Of a stretch of 64,000 bases of DNA, positions 1 to 64,000 are shown piece after piece. Source of the DNA: Candidatus Nanohaloarchaea archaeon (GTDB taxonomy: Archaea > Nanohalarchaeota > Nanosalinia > Nanosalinales > Nanosalinaceae); contig JBEQBC010000001.1 of the NCBI GenBank assembly GCA_041640035.1, positions 96,001 to 160,000 on the forward strand. The letters are read 5' to 3'. Every line of letters starts with the position of its first letter. Within the stretch, counting starts at the first letter, position 1. The position numbers were made by a program, and so were the translations under genes. Under the pieces are notes generated by a model that was given only the letters and a program-made list of their open reading frames with translations, made no database searches and had not been told where the DNA came from.

Positions 1-381
1 ACACAGAGACTGGGAACTGAACCACCTTACCAGAACGAATTATACGACAACTATGAACCCGGAATCTATGTCGATGTAGTAAGCGGAGAACCGCTTTTCT
101 CCAGCAAAACCAAGTTCAAATCCAATACAGGATGGCCAAGCTTCTACAAACCGCTCGAACCCTCAAACATCGTAGAGAAAAGAGATCCGGGTCCTCTTGG
201 ATACAGGGTCGAGGTAAGAAGCAAACACGCAGACAGCCATCTTGGACACCTGTTTGAAAACCCGAATACGCCGACAGGACTGAGATACTGTCTCAACAGC
301 GCAGCACTAGAGTTCATACCCGCGGAAGAACTTGAGGAAGAGGGCTACGGACAGTACACGGACTTGTTCGAAGAGGCATGA
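1..381 (+). CDS. msrB: Peptide-methionine (R)-S-oxide reductase MsrB (5'-truncated by window edge)
   Basis: Frame +1 read by hand (absent from ORF track): GTEPPY..GIYVDVVSGEPLFSS..TGWPSF..EVRS..DSHLGHLF..GLRYCLNSAALEF; stop TGA at 379-381. Confidence 0.93.
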   Translation, partial: TQRLGTEPPYQNELYDNYEPGIYVDVVSGEPLFSSKTKFKSNTGWPSFYKPLEPSNIVEKRDPGPLGYRVEVRSKHADSHLGHLFENPNTPTGLRYCLNSAALEFIPAEELEEEGYGQYTDLFEEA

Positions 382-386
382 AATAA

Positions 387-929
387 ATGAACCTCTCAAT
401 AATCCAGCTCTCTGGCATAGTAAGTGCCTCAACTATGACGGCATTGATGATCTGGTCGGTTCTAATCGACCGCTTCAGGTTCTGGCCGCCAGGAGAAAGA
501 AACCTTAGATGGTTCACATACTGGACATTAGCAACTGTAAATACGCTGTCAATCGTCGCAATAATTCTTCAGTCTTTCAGCTTCTCTTCATTAGGTTTCT
601 ACAGACTCTTCACGCTTCTCTTGATTTTCGTAGGTGTACTGATATCGGCTAAAGCGATAAGAACTCTTGGTGCTGAGCAGACCTCAGGTATCGACGGTGA
701 ACTGGTTAATAACGGTTTATACAGCTACAGCCGGAATCCACAGGTTGTCGGAAATCTCATCAGTGTTGTAGGCTTTGTTCTCTACACTTCTACGACCGCT
801 TCCATGGTGATCGGAGTCCTTGCATCTACCTGGCTTATCTCAATGGTTTTTTCCGAAGAAAAGAAGCTGAAGGAAGACTTGGGAATTTCTTACAAAGAGT
901 ATCTTGAAGAGGTTCCCCGGTTTATCTAA
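387..929 (+). CDS. ICMT/PEMT-family membrane methyltransferase
   Basis: Hydrophobic; LVNNGLYSYSRNPQ and EEKKL..LG..Y.EY...VPRFI motifs. Confidence 0.8.
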   Translation: MNLSIIQLSGIVSASTMTALMIWSVLIDRFRFWPPGERNLRWFTYWTLATVNTLSIVAIILQSFSFSSLGFYRLFTLLLIFVGVLISAKAIRTLGAEQTSGIDGELVNNGLYSYSRNPQVVGNLISVVGFVLYTSTTASMVIGVLASTWLISMVFSEEKKLKEDLGISYKEYLEEVPRFI

Positions 930-2059
930 GTCAGATCCTCTCGCCAGTAACTCCACGCCATTCCGACAGTGGCAAACGCAGCAAGAACAAAGCTTGCCTG
1001 GAAACCGGTCCTCAGATCTGTTAGAGTGTAGAAGCTGTACAGTGTGAGCACCGTGAGTACATTTCCGACTGATACAAACATCTTCCTCAATGTGTAGAAC
1101 TCCAGTATATCGGTTTTCTCCGCCTCATCCGCAAAGCTCGAGTAGATCGGTACATGGTATATCTGGAAGAATATCCCGCTGATAAATGAAACCACGAAAA
1201 CCTGGAATGGAGTTACAAGCAGCCCTCTGGCTAGGTAGGATGCGGCCGCTCCTGTACAACCTATCGCTACGAAAACCTTCTTGTTGATGTTCGATGCATA
1301 TTTTCCGACCAGCAGTCCAGTTGCAACGAACCCCAGGCTGTCAAGTGCTCTGGCGCCTCCAACATCGATTGAGCCGCCGATGATCATGTAAACGAATAGA
1401 CCAAAGATCGCTACCGCTGTGTTCGCTTGGACACCTCTTGCTATGAAAAGTGGAACTGTCTTAAGGTACTCTTTGCCTAGAAGGTTTTTCAGGTCGTAAT
1501 CCATAGAGTCTCTGTGGTCCTCGGACCTCATCAGTGGTATCACGGAAAGCAGGAGGATGAATACTGTTACCATCATGAGTTCTCCGAATCCCAGTCCTGC
1601 GAAGATAAGTCCTCCGGCCAGTGGTGCTATTATACGGGAGATATTAGGGAGGCTGAGCATCTTACCGGAATCGCTGGACCTGTTTTCGTCTTCAGAGTCT
1701 ACTGCGAACTCTGAGTTCATGCTCAGGTTGTGGAAAAGCCTTCCTAGGTTGTACATCAGTGAGGAGAAGATTATCAGGAGTATGGAGAGGTCAAAGTATC
1801 TTATTGATGCAAGTCCTGGAATCAGAAATATGTATGAAGCTGCTAAACTGTGTTTGAATCCTATCCGTGCTACGATTCTTGAAACCGGGTAGGAAAGAGT
1901 GATACCTGTAAAACCGGAGATGATCAGGAAGAGTGCGGCTGCTGGAAGACCGAAACCTTCTGAAACAATGTAGACTGGTATAAATACTCCTATCAGTGAA
2001 AGCGCGAAGTTCTTCAGTAGTTCGTATGCCACTAAGTTGTCTAGTTCTCTGAACTCCAT
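926..2059 (-). CDS. MFS transporter
   Basis: 377 aa, about 12 hydrophobic segments, RIVARIGFK resembling MFS motif A. Confidence 0.75.
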   Translation of the reverse strand: MEFRELDNLVAYELLKNFALSLIGVFIPVYIVSEGFGLPAAALFLIISGFTGITLSYPVSRIVARIGFKHSLAASYIFLIPGLASIRYFDLSILLIIFSSLMYNLGRLFHNLSMNSEFAVDSEDENRSSDSGKMLSLPNISRIIAPLAGGLIFAGLGFGELMMVTVFILLLSVIPLMRSEDHRDSMDYDLKNLLGKEYLKTVPLFIARGVQANTAVAIFGLFVYMIIGGSIDVGGARALDSLGFVATGLLVGKYASNINKKVFVAIGCTGAAASYLARGLLVTPFQVFVVSFISGIFFQIYHVPIYSSFADEAEKTDILEFYTLRKMFVSVGNVLTVLTLYSFYTLTDLRTGFQASFVLAAFATVGMAWSYWREDLT

Positions 2060-2079
2060 CCTGTGTTTTTCCTCTTAGT

Positions 2080-2346
2080 TTATCTTCTGAATATGTAGTT
2101 GTGTTCTCCTGAGATTATCTCTATCTGATCTTCCTCAAATATTATTTCTTCAGCTCTAATTTCGGCCTGGTGCAGAGGCATAGCTCCGTAAACCTCTCCG
2201 CTCTCCGAAATCTCCAGTCTCTCACTTCCCGAACTGTAAACTAATCTATCATCTTCCGCAGTCACTTTGCTCTCCGAAAAGTGAGTCCTGAATTCCTCTA
2301 CTATCTTTCTCCAGTCTTTATCTAAATTCAAAGCTTGTTGTGACAT
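2080..2346 (-). CDS. Hypothetical protein
   Basis: Acidic 88-aa ORF in operon between osmC and MFS gene. Confidence 0.55.
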   Translation of the reverse strand: MSQQALNLDKDWRKIVEEFRTHFSESKVTAEDDRLVYSSGSERLEISESGEVYGAMPLHQAEIRAEEIIFEEDQIEIISGEHNYIFRR

Positions 2347-2746
2347 CTGTCTTCACCGAATTATGTATGAAACAGTTCTTCCGGGTTGCATCGGCTACAT
2401 TCTCGGCCTCTTTCTCATCTTCAACACCTGTTACCTGTACCTGTATCTCTGCCTCCTTGATGATGGGCCGGGTGTCTTCTCCTCTTCCGAGAACGCCTTC
2501 TGCTTCCGCAGATATCTCCGAGTACTTCAGATTCTTTCTCTCCGCTATTGACTTGAATGTCGCGACCACGCATGTCATGATTGAGGCACTGAAGAGGTCT
2601 TCAGGTGACGGATTATCATCTGATCCGTCGAACTCTTCGGGTACGGTCATCTCTGTCTTAAGTCCTTCCCCTGTTTCCAGGTTCCAGCCTTCTTCTCCGT
2701 TTTCTGCTTCAGCCTTTGATGAGAAATTGATTGGATATTCGACTAT
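2318..2746 (-). CDS. osmC: OsmC/Ohr family protein, probably starting at ATA 2746 (first ATG at 2650)
   Basis: PEEFDG..NPSPEDLF.AS...C and CFIHNSV motifs; frame open 32 codons upstream of ATG to an ATA preceded by GGAGG. Confidence 0.85.
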   Translation of the reverse strand: MVEYPINFSSKAEAENGEEGWNLETGEGLKTEMTVPEEFDGSDDNPSPEDLFSASIMTCVVATFKSIAERKNLKYSEISAEAEGVLGRGEDTRPIIKEAEIQVQVTGVEDEKEAENVADATRKNCFIHNSVKTDVTTSFEFR

Positions 2747-2857
2747 TGTCGGTACGCCTCCTGTTCAGTACTAGTTATCTCATAATTTCATTTAACGGTT
2801 TTCGGTCACTGAAGGTTTGTAACAGCTTTTTAATCCGGTGAACACAAATATTACGGT

Positions 2858-4054
2858 ATGAAAAAATACCTTATTTTAACTGTCTCAGTACTTTTACTCG
2901 TTTCTTCAGCCGCAGCACCATGTCCGGTCGTATTTACACCTCCAAACTCTTTTGTACACCTGACAGATGAAAGTCAGGCACTTCTAGCCTACGATGACGA
3001 TACCGACACTCAGCACTACATCGTCAGGCAAGCATATGAAGGAGTTGCATCGGATTTCGGACTGGTGATGCCAACACCGGACAGACCGAACATGACAGAG
3101 AAAGAGGAAGGACTGTTCGAAGAACTACATCAGATGACCAAAGAGCCCGTTGAAAACCGGGCTCTAGATAGTTTCAGTAGTCTTCAGTCATCATCTGAAG
3201 GAGTTGAAGTGGTTGAGTCCCGTGATATCGGTGACTTCAACGCAACGATTCTGAAAGCAAATAGCTCGACGGCGCTGGTGAACTGGCTCGATGAACATAA
3301 TTTCAACTACGGGAACAAAAGCGAGGAGAACTTCCAGTACTACATCAAGAAAGACCAGCAGTACTACTTCACAGCTATGAAAATAAATCTGGAAGAGGCT
3401 GACTGTCTGACAAAGAGACAGTTCGAAATCGGGAAGAACCCGACATTCAGAAATCAGGTTATGCCGGAAGAAGACACAGCAACAGATAGATGCTGGCTGA
3501 GAGGAGGTCTTCAGCCTATCCAGTTCACTTACGAGACAGATGAACCGGTTCTACCTCTCAGAATCATGTCCCGGCCTCATGACGAATCTCCAATGACTGG
3601 CGGCAGCGATCACGGCGATCATGATCATAGCCATGAAGATGAAGCTTTACCACCTGGCAACTTCCTGGTTTACACACTCTCCGATCAGCCTTTGACAGTT
3701 CCGGGAGCCAAGGTGAAGTACTCGGACAGAGTTGATGAACTCCCTGATCAGGCGGACTCTCTTGACTCAGGTAAATTCCTAGTAAGACAGAGAATCAAGT
3801 TTAACGCACACAGGATCGAAGACGATCTCTACATGCAGGAAGCTAAGCCTTTTCAGGTCACGAAGGAACAGACAAGAATCGTCAATCCATCTGAAATAGA
3901 TTCAGAGAACGGACTGCTGAAGTTCGATGGTCCTGAAGAAGTGCAGGTTCAGTTTGAGAAATCAGGTTTCCTCAGCAGCTTCTCTTACTCGGCTCAGAAG
4001 AAACTGAAGAACTACGGACCGCAGTTCTACTGGATTTACATGCAGCTTATCTAG
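2858..4054 (+). CDS. Secreted DUF2330-like protein
   Basis: Signal peptide; DFGLVMPTP, LVNWLDEHNF..YYI..YFTAMK and PLR segments typical of DUF2330; His-rich insert. Confidence 0.65.
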   Translation: MKKYLILTVSVLLLVSSAAAPCPVVFTPPNSFVHLTDESQALLAYDDDTDTQHYIVRQAYEGVASDFGLVMPTPDRPNMTEKEEGLFEELHQMTKEPVENRALDSFSSLQSSSEGVEVVESRDIGDFNATILKANSSTALVNWLDEHNFNYGNKSEENFQYYIKKDQQYYFTAMKINLEEADCLTKRQFEIGKNPTFRNQVMPEEDTATDRCWLRGGLQPIQFTYETDEPVLPLRIMSRPHDESPMTGGSDHGDHDHSHEDEALPPGNFLVYTLSDQPLTVPGAKVKYSDRVDELPDQADSLDSGKFLVRQRIKFNAHRIEDDLYMQEAKPFQVTKEQTRIVNPSEIDSENGLLKFDGPEEVQVQFEKSGFLSSFSYSAQKKLKNYGPQFYWIYMQLI

Positions 4055-6309
4055 AGCAGGATTTCCCTGTCTTTCTCTCTTTCTTCTCCATTAACTTTTA
4101 TCCTCTCAAAGTTCTCCAGAAGCTTATCCGGAACCTTAACCGAATCGAATACGCCTTCTGGTACATCAAGACGGACCACTCCATCTTCCTTCTCCATTTC
4201 TACAGTATCGCTTACTTCGGAGGTCTTGACAGGTGTTGAGGTCTCTGAATCTGTTTTGCAAGGATATATCTCGAGGTACATCTGTTGGAAACCGTTCTTC
4301 AGGTGCTGAGTACTTTTCTGTTTCGGTACTGCTGCTCCCGCTTTCACATAGAATGGGATTAGGTTTTCTTCGCTGTAACTTGCTTTATGAGTTTCTTCAA
4401 CTGTTTCATGTGTCCAGTAGTTGATCCATTCTCCTTCCGGTATGTAGACTTTTCTGTTTCTGTCTTCAGATAGGAAAGGCGCTATCAGGAAATGTTCTCC
4501 TACCATGTGCTGTGTATCCATGTTTTCCACAGCCAAGTCGTCTTGGTATTCTAGTATCATCGGTCTTGTTACAGGTACGCCGGTTTCAACTGAGTTCCGC
4601 GCGTACGAGTAGATGTATGGTAGCAGCCGGTATCTTTCCCTGAGTACCTTTGTAACATTATCTTCTGCATCTTCGTAGTGCCATGGTTCTCGCGGTGTTT
4701 TTCCGTGGGCTCTGATGTGGCTGGTGCCTAAAGCGCTCCATTTCATCCATTCCTCGTACAGTTTGTCGCTTGGCTCTGGTTTGTATCCTCCGCTGTCGGA
4801 GCTCCAGTACATGTATCCGGATAATGCTGCGTTCAAACCGCTTTTGACCGTGGTCTCGAAGCCTTCCCAGTCCGAGTAGCTGTCGCCGTTCCAGAAGATC
4901 TCTCCGTCCAGCTGTTTCGCCCAGCCGCTTCTTGTCCATAGTACAGGGTCTTTACCTGCTTCTCTGAATGCTTTGTGTATTGTTTCTCTGTATAGTTTTG
5001 TGTAGTGGTTGCGTTCTCCTTCACCTGATTTCTCAGAGCTGAGAACAGTGTCTTTCGGCAGGTACTCTCCGAAGTCTGCTTTAACTGCGTCTACGCCGGC
5101 TTCCACTAGTTTCCTGGTTTTCTCTTTCCACCAGTCCCGTGCTTCCGGGTCTGTGAAGTCGACTATCCCCATGTTTCCGCCGTCCTCGAAGATGTACGGT
5201 CTGCCGTCTTTGTTCTCGACCAGGTAGTCGTTTCTCTTCGCTTCACTAAATGTACTCGTCTCTACAGGCAGGTACGGATACTGCCATACACATACGGATA
5301 CACCTCTTTCATGAAGTTCTTTGATATGTTTTTCAGGTTCTTCGAATTTTTCTCCCCATTCAAGATTGAGTTCGTCTCCCATCCAGCCTGGATCCAGATG
5401 TACAACATCGAAAGGTATCTCTTTCCCTCTGTAGTTATCAGTAATTTCGCTGACCTGTTCCCAGGAGGTGTATGTGTTTCTTGAAGTCCAGAAGCCGAAG
5501 GTCCACAGCGGCGGGGTTTCAGGCCGTCCGATGTAACCTGTTATGGTGGAAAGTGTCTGTTTGATACTGTCTTCGAATACGATTATCGCTGAGAGGTAGT
5601 CTCCTTCAACTGTGATATCTCCTGCCTCTGGATTGCTGTCTGCCAGGTTGAATCTTGTGTCGTCGTGTGTGTCGACCAGCACTCCGTAGTTCTTGGATGA
5701 GATGAAGAAAGGTGTATCTTTGTATTTGGCTCTTGAGGCGCTTCCTGCACCCTGTGTTATCCATTCTTCGGTTGTTCTTCCACGGGCATTGATATCTCCG
5801 AACCGTTCTCCCATACCATAGAAGTTTTCATCAGGGCCTATCTCGAACCCTAGGCTTACAGTTTTAGTGACTGAGGGATTCCTGTTAACTTCCTCCTTTC
5901 CGTAACCGACTCCGTACGCAGAACGGTTTTCTTTGGTATCTCTGGAGTCGAAATCAAGCTTCATTTCTTTATCTCCATCTCCCAGAACAATTTTGCCATT
6001 CTGATGAACTTCTACTGTGCATTTATCGGTCTCAATTTTCCAGTAGTTTTCCTGGCTTTCCGTTATCTGTATTTGGCCGGTTTTTTCTATACCTAGATCT
6101 GATTCAAGTATTTCAGTTTCGTCGTAGCCAGTCTTGTTTATAGTAACTCTTACATCGCCTTTACCGGTGGCGCTCAGAACTATGAACCCGTTTTCGCCGC
6201 TGAAAAGGCATTCAAGAACTATTTTGTCCTCTTTTTCTTCTACACTGCTTATCTCTTCTAGTTCGAAATAACTGTCAATCTCTTCTATCGGTGTATCTGT
6301 CAGGTCCAT
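4051..6309 (-). CDS. Glycoside hydrolase family 31 (alpha-xylosidase YicI-like/alpha-glucosidase)
   Basis: FYGMGE, YKDTPFF, PPLWTFG, HLDPGW, nucleophile KADFGE, WNGD, WSSDSGG, RAHG..PREPW, RYRLLPYIYS. Confidence 0.92.
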   Translation of the reverse strand: MDLTDTPIEEIDSYFELEEISSVEEKEDKIVLECLFSGENGFIVLSATGKGDVRVTINKTGYDETEILESDLGIEKTGQIQITESQENYWKIETDKCTVEVHQNGKIVLGDGDKEMKLDFDSRDTKENRSAYGVGYGKEEVNRNPSVTKTVSLGFEIGPDENFYGMGERFGDINARGRTTEEWITQGAGSASRAKYKDTPFFISSKNYGVLVDTHDDTRFNLADSNPEAGDITVEGDYLSAIIVFEDSIKQTLSTITGYIGRPETPPLWTFGFWTSRNTYTSWEQVSEITDNYRGKEIPFDVVHLDPGWMGDELNLEWGEKFEEPEKHIKELHERGVSVCVWQYPYLPVETSTFSEAKRNDYLVENKDGRPYIFEDGGNMGIVDFTDPEARDWWKEKTRKLVEAGVDAVKADFGEYLPKDTVLSSEKSGEGERNHYTKLYRETIHKAFREAGKDPVLWTRSGWAKQLDGEIFWNGDSYSDWEGFETTVKSGLNAALSGYMYWSSDSGGYKPEPSDKLYEEWMKWSALGTSHIRAHGKTPREPWHYEDAEDNVTKVLRERYRLLPYIYSYARNSVETGVPVTRPMILEYQDDLAVENMDTQHMVGEHFLIAPFLSEDRNRKVYIPEGEWINYWTHETVEETHKASYSEENLIPFYVKAGAAVPKQKSTQHLKNGFQQMYLEIYPCKTDSETSTPVKTSEVSDTVEMEKEDGVVRLDVPEGVFDSVKVPDKLLENFERIKVNGEEREKDREILL

Positions 6310-6351
6310 AATATCCGTTTACCAGTTCTAGTTGTTTAACTTTTCCCGCAG

Positions 6352-7281
6352 TCAGTACGAATCCAGGAGGCTTTTCACTTCCTCCTTCCGTTCCTCCAGA
6401 AGCTTTCCACGGTATTCCTCGATCTCTTCTACTGTGCCAATCGCTTTCCAGGATTCGCTGCATTCGCCTTGCACGATGTATGAGTAAGAGATAGCGTTCT
6501 GGAAGAAACGGTACATCTTAACACGGTTCCTATCGATATCCTCGTCCATCTTTTCGTACATCAGTTCTCTAAACTCTTCTCTCTTCTCTGGGTGGAAGAA
6601 GCCGATGAATTCGTCGATTACTGATGATTCAAGTTTTCCCCAGTCCTTTGCTGAGTCGAAGAATCCTGCGTATTCCCAGTCAAAGACTCCTTTCAGGTCT
6701 GAGCCTTCGAATATGAAGTTGTGCATACCTAGATCGCTGTGAGAGAATTTATCAGTGCTTTCTGTCTCTGAAAGTGTGTCCAGAACCTTTCTGCATAGTT
6801 CAACTGTTTCCTCGTCAAGTCCCGGTTCGATCAGCTCTATCTCATCTCTCATACCTTCAATAATCTCCGGTCTTTCACTCAGTACCTCAGAGTCCTCTGC
6901 TCTCTGCTTCAGGTCTCCGCTGTTCTGAATTTCCTCAAGTATATCTATAGCCTTCTTCAGAGTGCTCCTGCAGAACTCTTCGTCCTTCCATTTCTCTCTT
7001 TCCGGGTACTGTATATCAAGGTCCTCGGAGATCGCCAAGATTTCGTCTCCCCGTTCTATCATTTTGACCGGTTCAGATACACGGATATCTGAATTGGAGT
7101 AAAGAATTCTACTGGCTTCGAAACCTCTTTTTACTGCGTCGAAGTTTTCAGGTCCGGAATACTTCATGAATACAGGTCTTCCTTGGTATGTGCCTGTTCT
7201 GACTTCGTTCTTCACTCCGCCTTTCGGTGTTCCATCTACTGAAAGATCTTCGGTGTTCTCTATTATTTCTTTAAGGCTCAA
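6352..7281 (-). CDS. Aminoglycoside/choline kinase-like phosphotransferase
   Basis: HSDLGMHNF and GVFDWE motifs; TTG start with GGTGA SD. Confidence 0.8.
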   Translation of the reverse strand: MSLKEIIENTEDLSVDGTPKGGVKNEVRTGTYQGRPVFMKYSGPENFDAVKRGFEASRILYSNSDIRVSEPVKMIERGDEILAISEDLDIQYPEREKWKDEEFCRSTLKKAIDILEEIQNSGDLKQRAEDSEVLSERPEIIEGMRDEIELIEPGLDEETVELCRKVLDTLSETESTDKFSHSDLGMHNFIFEGSDLKGVFDWEYAGFFDSAKDWGKLESSVIDEFIGFFHPEKREEFRELMYEKMDEDIDRNRVKMYRFFQNAISYSYIVQGECSESWKAIGTVEEIEEYRGKLLEERKEEVKSLLDSY

Positions 7282-7287
7282 CCTGTT

Positions 7288-7806
7288 TTACTCACCTTCT
7301 GTATCAAGTCTGGCTGCGAGGATCATGCTGATTGTCTGTGAAACTGCGATCCCTGCGATTGCTAATCCGGTTAGTGCATCTATTGATAGGATTATGCCTG
7401 CTGCGAATGCGATGAATGATATTCCGGATTCGATTCCGAGTTTTCTGTATATGTCGCTGTACTGGTCCATGTGTTCTGCTGATAGGTAGAGTCCTATTCC
7501 GGGTCCTAGGAACCAGTAGATTACTGAGCTCCAGGCTAGTATGTTGCTGTAGCTCTGTACTGAGAAGCTTAGTGCTCCGAGTAATGTGAATACTCCTCCG
7601 GCTGCGATCACTTTTCTCCATATATCCAGGACCTCGTTGTCGCCCATCTCCTGCCATGAGAGAAGCGAGAAACCGGTTAGGAACAGCACCATGAAGTAGT
7701 GCATGTGTCTTATCCAGTACGGATCGACTCCCGGGTAGATTATGGTTGCGAAGGTAAGCATCCACGCTGCCGGAATCAGAAGTATAGGTCCACGATCCCT
7801 TATCAT
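7288..7806 (-). CDS. Membrane protein of unknown function
   Basis: Multi-TM 172-aa ORF co-oriented with neighbours. Confidence 0.65.
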   Translation of the reverse strand: MIRDRGPILLIPAAWMLTFATIIYPGVDPYWIRHMHYFMVLFLTGFSLLSWQEMGDNEVLDIWRKVIAAGGVFTLLGALSFSVQSYSNILAWSSVIYWFLGPGIGLYLSAEHMDQYSDIYRKLGIESGISFIAFAAGIILSIDALTGLAIAGIAVSQTISMILAARLDTEGE

Positions 7807-7845
7807 GGAATGTTAATTGTCGTGGAACTGGTATAAATCCTTCTT

Positions 7846-8373
7846 CTATTTCCTCTGGTGACACCAGTCCAGAAACATAGGAACTCCCTGTGTAAAGGCA
7901 GCGATCGGCAGAACTATAGACTGAATACCTGGATCAACGAACAGGTAACCGCCTAGTAAACCGTTCAGAACAGCAGCTACCGTGTAGATTTTCCTCGAGG
8001 CTCCGCTGGTTTTGTAGGCGGTGTATGCGAACAGTGCGGCCGGTATCAGCATCCATTTATGGTAGTAGCTGTACTCCAGTAACTGACCGGTAAACCTTCT
8101 CTGAGCTGAGAAGTTGGAGATTATTCCGAAGCCCACAAATACAGCCCAGACCGGGTTTAACTTGAACCAGTCTCTTTCCTCGTCAACCTCCTGATAGCTC
8201 TTGTATATCGGCAAAGCCATCAACAAGGCCCACATCGTGAGAATCTGGTAGTTCAGATTGATTGAAGACACAGCAAAGTACTGTACATACGGTGTGAGAA
8301 GGTATCCGAGCGTGACTGTGACGCCCCAGGTCAGAACTGTGTCCAGTTCCTCAACTCTGTTTTTGAGCTCCAT
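7846..8373 (-). CDS. Membrane protein of unknown function
   Basis: Multi-TM 175-aa ORF. Confidence 0.6.
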   Translation of the reverse strand: MELKNRVEELDTVLTWGVTVTLGYLLTPYVQYFAVSSINLNYQILTMWALLMALPIYKSYQEVDEERDWFKLNPVWAVFVGFGIISNFSAQRRFTGQLLEYSYYHKWMLIPAALFAYTAYKTSGASRKIYTVAAVLNGLLGGYLFVDPGIQSIVLPIAAFTQGVPMFLDWCHQRK

Positions 8374-8408
8374 AAATGTACTCTTCGCCTCCAGATGCTT
8401 TAATGTTT

Positions 8409-10505
8409 CTAGGTGAACCGGTCTATCTTGGTCTTCGAACTGTCACGCAGCTCCATCTCGATATCCTTCTTCGAATAGCCAAGTGGTGATAGAACGCTGA
8501 CGGCGGCTGACACCATTTTATCACGGTAGAACTTGGTATCGTACCTGTCCGCGTATCCCGGCAATCTTACCTTCTCCGGTATACTTCCTCCGTGATTTCT
8601 TACAATGTACTCTACTTTTTCACCGGCCTGAACATCTACTCCTTTCTTCCTGTACTCGTACATCGCCGCCTTCGTATTATTGTTTACACGGTAGTTATCG
8701 TAGGAACGCGTCGGCTGCTTCCGAATCACTAGCTTGCTGTTATCGACCTCTCCTTCTTTCACCTGTTCGATGTAGTCCTCAAGCACTTCTAATGCGGAGT
8801 AGAAATCCCGGTCGTTTTCATCCAAATCCTCCAATATTTCTCTTTGCATGTCTTTCTGAAGCTGGAAGCTGCTGGACTGCTCCACTTCGATACCCGCGGT
8901 CTTGAAGCCTTCCTGTGTTTTACCGAAGTAACGGTTCAGGGTCGAAACACTGTTCTGGTTCTTCCGAGGTACGAACGCAAGCCAGTCAAAATGATGTTCA
9001 CGCTCAAGCTCTATACCAACTGTGTCCGAGACTTCTCTGCATACCTTGCCCAGTTCTGTAGCATCACTGGTTCTTTTCTCTACCCAGATGCTGTCGATGA
9101 TTCCGTGCTTCACCTTCCAGCCGTGTTCCTCGAATATCTCCTTGGATTCGACCAGTATCTTCCTTGCGTATGCATTTATCGCCTGGTGGCATTCTATAGC
9201 TCCGAATGATGCATGTGCGTGACCCATGTATCCGAAGCAGGTTACCAGCAGCCATTTGATGGCGTTCGACTTGCTTTCCAACTTCTCAAGTCGTTCACCT
9301 TCCGCTTCCTTCATCTCCTCTTTCATCTCGGCTCTGTCCGTTACCAAGGGTTCCAGTACTTCGGGTATGAAACCGGTTTTCTCCTGGCAGATACTGAAAT
9401 CAAGTTCGGGTACTTCTTTATTGCTGCAGCAGTTGCAGCAGACTGTTTCCGGACTGATGTTCTTCTCTATCATGATGTTGGGGTACATCGATGCGAAATC
9501 CACTTCGTAAACATCTCTGTGGACACCTGGCTCCGGGTTGAAGATGAATCCTCCGCGGTCGCCTTTATGCAGCTGTGAAGCTTTCTTAGGCTTCTCCGGC
9601 TGCCAGTTCTTCCACGGAGTAAGCACATCCTCCTCGGTGTAAGCTTTCCGTACCTCTATAGCGGTTAACAGGTTTCCGATGCTTCCCCAGGCCAGCTCCT
9701 GCAAAGGTTTCCAGCTCCGTTTAACCAGATCAAGTAACCCGTCCAGATCTGTTTCCCCGTACATGAAGGAGTTCGATCTGTTAATTATCGCTCTGCCTGG
9801 CACATTGTATCTTTCCGAGGAGTGCAGGGTTTTACCGTAGCTTGAGACGGTGTTTGATCCTGCGAGCTGTTCCAGTCCTTTTTCTCGTCCCCAGCGGAAG
9901 CTTATTCTGTTTTTCTCCGCGAACTGTTTCAAATGAGGCAGAAGGTCGGCGCGGTTTATTATTAGTACATCAGGGTCTTCTTGCCGGAGTCTGCGTCCCA
10001 GTTCCTTTACTGCTTCTTTGTTCCGTGATGCTACTGTGTTGCTATCGACTTTCAGGTGTTTGAACTGGTTCTGTGCTAGTGCTTCACGTGGTATACTGAT
10101 CTTCATCTTTGTGAGCTGGTGTTCTGGTGTTGGATCGACATCTTGCTGTAGGCAGTATCTGAACTGTGGGCTGAGACTTACATTGTAGAATTTGAATCTT
10201 CCTGCCGGGAAACCTGATTTCACGCTGTAAACCGCGTCTTTCAAACCGTCTTCCGATGCCGTGTCAACTCTCAGCACCTCCTCCATACTGTCTTTTTCTA
10301 GATCTGTGTACCAGTCCTCGAACCTTGTGGTAAGAACTGAGTCCTTTCTGTGAAGCATTGTACGGGCTTTCTTCAGATCAGAACGGCTTCCCTGTATGTA
10401 GAAACGAGGACGGTAGTTTCGGTCAAGTGTTCTTTTGACCTGTGTTTCTCCTTTTTTCTCCCAAAGTACCGCTGTTCCATTCCTGAAATCGATCTTAAAA
10501 GCCAC
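8409..10505 (-). CDS. polB2: Family B DNA polymerase, PolB2 subfamily
   Basis: Motif A DFASMYPNIM, KWLLVTCFGY, motif C variant HGIIDS typical of PolB2; degenerate exonuclease region; CCNCC insert. Confidence 0.9.
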   Translation of the reverse strand: MAFKIDFRNGTAVLWEKKGETQVKRTLDRNYRPRFYIQGSRSDLKKARTMLHRKDSVLTTRFEDWYTDLEKDSMEEVLRVDTASEDGLKDAVYSVKSGFPAGRFKFYNVSLSPQFRYCLQQDVDPTPEHQLTKMKISIPREALAQNQFKHLKVDSNTVASRNKEAVKELGRRLRQEDPDVLIINRADLLPHLKQFAEKNRISFRWGREKGLEQLAGSNTVSSYGKTLHSSERYNVPGRAIINRSNSFMYGETDLDGLLDLVKRSWKPLQELAWGSIGNLLTAIEVRKAYTEEDVLTPWKNWQPEKPKKASQLHKGDRGGFIFNPEPGVHRDVYEVDFASMYPNIMIEKNISPETVCCNCCSNKEVPELDFSICQEKTGFIPEVLEPLVTDRAEMKEEMKEAEGERLEKLESKSNAIKWLLVTCFGYMGHAHASFGAIECHQAINAYARKILVESKEIFEEHGWKVKHGIIDSIWVEKRTSDATELGKVCREVSDTVGIELEREHHFDWLAFVPRKNQNSVSTLNRYFGKTQEGFKTAGIEVEQSSSFQLQKDMQREILEDLDENDRDFYSALEVLEDYIEQVKEGEVDNSKLVIRKQPTRSYDNYRVNNNTKAAMYEYRKKGVDVQAGEKVEYIVRNHGGSIPEKVRLPGYADRYDTKFYRDKMVSAAVSVLSPLGYSKKDIEMELRDSSKTKIDRFT

Positions 10506-10511
10506 TTTAAC

Positions 10512-10775
10512 TCACCTTTTCTCCTCTTCCAGTTTCTCCAGTCTTTCATCCAGGTCTTCTATCTCTTTTTGAAGTCCGAGCATCATGGAGATCATCGCGG
10601 GCAGTCCTGGGTTTGTTGAGTTCAGGTATGCGGCTGCGGAAGCATGTTTATGCGCTTTACCGTACAGTTTTTCTAGATGCTGTTTGTTTTCCTTCCTCAG
10701 CGCTTTTTTGAACGGTTTCAGGTTGTCGAGGAAGTTGTCTAGGTGGTTTCTGTATGTTCCGTTGGTTCTACCGAT
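10512..10775 (-). CDS. PolB2-associated small helical protein (arCOG07300-like), ATC start; missed by ORF track
   Basis: Hand translation (I/M)GRTNGTYRNHLDNFLDNLKPFKKALRKENKQHLEKLYGKAHKHASAAAYLN..ISMMLGLQKEIEDLDERLEKLEEEKR; GAGGTG SD; sits between iRadA and polB2. Confidence 0.85.
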   Translation of the reverse strand: MGRTNGTYRNHLDNFLDNLKPFKKALRKENKQHLEKLYGKAHKHASAAAYLNSTNPGLPAMISMMLGLQKEIEDLDERLEKLEEEKR

Positions 10776-11376
10776 TGTAGACCACCTCTTTCAGTTCCTC
10801 ATGGTTTTCGATCCAGTTAGGTATCCGTGTCTGAAGTACCCTGTAACCGTAACCAGATTCTTCCACCAGCTCTTCGCCTAGCATCTGGATGTCTGCTTCG
10901 ACTTTGTTAACCGATTTCATCTCCACCAGTCCGTGGTATTCTCCTTTTCCTGCTTTTGACAGTGTAGCAGCTATCTCAAGATCCTTATTTTCCGCCAGCT
11001 TGTTCAGATGGTTCAGGGACTGTTTCAGTAGTTCCCGGCTTTCGTCTTCGTTTAGCTGTCCTGTTTCGTACAGTCCGTCGATGCTTGGAAGAAGAACTAG
11101 TTCTGTATCCGGTTTGATGTATTCGTCTATACGCTGTACAAGTGTGTAGTGCTGGTAGGTTGTGAAAGCTCTCGCTATCTCTACTTTATCCAGTACTTCC
11201 TGGTTTCCGGCTGCGGCTAACTGGTATGAGCTTCCGTGGTTCTCTGTATCTATCCACAGTGCTTTGTAACTGTGTTTTCCTGTTTTCTGTGCGGTGATTT
11301 TGTGGAGAACGGAATCTTTATCCCCCTTATGAACAATCAAGTTGACTCCGTTCTCCAGTTCGACTTCATTCATCAT
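10768..11376 (-). CDS. Inactivated RadA/RecA-fold protein of the PolB2 operon
   Basis: WIDTEN, IARAFTTYQH, LVLLPSIDGLY RecA-fold segments without intact Walker A. Confidence 0.8.
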   Translation of the reverse strand: MMNEVELENGVNLIVHKGDKDSVLHKITAQKTGKHSYKALWIDTENHGSSYQLAAAGNQEVLDKVEIARAFTTYQHYTLVQRIDEYIKPDTELVLLPSIDGLYETGQLNEDESRELLKQSLNHLNKLAENKDLEIAATLSKAGKGEYHGLVEMKSVNKVEADIQMLGEELVEESGYGYRVLQTRIPNWIENHEELKEVVYNR

Positions 11377-11379
11377 GCG

Positions 11380-11463
11380 TCAACTCGGTGTGTAACCGCA
11401 TCTGTTGCATGAATGCTTTTGATCAGCTTTCGGAAAACCGCATTCTGGACAGTAATCAATCAC
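11380..11463 (-). CDS. 27-aa CPxCG zinc-finger microprotein
   Basis: MIDYCPECGFPKADQKHSCNRCGYTPS; GTG start after GGAGGGG; stop 3 nt before iRadA ATG. Confidence 0.6.
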   Translation of the reverse strand: MIDYCPECGFPKADQKHSCNRCGYTPS

Positions 11464-11551
11464 CTTTACTCTTTTCTCCCCTCCAACCAAAGATGCGGCT
11501 ACATCCCCTAATAAACCGATTCTCGGCTGTCCGACATGTCCGAAGTAGTGT

Positions 11552-13018
11552 TTAGAAGTCGGCGAGATCTCTCTGTTCAGGTCCTGCTCTATCTAGGATT
11601 TCATTTCGGTCATGCCTTGAACTGAGTGATGCTTTTCTCCATACTTCGTCGTCTTCGAAAGCCTTGTATGCTTCGGGAGCCTTTCTTTTGAAGAACTCTC
11701 TAGCTTTACGCGCCTCCCTATCATAATCGACAATTGGTTTAGGATAGTTCCGGCCAATAATCACGCCGCATTCTTTCTGTACTTTTTCCGGCATCTTCCA
11801 TGGCTCGGCGATGTACTCGTTGGGAACTTTTCTCAGTTCAGGGACATATTTCCGGATGAATTCTCCGTCGGGATCGTTCTCTTCCACCTGTTTGGTAGGG
11901 TTATAGATTCTGTTTGCGTGTACTCCGATCAATCCGCTCTGCATCTGCCACTGGTAGTAGTTGATTGCGACATCTGCATCTATCAAATGCTTGTAGAAGA
12001 AGTCGGCTCCGTTTTTCCACCACTGCTTCAGGATGTAGCTGAAGAATGAGGCACACATCGCACGCATACGGAAGTTCAGCCAGCCAGTTTCGACCAGCGC
12101 CCGCATCGATGCATCAACCAAAGGGAAACCGGTTCTACCCTGCTTCCAAGCCTCCATCTTTTCCTCATCGAAGTTGTCTCTGTTTAGATCTCTGTAAACA
12201 GGGTTGATCGCTACCTCAAATAGTTGAGGATTATCTTCGATCTTTTGGTTGAAATGCTGCTGCCAGAAAACCCTGTCGATAAACATATCAACGCTTTGCG
12301 TGTTATCTACATATTTCTTCGCGTTAGAGGCTTTCTGGTAGACTTCACGCGGTGATATGCATCCGTATCGGATGTATGGTGATAGATGTGAGGTTGATGC
12401 TTCTGCTTTGGAAGGCGGTGATATACATCCTGAGTACTGTTCAATCCTGTCAAGAAAGTCTTGTAGACGTTTTCTTGCTTCTTGGGTTCCGCCTTCTCCA
12501 AATATCTGTTTTTCCGGCTGTATATCGTACTTTTCTCTTATTTCGTCGAGTGTTACCTCGTTTTGCAGGCCGCTGGACTTGATTTTTTCTGGAGCTTCTG
12601 CTCTTTTGCCTTCGAACCAAGACTTTGCCTCGCTACTCCATTCGGACTGATTTCTTCCCTTTGTATTGACGGCTGAGTTTTCGAAGCCTTGAAATTTTTC
12701 TCTTACCTCTGTTTCAAGTCCTTGTCGGAAATGGTTGGCATCCTTGTTGAAGTATACCTTGTTCCCTTTCTCAGAAAGTTCCTCGAGTTTTTCGACAGGA
12801 TTTCCGTGTAAAAGCGTTAGATAGGTGCCTTTCTCTGTGTACTGCCGGTTGAGATCCTTCAGGCTTTCAATTACGAATTCTATCCTGTTATCGGAGACTA
12901 GGTCATTTTCCAGCCATTCGGGATCAAATATGTAGACCGGAGTGGCTTCCGCACCTGCTTCGGTTAAGGCCCTATTGTCATGAGTTCTGAGATCTCTGCG
13001 ATGCCAGACTATACTCAC
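11552..13018 (-). CDS. phr: DNA photolyase/cryptochrome family protein
   Basis: WHRRDLRTHDNRAL, SHLSPYIRYGCIS, GRTGFPLVDASMRAL..TGWLNFRMR, RIYNPTKQ..DPDGEFIRKYVPEL. Confidence 0.92.
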   Translation of the reverse strand: MSIVWHRRDLRTHDNRALTEAGAEATPVYIFDPEWLENDLVSDNRIEFVIESLKDLNRQYTEKGTYLTLLHGNPVEKLEELSEKGNKVYFNKDANHFRQGLETEVREKFQGFENSAVNTKGRNQSEWSSEAKSWFEGKRAEAPEKIKSSGLQNEVTLDEIREKYDIQPEKQIFGEGGTQEARKRLQDFLDRIEQYSGCISPPSKAEASTSHLSPYIRYGCISPREVYQKASNAKKYVDNTQSVDMFIDRVFWQQHFNQKIEDNPQLFEVAINPVYRDLNRDNFDEEKMEAWKQGRTGFPLVDASMRALVETGWLNFRMRAMCASFFSYILKQWWKNGADFFYKHLIDADVAINYYQWQMQSGLIGVHANRIYNPTKQVEENDPDGEFIRKYVPELRKVPNEYIAEPWKMPEKVQKECGVIIGRNYPKPIVDYDREARKAREFFKRKAPEAYKAFEDDEVWRKASLSSRHDRNEILDRAGPEQRDLADF

Positions 13019-13094
13019 AAAGAAATTGAATGATCTGAAATTTTATCTCGTTTTGCATAGGGTTTTGAAAAAATATATTTCTCAACGATGTTAC

Positions 13095-13310
13095 ATGGAT
13101 TCAAACCAGGCTAAATTTCTGCTTCCAGCAGGAGGACTACTGGAATTTCTAGGCGTATTGACCTTGATTACGAACGATGGAATGTTGATCCCTAAAGTGG
13201 ATCTGGGATTCAGTATCCCGGCTGTTCTGCCTGTAGAGATTCAGGGTATAGGTCTATTGATTTCAGGTGGTGCAGTAACGGCATTTGCAATCATGAATAT
13301 GAGTGAGTAG
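13095..13310 (+). CDS. Small membrane protein
   Basis: Two hydrophobic segments from ATG 13095. Confidence 0.5.
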   Translation: MDSNQAKFLLPAGGLLEFLGVLTLITNDGMLIPKVDLGFSIPAVLPVEIQGIGLLISGGAVTAFAIMNMSE

Positions 13311-13325
13311 CCAGTTTACAAATTT

Positions 13326-13676
13326 TTATTCTCCTTCCCTTTTTTCTCTTTCAGCTACTTCTACTAATGCTCGACCCTCTGCTTCGCTTAACGCTGAGAG
13401 CGCAAGTACGAAGAAAGCGATTATTAGTGGCCAGCGAAATCCTGCTAGTACCATAAGTGTGAAAGCTATCATGGAGAAAGAAAGAACGAAGTATCTGTTT
13501 GAGTGAGAGCTCTCAGAGCTAAATGCTGGTGAGAAACCGGAGCCGATCAGAAATCCTAAGAAGTTCCGAGTCAAAGAGGACTCTGCATGAAAGACCAGAA
13601 CAAAAGACACTGTAGCGACTATGAATCCGATGTTAAAGGGATTCAAATCTATTTCACGGCCTAAAATTTCAACCAT
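13326..13676 (-). CDS. Small membrane protein
   Basis: Hydrophobic ORF from ATG 13676, charged C-terminus. Confidence 0.45.
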   Translation of the reverse strand: MVEILGREIDLNPFNIGFIVATVSFVLVFHAESSLTRNFLGFLIGSGFSPAFSSESSHSNRYFVLSFSMIAFTLMVLAGFRWPLIIAFFVLALSALSEAEGRALVEVAEREKREGE

Positions 13677-13746
13677 TACCTGCTCACTCGGTACTAGGTC
13701 AGAGTTTTTCCCGGAAAGTAAAAAGAATAAATCCGGTAACACAGTT

Positions 13747-13962
13747 ATGGATCAGAAAATCAAAAGCGCGGTTCTCAGAGGACTGTCTGCGTCCGTGTTC
13801 TCAGCGGTTGTGATGTACTTAGGACTGAGAGCATGGATAACTATGACAGTCAGCGTAGGACCGGTCGACAAACTCTACGCACTGGTCGACACAGCAACAG
13901 TACTCACAGCAATAACAGCATTCCTCACAACCACAATAGCATCCTACACCACAGGAGAATGA
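13747..13962 (+). CDS. Small membrane protein
   Basis: Two TM segments from ATG 13747. Confidence 0.5.
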   Translation: MDQKIKSAVLRGLSASVFSAVVMYLGLRAWITMTVSVGPVDKLYALVDTATVLTAITAFLTTTIASYTTGE

Positions 13963-13966
13963 TATT

Positions 13967-14371
13967 ATGGATATAAAAAGTATTTTGAAGAACAGAAGTA
14001 TTGAGTTGACAGGTATTTCAGCTCTTTTACTTGTCACAGCTCTAAATCAAATATCTCAAACACCTATAATCTATGTTTTCACCGTTATCAGCTTACTGGC
14101 GACGACAATCGCCGTGAAAAAGTTCAGGCAGCAGTTCGGAACAAAGCTATTCTTCAAGAGAAGCGAAGGCTGGAACCACTGGTCCGGCGCATTCGGAGGA
14201 ATTCTGGCCTTCATGATGAGTATGTATGCTCAGACTATAGAAACAGGTTTTCCCACTGCTCTAGCGCAGATAACAGCTATAACTGTCTTCGTAATGCTGA
14301 TGACAACGCTGTTCTACGGCTCTATCCTCAGCGATATCCAGAGCGGAGAACTAGATCTGGAAAACCTCTAG
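13967..14371 (+). CDS. Membrane protein
   Basis: Four hydrophobic segments. Confidence 0.55.
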   Translation: MDIKSILKNRSIELTGISALLLVTALNQISQTPIIYVFTVISLLATTIAVKKFRQQFGTKLFFKRSEGWNHWSGAFGGILAFMMSMYAQTIETGFPTALAQITAITVFVMLMTTLFYGSILSDIQSGELDLENL

Positions 14372-14393
14372 ATATTTCAGAACCCTTGAACAA

Positions 14394-15125
14394 ATGACCT
14401 ACATGGAAATAGACAACTCAGAACAAAGAATCAGAAACATACACCAAGACCTACTGGATGTATACGGAGAACAGGACTGGCAAGACGACGATGACGGCGT
14501 CAGACAGCTACTCATAACAATACTTTCACAGAATGTAGCGGACGAAAACACGGCTCGGGCAGCAGAGAACCTGTTCAACGACTTCAAAAACTACGAAGAA
14601 ATAGCGAACGCATCAGTAGACGAACTAGCCGATTCAATCAATCCAGCAGGGCTACCACAGACCAAAGCACAGAGATTACAGAGAACACTGAAAGCACTTA
14701 GAGAACATGGCGAAGATGATGATTACTCTGTAGAGTTCCTCGGTGAGATGGAGGATTCAGATGCTCAGGCCTGGCTTGAAGAGATCAAAGGAATCGGCCC
14801 CAAAACCGCGTCAGTATTACTGAACTTCCATTTCGATGCGGATGTTATGCCGGTCGACACACATGTAGAAAGAATCGCCAAACGGTTCAGACTCATCCCT
14901 TTCTCAGCATCAAATGGAAAAGCACATGAACTGCTGAACGAAGCCGTACCGCACGATATCAAGAACAGCTTCCACATGCTGATAATCGAACACGGAAAGA
15001 ATAATTGCTCTGCCAGAAACCCGACATGCGAGAACACGAAGCTCAAAAAGTACTGCTCAAGATACGAACTGGTGGAAAACGGGGACTTAACCTCTGAAGA
15101 GTATCCTCCGGAGGAGATGGAATAA
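14394..15125 (+). CDS. nth: Endonuclease III (HhH-GPD glycosylase/AP lyase)
   Basis: TILSQN, HhH IKGIGPKTA, PVDTHVERI, C-terminal Cys cluster (3 of 4 Cys). Confidence 0.9.
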   Translation: MTYMEIDNSEQRIRNIHQDLLDVYGEQDWQDDDDGVRQLLITILSQNVADENTARAAENLFNDFKNYEEIANASVDELADSINPAGLPQTKAQRLQRTLKALREHGEDDDYSVEFLGEMEDSDAQAWLEEIKGIGPKTASVLLNFHFDADVMPVDTHVERIAKRFRLIPFSASNGKAHELLNEAVPHDIKNSFHMLIIEHGKNNCSARNPTCENTKLKKYCSRYELVENGDLTSEEYPPEEME

Positions 15126-15126
15126 A

Positions 15127-15732
15127 ATGGATTTAGAAGACGCGATGGAGAACTGGTCCTCAGTCAAAAAGTTCACAGACGAAGAAGTGGAAAGAGAGAA
15201 GCTGGAGAATATCTTCGAACTGACTACGAAAGCTCCGACCGCGTTCAACCTTCAGCCTTACAGGTTCATAGTTCTGGATTCTGAGGAGGCGATGGAGAAA
15301 GCTACAAGTTCCGTGATACCGGTGAACGGTTGGATACGGTACGCCGACAAGATAGTGGTCCTTGTTGGAGACGAGGAGATAGATGTGAACGCTGACCAGG
15401 TGCTGGAGCACAAACTGGAGGAGGGCAGGATCGACGAGGAGAAAGCAGGGAACCTGCGTAAAATGTACTCCGACTACAAGAACAGGGACGATGAGTTCAT
15501 GACTGGCTGGCTCACCAGAAACACTGTCATACCCGCCACATTCTTCATGCTCGCATGCAAAACACAGGGAATCGGCTCCTGCCCAGTAAGAGGATTCGAT
15601 CAGGACAAACTAGCCGACAAGTTAAGCTTGAAAGACACTGAAAGGCCTATACTCATCTTCCCAATAGGATATCCGAAAGAAGAAGACAGAAACTGGAGAA
15701 GAGATGGGGAAGAAATATTTGAGGTCTCTTAG
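15127..15732 (+). CDS. Nitroreductase family protein
   Basis: SVKKFTD, APTAFNLQPYRF, GIGSCPVRGFD, FPIGY. Confidence 0.88.
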   Translation: MDLEDAMENWSSVKKFTDEEVEREKLENIFELTTKAPTAFNLQPYRFIVLDSEEAMEKATSSVIPVNGWIRYADKIVVLVGDEEIDVNADQVLEHKLEEGRIDEEKAGNLRKMYSDYKNRDDEFMTGWLTRNTVIPATFFMLACKTQGIGSCPVRGFDQDKLADKLSLKDTERPILIFPIGYPKEEDRNWRRDGEEIFEVS

Positions 15733-15796
15733 CCGGACTTGAGACTATTTCTGATTTTCAGTACTTTTATTTCAGTTGTATGCTATGTTTCTTCCT

Positions 15797-15970
15797 ATGC
15801 AGTTTCAGTGGTGGGAAGAACATGATACCGGTTTTATAGCGGTCGGGCTTCTGATAGGAGGCCTTTATGGGAGATTCTTCGTTGAAGAGCTTTCAACTCG
15901 GCTGCTTTCCTTGCTTGGAGGGTTATTGCTTGGCTTGATACTAGCGCACTTTTCTAAAACAAATGGTTAG
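15797..15970 (+). CDS. Small membrane protein
   Basis: Two hydrophobic helices. Confidence 0.4.
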   Translation: MQFQWWEEHDTGFIAVGLLIGGLYGRFFVEELSTRLLSLLGGLLLGLILAHFSKTNG

Positions 15971-17379
15971 ATTCCTATATTTTTCTTAAACTCCTCAGCA
16001 TTCTCCAGATGCTCCTCAACTGTTTCTTCGTTCATCCTATTCAGTGTTGATGTCATGAAGCTCATTCTGTGGATGTCTGATATTTTGTCTTGGTGTTTGT
16101 TGATGAAGTTCCAGTAGAGGCCGTCCCAGTGGTTTTCCCAGTCGCCGCCTGTGTAGTGGCTCATTTTGTTGATGTAGTTTGAGGATGAGATGTAGGGTTT
16201 GGTCATCATGTTTTCGTAGGCGTACTGGCTCATGCCGTAGATGTTCGGCACCATCACCCAGTCGTACGAGTCGATGAACATCTCCATAAACCAGTCGTAG
16301 ACCTCATCAGGATCAATCTCCAGCAACAGCATCACATTACCCAAGACCATCAACCGCTCGATATGATGACAGTACGCATCATCCAACGCATGCTGAATCG
16401 AATCATCAACAGGCGGAAGCCCTGTATCACCAGTGTAAAACTCCTCAGGCATCGAATTGTCTGCGTCCCAGAAGTTCGCATCCCTCATATCAGGCTCCAG
16501 TTCATACATAGCCCGGATAAACTCCCGCCAACCGATGATCTGACGCAGAAAACCCTCCAGAGAATTCATCGGATAATCATGCTCCTCATGAGCCTCCAGA
16601 GTCTTCTCCACAACTTCTTCCGGAGTGATAAGGCCGATGTTAATCGATGAGGAGAGCAGTGAGTGGAATCCGAACTTGAGATCCGAGTCGATCGCGTCCT
16701 GATAATCGCCGAACTTTTCCAGCCGATTCTCCAGGAAGTCTTCCAGGTTCTCCGAGGCTTGTTCGCGGGTTACTGGCCAGAAGAAGTCTTCTACTTTGCC
16801 TGGATTATCCGGGAAGTTCTCCTGAATGTACTCTGTGGCTTCCTCGACATGTTCGGATGAAAACCGGGGTACTTCTGGTTTTTCTACATCTTGCGGCATC
16901 TTTTTCCTGTTTTCCGGGTCGAAGCTCCACTTGCCGCCCTCAGGCTTCCCTTCTTCGTCGACGAGTACATTATGTTTCTTCCGCATCCGTTTGTAGTAGT
17001 TCAGCTGGAAGTATTCGTGTGAAGAGAAATATTCGCTGTTGAAGTCCATGGATGCCATGAACCCGGGGTTTTCCACAAAGATTAGTTCTGTATTGTACTT
17101 GTCTGCGAGGCCTTCAAGCTGGTTCCGGACCTTGTGATCCACGGGGTCGTACATCCGGATCTTGTCTTCCTGCTGGAATATTTCTGCGATGTCTTCGTCG
17201 TACTGAATGTACTCTGCCTCGATATCTTCTATGTAGGCTTTCATCGAGGCCCTGTGTAAAATCAGCTTCTTTTTGTGGAATTGGAAGTCTGTGAAGTATC
17301 TTGAGTGTTCTACGAGGTACTTCTTGTCTTCGTCCACTGGTTCCGGGAAGAGCTGGTTGGGTAGTATTATTGATGCCAT
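15967..17379 (-). CDS. Prokaryotic (6-4) photolyase/CryPro (PhrB-like), Fe-S-less type
   Basis: ILPNQLF, HKKKL, PEGGKWSFDPENR, FGDYQDA, EGFLRQIIGWREF, HHIERLM, FIDSYDWVMVPN, TKPYISSSNYINKMS. Confidence 0.9.
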   Translation of the reverse strand: MASIILPNQLFPEPVDEDKKYLVEHSRYFTDFQFHKKKLILHRASMKAYIEDIEAEYIQYDEDIAEIFQQEDKIRMYDPVDHKVRNQLEGLADKYNTELIFVENPGFMASMDFNSEYFSSHEYFQLNYYKRMRKKHNVLVDEEGKPEGGKWSFDPENRKKMPQDVEKPEVPRFSSEHVEEATEYIQENFPDNPGKVEDFFWPVTREQASENLEDFLENRLEKFGDYQDAIDSDLKFGFHSLLSSSINIGLITPEEVVEKTLEAHEEHDYPMNSLEGFLRQIIGWREFIRAMYELEPDMRDANFWDADNSMPEEFYTGDTGLPPVDDSIQHALDDAYCHHIERLMVLGNVMLLLEIDPDEVYDWFMEMFIDSYDWVMVPNIYGMSQYAYENMMTKPYISSSNYINKMSHYTGGDWENHWDGLYWNFINKHQDKISDIHRMSFMTSTLNRMNEETVEEHLENAEEFKKNIGI

Positions 17380-17413
17380 AAAATGAATGAAAGGGAAAGT
17401 TTTTGGTGGTTTT

Positions 17414-18430
17414 TTAGAATTCGTCTTCTTCTGCTTCGTCTCCTACTGGTGCTCCGGCTACTGCTATCTCTGTGTCTTCACTGGCGTCTATTCTTCGGAG
17501 TTTGTAGGGTTTGACGAGGAATGCGTCTCCTTCGCTGTACTCTGTTTCTTCATCTCCGATCTTGAATGTGCCTGAGCCTTCTCGGAAGTAGTAGATTTCT
17601 GTCTCGTTTGCGTGCCGGTGTCCTTTCTCTGGGTTGTTCTGTGCTCCGTGGCTTTCATCTTCTGGTATCTGGAAGATGGAGAGTCCTACTTCTTCGTTCT
17701 CCAGTTCGCTTCTGAGGAACCGTGCCGGTCCGTCGACACTTGCTTTCTCGAAGCCCTTGTGTTCTGATTCAAGCTGTTTGAAGATGTTTTTGACATCGTT
17801 GCTGTTTTTCTCTACTGTTCCGCCGTGGAAGCAGTGTACTTTTCCGAAGCTTTCGAAGCTTAACCGGTTCAGTCCTTCTACCGCTTCCTCCATGTCAGGA
17901 GTAAAACGCTCTCTTGGACCTGAGAATCCATCTTCTTCTACATTCAGTATGTCGCCTGAGATCAGGAGATCTTCCAGTAGAAGTGAGATGTGTCCGGGTG
18001 TGTGGCCTGGTGTATGCATCACTTTGATATCTCTTCCATCTGCGTGAATGGTTTCTCCTCCGGTCAGCTCTATGTCTACATCGACTGCAGGGTATCTTTC
18101 ATCTCCCTTGATAGGGTCTTCCCGTCCGTCGATCGCTGGTGCGTCGTCTTCATGTGCTAGTACTGTTGCGTCGGTTTCTTCTACCAGTTCTGCGGCGCAT
18201 CCACAGTGATCGAAGTCTTGGTGTGTTAGAACAAGTTTTTCGACATCTGATAGGTCGAAGCCGTGTTCTTCAAGGTTTTCACGAATTTTGTCCAGGTTTC
18301 CTGGCAGTCCTGCGTCGACGAGGATCACTCCGTTGTCATCTTCTATCGCTGCAGGGTAGATTTTCTCTTTGTGGTCTTCGCCGAGTTCAAGTGTCTGCGG
18401 AAGCCCGTAAACTCCTTCAATTATCTTCAT
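17414..18430 (-). CDS. Metallo-beta-lactamase-fold hydrolase fused to C-terminal cupin
   Basis: LVDAG, THQDFDH, TPGHTPGH, SGD, CFHGG; cupin HRH..ETEIYYFREGSG..GDAFLV. Confidence 0.85.
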   Translation of the reverse strand: MKIIEGVYGLPQTLELGEDHKEKIYPAAIEDDNGVILVDAGLPGNLDKIRENLEEHGFDLSDVEKLVLTHQDFDHCGCAAELVEETDATVLAHEDDAPAIDGREDPIKGDERYPAVDVDIELTGGETIHADGRDIKVMHTPGHTPGHISLLLEDLLISGDILNVEEDGFSGPRERFTPDMEEAVEGLNRLSFESFGKVHCFHGGTVEKNSNDVKNIFKQLESEHKGFEKASVDGPARFLRSELENEEVGLSIFQIPEDESHGAQNNPEKGHRHANETEIYYFREGSGTFKIGDEETEYSEGDAFLVKPYKLRRIDASEDTEIAVAGAPVGDEAEEDEF

Positions 18431-18478
18431 AACAAAGAACTTGCGTTCAAAGGTTAAACTATCTTACGGATCAGAGTG

Positions 18479-18646
18479 TTATTCCAGGAATCTCTCTTTG
18501 GTGTAGACCGTGATGAAGCTGACTAGGCCTCCGATTAAAGCCACTAACGCTACTGTCTGTATGTTTGCGTTGAGTGTGCTTGTGGCGGCTACGGCGGTCA
18601 GGATCCCTATCAGGGTGCCTGTTGCCCCGGCACTGCTGTCCTTCAT
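18479..18646 (-). CDS. 55-aa two-TM protein (below ORF-track cut-off)
   Basis: MKDSSAGATGTLIGILTAVAATSTLNANIQTVALVALIGGLVSFITVYTKERFLE; TTATA box upstream. Confidence 0.55.
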   Translation of the reverse strand: MKDSSAGATGTLIGILTAVAATSTLNANIQTVALVALIGGLVSFITVYTKERFLE

Positions 18647-18717
18647 ACCTGAGTTTCCTTCCGCAGTTGTATAACTTTTCCGGGGGGAAACCGCCTTTTG
18701 AGGTATTTATTTAGGGA

Positions 18718-19461
18718 GTGAAGGTGAATTGTTTGGATAGGATGACTCTTCTCCAGGTACTTCGGGAAAGCTTTGAAATGTTGAAGGATGAGCCGAAGTT
18801 CTTTGTACCCCGGCTTTTCTCCACGACTATCTCCACAGCCTGGTTCATACTTGTATTCGACAACTATCTTTCCAAACTGACGACTTTGAAATACTCGAAC
18901 TCGGAGATGATCTTCTACCTCGTCTCGGGACCGCTCATAGTATTCATGGGTGTAGCAGTATCCATCATGCTCGCAAGGATGGTGGATAAAGGACCTGAAC
19001 TGAAATCTAGCTTCCTTTACACCGTGGGTAGGATGAAAACTTTGCTTCTGGTTACCTGGGGGATGCTGTCGCTCGGTATACTGATGGCACTACCTCTGAC
19101 TATCGGAATCGTACTTTACCCGGTTATGGGCATCGCTGTTCTTGCCGGTTCCGCAGCTCTAACCGTACTGATGATGATAGCTGTCTTCTACCTGCTTTAC
19201 TTCCTGCCTATCACCCTGGTTGAAAATTCAAGCGTAGTTGAAAGCATTAGGGATTCTATCAGTTCCTCAAGAGAGAACAGTAAAGAAGTGACTGTAATGT
19301 TGTTGTTCAGTTTCGCCTTGCTTGGAGTCGCTGGCCTTGCTCAAGGTGCATTAGAGTTCTTGGGCTACCTGGCTTTCGCTGCCAGCAGGTTCATCTCGGT
19401 GATAGTGACGACTTACCTTTTCGTTGTCAGCCCGAAGCTGTACCTAGTCGAAAACAACTGA
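18718..19461 (+). CDS. Multi-pass membrane protein
   Basis: About six TM segments; start uncertain (GTG 18718, TTG 18733 or ATG 18742). Confidence 0.6.
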   Translation: MKVNCLDRMTLLQVLRESFEMLKDEPKFFVPRLFSTTISTAWFILVFDNYLSKLTTLKYSNSEMIFYLVSGPLIVFMGVAVSIMLARMVDKGPELKSSFLYTVGRMKTLLLVTWGMLSLGILMALPLTIGIVLYPVMGIAVLAGSAALTVLMMIAVFYLLYFLPITLVENSSVVESIRDSISSSRENSKEVTVMLLFSFALLGVAGLAQGALEFLGYLAFAASRFISVIVTTYLFVVSPKLYLVENN

Positions 19462-19466
19462 AAAAT

Positions 19467-19847
19467 TTAGAACTGTAGCTGCGCTGTGTACAGAATCGTG
19501 GTTGTAACGATTGTAAGAAGTGCGGCCTGGATATGCAGTTTCTTTGAAGCCTTCATGTCTTTCTTCCGGTCTTCCTCATCTTCTACTTTCTTTTCTTCGT
19601 CTTCTTCAGTTTGGTATGTGCCTTTTGATGCGTGTGCCACGCAGAAGCTTTTGTATCCCTGTAGTGTTCCCTCGAATCCTATGAATAGCAGTACTGCGAC
19701 ACCTACAAATATCAAGTCGCTTACTGAGGTAAGGAAATTAGCTGAAGCTAGAAGCAGTCCGGATACAAGTCCGCTGGCACCCAGCATATACCGTTTCCGC
19801 TGCCCGGATTCGTCTATATTGCAGACTCCGGGCTCATACTCTGTCAT
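19467..19847 (-). CDS. Membrane protein with YEPGVCNI and FCV motifs
   Basis: Three TM segments with two Cys-containing motifs. Confidence 0.6.
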   Translation of the reverse strand: MTEYEPGVCNIDESGQRKRYMLGASGLVSGLLLASANFLTSVSDLIFVGVAVLLFIGFEGTLQGYKSFCVAHASKGTYQTEEDEEKKVEDEEDRKKDMKASKKLHIQAALLTIVTTTILYTAQLQF

Positions 19848-19907
19848 ATAAAAAGTATAACGGGTTGTAGACCTAAAAAGTCTTCCGGTTTCTCAGCCGG
19901 TATTTTT

Positions 19908-20291
19908 TCAGCTCTGAGGTATCTCAAAGGAGGAATCCAGTTCTTCAGCTGGCTGAAGTCTTTTCCGTCCCCATTCTTCCATTCCCATTATGACTGGTTC
20001 GAGGCTTTCTCCGACCGGTGTAAGTGTGTAACTGACCTGCTTCGGGCTTTCCGAGATCACTTTTTTCTCTACGATATTCTTGTCTTGCAGGTCTTCAAGT
20101 GTTTCTGAGAGTACTTTGCTTGAAATTCCGTTTGCTTCTCTTTTCAGGTCGTTGAAGCTCAGTTTTTCTTTTTCTACCAGCCTGTGGATTATGACGGGGT
20201 GCCATTTTCGTCCTAGTATTTGGGATGCTGCGGTTACTGGACACCATGATTCTGTTGAGCACCATACCTTCATTTCTTCTTGTTCGCTCAT
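19908..20291 (-). CDS. HxlR/DUF24-family winged-helix regulator
   Basis: CPV..ILGRKW..II, FNDLK, GISSKVLS..L, PKQVSYTLT..G. Confidence 0.9.
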   Translation of the reverse strand: MSEQEEMKVWCSTESWCPVTAASQILGRKWHPVIIHRLVEKEKLSFNDLKREANGISSKVLSETLEDLQDKNIVEKKVISESPKQVSYTLTPVGESLEPVIMGMEEWGRKRLQPAEELDSSFEIPQS

Positions 20292-20322
20292 GTTGTAGTA
20301 GTTCTTTCAAGAATCTTATATA

Positions 20323-20339
20323 GGTTACCTTTGGTAACC
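20323..20339. promoter_or_regulatory. Perfect inverted repeat GGTTACC-TTT-GGTAACC, probable HxlR-family operator
   Basis: Between divergent hxlR and multicopper oxidase genes, next to the hxlR TATA box. Confidence 0.6.
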
Positions 20340-20399
20340 AGGTTTATTCGCTTTGCGTTCCATTACCTATAAACTTTAAGCTGGTAATCTAGTCTAATT

Positions 20400-22439
20400 A
20401 TGAGTAAATATTTCCGGCCACTACTGATCGCATTAACAACCGTTCTACTAGCAACGACAGCATTCGCACACGGAATAGAAACCCATGAATCACAGGAGAA
20501 CCAAGAGACCACAACCACTGCAGAACCACAACTGGAACAACCATGCACCGAACCAAGATCAAGCTGGAGAAACGCACAGACAATAGCAGGAGTAGATATA
20601 CAGCAGTCGGAGAGATGTAACCCTGATAACCCGAATGTAGTGGCCGCAGCGGTCAAAGGGACAAACAATGTTCCGATGCCGGTACTGATGAAAACCGGAC
20701 TAAACCGAAACGCAATAATCAAAGAAAACGATACTGATGGCGACGGCGACCCAGACAACATCCACATCACACTAGAAGTAACAGGCGTCAACGAAGCCAA
20801 CGCACTAGCAACAGAAGAAATCGCACCAGGAGTCAAACCATCCTTCTGGACCTTCTCACCTAAAACCCGCGGAATGGTCGACAGCAACGCCAAAGTACAG
20901 GACCTGATAGAAGCAGTCAGCCCAACAATCAGGGTAGAAGAAGGCGATACAGTAACACTTGAAATCGAAAACACACACTACATGCCGCACACAGTCCACC
21001 TCCACGGAGTAGACCACCCATACAAAGGAACAAACGGAAGTAAAGGAGGCGACGGCGTACCTGTAACAAGCGAATCACCGATACCACCAGGCGAAAGCCG
21101 AGAATACACATTCACACCGGAAACGCCGGGATCAATGTTCTACCACTGCCATGTAGTCCCTAACACACATGTATCCATGGGACTGAACGGCATGTTCGTA
21201 ATAGAAGAAAACAAAGAAGACAACAATGTACAAACCATCAACCCTGGAGCAGGAAAAGTAAGACATCCATCCGAATCAGTGAACGAAAGCTACAGCTCCG
21301 AATACGACATGGTCTACCAGGATGTAGACAAAACTCTGCACGAAATCCCGAAGAAGTACAACGATACAAGAGAAATCGCGAAAGCAGTGAATCGTGACTA
21401 CGACAGAACCGATAACTCTCCTGATTACTTCCTGCTTAACGGTAAGAGCTTCCCTTACACCATGAGAGAATCAGTAGTAAATGTCGAACCGAACAAGAGA
21501 TACAAGATGAGAGTGCTGAACGCTGAGGGAGATGTTCTATCCCTACATACACACGGGCACAAAGTCAAGGTACAGCAGAAGGACGGCGTACCCGTAGACA
21601 ATCCAGTACAGAGAGATGTTATCGATGTTTCAGCAGCTCAGAGAGTAGATCTCTCGCTTAACACAACTATAGACGGACTGAATTCATACGACTCGGGAGT
21701 ATGGCTGATGCACGACCACCATGAAGAAGCAGTCACCACGGACGGTATTTCACCGGGCGGAAATGTAGCGATGATCTCGTACAGAGAGTACCTTAACAGC
21801 AAAGGCATGCCGGAAACCGAAACCAACACCAACCGTTACTTCAGCGACGCCTACTACGAGGGCAAAGTACCTTTCCACGGAGGAATGGACCAGCAAGCAT
21901 TCGGCTACCCACCAAGCGAAGAACCACCAGAGTTCACAGCTTCGGAAACATCAAACTCCGGTATGAGCATGATGATGGGCGACATGAGTATGGATATGGA
22001 GATGGTTCCGAACGGAACAGTCATCAACGAGAACACAGACCGTCTTCCTGAAGGCTGTGAGGAGATCAGAAGAAGCCGACAGCTCACAGTAGAAGCAGGC
22101 GAGAAGTTCGCGGAGCCTGGAGAAGCATACGGTTACAGACAGGACGAATGGGAGGTCCAGACCTGTGAAAAAGTAACAGTCAAGTTCCAGGTGCACGACG
22201 AGATCCGGCATCAGTGGATGATCCACGGACTTCCAAGAGACCTATACCCGATGGGAATGTTCAACCTGGAAGTCATGGACGGTGGAACGGTGGAAGGAAC
22301 ATTCATCACGCCAGCAGAACCAACCGACCTCAACCTACATTGCTCACTTCCACAGCACCAGCAGAAAGGAATGAACGGAACAGTATCAGTGGTTGACCCA
22401 AGCAGCGGATTCTTCAGCTGGCTCGGCAACCTCTTCTAA
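20400..22439 (+). CDS. Secreted two-domain multicopper oxidase with extra C-terminal cupredoxin domain
   Basis: Signal peptide; HTVHLHG, YHCH..H..MG, HTHGH, MHDH; C-terminal HQW..HCSLPQH...GM. Confidence 0.85.
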   Translation: MSKYFRPLLIALTTVLLATTAFAHGIETHESQENQETTTTAEPQLEQPCTEPRSSWRNAQTIAGVDIQQSERCNPDNPNVVAAAVKGTNNVPMPVLMKTGLNRNAIIKENDTDGDGDPDNIHITLEVTGVNEANALATEEIAPGVKPSFWTFSPKTRGMVDSNAKVQDLIEAVSPTIRVEEGDTVTLEIENTHYMPHTVHLHGVDHPYKGTNGSKGGDGVPVTSESPIPPGESREYTFTPETPGSMFYHCHVVPNTHVSMGLNGMFVIEENKEDNNVQTINPGAGKVRHPSESVNESYSSEYDMVYQDVDKTLHEIPKKYNDTREIAKAVNRDYDRTDNSPDYFLLNGKSFPYTMRESVVNVEPNKRYKMRVLNAEGDVLSLHTHGHKVKVQQKDGVPVDNPVQRDVIDVSAAQRVDLSLNTTIDGLNSYDSGVWLMHDHHEEAVTTDGISPGGNVAMISYREYLNSKGMPETETNTNRYFSDAYYEGKVPFHGGMDQQAFGYPPSEEPPEFTASETSNSGMSMMMGDMSMDMEMVPNGTVINENTDRLPEGCEEIRRSRQLTVEAGEKFAEPGEAYGYRQDEWEVQTCEKVTVKFQVHDEIRHQWMIHGLPRDLYPMGMFNLEVMDGGTVEGTFITPAEPTDLNLHCSLPQHQQKGMNGTVSVVDPSSGFFSWLGNLF

Positions 22440-22498
22440 ACTTACCTCCCTGGTTTTCTACCTCTTTTTATTTAGTTCTTGACTCACAATTACTGTCC

Positions 22499-23638
22499 GT
22501 GACACACATACAGGACGCGGTACACGGCTACATCAAACTGAGCGAAGAGGAGAAAGAACTGATAGACACACCTCAGATGCAGAGACTGAGACGGATAAGA
22601 CAGCTAGGACTCTCCTCACTTGTGTACCCAAGCGCAACACATACCCGTTTCCAGCACAGCCTCGGAGTCATGCATATGGCCGGAAAGTTCGCAGAATCAC
22701 TCGGCCTGAACGACGAAAGAAGAAAAGAGCTCAGAATCGCCGGACTTCTCCATGATACAGGACACGGACCATTCAGCCACGCATCAGAAAAGGTGGCGGA
22801 AGAACATGGTATCTCACATGAGGAACTTTCATGCAGAAAGATAGAGGAACTGGGCGACAGGTTCGAGGTCAGCACGGAAAGAGTACTGAAAATCATAAAC
22901 GGAGAACTGGAGATAGGACAGATAGTAGCAGGAGATATCGACGCAGACAGAATGGATTACCTACAGAGAGACGCACACGGTACAGGAGTCGAACACGGAA
23001 ACATCGATGCAGCAACCATAATCAGGCTGGCCGAGATCGATTCCCGCAGAGTCGTCTTCGATCACAAAGCCATCCAGTCACTGGAATCACTTCTTACAGC
23101 CCGTTTCCACATGATGAAATCCGTCTACACCCACAAGACTTCCGCAATCGCAGAAAAGATGCTGGAAAGAAGCCTCCAGAGCTACCTCGATCAGGGACAT
23201 CAACTGGAGGAAATGATGCAGAAAGATGACTACCAGATGCATGTAGCACTTCAGAACGCGGAAAAACCTGCCTCCAACATATACAGCAAGATCACAGACA
23301 GGAACCTGTACAAACAAGCCTTGAGGAAAGATATACACCAGATAGACCGTGAAAAACTGATGGAGCTAGAACAGGTCGATGAGAAGGAACTTGAGGAAAA
23401 GATAAGTAACGAAACAGGTCTAGACAAATCAAAGGTACTGGTTAACACTCCGTGGACGCCGGACAGCAAGATGCGGAACATCAAGATCAAGAAGAACGGA
23501 GAGGTAAATAATATAGAAGAATACACACCTCTGCCGAAGGCTTTGAGCGAGGCAGAATGGAATCTCGTGCATTTCTCTGTTTACACGCCTGAAAAGCATG
23601 TAGAAAAGGTAAGAGAAGCAGCTGAGAAACTGATATGA
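22499..23638 (+). CDS. HD-domain phosphohydrolase (SAMHD1/COG1078 dNTPase-like)
   Basis: QRLRRIRQLG, HTRFQHSLG, LHDTGHGPFSH, DADRMDYL.RD, VYTH. Confidence 0.9.
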   Translation: MTHIQDAVHGYIKLSEEEKELIDTPQMQRLRRIRQLGLSSLVYPSATHTRFQHSLGVMHMAGKFAESLGLNDERRKELRIAGLLHDTGHGPFSHASEKVAEEHGISHEELSCRKIEELGDRFEVSTERVLKIINGELEIGQIVAGDIDADRMDYLQRDAHGTGVEHGNIDAATIIRLAEIDSRRVVFDHKAIQSLESLLTARFHMMKSVYTHKTSAIAEKMLERSLQSYLDQGHQLEEMMQKDDYQMHVALQNAEKPASNIYSKITDRNLYKQALRKDIHQIDREKLMELEQVDEKELEEKISNETGLDKSKVLVNTPWTPDSKMRNIKIKKNGEVNNIEEYTPLPKALSEAEWNLVHFSVYTPEKHVEKVREAAEKLI

Positions 23639-24171
23639 TGAAAGCAGACAAAGAGTTCATCAAAAAATATCTGAAAGTCTATTCGGATACACAGGGACTG
23701 CTACCTGAACGGATGGAGGAGTTCCGAGAATGGTACCAAGATCAGGGAAATCTGACAAGAGACCAGCTGTACGAGATAGCTTATGAATCCAGCACCAGAA
23801 GCGCCTACCATGTAAACAAGAACCCCATAGATCGGTGCAGAGAAGTAACTGAAAATGTGAGAAAGGTTGAAGGCGATTTCTCAAAGATCGCGTTGATCAC
23901 AGAGCTGAAAGGATTCAAAGCCCCGACAGCCTCATGCGTACTGACAGCACTTGATCCTGAAAGACATGCGGTCGTTGATACTCGTGTATGGGCTTCTCTG
24001 GAACGACTCGGTTATCTTGAAGGAAGGAAAGAAACCTTTGACGCAGACGATTATGTAGAAATGATTGAACCTATTCGGGAGATAGCTGAAGAAACAGGAT
24101 ACACCCCCGAAAAAGTAGGTTACGCACTTTTCGCCCACGATTTCGATGTCCGTGAAGGCACTCTACACTGA
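23635..24171 (+). CDS. HhH-type putative DNA glycosylase-like protein
   Basis: LKGFKAPTASCVL..DP..AVVDTRVW; ATGA overlap with HD gene. Confidence 0.55.
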   Translation: MMKADKEFIKKYLKVYSDTQGLLPERMEEFREWYQDQGNLTRDQLYEIAYESSTRSAYHVNKNPIDRCREVTENVRKVEGDFSKIALITELKGFKAPTASCVLTALDPERHAVVDTRVWASLERLGYLEGRKETFDADDYVEMIEPIREIAEETGYTPEKVGYALFAHDFDVREGTLH

Positions 24172-24996
24172 AAATGGTCTGAAATCGTCCAGGAACTCGC
24201 CGGCCTGATTGTTCTCCAGGCTGTTGTCCATCTTCAACGATCTGTATTGATCCATGCCGAATGGTAGTGGAAGGTACTCTGCAACTTTCAACCCGTTTTT
24301 CGTTGTGAACTCCGGTGCAATGAAAACCTTCTTACCAGGGTACTTCCTCTTAACAAGTTGTTTCAGTGTTAGGGCTTGTTCTCCGCCGATATCGTAGACT
24401 CCTCTTGAGCCTTTTTCAACTGCCTCTGCGAATATATCTGCTACATCGTCCACCGCAATCGGCTGGAACTTCGGGTTGGCGGGGAGAACAGCTACAGGCA
24501 GGTTCCGCAACCTTCTCATCAGGTTGTCAAGTTCGCCGCCGTGTCCCAAGACCAGGGAGGGACGGAACACACAGGTCCTCAGATCAGAGTCAGTCACAAG
24601 CTTCTCTCCCTCACCTTTGGTTCTAAGGTACTCCGTTTCCGCATCCGGCGAAGCTCCATACGCACTCATATGTACAAGTTGATCTACATCGGCTCGGAGA
24701 GCCTCATCCACAATATTCTGTACACCTTCAACATGAATCTCCTCATAGCTTACACCAGAGGGTTCGAATAAAGGGCTTAAACCGGCCAGGTTCACGACTT
24801 TGTCGAAGTCATCGAAGTTCAGGGAGCCGTGGTAAAGTATATCAGTTATCTCAGTTTCAACATCGGAATTCAGTTTGGTTGTCCCATCTCCGCTTGGAGA
24901 GCCGGCAGTCACTTTGAATCCTTTCTCATCCAGCCGGTTGCATACACGCGTACCTATGAAACCGGTTCCTCCGATCACAAGAACATTTTCAGTCAT
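24163..24996 (-). CDS. NAD-dependent epimerase/dehydratase (NDUFA9-like)
   Basis: GGTGFIG, MSAYGA, YLRTKGEGE, RPSLVLG. Confidence 0.85.
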   Translation of the reverse strand: MTENVLVIGGTGFIGTRVCNRLDEKGFKVTAGSPSGDGTTKLNSDVETEITDILYHGSLNFDDFDKVVNLAGLSPLFEPSGVSYEEIHVEGVQNIVDEALRADVDQLVHMSAYGASPDAETEYLRTKGEGEKLVTDSDLRTCVFRPSLVLGHGGELDNLMRRLRNLPVAVLPANPKFQPIAVDDVADIFAEAVEKGSRGVYDIGGEQALTLKQLVKRKYPGKKVFIAPEFTTKNGLKVAEYLPLPFGMDQYRSLKMDNSLENNQAGEFLDDFRPFSV

Positions 24997-24997
24997 T

Positions 24998-25441
24998 TTA
25001 TACAGGGCTGTATCTTCCTTTCAGTTCGGTTTTCTCCAGTACATGGTCTTCCATCTCTTCCTCAACCCGTTTACGGGGTACATCCTGTGCCAGACCTAAT
25101 TCGGTATCCAGTGCGTAGAGTCGGAAGATGTAAGTGTGCTCGCCGTCCGGTGGATTCGGTCCGCCGTAACCTGTCTCCCCGTAGTCGTTTTCTCCTTCAG
25201 TACCTGGAGCAGAATCCTCCTCTATAACCTCGGTTTCAGGATCTATATCGAAGAGAACCCAGTGATCCCAGATCTTTCCAGCAGGACCTAAAGCGTCAGG
25301 ATCATCAACTATCAGAACAAGCGATTCCGCATCCTCAGGTACTCCTGAGATACGGAGCTCAGGGTTTACATTATCTCTTTGATATCCATACTTCTCAGGT
25401 ATCTCTCCATCATCCTCGAAAACCGGGCTTACAAGCTTCAT
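24998..25441 (-). CDS. YbhB/YbcL (PEBP) family protein
   Basis: DDPDA, WDHW, YGGPNPP, HTYIFRLYALD. Confidence 0.9.
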   Translation of the reverse strand: MKLVSPVFEDDGEIPEKYGYQRDNVNPELRISGVPEDAESLVLIVDDPDALGPAGKIWDHWVLFDIDPETEVIEEDSAPGTEGENDYGETGYGGPNPPDGEHTYIFRLYALDTELGLAQDVPRKRVEEEMEDHVLEKTELKGRYSPV

Positions 25442-25544
25442 ACAACTAAATTACCATTCCGACAGGTTAAATCTTTCCCAGAACCCAATCCAACTTGAAT
25501 ATGGTTTAAAAGACTTCACATCAACACTCTACAATACCAAGACA

Positions 25545-25617
25545 GGCGGGATGGTGTAGTGGACTATCATTGGCCGTTTGGGACGGCCAGACCCCGGTTC
25601 AAATCCGGGTCCTGCCA
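25545..25617 (+). tRNA. tRNA-Pro(TGG)
   Basis: Acceptor GGCGGGA/TCCTGCC, anticodon arm GGCCG-TTTGGGA-CGGCC, T-loop TTCAAAT. Confidence 0.93.
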
Positions 25618-25692
25618 TGTTATGTTTCTAATTTGAATTCTTAGTAGAGGTTTAATCGGGTTTTTATCACTTGATAAGTTATTTGGTGGAAT

Positions 25693-26730
25693 GTGAAGAG
25701 ACGCCAGTATTTAGGTTTGACGGCTGCTGGTCTTACCGGATTTGGTGCGAATTTATACCTGAGTAATCGTCAGAAGAAGTTAGATAACCCGCTAGGTATC
25801 TCGGATGAACGGCTTGAAAGCGGAGATTTCTGGACTATATCTGTTATACCGGATACACAGAACTATTCTACCGATGATGACCATATACAGCATTTGAGTA
25901 ATCAGGCTGAGTGGATCGCCGAGAACAAAGATAGATACAATATACTCTTCGCCACACATGAAGGCGACTTGGTTAACGACGGCTCAGATATAGAGCAGTG
26001 GGAAAGAATCGAGTCTGCTCTGGAGCCAATACATGGAGAGGTACCTTACAGCGTTGTTCCAGGTAATCATGACTGGAAAAGCACCTACGACAAGTCTTCA
26101 GGTATTGATGAGTACCTTGAGCGTTTCGGAGATCAGCGTTTCAAGGATATGGAGTGGTATGATGATTCAGGGCCTCATGGACTAAGTCATGCACAGATCT
26201 TTCCTACGGATAGAGGCGACTTCCTGCATCTAGGCCTGGAGTGGGAACCACGGGATGAAGTCCTGGACTGGGCGGATCAGAAAGTTGAAGAGTACGGTTT
26301 GCCTACGCTGGTTACGACTCATTCTCATCTTCATAAAGGTGTACTGGACAAGAGCAGGATGGAAGATGTGAAAGAGGAAAATGGACAAGGTAACCATGCT
26401 GAACAGGTTTTTCAGGAACTTGTCTATCCTAATGAGGAGGTTTTCATGGTTCTATCAGGTCATAGTTTCGGAGGCTTACTGCCTAGGAACCGCGGTGAAC
26501 ACCATCAGATAAGTGAAAATTCCGAAGATGAACCGGTCTATGAGATGCTGGCTGACTTCCAGGATAGAGAAAACGGCGGTAACGGATGGATGCGGAATAT
26601 AACTTTCTTGCCGGAAGATAACGGGTATGATAGGATTGCTGTCAGTACTTACTCGCCTTCGACAGGTATGAATCAGGTCGGAGCACCAAGCGATTTCTAC
26701 TTCCAGCTTGACTTCGATGAACGGTTCTAA
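25693..26730 (+). CDS. Tat-exported calcineurin-like metallophosphoesterase
   Basis: KRRQYL Tat-like motif; PDTQ, GDLV, GNHD, GH motifs. Confidence 0.82.
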   Translation: MKRRQYLGLTAAGLTGFGANLYLSNRQKKLDNPLGISDERLESGDFWTISVIPDTQNYSTDDDHIQHLSNQAEWIAENKDRYNILFATHEGDLVNDGSDIEQWERIESALEPIHGEVPYSVVPGNHDWKSTYDKSSGIDEYLERFGDQRFKDMEWYDDSGPHGLSHAQIFPTDRGDFLHLGLEWEPRDEVLDWADQKVEEYGLPTLVTTHSHLHKGVLDKSRMEDVKEENGQGNHAEQVFQELVYPNEEVFMVLSGHSFGGLLPRNRGEHHQISENSEDEPVYEMLADFQDRENGGNGWMRNITFLPEDNGYDRIAVSTYSPSTGMNQVGAPSDFYFQLDFDERF

Positions 26731-26757
26731 CAAAAATTAGATCAGTATCTGGTTTTC

Positions 26758-27510
26758 TTACCCGTACAGGTTTCTGATAGCCTTTTCGCAGTGTTTTATC
26801 CACTTTTCTCTTGAGATTCCTGGCAGATCTGATAACTGGATGTCCTCGTTCTCGGTTAGTTCTTTTACTGTTTGATAGGCGATTGTGTATCCTTCAGCGT
26901 TAGGGTATCTTTCTCCGCCGGAGACAAACATCTGTTTTGACAGGTCTTCTGCTTCATCCGGCCACTGTCTGTTTGTTTCCAGGTCTTCTATTATCTGTTT
27001 TGGGTCGGCTTCTATCTGTGAATGTTCTTCTATTCTCCAGGGCGGTCTGTAACCGTAGTTCTTCTCTTCGGATACCTTAGAAGCAAAGTTTTCGGCATGC
27101 CCTTCAAACCTGATACTGTAATACTGGTCTCTGCCAGGATTATCTTCCCCCTGATAGAACACCTGATGACCTACTTCGTGTACGAGCATGTCTTTGAACC
27201 GGTTTTTCCAGTCATCAAACTCTGTTACGCCTCTGACAAATATCATTTTTCTATCGGCGCCACGCATCCCTTCACGAAGTGAAAGGCCCATGAAGTAGTA
27301 TGCCGGATCGACATCTTCATCGAACTCAGATTTATCGGTGATAGCAGTTATTATATTGAAGTCAGGTTCAAGTCCGTGAACAGATTTGATGTCATCTAAA
27401 GCTTCACTCACTGCCTTCTTTAGCTTCTCGAAATCTTCTCTGGGTTCAAGATGAATCTCATCGGTAACTAGTTCTCCGTGCTTATCTTCATTGTACCGTT
27501 TGATTTCCAT
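26758..27510 (-). CDS. DUF2268-like Zn-dependent protease
   Basis: HEVGH, FEGHAENF, GYTIAY. Confidence 0.65.
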   Translation of the reverse strand: MEIKRYNEDKHGELVTDEIHLEPREDFEKLKKAVSEALDDIKSVHGLEPDFNIITAITDKSEFDEDVDPAYYFMGLSLREGMRGADRKMIFVRGVTEFDDWKNRFKDMLVHEVGHQVFYQGEDNPGRDQYYSIRFEGHAENFASKVSEEKNYGYRPPWRIEEHSQIEADPKQIIEDLETNRQWPDEAEDLSKQMFVSGGERYPNAEGYTIAYQTVKELTENEDIQLSDLPGISREKWIKHCEKAIRNLYG

Positions 27511-27557
27511 AGCTGATTGTAGAAACCTGCTGAAATATTAAATTTACACTGTATAAC

Positions 27558-27818
27558 TTAGTGTTCGATTTCTTCTAGTTCCCAGTTGGCTGTTTCGCCG
27601 TTCTCTACATATGCTTCGGCCTGGTATTCCTTGCCTGATTTCTTGTCGTGGATGTAGAAGCTATAATTTTTGACTCCGTGATCTGTTATTTTTATTTCTG
27701 TTACCTCGCATTTCCAGCGGGAGCCGTTCCTCTCCATATCCAGGGTTTTCGCTGTTTCTCTGCATAGGGAGGTTAGTTCGCTTCTGATCTGTGGCTTGTC
27801 CATACTCCAAGAGTTCAT
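27558..27818 (-). CDS. Hypothetical protein
   Basis: 86-aa ORF with TATA-like box upstream. Confidence 0.5.
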   Translation of the reverse strand: MNSWSMDKPQIRSELTSLCRETAKTLDMERNGSRWKCEVTEIKITDHGVKNYSFYIHDKKSGKEYQAEAYVENGETANWELEEIEH

Positions 27819-28112
27819 AGTTACTCATTGATAGTAACTGTTAAATTTATTGGGGGAACATGGCGACGACCGACAAATACATTTTGCGCTCTAAAATCAT
27901 TTTAACGCATTCTTGAAAATTTTGAAAACTTATCAGAAATTTTTCAACATTAAAAATTATCAAAACCTTATTTGAGAAAGTTCATTACTTCTTTGTATAT
28001 CAAAAATATAATTAAACGCAGAGAGGGTGAGATAGCTCCAAGAAACTCCTTTGAAAACTTCAATCTTGGTTTTACCCAGTAATTTTTATTTAGAGTTGAC
28101 TAATGAGGCTCT

Positions 28113-28508
28113 ATGGCAGAAAGAGTTTATGATGATAGCGAGTACACCTGGTCCTACAGGATCGAAGGCGATACCGCTATCTTCAATATGGAGGGATGGC
28201 AGGGATTTGAAGATGAAGAGCTGAAGAGCGCTACTGAGGCATATAGAAAAGTAGTGAGCCAAGATGATATCAAAGCTAATGTAACTATACTAACTGATGC
28301 ACAGGCAATTCCGCCTGAACAGCAGGAGTTCATCGGAGACCAGTGGGCTGAGAATATTAACTATGTAGAGGTCAAGCGATGCGCATTTGTATCTGATGGA
28401 CCGATAGGATTAACTATCAAGGCCAATGTTCTTGATAAAGTGGAGGAGGCGGAAGTAGAGAATTTTAAGGACTTCGAGGATGCGAAAGATTGGGCTGACG
28501 AAGCCTGA
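28113..28508 (+). CDS. Hypothetical acidic protein (SpoIIAA/STAS-SEC14-like)
   Basis: KRCAFVS and C-terminal FKDFEDAKDW resemble SpoIIAA-like proteins. Confidence 0.5.
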   Translation: MAERVYDDSEYTWSYRIEGDTAIFNMEGWQGFEDEELKSATEAYRKVVSQDDIKANVTILTDAQAIPPEQQEFIGDQWAENINYVEVKRCAFVSDGPIGLTIKANVLDKVEEAEVENFKDFEDAKDWADEA

Positions 28509-28594
28509 TCAATCCTATTTTTTCTTCCTTAATTTCTAGTTCTATTATAAAGGTGAAGGGTTAATGTAGTATTATAAGGAGGTGTTTTTAGTTT

Positions 28595-28789
28595 ATGAAA
28601 GGTACAGTAAAGTTCTTCCACGATCAGAAGCGATACGGATTTATCGAAACTGAAGAAATGGACGACGATGTATTCTTCCACGAAGATGATCAGGGAGAAG
28701 ACTTCGAAGTCGAAGAAGGAGACGAAGTAGAATTCGATCAGGAAGAAGGAGACAGAGGACCAAAGGCAGTAGATATCACAGAAGCTTAA
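28595..28789 (+). CDS. csp: Cold-shock domain protein
   Basis: GTVKFF, YGFI (RNP1), DVFFH (RNP2), GPKA; AGGAGGTG SD. Confidence 0.95.
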   Translation: MKGTVKFFHDQKRYGFIETEEMDDDVFFHEDDQGEDFEVEEGDEVEFDQEEGDRGPKAVDITEA

Positions 28790-28886
28790 AAACTTCTGCG
28801 TTATCCGACCCTAAGCGACAATTTTTTCACACATATTCTCTTTTCAATATTAATTTTTCTCAAATACTAAAAATAAATGAAGACGA

Positions 28887-29351
28887 TTACTCGTCCAGTG
28901 AATCCAGTTGATCTCTCAGCTCTTGGAAATTAGGCAAGTTCTCAGGATTATCCATAACTTCGCTGTAAACGATTTCGCCATCTTTGACGATGAACACTGA
29001 TCTCTTAGCAAGACCATTATAACCGATATCCATCATATCCGTACGAATCCCGTACTTCTCGATAATCTCCTTGTTGTTATCGCTGACAAGAGGAAAGTTC
29101 AGCTCGTTCTGTCTCCGGAACTCGTCCAGAGCAAACGGAGAATCAACACTGATACCTATCACATCAGCACCCATGCTCTCAAGGTTATCCATCGCGTCAC
29201 GGAACTTACACATCTCCTCGGTACAAACCTCTGTGAAAGCACCGGGGAAGAAAGCTAGAACGGTAGTTCCTTCACCTTCAAAATGATACTCCTTGATTTC
29301 ATCTTCGGTTACGATAGGCGCGGTGAACTCTACTTCAATCTCGTTATCCAT
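28887..29351 (-). CDS. Peroxiredoxin (Bcp/AhpE-like)
   Basis: FFPGAFTEVCTEEMC, GISVDS, FPLVSD, RSVFIV. Confidence 0.9.
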   Translation of the reverse strand: MDNEIEVEFTAPIVTEDEIKEYHFEGEGTTVLAFFPGAFTEVCTEEMCKFRDAMDNLESMGADVIGISVDSPFALDEFRRQNELNFPLVSDNNKEIIEKYGIRTDMMDIGYNGLAKRSVFIVKDGEIVYSEVMDNPENLPNFQELRDQLDSLDE

Positions 29352-29382
29352 AAACACAAAATGTGAAACCTAGGTTAATATA

Positions 29383-30300
29383 TCAACCAGTCAAGTTCTC
29401 TACTTCACAGGTCGCTTCCCGCATACCGTTATCAGAATAGATCTGGAAACTATTCGTCCCATTAACAAGTAGCCTTGGCGGCAGGAATACTTCAAACGGC
29501 TTGTAAGCAGATATGTCGAATGTCTCATTATAACCACCGACAGTAACAGTCAAATCACCTAGATCCTCCATCAGAAGCAGATCCATATTAGGCTCCGCCG
29601 TATTACAGTTAGTATCAGTTACCATATCAACTTGAGGCTCAGCACTTCCTTCAAAGCTTTCATTCACAGACTCTGCCTCTATCTCCATAAGCTGAACCTG
29701 GGTTATGCTGTTGTTCTCTCCCATTATCTCTCCTCTGATATTCATGTCTCTAACATAGCCTTCCTCACTGTCAAGACATGTACCAATGTTCGGACTCCAA
29801 GTTATGTTCTGAGCTCCGGGCACAGCTGTTTTCCTGACACTGTAATTGAACTGGTAGCACTGTTCTGTGGTATTAACGATTCTGCCTTTGGAATCACTGT
29901 ACTGTATAGCCAGATCGATCAATCCGTAGAAGAAGTCGGTCTTTGAGTCTTCGAGTTCACATTCAAAGTAATCTATGCTTCCCTGAACCTGGTTACAGCT
30001 CAGAGTCTGATCCGATGTCAAGAAGCTTACATTCCTGTACTCCGTGCCGTTTCTCTCATACCTTATTATATTCTTGTATCTGTCACCATCTGAGTAAGCT
30101 TCGAAAGAACTATAATCATATCTTGCAGGCATCAAGCTTTGATTGAAGTCAACAGTATAGTTAACCTGATACGAGGACTGGTTAGCCTTCTCCCTCACAT
30201 CTTTGATCGTCTCTTCCTGACCTGGTAACAGGAAAAACACTGCGGCAGCCAGAAGCAAGATAACACCGACGGCTACCATAACGGATTTTTGCCTATCCAT
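29383..30300 (-). CDS. Membrane-anchored extracellular protein
   Basis: N-terminal TM, many N-x-S/T sequons, paired Cys. Confidence 0.6.
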   Translation of the reverse strand: MDRQKSVMVAVGVILLLAAAVFFLLPGQEETIKDVREKANQSSYQVNYTVDFNQSLMPARYDYSSFEAYSDGDRYKNIIRYERNGTEYRNVSFLTSDQTLSCNQVQGSIDYFECELEDSKTDFFYGLIDLAIQYSDSKGRIVNTTEQCYQFNYSVRKTAVPGAQNITWSPNIGTCLDSEEGYVRDMNIRGEIMGENNSITQVQLMEIEAESVNESFEGSAEPQVDMVTDTNCNTAEPNMDLLLMEDLGDLTVTVGGYNETFDISAYKPFEVFLPPRLLVNGTNSFQIYSDNGMREATCEVENLTG

Positions 30301-30405
30301 AAACCTGTTATCTTTACGGCGGCATTAATAGTTAATTCATAAATTTTCCATGAGGAAACAGCTGACCGGTTTTATATTTTTAAGTCCCCAATAATACGGT
30401 AAAGA

Positions 30406-31770
30406 ATGCATAAAACCGTTATTCTGGCGCTGGCAACTCTAATCTTAATGGCTCCGGCTGCTTCCCTACAGGCAGAACTATTCCCTGTAGACCGTGTAGC
30501 AAATGAACACAAGGCCGGACAGTACATACTCCAGGTCACGAATGACGAAGAGGAACCGGTTTCCGTAAGGGTGAAGACTCAGAGCCAGTGCAGCGACTGC
30601 CTGTATGTACCGGACTCTTACATCCAGCTTCAGCCTAATACTTCTGAGAACACAACTGTTAACCTGTACGGCGATCAAGACATACCGGCCGGAAGATACG
30701 GATTCCAGATATTTGTCAGCGAGATAGGAACAAGCAGAAACATCAAGATCTCCGATTACTACCTGATCGAACGAAGCTATAGCCTGATATTCTCCTCATT
30801 CAACAAAGATAAAGAAGTCTACATGCCCGGAGACAAGGTAAAAACAAGTGTACAGGTCAAGAACATCGGAGGGCAGACAATAGACGATTACAGCATAAAC
30901 TCAACTCTCTTCAATCAGACAAAGAATGTAGAAGGACTTGAAATAATAAATAGAGCGGAAAGAAGCTACGACTTCAGTTTCCAGGTACCAAAGGATATGA
31001 AGCCAGGTACAGAGATCCTTGAAACAGATATCTACAGGAACGGAAACCTGGAATCAAGCATATCCAGATCGATTGAAGTAGGTTCTTCCGAACGAGTCGA
31101 AGTGACAGAGGAAACCGTTAACCGCGTAGTAACCATGACTCGTACCCTGAAGGTCAACAACACAGGAAATGTAAATACGAGCACGGAACTCACTCAGCAG
31201 GTGCCAGGTTATCTCACACCTTTCACAAACTACAGCCCGGAACCGGATAATATAACATCACAGAACGATTCAACAGTCATATCATGGAATATTGAAACCT
31301 CTCCAGGCCAGCAGAAAACAGTAAGCTATACCGTCAATTACTGGGTGCCTCTACTGATTCTAGCAGGTCTGACATCGCTACTGGTCATGTACAAACGGTT
31401 CAATCAGGATGTAAGCTTCGAGAAACATGTCGCAAAGTCGAAAGATGGAGAAATCACTATCAACATAGAGATAGAGAACAACTCAAGTCAGGCTATTGAG
31501 GGACTTAAAGTGAAGGATTTCATACCTAACATAGCAGAAGTAGAGAAAACCTTCGAGTTCGCCAAGCCGTCTATCAGAACCAAGAACGAAGGAACAGAAC
31601 TTACATGGGATCTAGATGTACTCGAACCCGGTGACCAGAGAGTTCTAGAATACAAGATACGGCCACGGATTGAGGTAGAAGGAGAGGTAACACTTCCGGG
31701 CGCTGAACTACTGAAAGACGGAGAACAGGATAAGAAGACCAAAGAACTCGATACGGACTTTCACCCATAA
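30406..31770 (+). CDS. Cell-surface Ig-like (CARDB/DUF11-like) single-pass protein
   Basis: Signal peptide, beta-sandwich repeats (VKNIG, VNNTGNV, DFIP..LTW..L.PG), TM near residue 315. Confidence 0.6.
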   Translation: MHKTVILALATLILMAPAASLQAELFPVDRVANEHKAGQYILQVTNDEEEPVSVRVKTQSQCSDCLYVPDSYIQLQPNTSENTTVNLYGDQDIPAGRYGFQIFVSEIGTSRNIKISDYYLIERSYSLIFSSFNKDKEVYMPGDKVKTSVQVKNIGGQTIDDYSINSTLFNQTKNVEGLEIINRAERSYDFSFQVPKDMKPGTEILETDIYRNGNLESSISRSIEVGSSERVEVTEETVNRVVTMTRTLKVNNTGNVNTSTELTQQVPGYLTPFTNYSPEPDNITSQNDSTVISWNIETSPGQQKTVSYTVNYWVPLLILAGLTSLLVMYKRFNQDVSFEKHVAKSKDGEITINIEIENNSSQAIEGLKVKDFIPNIAEVEKTFEFAKPSIRTKNEGTELTWDLDVLEPGDQRVLEYKIRPRIEVEGEVTLPGAELLKDGEQDKKTKELDTDFHP

Positions 31771-31809
31771 ATTATGAATAAAAAATAAAGAGAAAGATTT
31801 TACGCATTT

Positions 31810-32235
31810 TTATTCTTCAGGCTTCCAGAAACGGTAGAAACCGTACGATGATATGATGAAGTACATGAAAGCTCCTACATGGAAGAATCCTGCCCACCAT
31901 GCACCGCTCAGACCAGCCCAGGCCGGTCCAAGAGGATTCTGATTGATTAATCCTATGACATGCCAGACTGTATGCGGTACATAGGTGATCATGAACAGGA
32001 AGAAGCCGAGGCCAACCAGTTCAAGGTTCCTGGCGATCTCTCCTCCGTAAAGATCTCTACCTCTGTAGATAGCTACAAGCGCTGCCAGAACTGCCAGTCC
32101 GGAGGCAGCTGTTGCAGCAAGTATAATCATCACTATAGTCATCTGGCTCTGTATACCCATAGCGGCTAGGGCTGCAAACAGTGGTATCAGTGCGGCGCCT
32201 GCGATTATCATCTGGTCAGTTCGTTCCATATTCAT
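31810..32235 (-). CDS. 4-TM membrane protein (paralog of adjacent gene)
   Basis: GRDLYGGEIARNLELVG..YGFYRFWK. Confidence 0.65.
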   Translation of the reverse strand: MNMERTDQMIIAGAALIPLFAALAAMGIQSQMTIVMIILAATAASGLAVLAALVAIYRGRDLYGGEIARNLELVGLGFFLFMITYVPHTVWHVIGLINQNPLGPAWAGLSGAWWAGFFHVGAFMYFIISSYGFYRFWKPEE

Positions 32236-32657
32236 TCTTCATCACCTACTTCTTGTGTTCCGAGTTTCCAGAAAAGGTAGAATCCGTAGGTTGTCACGAT
32301 AAACATTCCTAGGATTCCCAGGCTGAGCAGAGTTGACCAGAAAGCTGGTGTTACGCCCCATGAAGGGAAACCGGCCGCGAAGTAGTTAGCCCATGCTAGC
32401 CATAGAATTCCCAAGGCGCCTACTCCAGTGCCTATCACTTCTAGGTTTCTTCCTACCTGTCCGCCGTACCTGTCTCTTCCTAGGTAAACCATTACAAGTC
32501 CGAACAGTAGGACAGGTCCGGGAAGGTAGAATGTCGCATCATGGATGCTTAGAAGCGTGCTTCCCTGAAAGTACTCCATCAGGAAACCTGAGAGAACAGA
32601 GATTACTAAACTCGCAAATACTACATAGTAATCCTTTCTCTCAAGGTGTAATGACAT
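32232..32657 (-). CDS. 4-TM membrane protein (paralog of adjacent gene)
   Basis: GRDRYGGQVGRNLEVIG..YGFYLFWK. Confidence 0.65.
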   Translation of the reverse strand: MSLHLERKDYYVVFASLVISVLSGFLMEYFQGSTLLSIHDATFYLPGPVLLFGLVMVYLGRDRYGGQVGRNLEVIGTGVGALGILWLAWANYFAAGFPSWGVTPAFWSTLLSLGILGMFIVTTYGFYLFWKLGTQEVGDEE

Positions 32658-32799
32658 AACTAGTTAACAAGCCGAAATTCTTAGATATAAAATTTAATCG
32701 AAAAAAAAAGGGTTCAGACCATCCAGAATCGCTGGAACAGCAAACCCTAATAAAGATTACAGTGGATAAAATACTCTGTAAGTCACTTAGTGTTTTTAG

Positions 32800-32873
32800 C
32801 CCGGCTTAGCTCAGGCTGGCAGAGCGGTCGACTGTAGATCGACTTGTCCCAGGTTCAAATCCTGGAGCCGGGA
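32800..32873 (+). tRNA. tRNA-Tyr(GTA), intronless
   Basis: C1-G72 acceptor CCCGGCT/AGCCGGG, arm GTCGA-CTGTAGA-TCGAC, T-loop TTCAAAT. Confidence 0.95.
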
Positions 32874-32906
32874 CTACCTTCAATCTCAAGTTTTCTGTAA
32901 ACAAGA

Positions 32907-33665
32907 TTAGTCGTAGAAAACTTCCTGAAGCAGCTTATCTACATCCATATACTCCTCAAGAACATTTCTTCTCTCCTGTGCAGTAGCCAGAGTACTTTCA
33001 AAAGACTCCTCGGTATCCTGGATACTATGATCTATGAAACAGTTCAGTGTACGCTTATCACGACTGGAAAGATTCTTGCCGTACTTCTCCGCAGCTCTAC
33101 CACCAAGAATCAATCCAGGTTCATCTCTACCTATCATCCGAAGTAACTTTTTCCTCCACTCAGATTTCTGCTTGTAGATGAATGAGTCTATATCTCTTTC
33201 AGGGTAGTTCAGGAATTCTCCGAACCTGCGGTGATACTCATCACTCATACCCTTCCGGAAAGAAACTATCTTCTCAACTTCCTCCAAACTTGATTCACTG
33301 TGATCCAAGAAAATGTTACAGATTATTGATGCCTCGGTGAACTTCTCCATCTCGGACTTCGCGTCCTCATCATTTATCATTGATGAAATGCTGTGAACAG
33401 TAGATTCCTCTCTTTCAAGACTGTGATCGATGTAGCAATTGACTCCGTACCTGTTCACCAGTTCAGTAAAACTTTCAAGTTTTTCTCTATTATCGAAGTA
33501 TCCTTCTAGCTGCACGGAATCTCTGGCACCGGTCAACGCCAAGATCACGAGGAACTGATCACTCAAGATGATGGAATCTGAAAAGTTCTCACGGAAACCT
33601 TCGAGCACTTCCTCCGAAGGCTTCTCTTTCTGCTTTGAAATGTACTCTTCCACTTCCTCCGTCAT
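32907..33665 (-). CDS. Hypothetical protein
   Basis: 252-aa acidic ORF; FGEFLNYP motif. Confidence 0.6.
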   Translation of the reverse strand: MTEEVEEYISKQKEKPSEEVLEGFRENFSDSIILSDQFLVILALTGARDSVQLEGYFDNREKLESFTELVNRYGVNCYIDHSLEREESTVHSISSMINDEDAKSEMEKFTEASIICNIFLDHSESSLEEVEKIVSFRKGMSDEYHRRFGEFLNYPERDIDSFIYKQKSEWRKKLLRMIGRDEPGLILGGRAAEKYGKNLSSRDKRTLNCFIDHSIQDTEESFESTLATAQERRNVLEEYMDVDKLLQEVFYD

Positions 33666-33708
33666 CTCAAATACATATCAGGTCTCACAGTGTTTAAAGA
33701 CAGGTAAT

Positions 33709-34758
33709 TCAGAGATCCTGTCTCAGGAACACTCCGTAAGCAGCGGTCAGCACCATGAACAACTGGCTTACTAGATAGATCAGGTATCCGATCGAGGATG
33801 AAAAGCTTTCGGCGAATGTCGGCTCCAATCCTTCTTCACTTGACTCATAGCTGGTACCAGACATGGCGCCAACGAAGTTGCTGTAGCTTGTTGCAGGTGA
33901 GATACGGGACACTGTGGAACGGAACTGCTCCCGCTTTGCCTCAACCTCCGCTCTCTGTTCCTCATAGCTCGGACCGCTACCACCGCCCATGCCAGGTTCT
34001 ACGGTAACTTCATCTGTACCTTCTGAGGAAACTCTAGCACCGCTTGATACACCTCTTTGTGGTCCGGGTAGTGGTTCTGGTCCGCCCTGACTGTTCTCAG
34101 GGTTGAACTTGTATATCTGGTTTGCTGCGATACCGGCTATGAAAGGCGTCCCTATGAAAGCGACCAGCAGGATTGCACCGACTCCCAGCGCTCTCCAACG
34201 GGATTTAAATAGTGTTGAAAGCAGGGTTCCAAGCGCCAGGAAGAATGTGATATATATCACGGTTCCCAGCCATATCATGGCTAGTCTTGAAATTGTTTCC
34301 AGTCCCGGTATTATCCCCAGCATGTAAACTGCCAGTCCTGAGGATATGCTGAAAGCCGTAAGTATCGATACCGCTACTGTGAAGGTTCCTGCAATCAGCT
34401 TACCGTTAATTATCTCATCTCTGTATACAGGGTAGGAAAGCAAGAGTTCTATGGTTCCTTCCTCTCGTTCACCTGAGATATAGTCGTAGCTAAGCAGCAG
34501 TCCAAGTATTCCGGCTGTCAGAGGCATGTTGAAGCTGAATAATGGTATGAATACATCGATAAGCCCAGGTTTTTCTGGTGCCGGTCCGTAACTGCTTCCT
34601 CCTCCGGCATATCTCTCCATCTGTGTCTGATAGCTTTGAATTCCTATGTAAACCGAGGCCAAGGATAGAACTATGAAAAGTCCAAGAACCATGAGGAACC
34701 GTCTGCTGGAGAATATATCTCGCATCTCCTTTCTTGCTATATCCCATTTATCTCCCAT
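33709..34758 (-). CDS. ABC-2 type transporter permease (NosY-like)
   Basis: IARKE, YDYISGEREEGTIELLLSYPV.R..II.GK. Confidence 0.88.
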   Translation of the reverse strand: MGDKWDIARKEMRDIFSSRRFLMVLGLFIVLSLASVYIGIQSYQTQMERYAGGGSSYGPAPEKPGLIDVFIPLFSFNMPLTAGILGLLLSYDYISGEREEGTIELLLSYPVYRDEIINGKLIAGTFTVAVSILTAFSISSGLAVYMLGIIPGLETISRLAMIWLGTVIYITFFLALGTLLSTLFKSRWRALGVGAILLVAFIGTPFIAGIAANQIYKFNPENSQGGPEPLPGPQRGVSSGARVSSEGTDEVTVEPGMGGGSGPSYEEQRAEVEAKREQFRSTVSRISPATSYSNFVGAMSGTSYESSEEGLEPTFAESFSSSIGYLIYLVSQLFMVLTAAYGVFLRQDL

Positions 34759-34761
34759 TGC

Positions 34762-35655
34762 TTAGGCACCTCCTGTCAGTTCCAGATAAGTTGATTCAAG
34801 AGTTGACTCACTTAGATCAAAGCTTTTGATATCAGCATCATCCTCAACTAGCTCTTCAAGTATCTTAGAACGGTCCAGATCAGATCTTACTCTGAAACTA
34901 TCTCCCGATCTCTCGAAATCAGTATCTAGCTGTTTAAGTGTTTTTTCGGCTGCATCAGGGTTACCTGCCTCTATCTCGATGTGTATACCGGTTCCTGCCT
35001 GTTTCCCAAGCTCTTCTTTCGTTCCTGAGACCTCAATTACTCCTCCGGTCAGTATTCCGAAGCGGTCACACAGGTCTGATATTTCTCCGGTTATATGTGA
35101 TGATATTATGACTGTCATGTTCTCCTCTCGGTTGATTTTCTCCACATGTCGCCTGAACTTGTTCTTTCCTTCAGGGTCCAGACCGGTGGTAGGTTCATCG
35201 TATATAGCGATCTTCGGCTCCTTGATTAGTGACTGAGCGATTCCCAGTCTCTTCTTCATACCGGTTGAGAACTTCCCGACCTTTCTATCTGCGTCGTCCT
35301 GAAGATCTACCAGTTCAAGTAAACTGTCTATATCAGGTTCTTTATCCGCCAGTTCAGAGAAGTATTCCAGGTTTTCCCGTGCAGTTTTTCCGTCGTAGAA
35401 GCTGATATCGGAGGGAAGGTAGCCTATCTCTCTTTTGATCTCTTTTCCTTGGTCATGGTCCTTTCCATCTATACGGATTGTTCCTGCGTCCGGTTTCAGA
35501 AGCCCGAGAATGGTCTGGAACAGAGTGGTTTTTCCTGCTCCGTTCGGACCGAGGATACCGTATATCTCACCTTCCTCGACCTTCAGGTCAACTCCTTTCA
35601 ATACTTCATGGCTTCCGTAGCTTTTCTTGACACCTTCAAGTTCCATCATCGGCAT
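34762..35655 (-). CDS. ABC transporter ATP-binding protein
   Basis: GPNGAGKTT, FSTGMKKR, YDEPTTGLDP, SSH. Confidence 0.95.
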   Translation of the reverse strand: MPMMELEGVKKSYGSHEVLKGVDLKVEEGEIYGILGPNGAGKTTLFQTILGLLKPDAGTIRIDGKDHDQGKEIKREIGYLPSDISFYDGKTARENLEYFSELADKEPDIDSLLELVDLQDDADRKVGKFSTGMKKRLGIAQSLIKEPKIAIYDEPTTGLDPEGKNKFRRHVEKINREENMTVIISSHITGEISDLCDRFGILTGGVIEVSGTKEELGKQAGTGIHIEIEAGNPDAAEKTLKQLDTDFERSGDSFRVRSDLDRSKILEELVEDDADIKSFDLSESTLESTYLELTGGA

Positions 35656-35661
35656 CGGGAA

Positions 35662-36774
35662 TCACCTCCTGCCGAACCTCCAGTAAACCAGAATCAAGGC
35701 TAGCAGGCTGACCACCATCAGTACGATTCCGATGTACCGCAGACCACTTTTCTCCGAAATATTGACTCTGATCTGCTGCGGTTCATCCAGCCCTACCTGA
35801 TCGCTTGAAGCACTTACATCCACGAAGAAGTCTCCCTGCTGTGCATCACTCGGCGGTGTAATGGTCAATGTAGTTCTACCTGAACGGTACTGGTCCAGGG
35901 TTCCGTGGTTTTTCGGTGTAAGCTCTGTTTCCCATCCTTCAGGGCCTTCGACACTTATCTCTACATTCTCAAGCACAACCCTTCCACTGTTCCGAACTGT
36001 TACAGGTACGGATAGTTCTTCACCAGGGTTGGTCCGTGCGTACTGTTCATTGAGACTTAGATCAATCCGTGGCTCCCCTCTTTCCTGTGACTCTTTTTCA
36101 AGAACTGAGAGAAGAACTTTATCTGAGGCTGTACTCCTGTTTTCAGCCAGTACTTCTACCTCTCTGAGTCCGATAGAAGTGTTTTCAGCTACATTCAGTT
36201 CAACATTAAGGTTTCTGGATTCGCCATACGGTACGAATACCTGTGAAACATTGTAGCCCTGGTATGTGAAGCTTGAGCTGATTCCTTCGCCCGTATTTGA
36301 GAGCTGGAAGGTCTGATTGACTACTCCTGTATTTTCGATTTCCACACCGAAACTTACGCTTCCTCCCTGGTCGACAAGCACTCTCTGAGGGTTGTCTGCT
36401 TTAAGTGATGCGTCTGAGAATATATCGCTGTCGGCTTCCGCCTGGATACGGATGTACTCTCCTCTGTAACTGTTTGAGTATTCTGTTATACTGTAGGAAA
36501 GGTTTTCATCAAGTCTGTATGTTTCTCCTGTAGTGTTTTCGATTTCCTCTCCGATCAACTGTTTGGTTATCAGTGTGCCGCCGTTCTGTTTGACAACTCC
36601 AGTCTGGAATATTCCTTTGTTGTTATCTCCTTCATAGAACCTGAATTCGTAGCCACCCAGCTGTATCTGGTTACCTGCATCAAGTTTGAAACTTTGACTA
36701 TAATTTTCCGAGGCCTGTACAGCACCAGTGAAAACCGTTAAGATTACGAAAAAAACCGCAAGTCGTTTTATCAT
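35662..36774 (-). CDS. NEW3/COG1470-like membrane-anchored Ig-domain protein
   Basis: Signal peptide, V.V.N.G..L..V...GPEGW..ITPP.DA..G repeat, C-terminal TM plus RR; operon with ABC genes. Confidence 0.75.
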   Translation of the reverse strand: MIKRLAVFFVILTVFTGAVQASENYSQSFKLDAGNQIQLGGYEFRFYEGDNNKGIFQTGVVKQNGGTLITKQLIGEEIENTTGETYRLDENLSYSITEYSNSYRGEYIRIQAEADSDIFSDASLKADNPQRVLVDQGGSVSFGVEIENTGVVNQTFQLSNTGEGISSSFTYQGYNVSQVFVPYGESRNLNVELNVAENTSIGLREVEVLAENRSTASDKVLLSVLEKESQERGEPRIDLSLNEQYARTNPGEELSVPVTVRNSGRVVLENVEISVEGPEGWETELTPKNHGTLDQYRSGRTTLTITPPSDAQQGDFFVDVSASSDQVGLDEPQQIRVNISEKSGLRYIGIVLMVVSLLALILVYWRFGRR

Positions 36775-36894
36775 ATGTAGGAAATCACTGATGATGATTT
36801 AAAAATGATTATAAGCTGTTCGAAAAAATACGAACCAACCCTTCTGAATCAGTTTGAAATGAAATAAAACCGTTGCCATACCACAATTCTAAAT

Positions 36895-37461
36895 ATGGAT
36901 TTCAAAAACCGCTACCAGGACTTCTTTGAGGAACTTAACAAAGAATACATGGATGAGGAAAGATTTGTTCCAGCTGTAGGACCTGAAGATGCTGAATACA
37001 TGCTCATAGGAGAAGCACCAGGAGCTAACGAAGTCGAGGAAGGAGAACCTTTCGTAGGAAGAGCAGGAGAAAAGATGAATGATATACTCGATGATATCGA
37101 TATGCAGCGATCCGACCTCTACATAACCAACCTGGTAAAGATCAGGCCGCCAGACAACAGAGATCCAAAGAAAGACGAGATTGAAGCCTGGGCACCGCTA
37201 CTTGAGAAAGAAATCGAGAAGGTGGAACCGGACATCATAATTACATTAGGTAACTTCCCGAGCAAATACATGCTGGATACATCTAAAGGAATCAGCAAGA
37301 TACACGGACGAACATTCACTAGGGAAGGTCAGAAGATCATGCCGGTGTACCATCCTGCTGCAACACTTTACGATAGATCCAAAACACCAGAACTTGAGAA
37401 AGACCTGCGGAAAGCGTTTGGTAAGGAGGATACAGGTCAGAGAAAATTAGGTAACTTCTAA
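36895..37461 (+). CDS. udg: Uracil-DNA glycosylase family 4
   Basis: IGEAPG..E..G.PFVGRAG, YITN.VK.RPPDNRDP, YHPAA; C-terminal PIP-like QRKLGNF. Confidence 0.92.
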   Translation: MDFKNRYQDFFEELNKEYMDEERFVPAVGPEDAEYMLIGEAPGANEVEEGEPFVGRAGEKMNDILDDIDMQRSDLYITNLVKIRPPDNRDPKKDEIEAWAPLLEKEIEKVEPDIIITLGNFPSKYMLDTSKGISKIHGRTFTREGQKIMPVYHPAATLYDRSKTPELEKDLRKAFGKEDTGQRKLGNF

Positions 37462-37467
37462 AAGAAA

Positions 37468-38337
37468 ATGAAACGATACAAACCGATAATCGACAACTGG
37501 GAGAAATTCAAGAAGTACGGTGATAAGCATCAGCAGCCAGCAGTCAGGAAAAACCCGTTGAAAGCAGGAGAAGATTTTGAAGAAAAACTCGGGAAACACT
37601 TCGAATTCGAACAGACCGACTGGAACCAGAATGTCTACCGTGTAGATACGGAGAAACCTGGAAAATCACGGCTCCAGTGGAGAGGCGACTACTATGTACA
37701 GGAAGAATCAGCAGCACTACCTGTAGACATCTTGGATCCTCAGCCCGGTGAAACCGTACTTGACATGTGTTCGGCGCCCGGCGGTAAAACCACGCAGATG
37801 GCAGCAAAGACAGACAACGCCGCGGAGATAATAGCGAATGATGATTCCCGGAACAGGATACAGAGCCTTCAGATGAACCTTTACAGAACAGGGTCCGCAG
37901 CCGTCACAGTCACCAACTATGATGGAAGACACCTTCCCGAGGACAGAAAATACGACAGGATACTTCTAGACGCGCCATGTACAGGAGAAGGCGACCGTTA
38001 CAGGAAAACATTCGAATCAGCGAACGAAGGAGAGATCGCGGAACTAAGCCAGCTCCAGAAAGAACTCATAGAAAAAGCAGCCAAACTACTGAAAGACGAA
38101 GGAGCACTTGTATACAGCACCTGCACCATAAACCCGGCTGAAAACGAAGAAGTCGTCAAACACGCCATCCAAAACACGGAACTAAGTACTGAATCAATAG
38201 AATCGGATATAGAGCATGTAAGAGGGGTTGAAAGCTTTGAAGAAAATGAATATGGCGATGAGATGAAGGATACTGTTCGTGTATATCCTCATCATTTCAA
38301 TTCAGGGGTGATATTCGTTGCCAAACTCACAAAATGA
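37468..38337 (+). CDS. RsmB/NOP2 RNA (cytosine-C5)-methyltransferase
   Basis: QEESA, DMCSAPGGKT, DAPCTG, YSTCT..ENE. Confidence 0.92.
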   Translation: MKRYKPIIDNWEKFKKYGDKHQQPAVRKNPLKAGEDFEEKLGKHFEFEQTDWNQNVYRVDTEKPGKSRLQWRGDYYVQEESAALPVDILDPQPGETVLDMCSAPGGKTTQMAAKTDNAAEIIANDDSRNRIQSLQMNLYRTGSAAVTVTNYDGRHLPEDRKYDRILLDAPCTGEGDRYRKTFESANEGEIAELSQLQKELIEKAAKLLKDEGALVYSTCTINPAENEEVVKHAIQNTELSTESIESDIEHVRGVESFEENEYGDEMKDTVRVYPHHFNSGVIFVAKLTK

Positions 38338-38749
38338 AGCATACGAATATCTGGAGGAAAGGTTTGGTGTCACCAGAGAAGACTTGGAGCCGCTAGAACT
38401 CCGGAAGATCAATGGAGACTTCTGGCTGGCACCTGAAGAAAACGATCTTCAGGCAGAAACCGCTGGTATAAGGGCTTTGAGATCCAGTGAGAGAGGTTTC
38501 AAACCCACGACCTACTTTCTTCAACTACTTGGTGACAGGATATCCAAAAATGCGGTAGAGCTTTCAGATGAAGAGTACAGTACTATTCTGGACCGTGAAA
38601 TGATTGAGAAGACAGGTCTAGAGAAAGGCTATGTCGCATTGATCTATGAAGGAGATGTTATCGGATGCGGTTTCTTCAAGAACGAACTGGTGTCTACACG
38701 GATCTCGAAGGCCCGTACCAAGCACTTGGTTGATATTCTAGATATGTGA
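38318..38749 (+). CDS. NIP7/RsmF C-terminal-like PUA-related protein
   Basis: YLEERFG, GIRALR..KPTT, GYVAL..GCG; overlaps methyltransferase gene. Confidence 0.7.
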   Translation: MPNSQNEAYEYLEERFGVTREDLEPLELRKINGDFWLAPEENDLQAETAGIRALRSSERGFKPTTYFLQLLGDRISKNAVELSDEEYSTILDREMIEKTGLEKGYVALIYEGDVIGCGFFKNELVSTRISKARTKHLVDILDM

Positions 38750-38986
38750 ACTGCTACCCGTCAAACGATCGTAGATTAACTCCAGTGCGTAGATCGCGAT
38801 CAGAAATACGGATAACTGAAGTGCAAGCACATTCTGATCCGCTGCCAGTGTGAAAACATCGCTTTTGTTATAGCCCAGGTTGTTGTAGAGAACGAAACTG
38901 ACATAACTCAGTACAATCACTGTGAGAAGATCAATAAGTGTTGATTTCTCAAGTTTCTCTCCCAGAGAGTTCCCTACACCGGACAT
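38738..38986 (-). CDS. Small membrane protein
   Basis: Two TM segments. Confidence 0.5.
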   Translation of the reverse strand: MSGVGNSLGEKLEKSTLIDLLTVIVLSYVSFVLYNNLGYNKSDVFTLAADQNVLALQLSVFLIAIYALELIYDRLTGSSSHI

Positions 38987-39094
38987 AACTAACCATTAGA
39001 CCTCAAATGAAATAAAAAATACGGGTGACAGAAACGGACCCCAAAATCTGAGCACATTTAGGTATATAAAATTTACACCCATTCTTTGTGTATA

Positions 39095-39206
39095 CTGGCG
39101 GCCAGAGCGAGGGGGCAACACCCGTACCCATTCCGAACACGGAAGTAAAGTCCCTCAGCGATCTGGTCAGTACTGCCTTTTGGCGGGAGACCCAGGACGC
39201 TGCCAG
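39095..39206 (+). rRNA. rrf: 5S rRNA (stand-alone, about 112 nt)
   Basis: Helix I CTGGCGGC/GCTGCCAG, conserved CACCCGTACCCATTCCGAACACGGAAGTAAAG and AGTAC loop E; TATA GTATATAAAA upstream, T-tract downstream. Confidence 0.95.
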
Positions 39207-39313
39207 ACTATTTTTCCCTTTCGTTTTCAACTTCTGCAGATTACTTTGAATTACAGAGTACATTTTTAGACTTGAATAATAGAAAGAAAATGAAGTAGGA
39301 GCTCCAGCCTTGT

Positions 39314-40279
39314 TTACAGCTGGGTGTGTTCTCCGAGAACTGCGTCGTTAAGCTCTGTGTTCGAGATCTCTACATCTCTATCGACTATGGAGCTTCTGAC
39401 CTCTGAGTCCTCGATATGGGCGTTCGGGAAGACGATAGTGTTCTCCAGACGGGAATCTTTCACTGTAGCTCCTTCCATAACTACTACATTGTCTCCGATA
39501 CGAGAGTCCTCGACTTCTCCCTTGATCAGGCTGTCACCGAGCAGTGTTCCGGTGGAACCTAGGTAGCCTTCTACTGTTCCGATATCGAACCAGTCTCCTT
39601 CAAAGCTGTAGGCGTACATCGGTGTCTTCTTGTGAGCCCACTCGATCAGCCGTCCTGGCTCATCCAGGTACTGATCCGCAGTTACATCCGTCTGCTTGAA
39701 ATGCTCCTCATACTCATCAAACAGGGATAGCTGGTCCTGCGGGAAGAAGTAGCATGCCGTGGAAGCTAGTGTGCTTGGCGGCTCATCCGGCTTCTCCTTG
39801 AATCCTGTGATCTTGGTATCCTCAGTATCCACGATACCAAATCCTGTTGCCTTGGCCTTAGTTCCTACATCGTAAACCACATTTGCAGGCGCGTCCTTCT
39901 CCTGAGCGAACCGTACGAATTCGTCGATATCGAAGCTGTAGTAGTTGTCTCCTCCTACTACCAGTAAGTCGTCGTTCAGGTTTTCGGTTTCGATTAGGTT
40001 GATTATCGCTCCGATAGTACCGGGTTTTTCTTCCTCACTGTCCTGATTCTCGACTACTACACGGGCGCTATGGCGGTCGTATTCCTGTATATAGTTTTCG
40101 AAGTCGTCTGCGAATTTCTCGTTTGTTGAGATTATGATTTCGTCTACTTCTTCGGTCATTCCTTCTATAATGTACTCTATGATCGGTTTCTCGCCGAGCG
40201 GAAGAAGAGGTTTAGCACGATTTTTGGTGATAGGCCAGAGACGGGTGGCATGTCCTCCTGCAAGTATAATCGCTTTCAT
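39314..40279 (-). CDS. Sugar-phosphate nucleotidyltransferase
   Basis: KAIILAGGHATRLWP.T...AKPLLP, GDN, EKP, WFDIGT, C-terminal hexapeptide repeats. Confidence 0.92.
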   Translation of the reverse strand: MKAIILAGGHATRLWPITKNRAKPLLPLGEKPIIEYIIEGMTEEVDEIIISTNEKFADDFENYIQEYDRHSARVVVENQDSEEEKPGTIGAIINLIETENLNDDLLVVGGDNYYSFDIDEFVRFAQEKDAPANVVYDVGTKAKATGFGIVDTEDTKITGFKEKPDEPPSTLASTACYFFPQDQLSLFDEYEEHFKQTDVTADQYLDEPGRLIEWAHKKTPMYAYSFEGDWFDIGTVEGYLGSTGTLLGDSLIKGEVEDSRIGDNVVVMEGATVKDSRLENTIVFPNAHIEDSEVRSSIVDRDVEISNTELNDAVLGEHTQL

Positions 40280-40407
40280 TGATACCAGATAATACAAAGT
40301 AATACTTCGGATTTTATATTGATTTTCAACCTGTCTTACTCAGCCAGTCAAGTCCTTCGGCAACTCCGTTTGATATAAGACAGTTCAAACACTAGATTTA
40401 GGTAGAG

Positions 40408-41487
40408 ATGGGTACAGTTCTGCATGTTGATATGGACGCGTTCTACGCATCGGTAGAGGCAGAGAGAAGAGATATCGAAGACGAACCGATAGTCGTATGT
40501 GTCTACTCGGGAAGAACCGAGGATTCAGGAGCAGTATCAACCTGTAGCTATGATGCAAGGGAACTCGGTATCCATGCCGCGATGCCGATAGTTGAGGCTA
40601 AGAGAATAGCGGAGCAATCCGGAAAAAATGTGCATTTCGTAGGTATGGACAAAGAGTTCTACGACCAGTTCTCCGACGATATAAGAGAAAACATACTAGA
40701 AGAACATACCGATACCATCGAGAAAGCATCGATCGACGAATTCTACCTGGAACTGGAAACTGACGACTTCAAACAGGCAGAGAAAACTGCGGAAACCATA
40801 CAGGAGAAAGTTAACTCGGAGTTCGGAGTAACCTGCTCTATCGGCGTAGCGCCCAACAAGCTTGTAGCCAAGATTGCTTCAGACCAGGACAAACCGGAAG
40901 GGATTACAGTGGTAGAATCTGAAGAGGTCAGAGGTTTCATGGAGACCTTGGAGATAGGTGATATTCATGGTATCGGCGATAAAACGGTTCAGAAACTGGA
41001 GGAACTCGGGATAGAAACGGTTGAGGAGCTGGCGGATTCAGACGCATCAGCTTTGGTCCGTGAGTTCGGAGAAAAGCAAGGTTTGGAGCTGCAGAAGAAG
41101 GCTAAAGGCATCGATGAAAGCGAGGTAGAGGACTCGATGCAGAAACAGATAACACGGATTACCACACTGGATCAAAACAGCAGAAGCTTCAACCATATCA
41201 GAAAAGTATTCCCAGAACTCGCATCAGATCTCCAGGAAAAAACCGAGAAGCTGAATGTAGACTTTCAGTCGGTCGTGCTTATAGCTATAGATACTGATAT
41301 GCAGATGCATACTCGTGCAAACAGTTTGAAGACACCGGTTAGAGATCAGCAGATAATCATAGATGAAGGGGAAGAACTACTACAGGACTTCTTGGAGAAT
41401 TTCGATGGTATGATACGCAGAGTAGGTTTAAGAGTCAAGAACTTGAAGGAGAGGAAAGGTCAGAAATCATTTACAGACTTCACATAG
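40408..41487 (+). CDS. dinB: Y-family DNA polymerase IV (DinB/Dpo4)
   Basis: HVDMDAFYASVE, SYDAR..G, SIDE, NKLVAKIAS...KP.G; PIP-like QKSFTDF. Confidence 0.95.
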   Translation: MGTVLHVDMDAFYASVEAERRDIEDEPIVVCVYSGRTEDSGAVSTCSYDARELGIHAAMPIVEAKRIAEQSGKNVHFVGMDKEFYDQFSDDIRENILEEHTDTIEKASIDEFYLELETDDFKQAEKTAETIQEKVNSEFGVTCSIGVAPNKLVAKIASDQDKPEGITVVESEEVRGFMETLEIGDIHGIGDKTVQKLEELGIETVEELADSDASALVREFGEKQGLELQKKAKGIDESEVEDSMQKQITRITTLDQNSRSFNHIRKVFPELASDLQEKTEKLNVDFQSVVLIAIDTDMQMHTRANSLKTPVRDQQIIIDEGEELLQDFLENFDGMIRRVGLRVKNLKERKGQKSFTDFT

Positions 41488-41489
41488 CT

Positions 41490-42158
41490 TTATTCTGTAG
41501 CTAGTGACTTCAGTTTGTCTAGCCCATCGATGCTGAAGTCAGGCTGTACATCACCTTCAACATGTTCGCGGTTTAGCCATGCGGATTTCATGTTGGCTCT
41601 GTTCGCTGCTATGACATCTGATTCTGCGTCTCCAACATAGAGGATTGGATCTCTCTTGATCTCAATCTTCGCGATCTCAAGGTGGTTCGGGTTCGGTTTT
41701 CGGGCCTGAAGGTCTTCGAAGCTTCTTACGCCCATGTAGAAGTGGAAATATTTCTTTAAACTAAACTCTTCGATTGTGGCTTCGACTGCGTCCTCTGGAG
41801 CGTTGCTGATTATACCCATCTTGATATCTTCTTGGTGGAGCTCCTCGATTAACTGTTTGGCGCCGTCGAAAAGCTGGATATCACCGTTCTTAATTCTCTG
41901 TCTTCTTTTCAGGGTGGTTTCCTGAGCTACTTCGGTCCAGACCTTTTTCGGACTGAGTCCCAAGTTGTTACAGGCTTTGATGCATTCCTTGTATCCTTGA
42001 TCTCCCAGGATCGCGCCCAGTGTTTTCTTGTCTATTTTGTCGGCGTCAACGCCTTTGCTTCGGATCACTTTTCTTACTGCATCCCATTTCCACTCATCAT
42101 CGGTCATGGAGTCGAGAAGGACTCCATCCATATCGAAAACCACTGCGTTGAAGCTCAT
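41490..42158 (-). CDS. HAD-superfamily hydrolase
   Basis: FDMDGVL, ISN, KPNP, VGD...D. Confidence 0.9.
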   Translation of the reverse strand: MSFNAVVFDMDGVLLDSMTDDEWKWDAVRKVIRSKGVDADKIDKKTLGAILGDQGYKECIKACNNLGLSPKKVWTEVAQETTLKRRQRIKNGDIQLFDGAKQLIEELHQEDIKMGIISNAPEDAVEATIEEFSLKKYFHFYMGVRSFEDLQARKPNPNHLEIAKIEIKRDPILYVGDAESDVIAANRANMKSAWLNREHVEGDVQPDFSIDGLDKLKSLATE

Positions 42159-42281
42159 CTATAACTTCAAATAATTACCCACAAACTTAAACCTGTAACC
42201 GCTTACAACGGTACTTCGAACAATATTTCCAGCCTATTGAAAAATATACACTTCAAAAACCAAATATACTCGGTAAATTTT

Positions 42282-42370
42282 GCCAGCGTGGCGGAGTCTG
42301 GTTGAACGCGGCAGATTCGAGATCTGCTGGGACATACCGTCCCTCCCCGGTTCAAATCCGGGCGCTGGCG
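42282..42370 (+). tRNA. tRNA-Ser(CGA)
   Basis: GCCAGCG/CGCTGGC, arm GCAGA-TTCGAGA-TCTGC, long variable arm GGGAC..GTCCC, G73. Confidence 0.93.
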
Positions 42371-42636
42371 CTCTAACTTTCTCTAGTTTCTGTAGGGATA
42401 TCTTTCTTTAAGGAGATTTCTTCAGCTAATTTCTATCGATATCTATAAAATGCTGTAGAATAGTCTTGTTATCTAGATAGCTATTTTTCCGTTACTAATT
42501 TTATTATTAAGATAGAATTAATCTGTTTTGATTTAATTAATTTGATTTGAAGACTTGAAATTGTTTATGAAGCCTGTATTGACCGTTAAATATTTAAGAA
42601 TTACTTGATAAAGTTGTTACTGCAAGGTGGCTAAAA

Positions 42637-43272
42637 ATGAATGGGGAATTTGACAACGGTGAAATGGACTTTGACGATGTATCCGAAACCCTGGAAGAAG
42701 AGGAAAATGATGGAATAGTCTCCCGAGCAAAAGAGGTAGGAGAGGAGATCTACGACTTCGCATCAGAAGCAGTCGGCCCATCAACTGCAGTGACAGTGCC
42801 TGTAGGAGCAGGTGCAGCAGCACTGACAAACCAGCCAATAGAAGTAGGAGCAGGAGCAGGAGTATCAGCATCCCTACTATACGAGGCAGCTAAACACCAG
42901 AAGGAAACCAACCGAGACTTCGACCTGGAAGATGGAGCATTCCTCGGAGGACTAACAGCGATGGGCCCGGTTGGAGGATACGCAGCATCAAAAAGAGATG
43001 AAATCGCAGAATACGCAGGTGAAGGTGTAGATACAGCGATCGACGCTGGACAGTCAGCTTACCAGACAGCTACAGAGGCAGGTGCTCAGGCAGCAAACTA
43101 TGTGATGGCGGAAGGACCACAGTTAGCGAATGAAGCAGTTGCCTCAGCTGGAGATGCAGCAGTCGGTGTAGGAGCAGGACTAGCAACCATCATGGGAGGA
43201 GCACTCGCCTATGGAAAGGCAAAGCAAGAGTTAACTGAAGATAGAGACTGGGAGATGGATGAGGAATACTAG
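42637..43272 (+). CDS. Acidic Gly/Ala-rich hypothetical protein
   Basis: 211-aa ORF with genome-typical codon use and AAGGTGG SD. Confidence 0.7.
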   Translation: MNGEFDNGEMDFDDVSETLEEEENDGIVSRAKEVGEEIYDFASEAVGPSTAVTVPVGAGAAALTNQPIEVGAGAGVSASLLYEAAKHQKETNRDFDLEDGAFLGGLTAMGPVGGYAASKRDEIAEYAGEGVDTAIDAGQSAYQTATEAGAQAANYVMAEGPQLANEAVASAGDAAVGVGAGLATIMGGALAYGKAKQELTEDRDWEMDEEY

Positions 43273-43286
43273 TTATTTCCCCTTCT

Positions 43287-43733
43287 TTATTCCCACATTT
43301 CTATGAAGTTGTCTACACGGTCTTCGAGTATGTCTGATGCGTATCTCCTGAATTTATTCGTTGTGCTTTCATCTACCTCGTACTGGTCTTTTTCTATAAG
43401 TCCGCTATCTTCTAGTACATCGAGGTGGGCGGATACGGTGGCAGGTGATTTGCCAACTTTATCTGATATTTCTGTTAGTTTTGAGTTCTGCTGGAGGTAG
43501 TAAAGTATTTCTCCTCGTGGTGAGTGGTTTAGCGCTGCCAGCAGGTTGCGGTCTTCTTCATCGGTTTCTTGTGGGTAGAATCTTCTGTAGCCGCGGATTT
43601 TCTCTTCCTCGATGTTGTCAAGGTTTCGGATGTGGTGGTTGATTGTGGATTTGGAGCATCCTACCTTTCTTTCCAGCTCTCTGAAATGTATTCCCGGTGA
43701 TTTCTGTACCGTGTTCTCGATTTTCTGTTTCAT
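43287..43733 (-). CDS. Double winged-HTH regulator (COG3398-like)
   Basis: PGIHFRELER..STINHH and LTEISDKVGKSPATVSAHL; ATG 43733 overlaps upstream stop. Confidence 0.8.
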   Translation of the reverse strand: MKQKIENTVQKSPGIHFRELERKVGCSKSTINHHIRNLDNIEEEKIRGYRRFYPQETDEEDRNLLAALNHSPRGEILYYLQQNSKLTEISDKVGKSPATVSAHLDVLEDSGLIEKDQYEVDESTTNKFRRYASDILEDRVDNFIEMWE

Positions 43734-43996
43734 CTGGTTGTACCTCTGTAGAACAGCAGCAGTATTGCCAGCGTTATTATGTGGTTTATCCAGGTGACCT
43801 CTGATTTGATGAACGCCATGTTGGTCAAGATGATTAGTTCGTTTACCGCGAATAATCCGAAAGCTGAGAATATGTACAGGAACTTCTCTGTCTCCTTGCG
43901 TTTGTATGACAGGTATGAAACTGTGAGAAGGAACACTGAGACTATCAAAGTCACTGTATGCAGGAACATATCTACAAGCATATTTTCGTGCATCAT
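43730..43996 (-). CDS. Small 3-TM protein coupled to HTH regulator
   Basis: SYLSYKRK..FL.IFSAF pattern; 4-nt overlap with regulator. Confidence 0.65.
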   Translation of the reverse strand: MMHENMLVDMFLHTVTLIVSVFLLTVSYLSYKRKETEKFLYIFSAFGLFAVNELIILTNMAFIKSEVTWINHIITLAILLLFYRGTTR

Positions 43997-44058
43997 TTCT
44001 CAGGTATCCCTCACAGAAACTGTATTTGTAGGCGAACACTGTTATTTCTTTAGGTCGT

Positions 44059-44607
44059 TTACAGGTTGTTAACTATTTCTTTCAGTTCGTATGGATGTCC
44101 TCTCATACCCAGTTTTCTGATGGTGGCCTCTGATAATGCGCTGATTACCGGATTGTTCTTGAGGAAGTCGTCCTCGCTTGTTATTATGTCACCAATCGAG
44201 TAGATGAAAGTATTGTAAAGTATCTCGGAAACCTTCTCCGGATCGTTGCACTGGCTGATCGCTACCTGGAAGAACTCTTCACCTAACTGTTCGGCTCGCT
44301 CCGTTCTTTCATTAAGTATATCTCTTTCCTCGCTGTCTTTCTCAAGTTCTTCCTTCAGGCTTTCAACCCAGAAAACTGAGATACCATGGTAATCTACCTC
44401 GTAGTACTGTGCCCGGGTTCTTTTTCCTCGCTCTACAAAATCTTTTTCCGTCAGGTTGGTCAGCGCCCGGCATATTGAGGACTGTGGTTTCCCTAACTGT
44501 TCTGCAATATTTTTGCCATAATCCCCTTCATCCTTTCCAGCCAGCAGTTTAAGAATATCGCAGGCTAGTTCAGAGTTCAGGACCGGGTTAGATTCCTCTG
44601 AGTTCAC
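44059..44607 (-). CDS. Winged-helix DNA-binding protein
   Basis: IAEQLGKPQSSICRAL..L....FVER..RTRAQYY. Confidence 0.7.
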   Translation of the reverse strand: MNSEESNPVLNSELACDILKLLAGKDEGDYGKNIAEQLGKPQSSICRALTNLTEKDFVERGKRTRAQYYEVDYHGISVFWVESLKEELEKDSEERDILNERTERAEQLGEEFFQVAISQCNDPEKVSEILYNTFIYSIGDIITSEDDFLKNNPVISALSEATIRKLGMRGHPYELKEIVNNL

Positions 44608-44678
44608 TTCTAACGATTTAGATTTTACCTATACTTTAAAAAATATGGTTCACATCGTATGTTATAGGTTGATTTGAA

Positions 44679-44885
44679 ATGGAATTTTCAGTTAGAAGTA
44701 TGAAACTGCTCCTGAAAGAGAACACATCAAAAAGAGTAAGCGAAGACTCAGCAGAAGCACTCGGCGAACAACTAGAAGAATTCGCTGAAGAAGTTGCTTC
44801 AGGCTCTATAGACGAAGCAAATGAAGATGGAAGAAAAACAGTTCGAGCAGAAGACATCAGACAAGCCCTACTGAAAGCAGAATAA
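44679..44885 (+). CDS. Archaeal histone
   Basis: RVSEDSAEAL and GRKTVRAEDI histone-fold motifs. Confidence 0.9.
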   Translation: MEFSVRSMKLLLKENTSKRVSEDSAEALGEQLEEFAEEVASGSIDEANEDGRKTVRAEDIRQALLKAE

Positions 44886-44933
44886 GTTTTTCAGTACATC
44901 ATCTTTTTATTTGTCTTTTTCGCATTTTAATTT

Positions 44934-45563
44934 ATGAATAAGATTTTCTTATCAGGTATTCTTGCAGCAGTGGTTATCATATCTGGGTGCACCCAGTCTA
45001 CAACTCCTTCACAGGATGGAGGCCAGGGTGAGTTCGAACTACTGGTCAGTGATCAGCCGACAGAGATAAGCCAGTTCGACTATGTGAGAACCACATTATC
45101 TGAAGCAAGAGTCTACCAATCAAACACTTCAGAGAACCAGACCGATGAGTACCAGACCATCGAACTGGAACCAAACACAACAGTAGATCTAAGACAGCTC
45201 CAAGGAGACAAAGCAACCTCAATCATCAACGAAACACTGGAAGCAGGCAACCACACTGCAGTACACATCTCAGTAACCGATGTAAACGCATCGATCGACG
45301 GAGAATCAGCAGATGTAATGATCCCAAGTGAAAGACTGAAGATAAACCAGGAATTCACTGTAACTCCAAACGAGACAACTTCATTCGTATTCGACATAAA
45401 TGTAGTCCGCAGAGGACAGTCTGGCTCATACAACCTTCTACCGGTAATCTCTGAAAGTGGAGTAGTCGGTGAAGATGTAGAAGTCGAACGAGTTCCAAGA
45501 GACAGAGGACCTCAGAACAGTACAGGAGATCAGGCTCCTGAGACACCTGCAGAAGCTCCATAA
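44934..45563 (+). CDS. DUF4382 lipoprotein
   Basis: Lipobox ISGC; LLVSDQP, VDL..LQG, PSERLK, FVFDINV. Confidence 0.8.
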   Translation: MNKIFLSGILAAVVIISGCTQSTTPSQDGGQGEFELLVSDQPTEISQFDYVRTTLSEARVYQSNTSENQTDEYQTIELEPNTTVDLRQLQGDKATSIINETLEAGNHTAVHISVTDVNASIDGESADVMIPSERLKINQEFTVTPNETTSFVFDINVVRRGQSGSYNLLPVISESGVVGEDVEVERVPRDRGPQNSTGDQAPETPAEAP

Positions 45564-45645
45564 AAGCTTAGATCATCTTTTCACTTTTTCTTCTTATACT
45601 GTTAAAATAGAAAGAGGATATGTAGTGTCGAAAATGTTGACTTTT

Positions 45646-45936
45646 CTAGATAGGAGGCATGTCGTCGTCTGGAGGCATTCCTTCGCCCATTCCCTGATCA
45701 GGTCCGCCGACAGGATCGTCCATCGGTTGTTCCTGAACCTGGTCCATAAGTTCTCTGATCTCATCGATCAGTTTCTGAAGAGATCTCTCGGAGTCAGGAT
45801 CCTGGATCTCTGATTCAAGCTCGCTTATCTTGCCTTCAAGCTCTCTGGTGGTGTCGGAACGCGGCATCGTCTCTATGATCATCTCTGCGGAATCAAGTAC
45901 GGCTTCAGCCTCCTCCTTTGTTTCTGCTAGACTCAT
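45646..45936 (-). CDS. Acidic helical protein with Pro/Gly/Met/Asp tail
   Basis: AAGGTGA SD; 96-aa ORF. Confidence 0.65.
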   Translation of the reverse strand: MSLAETKEEAEAVLDSAEMIIETMPRSDTTRELEGKISELESEIQDPDSERSLQKLIDEIRELMDQVQEQPMDDPVGGPDQGMGEGMPPDDDMPPI

Positions 45937-46027
45937 TTGATAATCACCTTGAGGTATTGTCTGAAGGGAATTTTTACTGGATGCGTTTTTTACTTCCCCT
46001 GTGCATCCAACTAAAACGAAATTCTTT

Positions 46028-47161
46028 TTAAATCCTTACTTTTTCAGCCTCTGAAAACAGCTTCTCCACCGTTTCCTCAAAATCAATCCGGTCCTTCAAC
46101 TCCTCAAACCGTTCAGCTTTAAGCTCGGTCGAAGGATTATCCGGAGAAATACTTCTACAGGCAGAATCAATTTTCGAATACTCAAAAGTACCGATCTCCT
46201 TAGCAGACTCCACTATACTGCTCTTATCCTCAGTCAAAAGAGGACGATGAACAGGCATATATAGCTCGCCTGAAGTATTATACAGATTCGTAGGTGTCTG
46301 TGATGATTTCTGACCTATCGCCTCTCCCGTCACCAATCCCTTCAAACCTTCTTCCTCAGCTATCCTTTCAGCTACCTTGAACATCAACGCCCTATGGATA
46401 ACCATCCGGCCTTTACCTACTTCATCCATCAACTTCTGGTTAATCTCATCCATATCAATTCTGTAGTAAAACCATTTCTTGGAGGGATGAAACTTCTTCA
46501 GTTCTTTTATAGACTGTTCAAAACGCATTAAATGGTCTTCAGCCGCTATGGGACGGTTGTAAAAGTAAATCGGCAGTACAGAGCTTCCACGCCTCATAAC
46601 CTCGAAAGCAGCTACCGGAGAATCGATACCTCCGCTTACAAGAGCTGCCAAACTACTTTCCACGCCCACAGGCAGACCGCCAACACCCTCTATCCGCTCG
46701 GTGAAAATATAGGTTTTTTCTTCCCGTATATCGACTCCTACCCATGTCTCAGGATTATCTAGATCAACAGAAGCATCTGTTTCCTCTTCAACAAATGCTC
46801 CAAGCTTTTCAGCGACTTCCTGGCTGTCGAAGCTGTGCTGGCCTGATCTATTAGTATCTATACCGAAGGTGTCTCCGATATCCAGTTGCTTTACGGTTTC
46901 TTTCATCGACTCGATATTCGAACTGGTTTCGATGCATGGTGAGGTTGATGCTACTCCTGGTGTTTCTGCTGCTATTTCTGCTGCTTCTCTACTTGTTTCT
47001 CTGATTATTAGTCTTCCTGGTGATTCGCTTACCTTGCTGAATTCTATTTCTTCATGTTCAAGTCGGTTGTTTACTCTCTGTCTGAGCGCCTGACGCATCT
47101 TTGATCTTACGCCGCCGGACTTGCTTCCTATCTCAGAGTACCTTACAACAACGGTGTTCAT
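46028..47161 (-). CDS. thiI: tRNA 4-thiouridine synthase ThiI (no rhodanese domain)
   Basis: VRYSEIG.K, THUMP VDLDNP, GGLPVG, PP-loop SGGIDSPVA, TGEAIGQKSSQT, RPL. Confidence 0.92.
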   Translation of the reverse strand: MNTVVVRYSEIGSKSGGVRSKMRQALRQRVNNRLEHEEIEFSKVSESPGRLIIRETSREAAEIAAETPGVASTSPCIETSSNIESMKETVKQLDIGDTFGIDTNRSGQHSFDSQEVAEKLGAFVEEETDASVDLDNPETWVGVDIREEKTYIFTERIEGVGGLPVGVESSLAALVSGGIDSPVAAFEVMRRGSSVLPIYFYNRPIAAEDHLMRFEQSIKELKKFHPSKKWFYYRIDMDEINQKLMDEVGKGRMVIHRALMFKVAERIAEEEGLKGLVTGEAIGQKSSQTPTNLYNTSGELYMPVHRPLLTEDKSSIVESAKEIGTFEYSKIDSACRSISPDNPSTELKAERFEELKDRIDFEETVEKLFSEAEKVRI

Positions 47162-47240
47162 CTTGTTCTAACAGTGAGAAATGAAAATTAATAAGGAATG
47201 AAGGTGATAAGTGGGAAAAACTAGGTTTATCCGTGAAGTT

Positions 47241-47603
47241 TTATTCGCTGATCTCGGCGAACGCGAACTTTCTTCCGACGGATGTAACCTCTACATCGTA
47301 GGCTTCTCCTACTTCTCCACCGGGTACGAAGATTACGAATCCTTCTTTTCTGGCGATTCCGTCTCCTTTGCTTCCAAGGTCTTCGATCTCTACTTCTACA
47401 ATTTCGCCTTCGGAGACAGGTTTGTCAAAGTCTTCTTCTTCCTCTGCTTCCTGCTCTTCAGTCTCTTCTACTTCTTCTGCTTCCTCTGTTTCTTCTTCGA
47501 CTGTCTCTTCCTCGACAGGTTCCTCAACCTGCTCTTCTTCAACATTTTCTTCCTGATTTTCAACTTCTTCAACTTGTTCTTCGCGTTCAGAATCTTCTGA
47601 CAT
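47241..47603 (-). CDS. Single TRAM-domain protein with long acidic N-terminus
   Basis: [34 protein letters not shown]; ATG 47603 after AGGTG. Confidence 0.88.
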
Positions 47604-47725
47604 GATCTGTATAACACCTGTAAAATATGCTGCTAGTAAACAGATAACTACTTTCAAAACTTTATAAAAACAGCCGTAACCCGTTTCAGTCAATCATTTA
47701 ATTACAGAGACAACAAAAACAGTTT

Positions 47726-48394
47726 ATGCCGCCTCAAGGAGATCAATGCGTATTCTGCCAGTTGATCAACAACCCGGAACAGCTGAAACTAGTAGGAGAA
47801 ACAGAAAACTTCTACGCCTGGCTCGAAGTAAACCCTCGTGCCAAAGGCCACACGATGGTAGTACCCAAAGAACACATAGAATCAGTGATGGAATTTTCCC
47901 CAGCAGAATACGACGAAGGAATGAAACTAGCCCGGGAAGTAGTAGAAAAAGCAGAAAAAGGCTTAGGAGCAGACGGCGCATCAATCACAGTCAACATCAA
48001 AGAAGCAGGCGGCCAGATGATGCCACACGCATACATACAGGTATTCCCAAGATTCGAAGAAGACGAAAACGCAGGAACACCAACAGGAGCCATATTCCAG
48101 CATAGAGAAGATCTCCAAAGCAAGCTAGGCGAACTCAGCGAATCCATGAGCGGTGTAGATGTAAGCTTCGAGAAACAGAAACAGGAAAAACATCCAGAAA
48201 GCCAGAGATTCAAAGAAGACAGTTCTTCAGATGAGGAAGAAGACGATTCCGAGGACGATGCTGTATCCGGAAAAGCGCCTGGCAGACAGCCGATCACCGG
48301 AAACATCAATCACCACAGTACCTCTGAAAGCGACGAGGATGAAGAAGACCTTACTGACGGAGAGCTGAACGGCAAAAGCATAGAGTGGAAGTAG
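47726..48394 (+). CDS. HIT-family protein with altered triad and acidic tail
   Basis: CVFC, NP..KGHT.VVPK.H, GQMMPHAYIQVFPR. Confidence 0.85.
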   Translation: MPPQGDQCVFCQLINNPEQLKLVGETENFYAWLEVNPRAKGHTMVVPKEHIESVMEFSPAEYDEGMKLAREVVEKAEKGLGADGASITVNIKEAGGQMMPHAYIQVFPRFEEDENAGTPTGAIFQHREDLQSKLGELSESMSGVDVSFEKQKQEKHPESQRFKEDSSSDEEEDDSEDDAVSGKAPGRQPITGNINHHSTSESDEDEEDLTDGELNGKSIEWK

Positions 48395-48440
48395 CAACCG
48401 GTCAATTCTTTTAACATTTCAGAACTTACTTCTACAGTAT

Positions 48441-51400
48441 ATGGCCGATTACAATCCGCAGAAGATTGAAGACAAGATCGCCCAGTACTGGGACGAAAAT
48501 AATGTTAAACAGAAGGTCCGTGAATCAACGGAAGGAAACGAACCGTTCTTCCTGATCGACGGCCCACCGTACCTGAACGGAAGCCCTCATGTAGGACATA
48601 TGCAGGGAAAGGTCATCAAGGACACAATGCTACGGTTCAAACAGATGCGTGGCTACGATGTCCACGACCAGGCAGGATTCGACACACACGGACTACCAAA
48701 CGAACTAGCAACAGAAGAAGAACTCGGAATCGAAGATAAGAACGAGATCGGAGACAGTATTTCTGCGGAAAAATTCATCAACGAATGCAAAGACAGAGCA
48801 ACATCTGCCAAAGATACATGGCAGGATGTCATGGAGGATCTTGCCGTATGGCAGGACTTCGAAGATCCTTACATGACCTACGACCAGGATTATATCGAGA
48901 CAGCCTGGTGGCTACTACAGAAAACAGATAACCAGGACCTGCTTTACCAGGGAAGAAAACCGATTCACTGGTGTCCAAGATGCCAGACCTCACTTTCCGG
49001 ATACGAGGTAACAGACGAGTACCAGGATGTAGAGGATATCGCAGTATATGTCAAGTTCCCGCTCGAGGATAGAGAAGAGAAAGTCGTTATCTGGACCACA
49101 ACACCTTGGACCATCCCAAGCAACATGGCGGTGTTCACGCATCCAGACTATGTATACGCAGTAGTTGACACCGGAGACGAAAAACTGGTCGTCGCAGAAC
49201 AGCTAGTTGACATAGTAATGGAGAAAGCAGGAGTAGAAAGCTACGAAATCGAAAGAACACTCTCCGGATCCGACCTCAAAGGACTCAAATACCAGACACC
49301 GTTCATCGACGATATACCAAAACAGCAGGAACTGGACGAGGAAGACGGAGTTCACAGAATACATAATTCAGAGGAACTCGTCACACTGGAAGAAGGAACA
49401 GGGCTGGTCCACGCAGCAACAGGACACGGACCAGAGGACTACGAGGAAACACGGCCACTCGGACTACCGGTCTTCTCACCACTCGACAGCGAAGGATACT
49501 ACACAGAAGAAGCCGGCGAGCTAGAAGGAGAAAATGTACTTGAAGTCGATCCAGAGATCGTGGAAAGACTGAAGGAAAAAGAACTTCTTCTACACAGCGA
49601 GCCTTACCAGCATGAATACCCACACTGCTGGAGATGTAAAACAGAACTGATTTACCGGGCTGCTGATCAGTGGTTTATAGAGAACGAGGAAGTCAAGCAG
49701 CGGATGCTTGATGAAAATGAGAAAGTTGACTGGATGCCGGATTCAGCACAGAAACGGTTCCACAACTTCGTATCGGAAAGCCCTGACTGGTGTATCAGCC
49801 GTCAGAACTACTGGGGAATCCCGATCCCGGTATGGGTATGTGAGGACTGTGGAGAATACGAGGTAATCGGCAGCTTCGACCAACTGGAGGAAAAGGTCGA
49901 AGAGCTACCTGAAGACTTCGATCCCCACAAGCATGTGGTAGATGATATCTCATGGAGCTGTGAATGTGGAGGAGAGAAGGAAAGAATACCTGACATATTC
50001 GATGTATGGTACGACTCAGGTATCGCACCTTTCGCCTCACTGCATTATCCTTTCGAGGAGCAGCCTTTCGAGGATATGTGGCCGATGGACTTCATTACTG
50101 AAGCATCAGATCAGATCCGTGGATGGTTCTACCACCTGATGTTCGCAGGAATCCTAGGATTCGACGAAAAACCATACGAGAAAATTCTTTTCCAGGGCTA
50201 TGTACTTGACGCAGAAGGAGAGAAGATGAGCAAAAGCCTAGGAAATGTAGTAGATCCAGCCGACCAGCTGGAGGAGTACGGAGCAGATCTACCACGTTTC
50301 TACCAATTACGACTCGCTCCTCCATGGGAACAGAAGAACTACGATGAAACAGAGATTGAGGAAGAGATCTACCGATTAATGTCTGTCTTCTGGAACACCA
50401 AAGAGTTCTACACCACATATGTAGACGAAAAACCAGAAGAACCAAACCAGCTTGAAGTTGAAGACGAATGGGTTCTCTCACGAATCAACTCGATCACGGA
50501 GATGGCTCCAGAGAAGGTAAACGAGGGAAGATTCCACGAAATCACCCGTGAACTGGAAGAGTTCATCCTCAACGACCTATCACGATGGTATGTCAAAAAA
50601 GTCCGTAGCCGAGTCAAGCAAGGCGATGAAAAAGCACAGTGGACACTAGGAACAGTACTTGAACAACTGAACAAGCTGATGGCGCCATTCACACCGTACA
50701 TAACAGAAAGAGTGTACCAGGACCTGGAAGACGGAGTATCCGTACACCAAGAACAGTATCCAGAACCAGAAGAACGGTTCATCGATGAAGACCTCGAATG
50801 GTACATGGAGCTTTCCCGCGAGATTGTGGAGAAAGCGAACAAACTGCGGGACGAAGAAGAGTACAACCTGCGCTGGCCAGCCAAAAGACTGGTTATTTCA
50901 ACAGATGAAGAAACCGAAGAAGGACTGAAACCGTTGCTTGACCTGATTGAGGACATGGTCAATGTGAAATCCATAGAGTATGGTGAAGTAGCATCCCGAC
51001 TATCCGCCAAACCTGATTACTCAAGCCTTGGTCCAAAGTTCGGAGGTTCAGCTGATGAAGTAGCAACCAAGATAGAAGGCCTGGAACACGACCAGGTAGA
51101 GCAGCTCCGGGACATCGGAGAGATAGAGATCGACGGCTACGATGTAACTCTCGACGATGTAGAAGTCCGCAGCGAGACACGAGGCGATGCACACAGTAAA
51201 AGCTTCGAGGCGGGTGAGGTATTCCTTGACTTGGAGGAAACAAGTGAACTTGTCGAGGAAGCGTTCGTCAGTGAAGTCATCCGTGCGATCCAGGAGAAGC
51301 GGAAAGAAGCAGGTCTGGAAGTACATGACAGGATAAAGCTGTCCTTCCAAGGAGAACAGGAAGTACTGGAGCAACACCTCGAAGATGTTGAAAGCCGTAT

Positions 51401-51503
51401 GAAGATCGATGAGATTGTCTTCGGTGAGGAACTGGAGTACAGTGGCAAGGTTGAGCACCGTGGACTGGAAACCCGGTTCAGTTTCTCCGAGCCTGTCAAT
51501 TAA
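48441..51503 (+). CDS. ileS: Isoleucine--tRNA ligase
   Basis: DGPPY..PHVGH, WTTTPWT, GTGLVH, DWCISRQ.YWG.P, KMSKS. Confidence 0.97.
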   Translation: MADYNPQKIEDKIAQYWDENNVKQKVRESTEGNEPFFLIDGPPYLNGSPHVGHMQGKVIKDTMLRFKQMRGYDVHDQAGFDTHGLPNELATEEELGIEDKNEIGDSISAEKFINECKDRATSAKDTWQDVMEDLAVWQDFEDPYMTYDQDYIETAWWLLQKTDNQDLLYQGRKPIHWCPRCQTSLSGYEVTDEYQDVEDIAVYVKFPLEDREEKVVIWTTTPWTIPSNMAVFTHPDYVYAVVDTGDEKLVVAEQLVDIVMEKAGVESYEIERTLSGSDLKGLKYQTPFIDDIPKQQELDEEDGVHRIHNSEELVTLEEGTGLVHAATGHGPEDYEETRPLGLPVFSPLDSEGYYTEEAGELEGENVLEVDPEIVERLKEKELLLHSEPYQHEYPHCWRCKTELIYRAADQWFIENEEVKQRMLDENEKVDWMPDSAQKRFHNFVSESPDWCISRQNYWGIPIPVWVCEDCGEYEVIGSFDQLEEKVEELPEDFDPHKHVVDDISWSCECGGEKERIPDIFDVWYDSGIAPFASLHYPFEEQPFEDMWPMDFITEASDQIRGWFYHLMFAGILGFDEKPYEKILFQGYVLDAEGEKMSKSLGNVVDPADQLEEYGADLPRFYQLRLAPPWEQKNYDETEIEEEIYRLMSVFWNTKEFYTTYVDEKPEEPNQLEVEDEWVLSRINSITEMAPEKVNEGRFHEITRELEEFILNDLSRWYVKKVRSRVKQGDEKAQWTLGTVLEQLNKLMAPFTPYITERVYQDLEDGVSVHQEQYPEPEERFIDEDLEWYMELSREIVEKANKLRDEEEYNLRWPAKRLVISTDEETEEGLKPLLDLIEDMVNVKSIEYGEVASRLSAKPDYSSLGPKFGGSADEVATKIEGLEHDQVEQLRDIGEIEIDGYDVTLDDVEVRSETRGDAHSKSFEAGEVFLDLEETSELVEEAFVSEVIRAIQEKRKEAGLEVHDRIKLSFQGEQEVLEQHLEDVESRMKIDEIVFGEELEYSGKVEHRGLETRFSFSEPVN

Positions 51504-51533
51504 AAAGACTCGACCTCTCCCTTCTTTCTTATT

Positions 51534-52631
51534 ATGGAACCTGAAAAACTCAATCCAGCAAAGGATTTCATAGACGATATAGAAAAATCAGAAGATGTAG
51601 TAATCATCCACCACTGGGATATGGACGGCATATCATCCTCAGTAATCATATCAAAAATACTAGAAAAAAACCGAGGAAGACCCGCGGACGAAGTAAAGAT
51701 CCCGGACGAACGAGCCTACCACTTGGAAGACTCGGACCGTGAAAGAGTCAGAGAAGCCGACCGGTTGATTGTTCTCGACTTCAACCTGAAAGCAGACGAA
51801 CTAGAGGAAATCAATGAAAGCGGTACAGATGTACTTGTAGTCGACCACCACAGCTTCGACCGCGTACCAGAAGTCAGCTTCGTCAACCCTCGTGAAGAAG
51901 ACGCAGAAGCATATGTACCATGCAGCAAGCTCTGCCTAGATATCTCAGAACTCTACGGACTTGAGGACGAAGTCCGATGGATCGCAGGAATGGGAATCAT
52001 CCAGGACTTCGGAGTAGATCAGTGCATGGAAGTATTCGAACAACTGGAAGAAGATTACGAACAGTACCTTCCTAAAGAACTTACACAGGAAGAACTTGCC
52101 AAGAACTGCGAGTACGGACGCTACGCTTCCGTATTGAATATCAAGCCTTACCGTGACTCGCAGCATTTCGCCAAACTGGCTTACGAGGCTCTGATGAAGT
52201 CTGACGGACTTCTTGAGATCGAGGCTCAGGAAGAGTACCGTCAGGTTTACGAGGTCTACTTGGAGATGCAGGAAGAGTTCAACGAAGTGATGGAGAACTA
52301 TGAAGAGGAAAGAGAGATTGACCGGGATAAGATGATAATCTTTTTCGAACTGGAATCCGACTTCCACATCACCTCATCTATCTCAACAAACATGTCAACT
52401 AAGACACCTGACTGGATACATCTAGTGATCCAGAAGGATGACGAGGCGAATATCAGCGCCCGGTGTCAGTCCGGCCGTGTAGATTTGGGCAAGCTTATGG
52501 AGGATGCCCTTCCTGAAGAAGCCGTCGAAAAAGGTGCTGAGGCAGGAGGTCACCGTAAAGCTGCTGGAGCATCTATGGATATCGAGTACCTTGAGGAGTT
52601 CAAGCAGAACTTCAAAGACTTGGTAGAGTAA
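51534..52631 (+). CDS. DHH/DHHA1 phosphoesterase (RecJ/NrnA-like)
   Basis: HHWDMDG, VLDF, VDHH, ISAR, GGHRKAAG. Confidence 0.9.
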   Translation: MEPEKLNPAKDFIDDIEKSEDVVIIHHWDMDGISSSVIISKILEKNRGRPADEVKIPDERAYHLEDSDRERVREADRLIVLDFNLKADELEEINESGTDVLVVDHHSFDRVPEVSFVNPREEDAEAYVPCSKLCLDISELYGLEDEVRWIAGMGIIQDFGVDQCMEVFEQLEEDYEQYLPKELTQEELAKNCEYGRYASVLNIKPYRDSQHFAKLAYEALMKSDGLLEIEAQEEYRQVYEVYLEMQEEFNEVMENYEEEREIDRDKMIIFFELESDFHITSSISTNMSTKTPDWIHLVIQKDDEANISARCQSGRVDLGKLMEDALPEEAVEKGAEAGGHRKAAGASMDIEYLEEFKQNFKDLVE

Positions 52632-52704
52632 CCCGGTAAGGCTTAAACAACGGTTTTACCGGTCTGGAACCTATTTAAATAGGGAGTTACAATTTCAAGG
52701 TACA

Positions 52705-52845
52705 ATGGACAAGAAACAGGCAGCTGAAAAACAGAAGGAGAAAGCCAAGGAAATGCTAGGTATCAGCGACGACAGAGCAGAGGAAATCTTCGAAGAACAA
52801 GCAGACCGCAAGCAGCAGAAGAAACAAGAACTAGAAGACGAGTAA
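52705..52845 (+). CDS. 46-aa charged helical microprotein
   Basis: MDKKQAAEKQKEKAKEMLGISDDRAEEIFEEQADRKQQKKQELEDE; TATTTAAATA box at leaderless spacing. Confidence 0.6.
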   Translation: MDKKQAAEKQKEKAKEMLGISDDRAEEIFEEQADRKQQKKQELEDE

Positions 52846-52921
52846 ACGATGCTCTGAAACAGAAATTCTTTCTGTTCAGTTCTTAGTATCTCCTATTCTA
52901 TCAGCAAATTTAATCTATTTT

Positions 52922-53272
52922 TCACAACTTATTCTTCTCTCTTATACGATTCTTGTAATACCACATAGGTAGGTCAATAAGAGAATGAAGAATTGGATGG
53001 TGCTCCGGATTGAACCGTTCCAGATGCGCGACTATCACATCTGACTTCATCTCATCCCGATCAACACCTCTGAAATCCGTGATATGCACACTCTTCCGTT
53101 TCTCATCATCTCGGTAACTCTCTGCATCAGGATAGATATCTGTCACCGTAGTTCTATCCGTCAAATGGAGACTATGCTTTTCTTCTTCGAAAAGTTCTTC
53201 CGGTATCTCAGTATCATAACTGAAGCCAGACTGATCCAAAAGGTACTCTACCAGTCCATTCGGTTCAGCCAC
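52922..53272 (-). CDS. Hypothetical protein
   Basis: GTG start with GGTGA SD right after cysS; H.E.FNP..HP..H motif. Confidence 0.6.
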   Translation of the reverse strand: MAEPNGLVEYLLDQSGFSYDTEIPEELFEEEKHSLHLTDRTTVTDIYPDAESYRDDEKRKSVHITDFRGVDRDEMKSDVIVAHLERFNPEHHPILHSLIDLPMWYYKNRIREKNKL

Positions 53273-53279
53273 TTCTTTT

Positions 53280-54695
53280 TCACCCTTTGAACCATTCAGA
53301 GCCGTCTTCAGAGTCCTCTATCTCGAAACCAAGTTCCTGCAACCGGTCACGGATCAGGTCACTTGTCTCGTAATCCTCCTCTTCACGAGCCTCATCCCTC
53401 AGCTCGATTAGTTTATCAGCAAGAGAGGACTCCTCCTCTGATATCTCGGGATTTACATCTACTCCGAGGATGCCGAAAAGCTCTTCCAGGGTCTCAGCGA
53501 CTTCCTCGCCAGGTTTTTCTCCTTTCTCGATGCTGGAGTTAACCTGTTTAACGAACTTCATCAACGCCTGTTTCGCTCTCGCTGTGTTCAGGTCGTCATC
53601 CATCTCTTCCTCAAAACTTTCTCTCACCGTTTCTGTATCTATATCGGCGTCGCCAGGATTTCTCCTGATTTTCTGTACCGTGGTTCTGACCTTTTCCAGC
53701 TCCTTCTCAGCTTTTTCAAGTCCTTCGATACTGAAATCGCTTTCAGTACGGTAATGAGTGCTGATTAGGTACAGCCGGATTACATCTCCGGAGAAACCTT
53801 TTTCCAGAAGTTCTCTAACTGTGTAGAAGTTGCCTTCACTTTTACTCATCTTTTCTCCTTCGACCTGGATGAACTCGTTGTGAAGCCAGTATTTTGCCTG
53901 TCCTTCTCCGCTTGCCGCGAATGCCTGTGCGCGTTCATTCGGGTGGTGTGGGAAGATATGGTCTTTTCCTCCGGCGTGGATATCGAACAGGTCTCCAAGG
54001 TACTTCTGGCTCATGACAGAACATTCGATATGCCAGCCCGGGTAGCCGACTCCCCACGGGCTCTCCCATTTCATCAGGTGGTCTTCGTCTGCGTTGATCC
54101 ATAATGCGAAGTCGTACTGATTTCTCTTATCGCTGTCGTGTTCTACACGGGCTTCGGCTTCTTCCTTCAACTGTTCTAGGTCCTTGTTCGCCATCTCACC
54201 GTACGGATAGTCTTCCGCGAATTTCTCCACATCGAAGTAGACATTGCCGTCGACCTCGTAGCCGTAACCGTTCTCTATTATCTTTTCAACATAATGAATC
54301 ATTTCGTTGATGTGGCCGGTGGCGCGAGGCATGATATCCTGCCGTGGGACATTGATCGCCTGTGTGTCTTCGAAGTATCTTTCTATCTGGTCTTCTACCA
54401 GTTCCATAGGCTCTAATCCCATCTCTTTAGCTCGTTTCTCGACCTTGTCCTCTCCCTGATCTCCATCATCTGTCAGGTGTCCTACATCGGTGATGTTCTG
54501 GATATGCCGGACCTTGTAGCCTTTCCACCGTAGGTACCGTGTCAGTGTGTCCCATGCTGTGTAGGCTTTGGCGTTTCCGATATGCAGGTCGTCGTAGATT
54601 GTCTGCCCGCAGCTGTAGAACCGTACTTTTCCTTCTTCTATAGGTTTGAATTCTTCTTTCTCCCGTGTCAGCGTATTGAATAGCTTTAAAGTCAT
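53280..54695 (-). CDS. cysS: Cysteine--tRNA ligase
   Basis: YSCGQT.Y..HIGN, NITDV, DFALW, GYPGWHIECS, HAGGKDH.FPHH.NE, KMSKS. Confidence 0.97.
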   Translation of the reverse strand: MTLKLFNTLTREKEEFKPIEEGKVRFYSCGQTIYDDLHIGNAKAYTAWDTLTRYLRWKGYKVRHIQNITDVGHLTDDGDQGEDKVEKRAKEMGLEPMELVEDQIERYFEDTQAINVPRQDIMPRATGHINEMIHYVEKIIENGYGYEVDGNVYFDVEKFAEDYPYGEMANKDLEQLKEEAEARVEHDSDKRNQYDFALWINADEDHLMKWESPWGVGYPGWHIECSVMSQKYLGDLFDIHAGGKDHIFPHHPNERAQAFAASGEGQAKYWLHNEFIQVEGEKMSKSEGNFYTVRELLEKGFSGDVIRLYLISTHYRTESDFSIEGLEKAEKELEKVRTTVQKIRRNPGDADIDTETVRESFEEEMDDDLNTARAKQALMKFVKQVNSSIEKGEKPGEEVAETLEELFGILGVDVNPEISEEESSLADKLIELRDEAREEEDYETSDLIRDRLQELGFEIEDSEDGSEWFKG

Positions 54696-54701
54696 TTTAG
54701 T

Positions 54702-54782
54702 TCAGCTCCGAGCAGTGATATATCTAGGTTTAGAAGTCGCAGGTTTTCAAATGTGCCGTGGACAAAAACGATCACTGCTCAT
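54702..54782 (-). promoter_or_regulatory. cysS leader hairpin (10-bp GAGCAGTGAT/ATCACTGCTC) abutting GGAGCTGA SD
   Basis: Perfect inverted repeat 54771-54780 / 54710-54719; SD-like 54709-54702. Confidence 0.6.
54747..54782 (-). CDS. Putative leaderless leader peptide MSSDRFCPRHI upstream of cysS
   Basis: ATG 26 nt after a TTTTAAC box (same spacing as ileS); Cys codon 7; TGA at 54749-54747. Confidence 0.55.
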   Translation of the reverse strand: MSSDRFCPRHI

Positions 54783-54869
54783 ATACTTTGACTTTCTTCT
54801 CTTGAATGTTAAAAATCCTTTTCACCTGCGCAACGGTTTTTTATCCAGCTTAGAGTAAAAACTCTGCAA

Positions 54870-56243
54870 ATGGTTTTCCCCGCGGTTGAAGGATTCCAAT
54901 TGACAGGATTTCTGATGGAGAGAGGTATCGGCCTCGTCTACCTCCTGGCATTCCTAGTTTTCTACCGCCAGTACCCTGCACTCGTAGGAGAAAACGGTTT
55001 AGAACCGCTGAAAGAAGGAAATGAGATAAGGAAATACTTCAGTATATTCTACTACCTCCAGAAAGACTGGTTCCTCAAAGCCTCAGCAATAACCGGAGTA
55101 ATCCTTTCGACCATTGTTTTATCAGGTCTAACAGAGCTCCTTGGATATAATATCCGTATCATAGTATTTGTTTCTCTATGGATCCTGATCGTATCTTTCA
55201 TCAACTCCGGTGGTATCTTCACAAGGCCTGGCTGGGAGACGATACTGGCGGAAACAGGGTTCATCGCGATCTTCCTGGGAGGTTTATCCTACCAGACGCC
55301 GGATGTAGTTGTATGGATGTTCCGTTGGGTACTTTTCAGGATGATGCTAGGTTCAGCCATAGTGAAGCTTCGAGGAGGAACTGAGTGGACGGATCTGGAT
55401 GCGTTAAAGAATCATTTTGAATCGCAGCCCTTCCCCGGCCCGTTCAGCTACTACCTGAACAATCTTCCTGAAAAAGTACTGGAGTCTGGAGCTGTAGTGA
55501 TGCAGTCAGCTATGATGTTTCTTCCGCTCCTCTACTTTATGCCACAGCCATGGGCAGCGATAGCCGGTTTATTCACTCTTTTGATTCAGTTGATGATCTT
55601 CCTTAGCGGGAACTACGCATGGCTGAATGTAATCACATCGGTGCTAGTCCTGAGTACATTTGATGACAGTATAATATCGTCTTTGACAGGTATTTCTGCT
55701 GGATCAGCTGTTTCAAATCCTTTATCCGGTACAGCAACTTTGGCAGGTCTTTTGATTCTTGTTTTAAGCATCAATCCTGTGCTTAACTTCTTCTCTCGTG
55801 ACCCACATCAGAATATGAGTTACAATCCGTTGCATCTCGCGAACTCATACGGTGCATTCCCGGATGTGACAGAGAATCATAGAGAAATAATTATAGAAGG
55901 GTTTATCGACGGCGAATGGAGGGAATACAAGAATCACAGTTCTTTCAGAGAACAAGAGAGTAGAAATGTTCAGATAGCGCCCTACCAGCACATGATGGAG
56001 TATCTTATGTACTTCCAAGTACACGGCAAGACACCTGATGATCAGTGGCTGGATAAACTACTGGAGAACCTTTTAGAGAGCGACAAGAATACAGAGAGCC
56101 TCTTTGAATCAAAACCTGATAAAGATGACAATCCAGAGAAGATAAGAGCTGTAGAATACATTTACAGATTTGATTACAGTAAATGGGAAATATACTGGGA
56201 AAGAGAATCAGTTCAGGTTCTCAAACAGAAGTCAAGAGACTAG
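54870..56243 (+). CDS. Lipase maturation factor (LMF1)-family membrane protein
   Basis: RGIGLVYL.AF..Q...LVGENGL.P, GWET.L.ETGF, K.RG...W.DL....HFESQP.P, GNYAWLN, NSYGAF. Confidence 0.88.
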   Translation: MVFPAVEGFQLTGFLMERGIGLVYLLAFLVFYRQYPALVGENGLEPLKEGNEIRKYFSIFYYLQKDWFLKASAITGVILSTIVLSGLTELLGYNIRIIVFVSLWILIVSFINSGGIFTRPGWETILAETGFIAIFLGGLSYQTPDVVVWMFRWVLFRMMLGSAIVKLRGGTEWTDLDALKNHFESQPFPGPFSYYLNNLPEKVLESGAVVMQSAMMFLPLLYFMPQPWAAIAGLFTLLIQLMIFLSGNYAWLNVITSVLVLSTFDDSIISSLTGISAGSAVSNPLSGTATLAGLLILVLSINPVLNFFSRDPHQNMSYNPLHLANSYGAFPDVTENHREIIIEGFIDGEWREYKNHSSFREQESRNVQIAPYQHMMEYLMYFQVHGKTPDDQWLDKLLENLLESDKNTESLFESKPDKDDNPEKIRAVEYIYRFDYSKWEIYWERESVQVLKQKSRD

Positions 56244-56722
56244 TAATCTACCGGTTCTCCAAACTCCAGGTCCTTCCAGAAATCTACTTTATCTTTATCC
56301 GGCACATTCAGTGACAGGAAAATTCCATGTGTTACGGCCATACTTTCTTGCTCAGCTTCTTTCAGGAATTTTTTGAACCGTTCTTTCACCTCTTCTTGGT
56401 CTTCCCAGTCGGCCTCTGATCTCCCTGAGAGGTAGTCTTCAACCAGTTCGATGTAACGGTCGTGGTCTTCCACGAATCCTTCTTTGCTGCGGTCGACTTC
56501 GCACAGCAACTGTGTTTTGACCAGTTCTGCATCCGCTTCTTCTGCTATCTTTTCAGCGGTCTTTACTGCTTTGGGTTCTGTGCTTGTGTATACTTTGTCT
56601 ATGTTGAAGCTGTGGTTTTCCACAAATTCTTGACTTGCCTGTTTGCCTTCTTCTGACAGCTCCCATTCCGATACAGGTGTTTCAGGTTCTACTTCTGTCT
56701 GGAAATGCCGTAGAAATCTCAT
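56240..56722 (-). CDS. Histidine phosphatase superfamily protein
   Basis: LRH, W.LS..G, S.E.KA..TA, VTHG. Confidence 0.8.
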   Translation of the reverse strand: MRFLRHFQTEVEPETPVSEWELSEEGKQASQEFVENHSFNIDKVYTSTEPKAVKTAEKIAEEADAELVKTQLLCEVDRSKEGFVEDHDRYIELVEDYLSGRSEADWEDQEEVKERFKKFLKEAEQESMAVTHGIFLSLNVPDKDKVDFWKDLEFGEPVDY

Positions 56723-56727
56723 TTTCT

Positions 56728-57171
56728 CTAGAAAGGTGCTTTTTTGACTTTTTCAAGGAACTGAGACTGGTTTTTCCGGTCTCTAAGTCTCTGTGCTTCT
56801 CCGCTGTGTACATAGTCCTTTAGTTTGTCTGGTCCGACCCATTTTACTTCTTTGAGGTCGTCCAGTGCTTCTGCGTTTTTGGTTTCTGCTTCGCAGTGGA
56901 ATACTATCTGTAAGGAGTCTTTTTCTTCTCCGTCCCATGGAAAGGTCATGACATCGACGGTTTGATGTACTTCTACTTCCAGGCCGGTTTCCTCTTCTAC
57001 TTCTCTTTCGATCGCTTCCTCAACCTGTTCTCCGTGTTCGAGGTGTCCGCCAAGAAGATGCCATTCCTCGCTTATCGGGTGTCCAGGTGTTTCTTCCTTT
57101 TTTCCTATCAGGAACTCTCCTTTATGTGTTATCAAGCCTTTGACCACGGTTCTGAATTTTTCTTCACTCAT
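56728..57171 (-). CDS. Nudix hydrolase
   Basis: GGHLEHGEQVEEAIEREVEEETGL. Confidence 0.9.
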   Translation of the reverse strand: MSEEKFRTVVKGLITHKGEFLIGKKEETPGHPISEEWHLLGGHLEHGEQVEEAIEREVEEETGLEVEVHQTVDVMTFPWDGEEKDSLQIVFHCEAETKNAEALDDLKEVKWVGPDKLKDYVHSGEAQRLRDRKNQSQFLEKVKKAPF

Positions 57172-57205
57172 TCTTCTATCCTCTTACTGTGTAATTAATC
57201 TTCAA

Positions 57206-57637
57206 TTATCTTAAGGATTCATCGCCGGATAACTCATTCAGCTTTCTGAGGTCCTCCTTCAAACCTTTCACTGTTTCAAATTCATCCAGATCTTCAGGCT
57301 CAACCCATCGGTATTCCGTATGTTCAGAGTTCAATTCGGGTTCATCCCCGGTTCTGAACAGTACAGGATGTATCCTGAACTTTCCGTCAACAGTCTCCAC
57401 GATGAAGCTTTCCCCTGTCTGGAAAGGTTTTTCCTTCAGTTTTGTTTCCTCTTTGAGTTCTCGTCGAGCTGCTTCCGCAGCATTTTCGTCTTTTCCCTCT
57501 ATTTTTCCGCCCGGGAAGTTCCATTTTCCAGGCTGTATATCTGTATCTGTGGTCCTTTTAGCTAGAAGATACTTCTTCGAGTCTTTCTTCTTGACTACTG
57601 CTGTCGCTACTTCTGTAACGCTGATCTCTTTTTTCAC
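57206..57637 (-). CDS. Nudix hydrolase
   Basis: [24 protein letters not shown]; [10 protein letters not shown]. Confidence 0.9.
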
Positions 57638-58035
57638 CTGAAGTTTATGCCGAGTGATTCAAGCTCTTTTTCTACTCCTGCGACTGTTTCAATGTCTTTG
57701 AAGTATTTTTTCTTCACCCACTGGTGGTCCTGATGTTCTCTGCTTAACTCGACCTCTTTCTCCTCTACAACTGCTAGAAAAGGATGTATCTCGAGAACTC
57801 CTCTATCAAGATGTACCTTACCTGATTCCCCGGTCTGGACGATCTTGCCCTTCAGTCCAGTTTCTTCCTCAAGCTCCCGAAGTGCTGCCTGCCGGGGTGT
57901 TTCACCATCTTCTACTCCTCCGCCAGGAAACTCCCATTTACCTGAACGGTCCTTGGATTCAGCTATCTTCATAAGTAGAAATTTCTCTTCTTCTGGATGG
58001 TATACAACTGTTTTTGCAGCTCTGTGATCTACCAA
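57634..58035 (-). CDS. Nudix hydrolase
   Basis: [25 protein letters not shown]; [10 protein letters not shown]. Confidence 0.9.
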
Positions 58036-58045
58036 GGAAATTTTT

Positions 58046-58843
58046 TCACCTCAGATTCAGGTTTTCAAGTGCCTGAAGTTCTCCCAGTGTTTCCTTCTCA
58101 CTGAGTTTCTCCAGCTTTATCCATTCATAGTCGCTGTGCTCACTGTCCAGAACCGGATCCTCATCCTCTACTTTAACTAGGAAGGAAAAGATACGCCAGT
58201 ATCCGAGCTGTCCTTCATCAATATATGGTTCTCCTTTCTTCTTGATCTCGCCGTGAAGCTTTGTTTCTTCCTCCAGTTCCCGTAGAACTGCTGCTTTTCC
58301 GTCTTCATGGTTCTCTATCTTTCCACCAGGGAAGCTCCAGAAACCGGAGCTTGTGTTTGATTCCGATCTTTTCATCAAAAGATATTTCTGCCCGTTGTAC
58401 GGTACTGCGATCGAGACATCTCCGTTAACTATACCCAGGTTTTTCAGGGCTTCAAACTGGCCTAATGTATCGTGACTGTAGAAATCCTTCACATCTACCC
58501 ATTCGTATTTGCTGTGGTCCGGCATTTCAGACAGCTGTATATCCGAGAAAGTATCCTTTTTCACTATGAGTTCCATGGGGTTGAGGACAAACTTTCCGTC
58601 CTCTTCGCTTCTGTAGCTTTCTCCGTGCCTGTAATCGATCACATCTTCTACAGTGATGCCTACGCCGGTTTCTTCACGGAGTTCTCTTAGTCCGGCTTCT
58701 AGTATATCTTCGTTTTCCTCTAGTTTGCCACCCAAGAACTCCCAGTAACTGTCTCTCTTCCTTTTACCCATCAGAAGCTTGTCTTTGCTTCCTCTTCTGC
58801 GGACGACGCATTGAACCACTTGCTGTCTTTTCCTGACATCCAT
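58046..58843 (-). CDS. Tandem two-domain Nudix hydrolase
   Basis: Two Nudix boxes ([16 protein letters not shown]; [16 protein letters not shown]). Confidence 0.88.
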
Positions 58844-58907
58844 GAAACTGGTTAACCGTATTCCTTATTCAAGTCTTTTTCGGATAGAAAATAGGGGAGA
58901 GTACATT

Positions 58908-59399
58908 TTAATCCAGGTCTTTGATCATCATAGTCCGCTCTTTCCTGAAATCCTTCTTTTCGTAAAGTTCTATAGCTGAACGGTTACGGACATTAACCGA
59001 TAAACGGATCATATCGAAACCCTGTTTCCGGCTGAAATCCTCGATTCTCTCAAGCAGCTTGGAAGCAACGCCTTTCCGTCTGTGCTCCTTTCTGACAAAA
59101 AGTTCATGTATATGACCATAGCTATCTCTCTCAAATACAGGTCTGGCAGTCCGCTTCTCCATACTGATGAAACCCATGAGCTCACCATTCTCCTTAGCTA
59201 TCAGAAAAGTATGTTTATCCTTCCTCAACCGGTCAGTAAAGTATTTGACAGCATTAGCTCTTACTTCTGAATCTGCCAAACGGTTAAAGTCGGATAACTC
59301 CTCCATCTCCTTCGCCAAGGGGGTCCACAGACGGTCAACTAGCTCCTCAGCATCTGATTTATCAGCTTCAAATACCTTCATCAAGACTCTGTTAAGCAA
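58908..59399 (-). CDS. GNAT acetyltransferase
   Basis: IHELFV...RRKGVASKLL, N.SA..LYEK..F; start may be ATG 59381. Confidence 0.88.
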   Translation of the reverse strand: MLNRVLMKVFEADKSDAEELVDRLWTPLAKEMEELSDFNRLADSEVRANAVKYFTDRLRKDKHTFLIAKENGELMGFISMEKRTARPVFERDSYGHIHELFVRKEHRRKGVASKLLERIEDFSRKQGFDMIRLSVNVRNRSAIELYEKKDFRKERTMMIKDLD

Positions 59400-59539
59400 G
59401 AATTGCGGTAACCCTATTGAAAAAGCAGTGTGTCAGAGGACTTTTCTTATTAGAATTTACTAGTTTTCAACTTAGAAGAATTCTTGAAGAGAAGACGGAG
59501 AGAAAAAATTGTCTGAAGAAGTAAGGAAAAGGATAGATG

Positions 59540-59947
59540 CTATGGTAAATTAATCACAAACATCCAATGGTAGATAACTAGAGCACTTGATATCATTAGG
59601 CTTAGTACAAGCGTTGTAGATATTGCTTCTTTTCTTATTTCCTCCTCTTCGGTCTTTATCTCCACATATTTTTCTATATCGAAGTAACTGTTTAGCTTAT
59701 TCGTAATGTCGTAACTTGCTCTCATAATCTGCCAAGTAAATACGATTAGAAGCATAGTGGGAAAGAAACCGAAAAGTATAGATTGTATCAGTCTATCAAA
59801 GAATGTCAATGACAGGAAATAATCTTCCACCGTAAATAGAAGTAGTGAATATCCGTTCAGAAACATTGAAAGTGCTTGGATGGGTACATCATCCTCTATA
59901 TAGTCGCTCAACATATTCCAATAATCGCTCAAAAAACTCTCTTTCAT
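59540..59947 (-). CDS. AT-rich membrane protein
   Basis: Three hydrophobic segments; visibly lower GC than flanks. Confidence 0.5.
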   Translation of the reverse strand: MKESFLSDYWNMLSDYIEDDVPIQALSMFLNGYSLLLFTVEDYFLSLTFFDRLIQSILFGFFPTMLLIVFTWQIMRASYDITNKLNSYFDIEKYVEIKTEEEEIRKEAISTTLVLSLMISSALVIYHWMFVINLP

Positions 59948-60199
59948 GGAAAAAATTTGAGACTTGATTTTTACATATGTAAATATCTTCCATTGGAGGA
60001 TAGTCTACATACGACTCATTATGAAAAATAGTTCTCTTTTTGTGAATAGTCGGATTTACCTGTATCTTCTTTTTTGAAACTTTTTTGGTACTACCTCAAA
60101 TAATTATTTCGTCTGTTATTCTCAGAAATACAATTAGGTTATAATATCATCGGATGTCAGCCTCACAAACCTTGAAAACCTTAAATTCCGACAGAAGAG

Positions 60200-60270
60200 A
60201 GCCGGGACAGGGATTTGCACCCTGGTAGGCGGCTTTGCAGGCCGCTGCATAACTCCTCTGCCATCCCGGC
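60200..60270 (-). tRNA. tRNA-Cys(GCA)
   Basis: Reverse complement GCCGGGA/TCCCGGC + U73; arm GCGGC-CTGCAAA-GCCGC. Confidence 0.92.
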
Positions 60271-60408
60271 GAACAGCCTCTGTATACTTTTTACGGGTTA
60301 GAAGTTTTTTAATAAGAAGAGGTGGTGCTTTCCTCGAGGGAAGTTTCGAATTTTTAACTTTTGGGTGCAGAAATTTCTACACCTAACTCGGGGGAGAAAC
60401 GATAAATT

Positions 60409-61215
60409 ATGAAAGTTGAAATACTCGGAAATGTCCAGGACGGAGGAGTACCTCATCTTGGATGTGAATGTGATGTATGTGAAGCAGCAAGAGAGGACCA
60501 GCGAAACCAGAAATATGTAGGAGCCTTGATGGTCAAGGAAAACGATGCCAAAGATACTATTCGATATCTGATTGATGCCACCCCTGACATCAAGTACCAG
60601 ATTAAGGGCGACTATCTAGACGGCGTATTCCTCAGCCACGGACACTTGGGACATATCGCAGGACTACCTTTCTTCGGAACAGAGAGCCTGGACACCAACC
60701 AATTATCAGTTTTCTGTACACCTGAGATGCGGCAGTTCATCATGAACAACGACCCATTCAGACTGCTCGTCGACAGAAACCAGATCGAGATAGAGAAGAA
60801 ATCCCATGGTGACGAAGTCGAGGTTCAGGGAGGTTCAATCGAGTTCAGGAATGTACTCCACCGATATGTTAATACTGACACAACATCCTTCATGATCGAG
60901 GGAGAAGACAAGAAACTGTACTATCTCACTGATATCGACGAATGGACAGATGAAGCAGCCCAAAGCGTCAGAGAAGCTGACATAGCAATCGTTGATGGAA
61001 CTTTCTGGACCAAGGACGAGATCGGACGGTACGAAGAAGTACCACACCCAACGATCAAGGAATCGATGGAACGGTTCGATGACAGCGACACAGAAATCTA
61101 CTTCACACACCTCAACCACACCAACCCAGTCCTCAGAGAAGACAGCGAAGAAAGACAAGAACTAGAAGACAAAGGATACCATGTCGCAGAAAAAGGAATA
61201 GAAATCGAACTCTGA
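60409..61215 (+). CDS. PqqB-like metallo-beta-lactamase fold protein
   Basis: LGNVQDGGVPH.GC.C..C, DATPD, SHGHLGH, DIDEW, VDGTF, HLNHTNP. Confidence 0.85.
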   Translation: MKVEILGNVQDGGVPHLGCECDVCEAAREDQRNQKYVGALMVKENDAKDTIRYLIDATPDIKYQIKGDYLDGVFLSHGHLGHIAGLPFFGTESLDTNQLSVFCTPEMRQFIMNNDPFRLLVDRNQIEIEKKSHGDEVEVQGGSIEFRNVLHRYVNTDTTSFMIEGEDKKLYYLTDIDEWTDEAAQSVREADIAIVDGTFWTKDEIGRYEEVPHPTIKESMERFDDSDTEIYFTHLNHTNPVLREDSEERQELEDKGYHVAEKGIEIEL

Positions 61216-61217
61216 AT

Positions 61218-62177
61218 TTATTCTATTCCAATTAAATGTTCATCTTTCTTACATGCTTTTTCGATATCCTCTTTCTCAATTACGCCCTCTCTATTAAAAA
61301 AGAATCTTCTATCTTCTTCGCTCATTTTATTAAGAGCTGAAGAAGTAATCTCTATTTCCTTGCCTTGATGACCGTTTTTGACCGTTCCTGCAGCGATTTT
61401 TAAATTAATAGAGTCATCAATCATTTGCAGCGAAAATTCTCCCAGATCCACGCTCATACTCGGAGGTAGCTCCTCATAACCTTTATTTCCTAGAAAGTAT
61501 GTTCCGTTGAGTACTTTGTCACTTAATCCGGTAAAATTTGATATGTCTGCAGCATCCTCATTCATCTTCAGTAGCAAATGTGATTTTTCTGCACCAATTT
61601 CTCCATCATTATATACACCTATAGAAATTTTGTACTCTTTCTTAGATTGCAATAAACTATTGCTTACTTCGAAGAAGGGAAGTATTTTAGGTTTTCTTCT
61701 CCTGTTGAATAGGGCCTCAACCTGTCCATGAGGTGCGGGTACGCTTCTGTTTTTCAATCGGATATAATAGGTGTTTTTAGAATGTGTGGACATGTGAGGC
61801 GGGTTTTCACTTTGAGGAACCTCTATTACAGCTGCTGATTTATCATCATAGGTCTCTATTTCGAAAATTCTGATGTTATTTTCATATGGATCAATATTAT
61901 CAGAGATTAATTGACTTATTCGTTCCGTATCCAAATTTTTTTCAAGTAAATCTAAATCTCTTGGGCTACCGTCATCGTCTTCTTCGATACCGAAAATTAT
62001 CACGCCTCCATCCGTATTGAGGAAAGCTGAGACTTCTTTGGCAAGTTTTGAATTTCCCAAAAACTCAATACTTTTGTATTCCAAATTTCCAGACTCCTTC
62101 ACATTATTATTGACTAATTTCTTCAAGTCTTCAGCGTCTAAATTTTTAGGTTTCTTCCCTAATACCTGAGTTGTCAT
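61218..62177 (-). CDS. Schlafen/AlbA_2-domain protein with beta-rich C-terminal domain
   Basis: ESGNLEYKS, AKEVSAFLNTDGGVIIFGI, IEVP.S..PPH..YYIR. Confidence 0.85.
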   Translation of the reverse strand: MTTQVLGKKPKNLDAEDLKKLVNNNVKESGNLEYKSIEFLGNSKLAKEVSAFLNTDGGVIIFGIEEDDDGSPRDLDLLEKNLDTERISQLISDNIDPYENNIRIFEIETYDDKSAAVIEVPQSENPPHMSTHSKNTYYIRLKNRSVPAPHGQVEALFNRRRKPKILPFFEVSNSLLQSKKEYKISIGVYNDGEIGAEKSHLLLKMNEDAADISNFTGLSDKVLNGTYFLGNKGYEELPPSMSVDLGEFSLQMIDDSINLKIAAGTVKNGHQGKEIEITSSALNKMSEEDRRFFFNREGVIEKEDIEKACKKDEHLIGIE

Positions 62178-62265
62178 AGAAAAATTAGGTGAAATTAATG
62201 CTTATGTCTTTTACTGAAAAGGGTATCCCTCCGACTTTTAACCTTTCCAGTCTGTAATGTTTCTA

Positions 62266-62535
62266 TGGGTAGGCTGGGCGGTTCGGGGTCGCCTGTAACC
62301 CGGAAATCCTCTACATGCCGGGAGCCGAAAATCAGGGAGAGGCATCGATGAATCGTTGCCGGTCCCTGGATATATTCCTGACGATCCGTCCTCCGGGGTG
62401 CTGCCTGGTGTGAACCAGGTCAGGCCTTGACGGGAGCAGCCTTAAGCATCAGGTAGTATGTTCGGAGGGTGGCGGATCCGAGATATATCCGGGGAATCAC
62501 CGGCACGGTGCGTCGTGTCCATCCCTGAGAACCCA
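62266..62535 (+). ncRNA. ffs: Signal recognition particle (7S) RNA
   Basis: Helix 1 TGGGT/ACCCA, Alu TGTAACCC motif, helix 8 GGTCAGG..AGCAGCC SRP54 site. Confidence 0.9.
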
Positions 62536-62559
62536 CTACTGTTTACACTTTGAAGTATA

Positions 62560-63204
62560 ATGATCGATATCTACGGTACCTCACATGTCTCACACGAGAG
62601 CATAGACAAAATAGAAGAAGCACTCAACGATAATGACTATGATATAGTCGCCCTGGAACTCGACCCACAGAGACTTCACGCACTACAGCAACAAGGAGAA
62701 ACCAGTTCAGAAGGCTCACCTGTATTTCTAAGACTTATAAGATACTTCCAGAAAGCTATAGGCAAACGCACAGGAGTCATGCCCGGCGAAGAAATGCTTC
62801 ACGCATACAACAAAGCATTGGATACAGGAAAAGATGTAGCACTTATCGACCAGGATATACAGTTAACTCTCGGCCGGTTAAACAGTATCAGCCGGAAGGA
62901 AAAAGTCAAAGCCGGTTTCTCCATGATAGCAGGACTATTTGTAGGCGAAAGATTCGATGTTAGCAAGATACCGGAGGAAGATCAGATCAGTCAGATGACA
63001 GAGGAACTGGAAGACGCGTTTCCCGGACTTTATCAGGTACTGATACAGGAAAGAAACGAGTACATGTATAGATCACTGAAACAGCTTCAGGAAAACAACC
63101 CTGAAAAAGATATAGCTGCGTTCGTAGGCGCAGGACACAGAAAAGCATTGGAGGATATGCTAGATGAGAGCGATCGTCAAAGTAGTCTGGAAGAACACAA
63201 GTAA
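62560..63204 (+). CDS. TraB-domain protein
   Basis: GTSHVS.ES, VALELD..R, PGEEM, ALIDQDI, ERN.YM, VGAGH. Confidence 0.9.
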   Translation: MIDIYGTSHVSHESIDKIEEALNDNDYDIVALELDPQRLHALQQQGETSSEGSPVFLRLIRYFQKAIGKRTGVMPGEEMLHAYNKALDTGKDVALIDQDIQLTLGRLNSISRKEKVKAGFSMIAGLFVGERFDVSKIPEEDQISQMTEELEDAFPGLYQVLIQERNEYMYRSLKQLQENNPEKDIAAFVGAGHRKALEDMLDESDRQSSLEEHK

Positions 63205-63913
63205 AGGCTGGAAAGCAGTTCTAAAAACAACTGACGGAACAGGTTTCGACCACCAGGGACTTGAACCTGGAAGAGAACTCAGCATGGAGATCAAAAATGA
63301 ACGCCGATGTACAGGCTACGCGCCTGAAAAAGGGGAAAGAACAGTCTGCCCGGAATTCAGAGAGATACAGAGCGGAAGCCAGTGCCCGGAATGCAGAGGA
63401 AAAGATATCTACTCAGGATATGTCAGAGGCGACCGGAACACGGATCTTGAAGGCGAATTCTCGGTTTACCTGGCACAGATAGGCAGAAAAGTAAAGGTAG
63501 GAGTCACCAGGTCGGAGAAGATCCCGAAGAGATGGATCGAACAGGGAGCGGACTACGGCGCAGAACTTGAATCAGGACTAGCTGCTTCTGAAGCACTTGA
63601 AAAAGAGCAGAATATCTCCGAGGAAAATGATATCACGGAGAGGATAAGGAAGGAGAGCAAGATTCAGGAGAAGTCGGAGCAACTTATACAGGGAGAAATT
63701 GAGGATCTGGGATATGATTCCAGTGTGGTGGATGTTCAGGAGCTGACTGTCTACGATGATATCAGTTTGCCGAGTTTGAGCCGTTCAGGTGTTCTTAGAG
63801 GCGAGATTAGATCGGTTAAAGGACAGATAATCATGACGGACAGGATAGCTATGGCGATGACGGAGGGTAAAATTATAGAGCCTCCCAGCCAGAAAGGGCT
63901 TGAAAACTTCTGA
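63164..63913 (+). CDS. DUF2797-family protein
   Basis: RRC.G..CP..QCPEC zinc site, VYLA..KVGVTR..RWIEQGA, KGQ. Confidence 0.8.
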   Translation: MRAIVKVVWKNTSKGWKAVLKTTDGTGFDHQGLEPGRELSMEIKNERRCTGYAPEKGERTVCPEFREIQSGSQCPECRGKDIYSGYVRGDRNTDLEGEFSVYLAQIGRKVKVGVTRSEKIPKRWIEQGADYGAELESGLAASEALEKEQNISEENDITERIRKESKIQEKSEQLIQGEIEDLGYDSSVVDVQELTVYDDISLPSLSRSGVLRGEIRSVKGQIIMTDRIAMAMTEGKIIEPPSQKGLENF

Positions 63914-64000
63914 AATATGCTATTTTTAATGCAAGAACTATCTATTACTGAACTATGTTGAAAACAGTATTCCGTTACCTGGTATCTCTTCTTTTACTTC

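What the first reader, a model, noticed from the sequence alone, without database searches (positions are those of the whole stretch)
54693..54816. Candidate Cys-sensing translational attenuator upstream of cysS: leaderless uORF inside a 10-bp hairpin that abuts the SD
Seen (minus strand): TTTTAACATT ... AGTATATG has the same box, the same 26-nt spacing and the same start context as the leaderless ileS gene (48409-48443). Here that ATG (54782) opens an 11-codon ORF, MSSDRFCPRHI, with Cys (TGT) at codon 7; cysS starts 87 nt later. GAGCAGUGAU (54780-54771, uORF codons 1-4) pairs perfectly with AUCACUGCUC (54719-54710), which ends right at an SD-like GGAGCUGA 6 nt before the cysS AUG. Established: leader-peptide attenuation senses charged tRNA in bacteria, including leaderless Cys-rich sORFs in mycobacteria. 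Inference: a ribosome pausing at the Cys codon when Cys-tRNA is scarce would cover the 5' arm, open the stem and free the cysS initiation region, giving feedback control of CysRS. I know of no described archaeal equivalent. Weakness: only one Cys codon.
Basis: partly seen in the sequence, partly recalled or inferred. Interest (0 to 1): 0.85.

Follow-up and report, generated by a model that had tools for sequence, protein, structure and literature searches.

The report
Cysteine-sensing two-frame leader before cysS
A tiny gene at the very start of the cysS messenger carries one cysteine codon at a slippery spot, and the same design with the matching codon precedes at least six other tRNA-synthetase genes in these small salt-lake archaea, which points to an undescribed ribosome-based way of sensing charged tRNA.

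Summary
Comparison shows it is a member of a large leader family. The cysS-type leader (MSS-x-RFC) is single-copy in 20 of 50 genomes of the family. It always lies before cysS (12) or before tRNA-Cys with cysS downstream (8). A sister block (MKGG[RC]F + codon) gave 75 hits in 45 of 70 genomes. Of 72 hits examined, 70 precede a synthetase gene whose amino acid equals the codon right after the T run (Gly, Thr, Ser, Tyr, Lys, Cys, Val).

Two features are universal:
- a leaderless ATG, rare wobble codons (CGU/UGU, UUU), then one cognate codon;
- a +1 frame free of stops from that codon to the synthetase start (stops in frames 0/+1/+2: 48/2/45 in 23 Cys leaders; 176/0/115 in 67 others). This frame is also depleted of the cognate amino acid.

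The 10-bp stem is real but confined to the Cys subfamily (0 of 67 other leaders) and does not generally touch the SD.

Best reading: scarce Cys-tRNA lets the ribosome slip +1 at UUU-UGU, run to the AUGA overlap and reinitiate on cysS. This is comparative inference only; there are no RNA data. I found no paper describing it. Earlier notes of this scan reported similar leaders in Asgard archaea.

The parts
54805..54815 (-). TATA-like promoter box (T-run + AACATT), hexamer start 32 nt before the uORF ATG
   Evidence: Same box and spacing at ileS. Genome-wide TATA peak at -34..-28 before first ATGs. TATA-like pentamer at -26..-31 in 22 of 23 Cys-type leaders. The TSS itself is inferred, not mapped.
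54747..54782 (-). Frame-0 leader ORF, 11 codons + TGA (MSSDRFCPRHI), inferred leaderless
   Evidence: N-terminal MSS-x-RFC conserved in 23 leaders. Variation is of synonymous type (AGC/AGT, TGT/TGC, CCN). Indels of +6 and +12 nt, and an upstream ATG at -6, are all in frame.
54770..54775 (-). Conserved GUGAUC: SD-like (complementary to 16S GAUCAC). Its GUG is also a possible +1-frame start (rival reading).
   Evidence: GTG at -12 from the +1 codon in 23 of 23 Cys leaders. GGTG at the same place in sister leaders. 16S 3' ends.
54761..54770 (-). Proposed shift site CGT-TTT-TGT-C (E, P and A site codons). TGT 54764-54762 is the Cys sensor codon.
   Evidence: NNT-TTT-TGY invariant in 23 of 23. TTT is the minor Phe codon (21.5%) and CGT is 12% of Arg codons. 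Phe-Cys in long ORFs uses TTT in 7 of 67.
54692..54763 (-). +1 frame open stretch: 23 sense codons from GTC to a TGA that overlaps the cysS ATG (ATGA)
   Evidence: No Cys codon in it.
54771..54780 (-). 5' arm of the 10-bp stem (uORF codons 1-4)
54710..54719 (-). 3' arm of the 10-bp stem, directly 5' of the SD-like octamer
54724..54747 (-). Mid-leader box region (AAAACCT 54747-54741; CTTCTAAACCTAG 54736-54724), a weak copy of a box shared by the whole leader family. Function unknown.
   Evidence: AAAA[CT]C[TC] in 45 of 90 leaders against 3.0 expected from shuffles
54702..54709 (-). SD-like GGAGCTGA, 6 nt before the cysS ATG, inside the 3' end of the +1 frame
   Evidence: 7 of 8 match to the complement of relatives' 16S 3' end.
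53280..54695 (-). cysS (cysteinyl-tRNA synthetase, 471 aa)
   Evidence: Pfam PF01406 E 7e-104.
60199..60270 (-). tRNA-Cys(GCA), 5.5 kb upstream on the same strand, with a plain promoter and no leader in this genome. In 8 related genomes the leader sits before this gene instead.
48409..48443 (+). ileS promoter box and ATG, used for comparison (plain leaderless gene, no leader ORF)

Best explanation
The 87-nt stretch before cysS is a translated, leaderless sensor of charged tRNA-Cys. It is one member of a phylum-wide family of synthetase leaders that each carry a single cognate 'sensor' codon. Proposed course: transcription starts at or next to the ATG at 54782. A ribosome starts there without a leader and reads MSSDRF, so that the weakly paired UUU (Phe) is in the P site and UGU (Cys) in the A site. 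If Cys-tRNA is plentiful, it reads on in frame 0 and stops at codon 12. That stop is 51 nt before cysS, too far to reinitiate. If Cys-tRNA is scarce, the waiting ribosome slips one base forward (UUU-U re-pairs perfectly) into the +1 frame. That frame has no stop and no Cys codon. The ribosome runs through the stem's 3' arm and the SD-like GGAGCUGA, terminates at the UGA of AUGA and reinitiates on cysS. More CysRS is then made, which closes a homeostatic loop. Shown by comparison: the conservation, the cognate-codon rule, the open and cognate-poor +1 frame, and the stop/start overlap. Inferred: the transcription start, translation of either frame, the slip itself, reinitiation, and the direction of regulation. 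The stem is a lineage-specific add-on. It may hide the 5' AUG or damp direct initiation at cysS once the leader is fully transcribed.
For: (1) Linkage. The pattern ATGAGYAG..CRTTTTTGYC hits exactly once in 17 of 50 family genomes, against 1 hit in total for the reversed control. A 3-mismatch search adds 3 genomes, giving 20 of 50 genomes and 12 of 21 genera. Of these, 12 lie 81-141 nt before cysS and 8 lie 87-156 nt before tRNA-Cys. In 6 of those 8, cysS is 1.6-3.7 kb downstream on the same strand; in the other 2 it is on another contig.
(2) Frame 0 is read. The ATG lies at promoter distance, three indel events are in frame, and variation is synonymous-type. One relative extends the ORF into a 6-Cys tail (L214).
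(3) Open +1 frame. Stops between the shift site and the downstream gene are 48 / 2 / 45 in frames 0 / +1 / +2 over 23 leaders. With one representative per genus (12) the counts are 24 / 0 / 24, P = 3.5e-9.
(4) Phase. The uORF-to-cysS distance is 0 mod 3 in 13 of 14 leaders, which span eight different lengths. The +1 stop begins at +1 (ATGA) in 7, at -2 (TAATG) in 1, at +7 in 5 and at -12 in 1. The frame-0 stop lies 42-76 nt upstream.
(5) Family rule. In the own genome, lysS, glyS, thrS, serS and valS have the same architecture with AAG, GGA, ACC, TCT and GTA after the T run. Phylum-wide, 70 of 72 examined hits of the block precede the cognate synthetase. In 67 of them the +1 frame is open for 21-106 codons and ends -13..+10 nt from the start codon. 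Stops are 176 / 0 / 115, and frame +2 is stop-free in only 7 of 67.
(6) Cognate depletion. The +1 frame is depleted of the cognate amino acid compared with the +1 frames of the other types: Cys 3/472 vs 67/2128, Lys 1/172 vs 135/2428, Tyr 0/323 vs 64/2277, Ser 26/402 vs 351/2198, Thr 17/570 vs 133/2030. Each has p < 0.001.
(7) Shift-site codons are rare wobble codons. TTT is 21.5% of Phe codons yet occurs in 23 of 23 leaders, and CGT is 12% of Arg codons.
(8) A natural decayed copy (L013) has lost the ATG and has also lost the open +1 frame and the phase (n = 1).
(9) Established background. In Haloferax volcanii, translation of overlapping gene pairs is strictly coupled, and about 20 nt of spacing abolishes the coupling (abstracts of PMC6728339 and PMC10666635). 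Slow A-site codons favour +1 shifts, and a frameshift in the ermC leader switches on the downstream gene (passages of PMC5009743).
Against: There are no transcript, ribosome-footprint or peptide data. No RNA run holds the locus.
A conserved GUG in the +1 frame, 12 nt before the shift, could be an independent start of that frame.
Perfect +1 re-pairing of tRNA-Phe exists only where the sensor codon starts with U (Cys, Ser, Tyr). For Gly, Val, Thr and Lys it is 2 of 3 pairs. A -1 slip on the U run would re-pair perfectly but leads into the closed frame.
The SD-like GUGAUC/GGUGG sits at a relaxed distance from UUU, not the 3 nt of prfB.
Gly leaders show no significant cognate depletion (p = 0.16).
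Substitutions in the +1 frame show no codon periodicity (267/285/230; noisy alignments), so stop avoidance and cognate avoidance are the only coding signals.
The model does not explain the 8 genomes in which the leader precedes a tRNA gene.
One sister leader (His codon, L269) precedes an AbrB-like ORF and not hisS.
Related genomes are not independent, so the P values overstate.
Confidence: 0.55

Rival explanations
1. A ribosome stalled at the Cys codon covers the 5' arm, the 10-bp stem cannot form, and the cysS SD/AUG becomes accessible for direct initiation. No frameshift is involved.
For: The stem is real and better than shuffles in the own leader (0 of 300) and in 13 of 23 Cys-type leaders. 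The 3' arm abuts the SD-like octamer in the own lineage. There is some compensatory change (GAGUAG/CUAUUU in L039, GAACAG/CUGUU in L215). The mechanism is proven for mycobacterial poly-Cys leaderless sORFs (abstract of 10.1101/834739).
Against: The stem never includes the SD or the AUG. Its 3' arm is 17-50 nt from the ATG in 7 of the 14 cysS-context leaders. It is absent in 0 of 67 sister leaders that obey the same codon rule. RNAalifold found no pair with changes on both sides in the cysS set. The model leaves the open, cognate-poor +1 frame and the conserved phase unexplained.
Confidence: 0.12
2. Two overlapping ORFs without a frameshift. The +1 frame is a separate small ORF that starts at the conserved GUG (54775-54773) and is translationally coupled to cysS. 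The frame-0 ORF modulates it by occupancy or competition.
For: GUG is invariant at the same distance in 23 of 23 Cys leaders and in all sister leaders. Coupling geometry and cognate avoidance fit any ORF that must be read under starvation.
Against: The GUG lies only 7 nt from the inferred 5' end, with no SD upstream. A ribosome stalled at codon 7 would cover the GUG and lower cysS expression exactly when it is needed (inference). The promoter box is placed for the ATG, not the GUG. The peptide of this frame is not conserved beyond the shared nucleotides.
Confidence: 0.13
3. A stall-based sensor that acts through another rearrangement. For example, the anti-SD-like mid-leader box could switch partners between the 5' AAGG/GUUUU segment and the synthetase SD. 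Or it could act through transcription polarity or termination at U runs, with the +1 frame kept open for an unrelated reason.
For: A conserved mid-leader box occurs in 45 of 90 leaders against 3.0 expected. It holds CCUUC, which resembles the 16S 3' end. U runs follow several leaders in the tRNA context.
Against: No covarying pairing was found. The simple partner-switch gives the wrong sign (stall frees the box to pair with the SD; inference). It does not explain stop and cognate avoidance in one frame.
Confidence: 0.1
4. An RNA-only sensor: a T-box-like leader that binds tRNA through the displayed codon, or a protein operator. The reading frames are incidental.
For: There is a single 'specifier' codon at a fixed place in a conserved context that matches the downstream synthetase, which is the logic of T-boxes.
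Against: No Rfam family matched, even at E up to 10. The codon is always in frame with an ATG at promoter distance, and indels keep that frame. The only UGGN-like motif is 5 nt from the codon and does not vary with tRNA type. The frame-specific stop and cognate avoidance require translation.
Confidence: 0.05
5. Transcriptional slippage. RNA polymerase drops one U in the T5 run, producing an mRNA in which the ATG is in phase with the long frame.
For: A one-base deletion in the run would join the two frames.
Against: Sister leaders have runs of only four T, or three in serS. From memory, that is short for slippage. This model gives no reason for a cognate codon to follow the run.
Confidence: 0.03

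Closest known systems
prfB (bacterial release factor 2) autoregulatory +1 programmed frameshift
   Same: A short frame-0 stretch ends at a slow-to-decode A-site codon whose decoding factor is the product being regulated. The P-site tRNA sits on a U-rich wobble codon (CUU-UGA-C there, UUU-UGU-C here). An SD-like element lies upstream. A shortage of the factor raises shifting and thereby raises its own supply (passages of PMC5009743).
   Different: Here the slow codon is a sense codon sensing aminoacyl-tRNA. The shift is in a separate leader, not inside the gene. The new frame makes a throw-away peptide that delivers the ribosome to a stop/start overlap. The SD-like spacing is relaxed rather than 3 nt. 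The organism is an archaeon. The shift itself is not demonstrated.
ermC leader (ermCL): ketolide-induced frameshifting that activates the downstream gene
   Same: [quoted passage not shown]
   Different: There the signal is a drug and the effect is unfolding of an RBS hairpin. Here the signal would be a hungry cognate codon and the effect termination-reinitiation at an overlap.
Mycobacterial polycysteine leaderless sORF attenuators (Canestrari et al., 10.1101/834739; abstract read)
   Same: A leaderless short ORF with Cys codons upstream of Cys-related genes, with ribosome pausing used as the sensor of cysteine supply.
   Different: Those have poly-Cys tracts, control Cys metabolic operons and work by blocking an RBS-sequestering duplex. 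This one has a single Cys codon (1-6 in relatives), controls CysRS or tRNA-Cys, has a second open frame, and belongs to a multi-amino-acid family.
Enterobacterial pheST attenuator (pheM leader peptide) and other leader-peptide attenuators (recalled, not read here)
   Same: A synthetase gene controlled by translation of an upstream mini-ORF bearing cognate codons.
   Different: Those have several cognate codons and terminator/antiterminator hairpins that act on transcription. Neither feature was found here.
T-box riboswitches
   Same: One specifier codon per leader matches the amino acid of the downstream synthetase, and a shared scaffold is reused for many amino acids.
   Different: T-boxes are untranslated, bind uncharged tRNA directly and are bacterial. 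There is no Rfam match here, and the codon is in frame with a leaderless ATG.
Earlier notes of this scan on Asgard archaea (e1-5550161, e1-5512575, e1-5662491, e1-5512576, e1-5597670; AI notes, unchecked)
   Same: A short uORF with the cognate codon after a slippery codon and a +1 frame open to the synthetase start.
   Different: Other phyla, other leader sequences and other slip sites. Here the scaffold is MKGG[RC]F / MSS-x-RF with a UUU P-site codon and a leaderless start.

Membership tests
Ribosome-mediated leader-peptide attenuators | Short ORF upstream of the regulated gene containing codons for the cognate amino acid | tested here: met
   Cys codon at codon 7. The cognate codon follows the T run in 70 of 72 sister leaders. 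There is only one such codon per leader in most.
Ribosome-mediated leader-peptide attenuators | Mutually exclusive RNA structures (terminator/antiterminator or RBS-sequestering hairpin) set by ribosome position | tested here: not met
   The stem does not include the SD or AUG. The position of its 3' arm varies. There is no 5'/3' stem in 0 of 67 sister leaders and no covariation.
Ribosome-mediated leader-peptide attenuators | The leader ORF is translated and the response depends on aminoacyl-tRNA supply | not testable with these tools
   No RNA or Ribo-seq data. Translation is inferred from in-frame indels and frame-specific stop and cognate avoidance.
Programmed +1 ribosomal frameshift sensors (prfB / antizyme type) | Conserved shift site: a shift-prone P-site codon followed by a slow A-site codon | tested here: met
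   NNT-TTT-TGY invariant in 23 of 23 leaders. TTT is the minor codon.
Programmed +1 ribosomal frameshift sensors (prfB / antizyme type) | Frame 0 closes soon after the site while the +1 frame stays open and is conserved as open | tested here: met
   Stops 48/2/45 and 176/0/115. Phase is kept in 13 of 14.
Programmed +1 ribosomal frameshift sensors (prfB / antizyme type) | Stimulatory element (an SD-like sequence 3 nt upstream in prfB) | tested here: inconclusive
   An SD-like GUGAUC/GGUGG is conserved and complementary to the 16S 3' end. Its register equals a normal initiation spacing, not the strained 3 nt.
Programmed +1 ribosomal frameshift sensors (prfB / antizyme type) | A trans-frame product is made, and its amount responds to the sensed factor | not testable with these tools
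   Needs mass spectrometry, Ribo-seq or reporters.
Translational coupling by termination-reinitiation | Stop of the upstream ORF overlaps, or lies within a few nt of, the downstream start, with an SD inside the upstream ORF | tested here: met
   ATGA overlap in the own leader. The +1 stop lies at -12..+7 in 14 of 14 cysS leaders and at -13..+10 in 67 of 67 sister leaders. SD-like motifs are seen.
T-box riboswitch | Match to the T-box covariance model (Stem I, specifier loop, T-box bulge) | tested here: not met
   No Rfam hit other than two chance-level matches at E up to 10.
T-box riboswitch | Specifier codon matches the downstream synthetase | tested here: met
Mycobacterial polycysteine leaderless sORF attenuators | Tract of several consecutive Cys codons | tested here: not met
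   1 Cys in the own leader and 1-3 in most relatives. Only L214 has 6.
Mycobacterial polycysteine leaderless sORF attenuators | Leaderless transcript beginning with the sORF start codon | tested here: inconclusive
   The promoter box is at the distance typical of this genome's first ATGs. No 5'-end mapping is available.

The most novel reading that the evidence does not exclude
These archaea regulate at least seven aminoacyl-tRNA synthetase genes (Cys, Gly, Thr, Ser, Tyr, Lys, Val) with one reusable, ribosome-based 'specifier codon' device. A leaderless six-codon preamble parks tRNA-Phe on UUU, and the next codon is the sensor. When its charged tRNA is scarce the ribosome shifts +1, translates a stop-free and cognate-free spacer, and hands over to the synthetase gene by termination-reinitiation. 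This would be a natural, productive use of hungry-codon frameshifting and a functional counterpart of the bacterial T-box system. It would also be the first +1 programmed frameshift of a cellular archaeal gene.
Probability: 0.5. Interest if true: 0.95.

Novelty: new variant of a known kind. Interest (0 to 1): 0.9.

Why it matters
How archaea match synthetase levels to tRNA charging is essentially unknown. My searches found no description of T-boxes, leader-peptide attenuators or synthetase operators in archaea.

A 2016 review states that no example is known of hungry-codon frameshifting put to productive use (passage of PMC5009743). A 2021 review lists a single -1 case as the only demonstrated archaeal frameshift (passage of PMC8211752).

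If the reading holds, this is a compact, portable and reprogrammable sensor of any charged tRNA: change one codon and the specificity changes. It would be found in organisms with minimal genomes that must import their amino acids.

It is directly testable in Haloferax with a handful of point mutants. It also gives a sequence signature (leaderless ATG, shift-prone codon, cognate codon, open cognate-free +1 frame ending on the start codon) that can be searched for in other archaea.

Tried and rejected
- Rfam on 54400-55100 at E up to 10: only two chance-level hits.
- Whole-leader fold: z -1.4, not remarkable.
Only L112 was relevant.
- Metagenome scan with the 22-mer: 6 loci. Two (L169, L170) are high-GC chance matches, one (L171) duplicates G002, and three are new leaders.
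- RNA evidence: no RNA holder listed for the locus. Read laying was not used, because DNA contigs cannot show a 5' end.
- RNAalifold on a MAFFT alignment of 14 cysS leaders: a 7-pair stem with no pair changed on both sides. The alignment splits the arm.
- Codon-position test of substitutions in the +1 frame: no periodicity. The identity threshold was too loose, so the result is noisy.
- General SD sequestration by the stem: rejected.
- A trpS 'variant' from the architecture scan: rejected. Its long +1 frame is the C-terminal end of a real upstream gene that overlaps trpS.
- T-box-like reading: rejected (see rival explanations).
- Sensor codons being rare codons: rejected. GGA 52%, GTA 43%, TAC 73%, TGT 49%.
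- The own assembly has no 16S rRNA, so relatives were used.
- The phylum-level search returned the same 70 genomes as the class level.
- Pfam on four Cys-rich small ORFs: no family.
- The search of earlier findings by place and by sequence: nothing.
- The taxon was never named by a tool. 'Nanohaloarchaeota-like' is my inference from a ~1 Mb genome, acidic proteins and hypersaline run labels.
- Supplementary files of papers were not consulted.
Full report
**1. The observation**

- the box TTTTAACATT at 54814-54805;
- an ATG at 54782 opening MSSDRFCPRHI, with TGT as codon 7;
- a perfect 10-bp inverted repeat (54780-54771 / 54719-54710);
- GGAGCTGA at 54709-54702;
- the cysS ATG at 54695, which is 87 nt after the uORF ATG.

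The 471-residue product is CysRS (PF01406, E 7e-104). ileS on the + strand has the identical box, offset and AGTATATG context.

The arm-to-arm duplex was reached by 0 of 300 dinucleotide shuffles. The fold of the whole leader is ordinary (z -1.4). Rfam finds nothing.

The genome is about 0.98 Mb in 24 contigs, with very acidic proteins. DNA runs that hold the locus are labelled hypersaline. I infer a nanohaloarchaeon-like organism; no tool named it.

**2. The ATG is where this genome starts its leaderless genes**

TATA-like hexamers peak sharply at -34..-28 before the first ATG of 634 long ORFs: 116 starts, against about 2-3 per position elsewhere. The leader's hexamer is at -32. In 22 of 23 related leaders a TATA-like pentamer lies at -26..-31. 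The exception (L035) has a second in-frame ATG 6 nt upstream at the right distance. The transcription start is therefore inferred, not mapped. No RNA run holds the locus.

**3. The cysS-type leader in relatives**

A pattern made of the first 8 and last 10 bases of the conserved 22-mer hits exactly once in 17 of 50 genomes of the family. The reversed control gives one hit in all. A 3-mismatch search adds three genomes. It finds none in the 20 genomes of the four other families. In total that is 20 of 50 genomes and 12 of 21 genera. Three metagenome contigs add further copies.

In 12 genomes the leader lies 81-141 nt before cysS.

In 8 genomes it lies 87-156 nt before a tRNA-Cys(GCA) gene.
- ARAGORN confirmed the tRNA in L033, L034, L039, L174 and L215, and with an intron in L036 and L040.
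- L214 was labelled Gly-with-intron by ARAGORN but matches tRNA-Cys by BLAST.
- L037 is cut by its contig end.

Where the contig allows (6 of 8), cysS lies 1.6-3.7 kb further down on the same strand. Two species of one genus differ: G012 has the leader at cysS, G013 at tRNA-Cys. In the window's own genome tRNA-Cys (60270-60199) has a plain promoter.

**4. Frame 0 is read**

The peptide start MSS-[D/G/E]-[R/H/C]-F-C-[P/L] is conserved. Third-position changes occur (AGC/AGT, TGT/TGC, CCN). The three length changes between ATG and Cys codon are +6, +12 and an ATG at -6, all in frame. Ten of the 23 leaders have a second Cys two codons on. One (L214) continues into a tail with six Cys in all.

**5. 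A second frame is kept open**

Between the T run and the downstream gene, stops number 48 in frame 0, 2 in frame +1 and 45 in frame +2. Both +1 stops are in L035, 7-12 nt before the cysS ATG. With one leader per genus (12) the counts are 24 / 0 / 24 (P = 3.5e-9). The product of per-leader shuffle probabilities is 2.3e-9.

In the 14 cysS-context leaders:
- the uORF-ATG to cysS-ATG distance is 0 mod 3 in 13, although there are eight different lengths;
- the +1 stop begins at +1 (ATGA) in 7, at -2 (TAATG) in 1, at +7 in 5 and at -12 in 1;
- the frame-0 stop lies 42-76 nt upstream.

NNT-TTT-TGY is invariant in 23 of 23. Yet TTT is only 21.5% of Phe codons in this genome and CGT only 12% of Arg codons. 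Phe-Cys dipeptides in long ORFs use TTT in just 7 of 67 cases. One decayed copy (L013) lacks the ATG. It has two stops in the +1 frame and a shifted phase.

**6. The leader is one of a family**

An architecture-only scan of the own genome looked for: box, ATG, a short frame-0 ORF, and a long +1 frame ending at a long ORF's start. It gave 10 hits. Seven of these precede synthetase genes. Six share the block ATG-A-NN-[G/A]GTG-N5-TTT (GTT in serS) followed by a codon:
- lysS: AAG
- glyS: GGA
- thrS: ACC
- serS: TCT (after GTT)
- valS: GTA (its ATG is 24 nt further upstream, in frame)
- cysS: TGT

NCBIfam names all five sister genes as the cognate ligases. The seventh (trpS) was a false lead.

Across the 70 genomes held for the phylum, the block ATGANNGGTGNNNGTTTT has 75 hits in 45 genomes and 3 of 5 families. 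The reversed control gives 1 hit. I examined 72 of the 75.

Of those 72, 70 precede a synthetase gene whose amino acid is the codon after the T run: Gly 18, Thr 18, Ser 15, Tyr 11, Lys 6, Cys 1, Val 1.
- Downstream proteins fall into BLAST clusters that map one-to-one to the codon.
- Cluster representatives were named by NCBIfam.
- Three were assigned by eye from truncated N-termini (L257, L267, L275).
- One Tyr case (L266) matches TyrRS over only 26 residues.

The two exceptions are L278, a chance hit inside a 57-codon ORF, and L269. In L269 a His codon follows the run, but the next gene is an 80-residue AbrB-like ORF.

In the 67 leaders whose gene is in the locus:
- the +1 frame is open for 21-106 codons;
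- its first stop lies -13..+10 nt from the start codon, with 22 ATGA overlaps;
- over the same spans frame 0 has 176 stops and frame +2 has 115;
- frame +2 is stop-free in only 7 of 67.

**7. The +1 frame avoids the cognate amino acid**

Compared with the +1 frames of the other leader types, cognate residues are depleted:

| Type | Own +1 frame | Other types' +1 frames | p |
|---|---|---|---|
| Cys | 3/472 | 67/2128 | 5e-4 |
| Lys | 1/172 | 135/2428 | 8e-4 |
| Tyr | 0/323 | 64/2277 | 2e-4 |
| Ser | 26/402 | 351/2198 | 6e-8 |
| Thr | 17/570 | 133/2030 | 4e-4 |
| Val | 0/52 | 154/2548 | 0.04 |
| Gly | 22/609 | 93/1991 | 0.16 |

. This is what is expected if that frame must be translated precisely when the cognate charged tRNA is short. 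Related sequences are not independent, so these P values are upper bounds on significance. The idea for this test came from earlier notes of the scan.

**8. The stem is a side feature**

In the Cys subfamily the 5'/3' duplex beats shuffles in 13 of 23 leaders. Its 3' arm ends 12-13 nt before the ATG in the own lineage, 17-18 nt in another, and 34-50 nt in three leaders. In the tRNA context it is far from any start. It never includes the SD.

There is a little compensatory change (L039, L215). There is none in the aligned cysS set. The 67 sister leaders show no such pairing: 0 at p < 0.05, median z +0.47. The stem therefore cannot be the common mechanism.

**9. Mechanism**

The simplest account of all the following features is a +1 shift at the hungry sensor codon followed by termination-reinitiation:
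- a leaderless frame-0 ORF that ends early;
- a shift-prone rare UUU;
- one cognate codon;
- a stop-free, cognate-poor +1 frame;
- a stop/start overlap with an SD just upstream.

Background read here:
- Slow A-site codons favour +1 shifts.
- prfB uses CUU-UGA-C as sensor and effector.
- A frameshift in the ermC leader activates ermC.
- No productive use of hungry-codon shifting was known in 2016 (passages of PMC5009743).
- Only one -1 frameshift has been shown in Archaea (passage of PMC8211752).
- Coupling at overlaps is strict in Haloferax and is lost at about 20 nt of spacing (abstracts of PMC6728339 and PMC10666635).

Open points:
- The conserved GUG could start the +1 frame.
- tRNA-Phe re-pairs perfectly in +1 only before U-initial codons.
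- The SD-like GUGAUC/GGUGG (complementary to the 16S 3' end) is at a relaxed spacing.
- The role of the leader before tRNA-Cys is unexplained. In 5 of 8 assessable loci the +1 frame runs through the tRNA gene and stops within 0-14 nt of the putative start of the next ORF (the starts are my guess). This may mean that the protein genes of the operon, cysS included, are the real targets.

**10. Novelty**

My searches found the mycobacterial poly-Cys attenuators (abstract read). They found no paper on archaeal synthetase leaders of this kind. Only listings and abstracts of the hits were seen.

Earlier notes of this scan describe frameshift-type synthetase leaders in Asgard archaea and codon-rich leaders in haloarchaea and Woesearchaeota. 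They are unchecked AI notes on other DNA, and I read them after I had stated the +1 reading.

Filed as a new variant of a known kind: ribosome-mediated sensing of aminoacyl-tRNA by a leader ORF, with regulatory frameshifting. The mechanism is inferred, not shown.

Noticed in passing
L177:1624-1713(-), L178:1358-1447(+), L181:1387-1464(+), L182:1390-1467(+), L188:1379-1459(+), L192:1378-1452(+), L201:1657-1722(-): In seven related genomes, tRNA-Cys is preceded (30-80 nt) by a leaderless-looking acidic ORF of 22-30 codons with 4-7 Cys codons clustered near its end (C-G-C...C-G-C pattern). A T5-6 run often follows the stop. No Pfam family matched. The promoter of L192 resembles that of an MSS-x-RFC leader (L040), and L214 joins both types in one ORF. 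These could be classical multi-codon Cys leaders or small metal-binding proteins.
   Followed up: partly
L179, L187, L191, L193, L198 (100-60 nt upstream of tRNA-Cys): An element that begins like the 5' end of tRNA-Cys, continues with a hairpin and ends with CTGC[AG]CAACC-like bases sits just upstream of the real tRNA-Cys. It may be a decayed tandem copy or a tRNA-like leader.
   Followed up: no
window 54747-54724 (-); 45 of 90 leaders: A second conserved box in the middle of the leaders of all amino-acid types, roughly TCAAAACCTTCTAGA. It contains an anti-SD-like CCUUC and a stop that falls in frame 0 or +2, never in +1. Function unknown.
   Followed up: partly
L269 (G025:C10), leader at locus 1301-1284 (-), ORFs 955-1197(-) and 92-949(-): A perfect MKGGRF leader with a His codon precedes an 80-residue AbrB-like ORF and a 285-residue acidic ORF rather than hisS. 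It is the one exception to the cognate-synthetase rule.
   Followed up: partly
L033, L039, L040, L174, L215 (tRNA-Cys context): The +1 frame of the leader stays open through the whole tRNA-Cys gene. It stops within 0-14 nt of the putative start (ATGA/GTGA overlaps in three) of the next protein gene, which is followed further down by cysS.
   Followed up: partly
G000:C1:242358, C2:64519, C5:33030 (+); C16 and C3 (-); loci L222-L226: Sister leaders of the same genome before lysS, glyS, thrS, serS and valS, all outside the window. ileS inside the window (48441, +) has none.
   Followed up: yes
L013 (G037), 150 nt upstream of cysS: A decayed copy of the Cys leader. It has no ATG (a GTG-started 8-codon ORF with C-F-C remains), a mutated 3' arm, two stops in the +1 frame and a lost phase.
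   Followed up: partly
L036, L040, L203, L204, L214: tRNA-Cys genes with introns of about 48-69 nt in several relatives. ARAGORN without intron mode misses them, and it mislabels one as Gly.
   Followed up: no
window 54870-56243 (+): The divergent neighbour is a membrane protein of the lipase maturation factor family (PF06762 E 5e-46, PF25179 E 3e-23), an unusual family for an archaeon.
   Followed up: no
L006, L007, L014, L017, L019 (cysS upstream): Relatives without the leader have the promoter box about 26 nt before GCAGCTGA and 6-9 nt before the cysS ATG. In many other relatives cysS follows a co-directional gene by 3-15 nt. cysS therefore seems to be either short-leadered or coupled to an upstream ORF throughout the family.
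   Followed up: no
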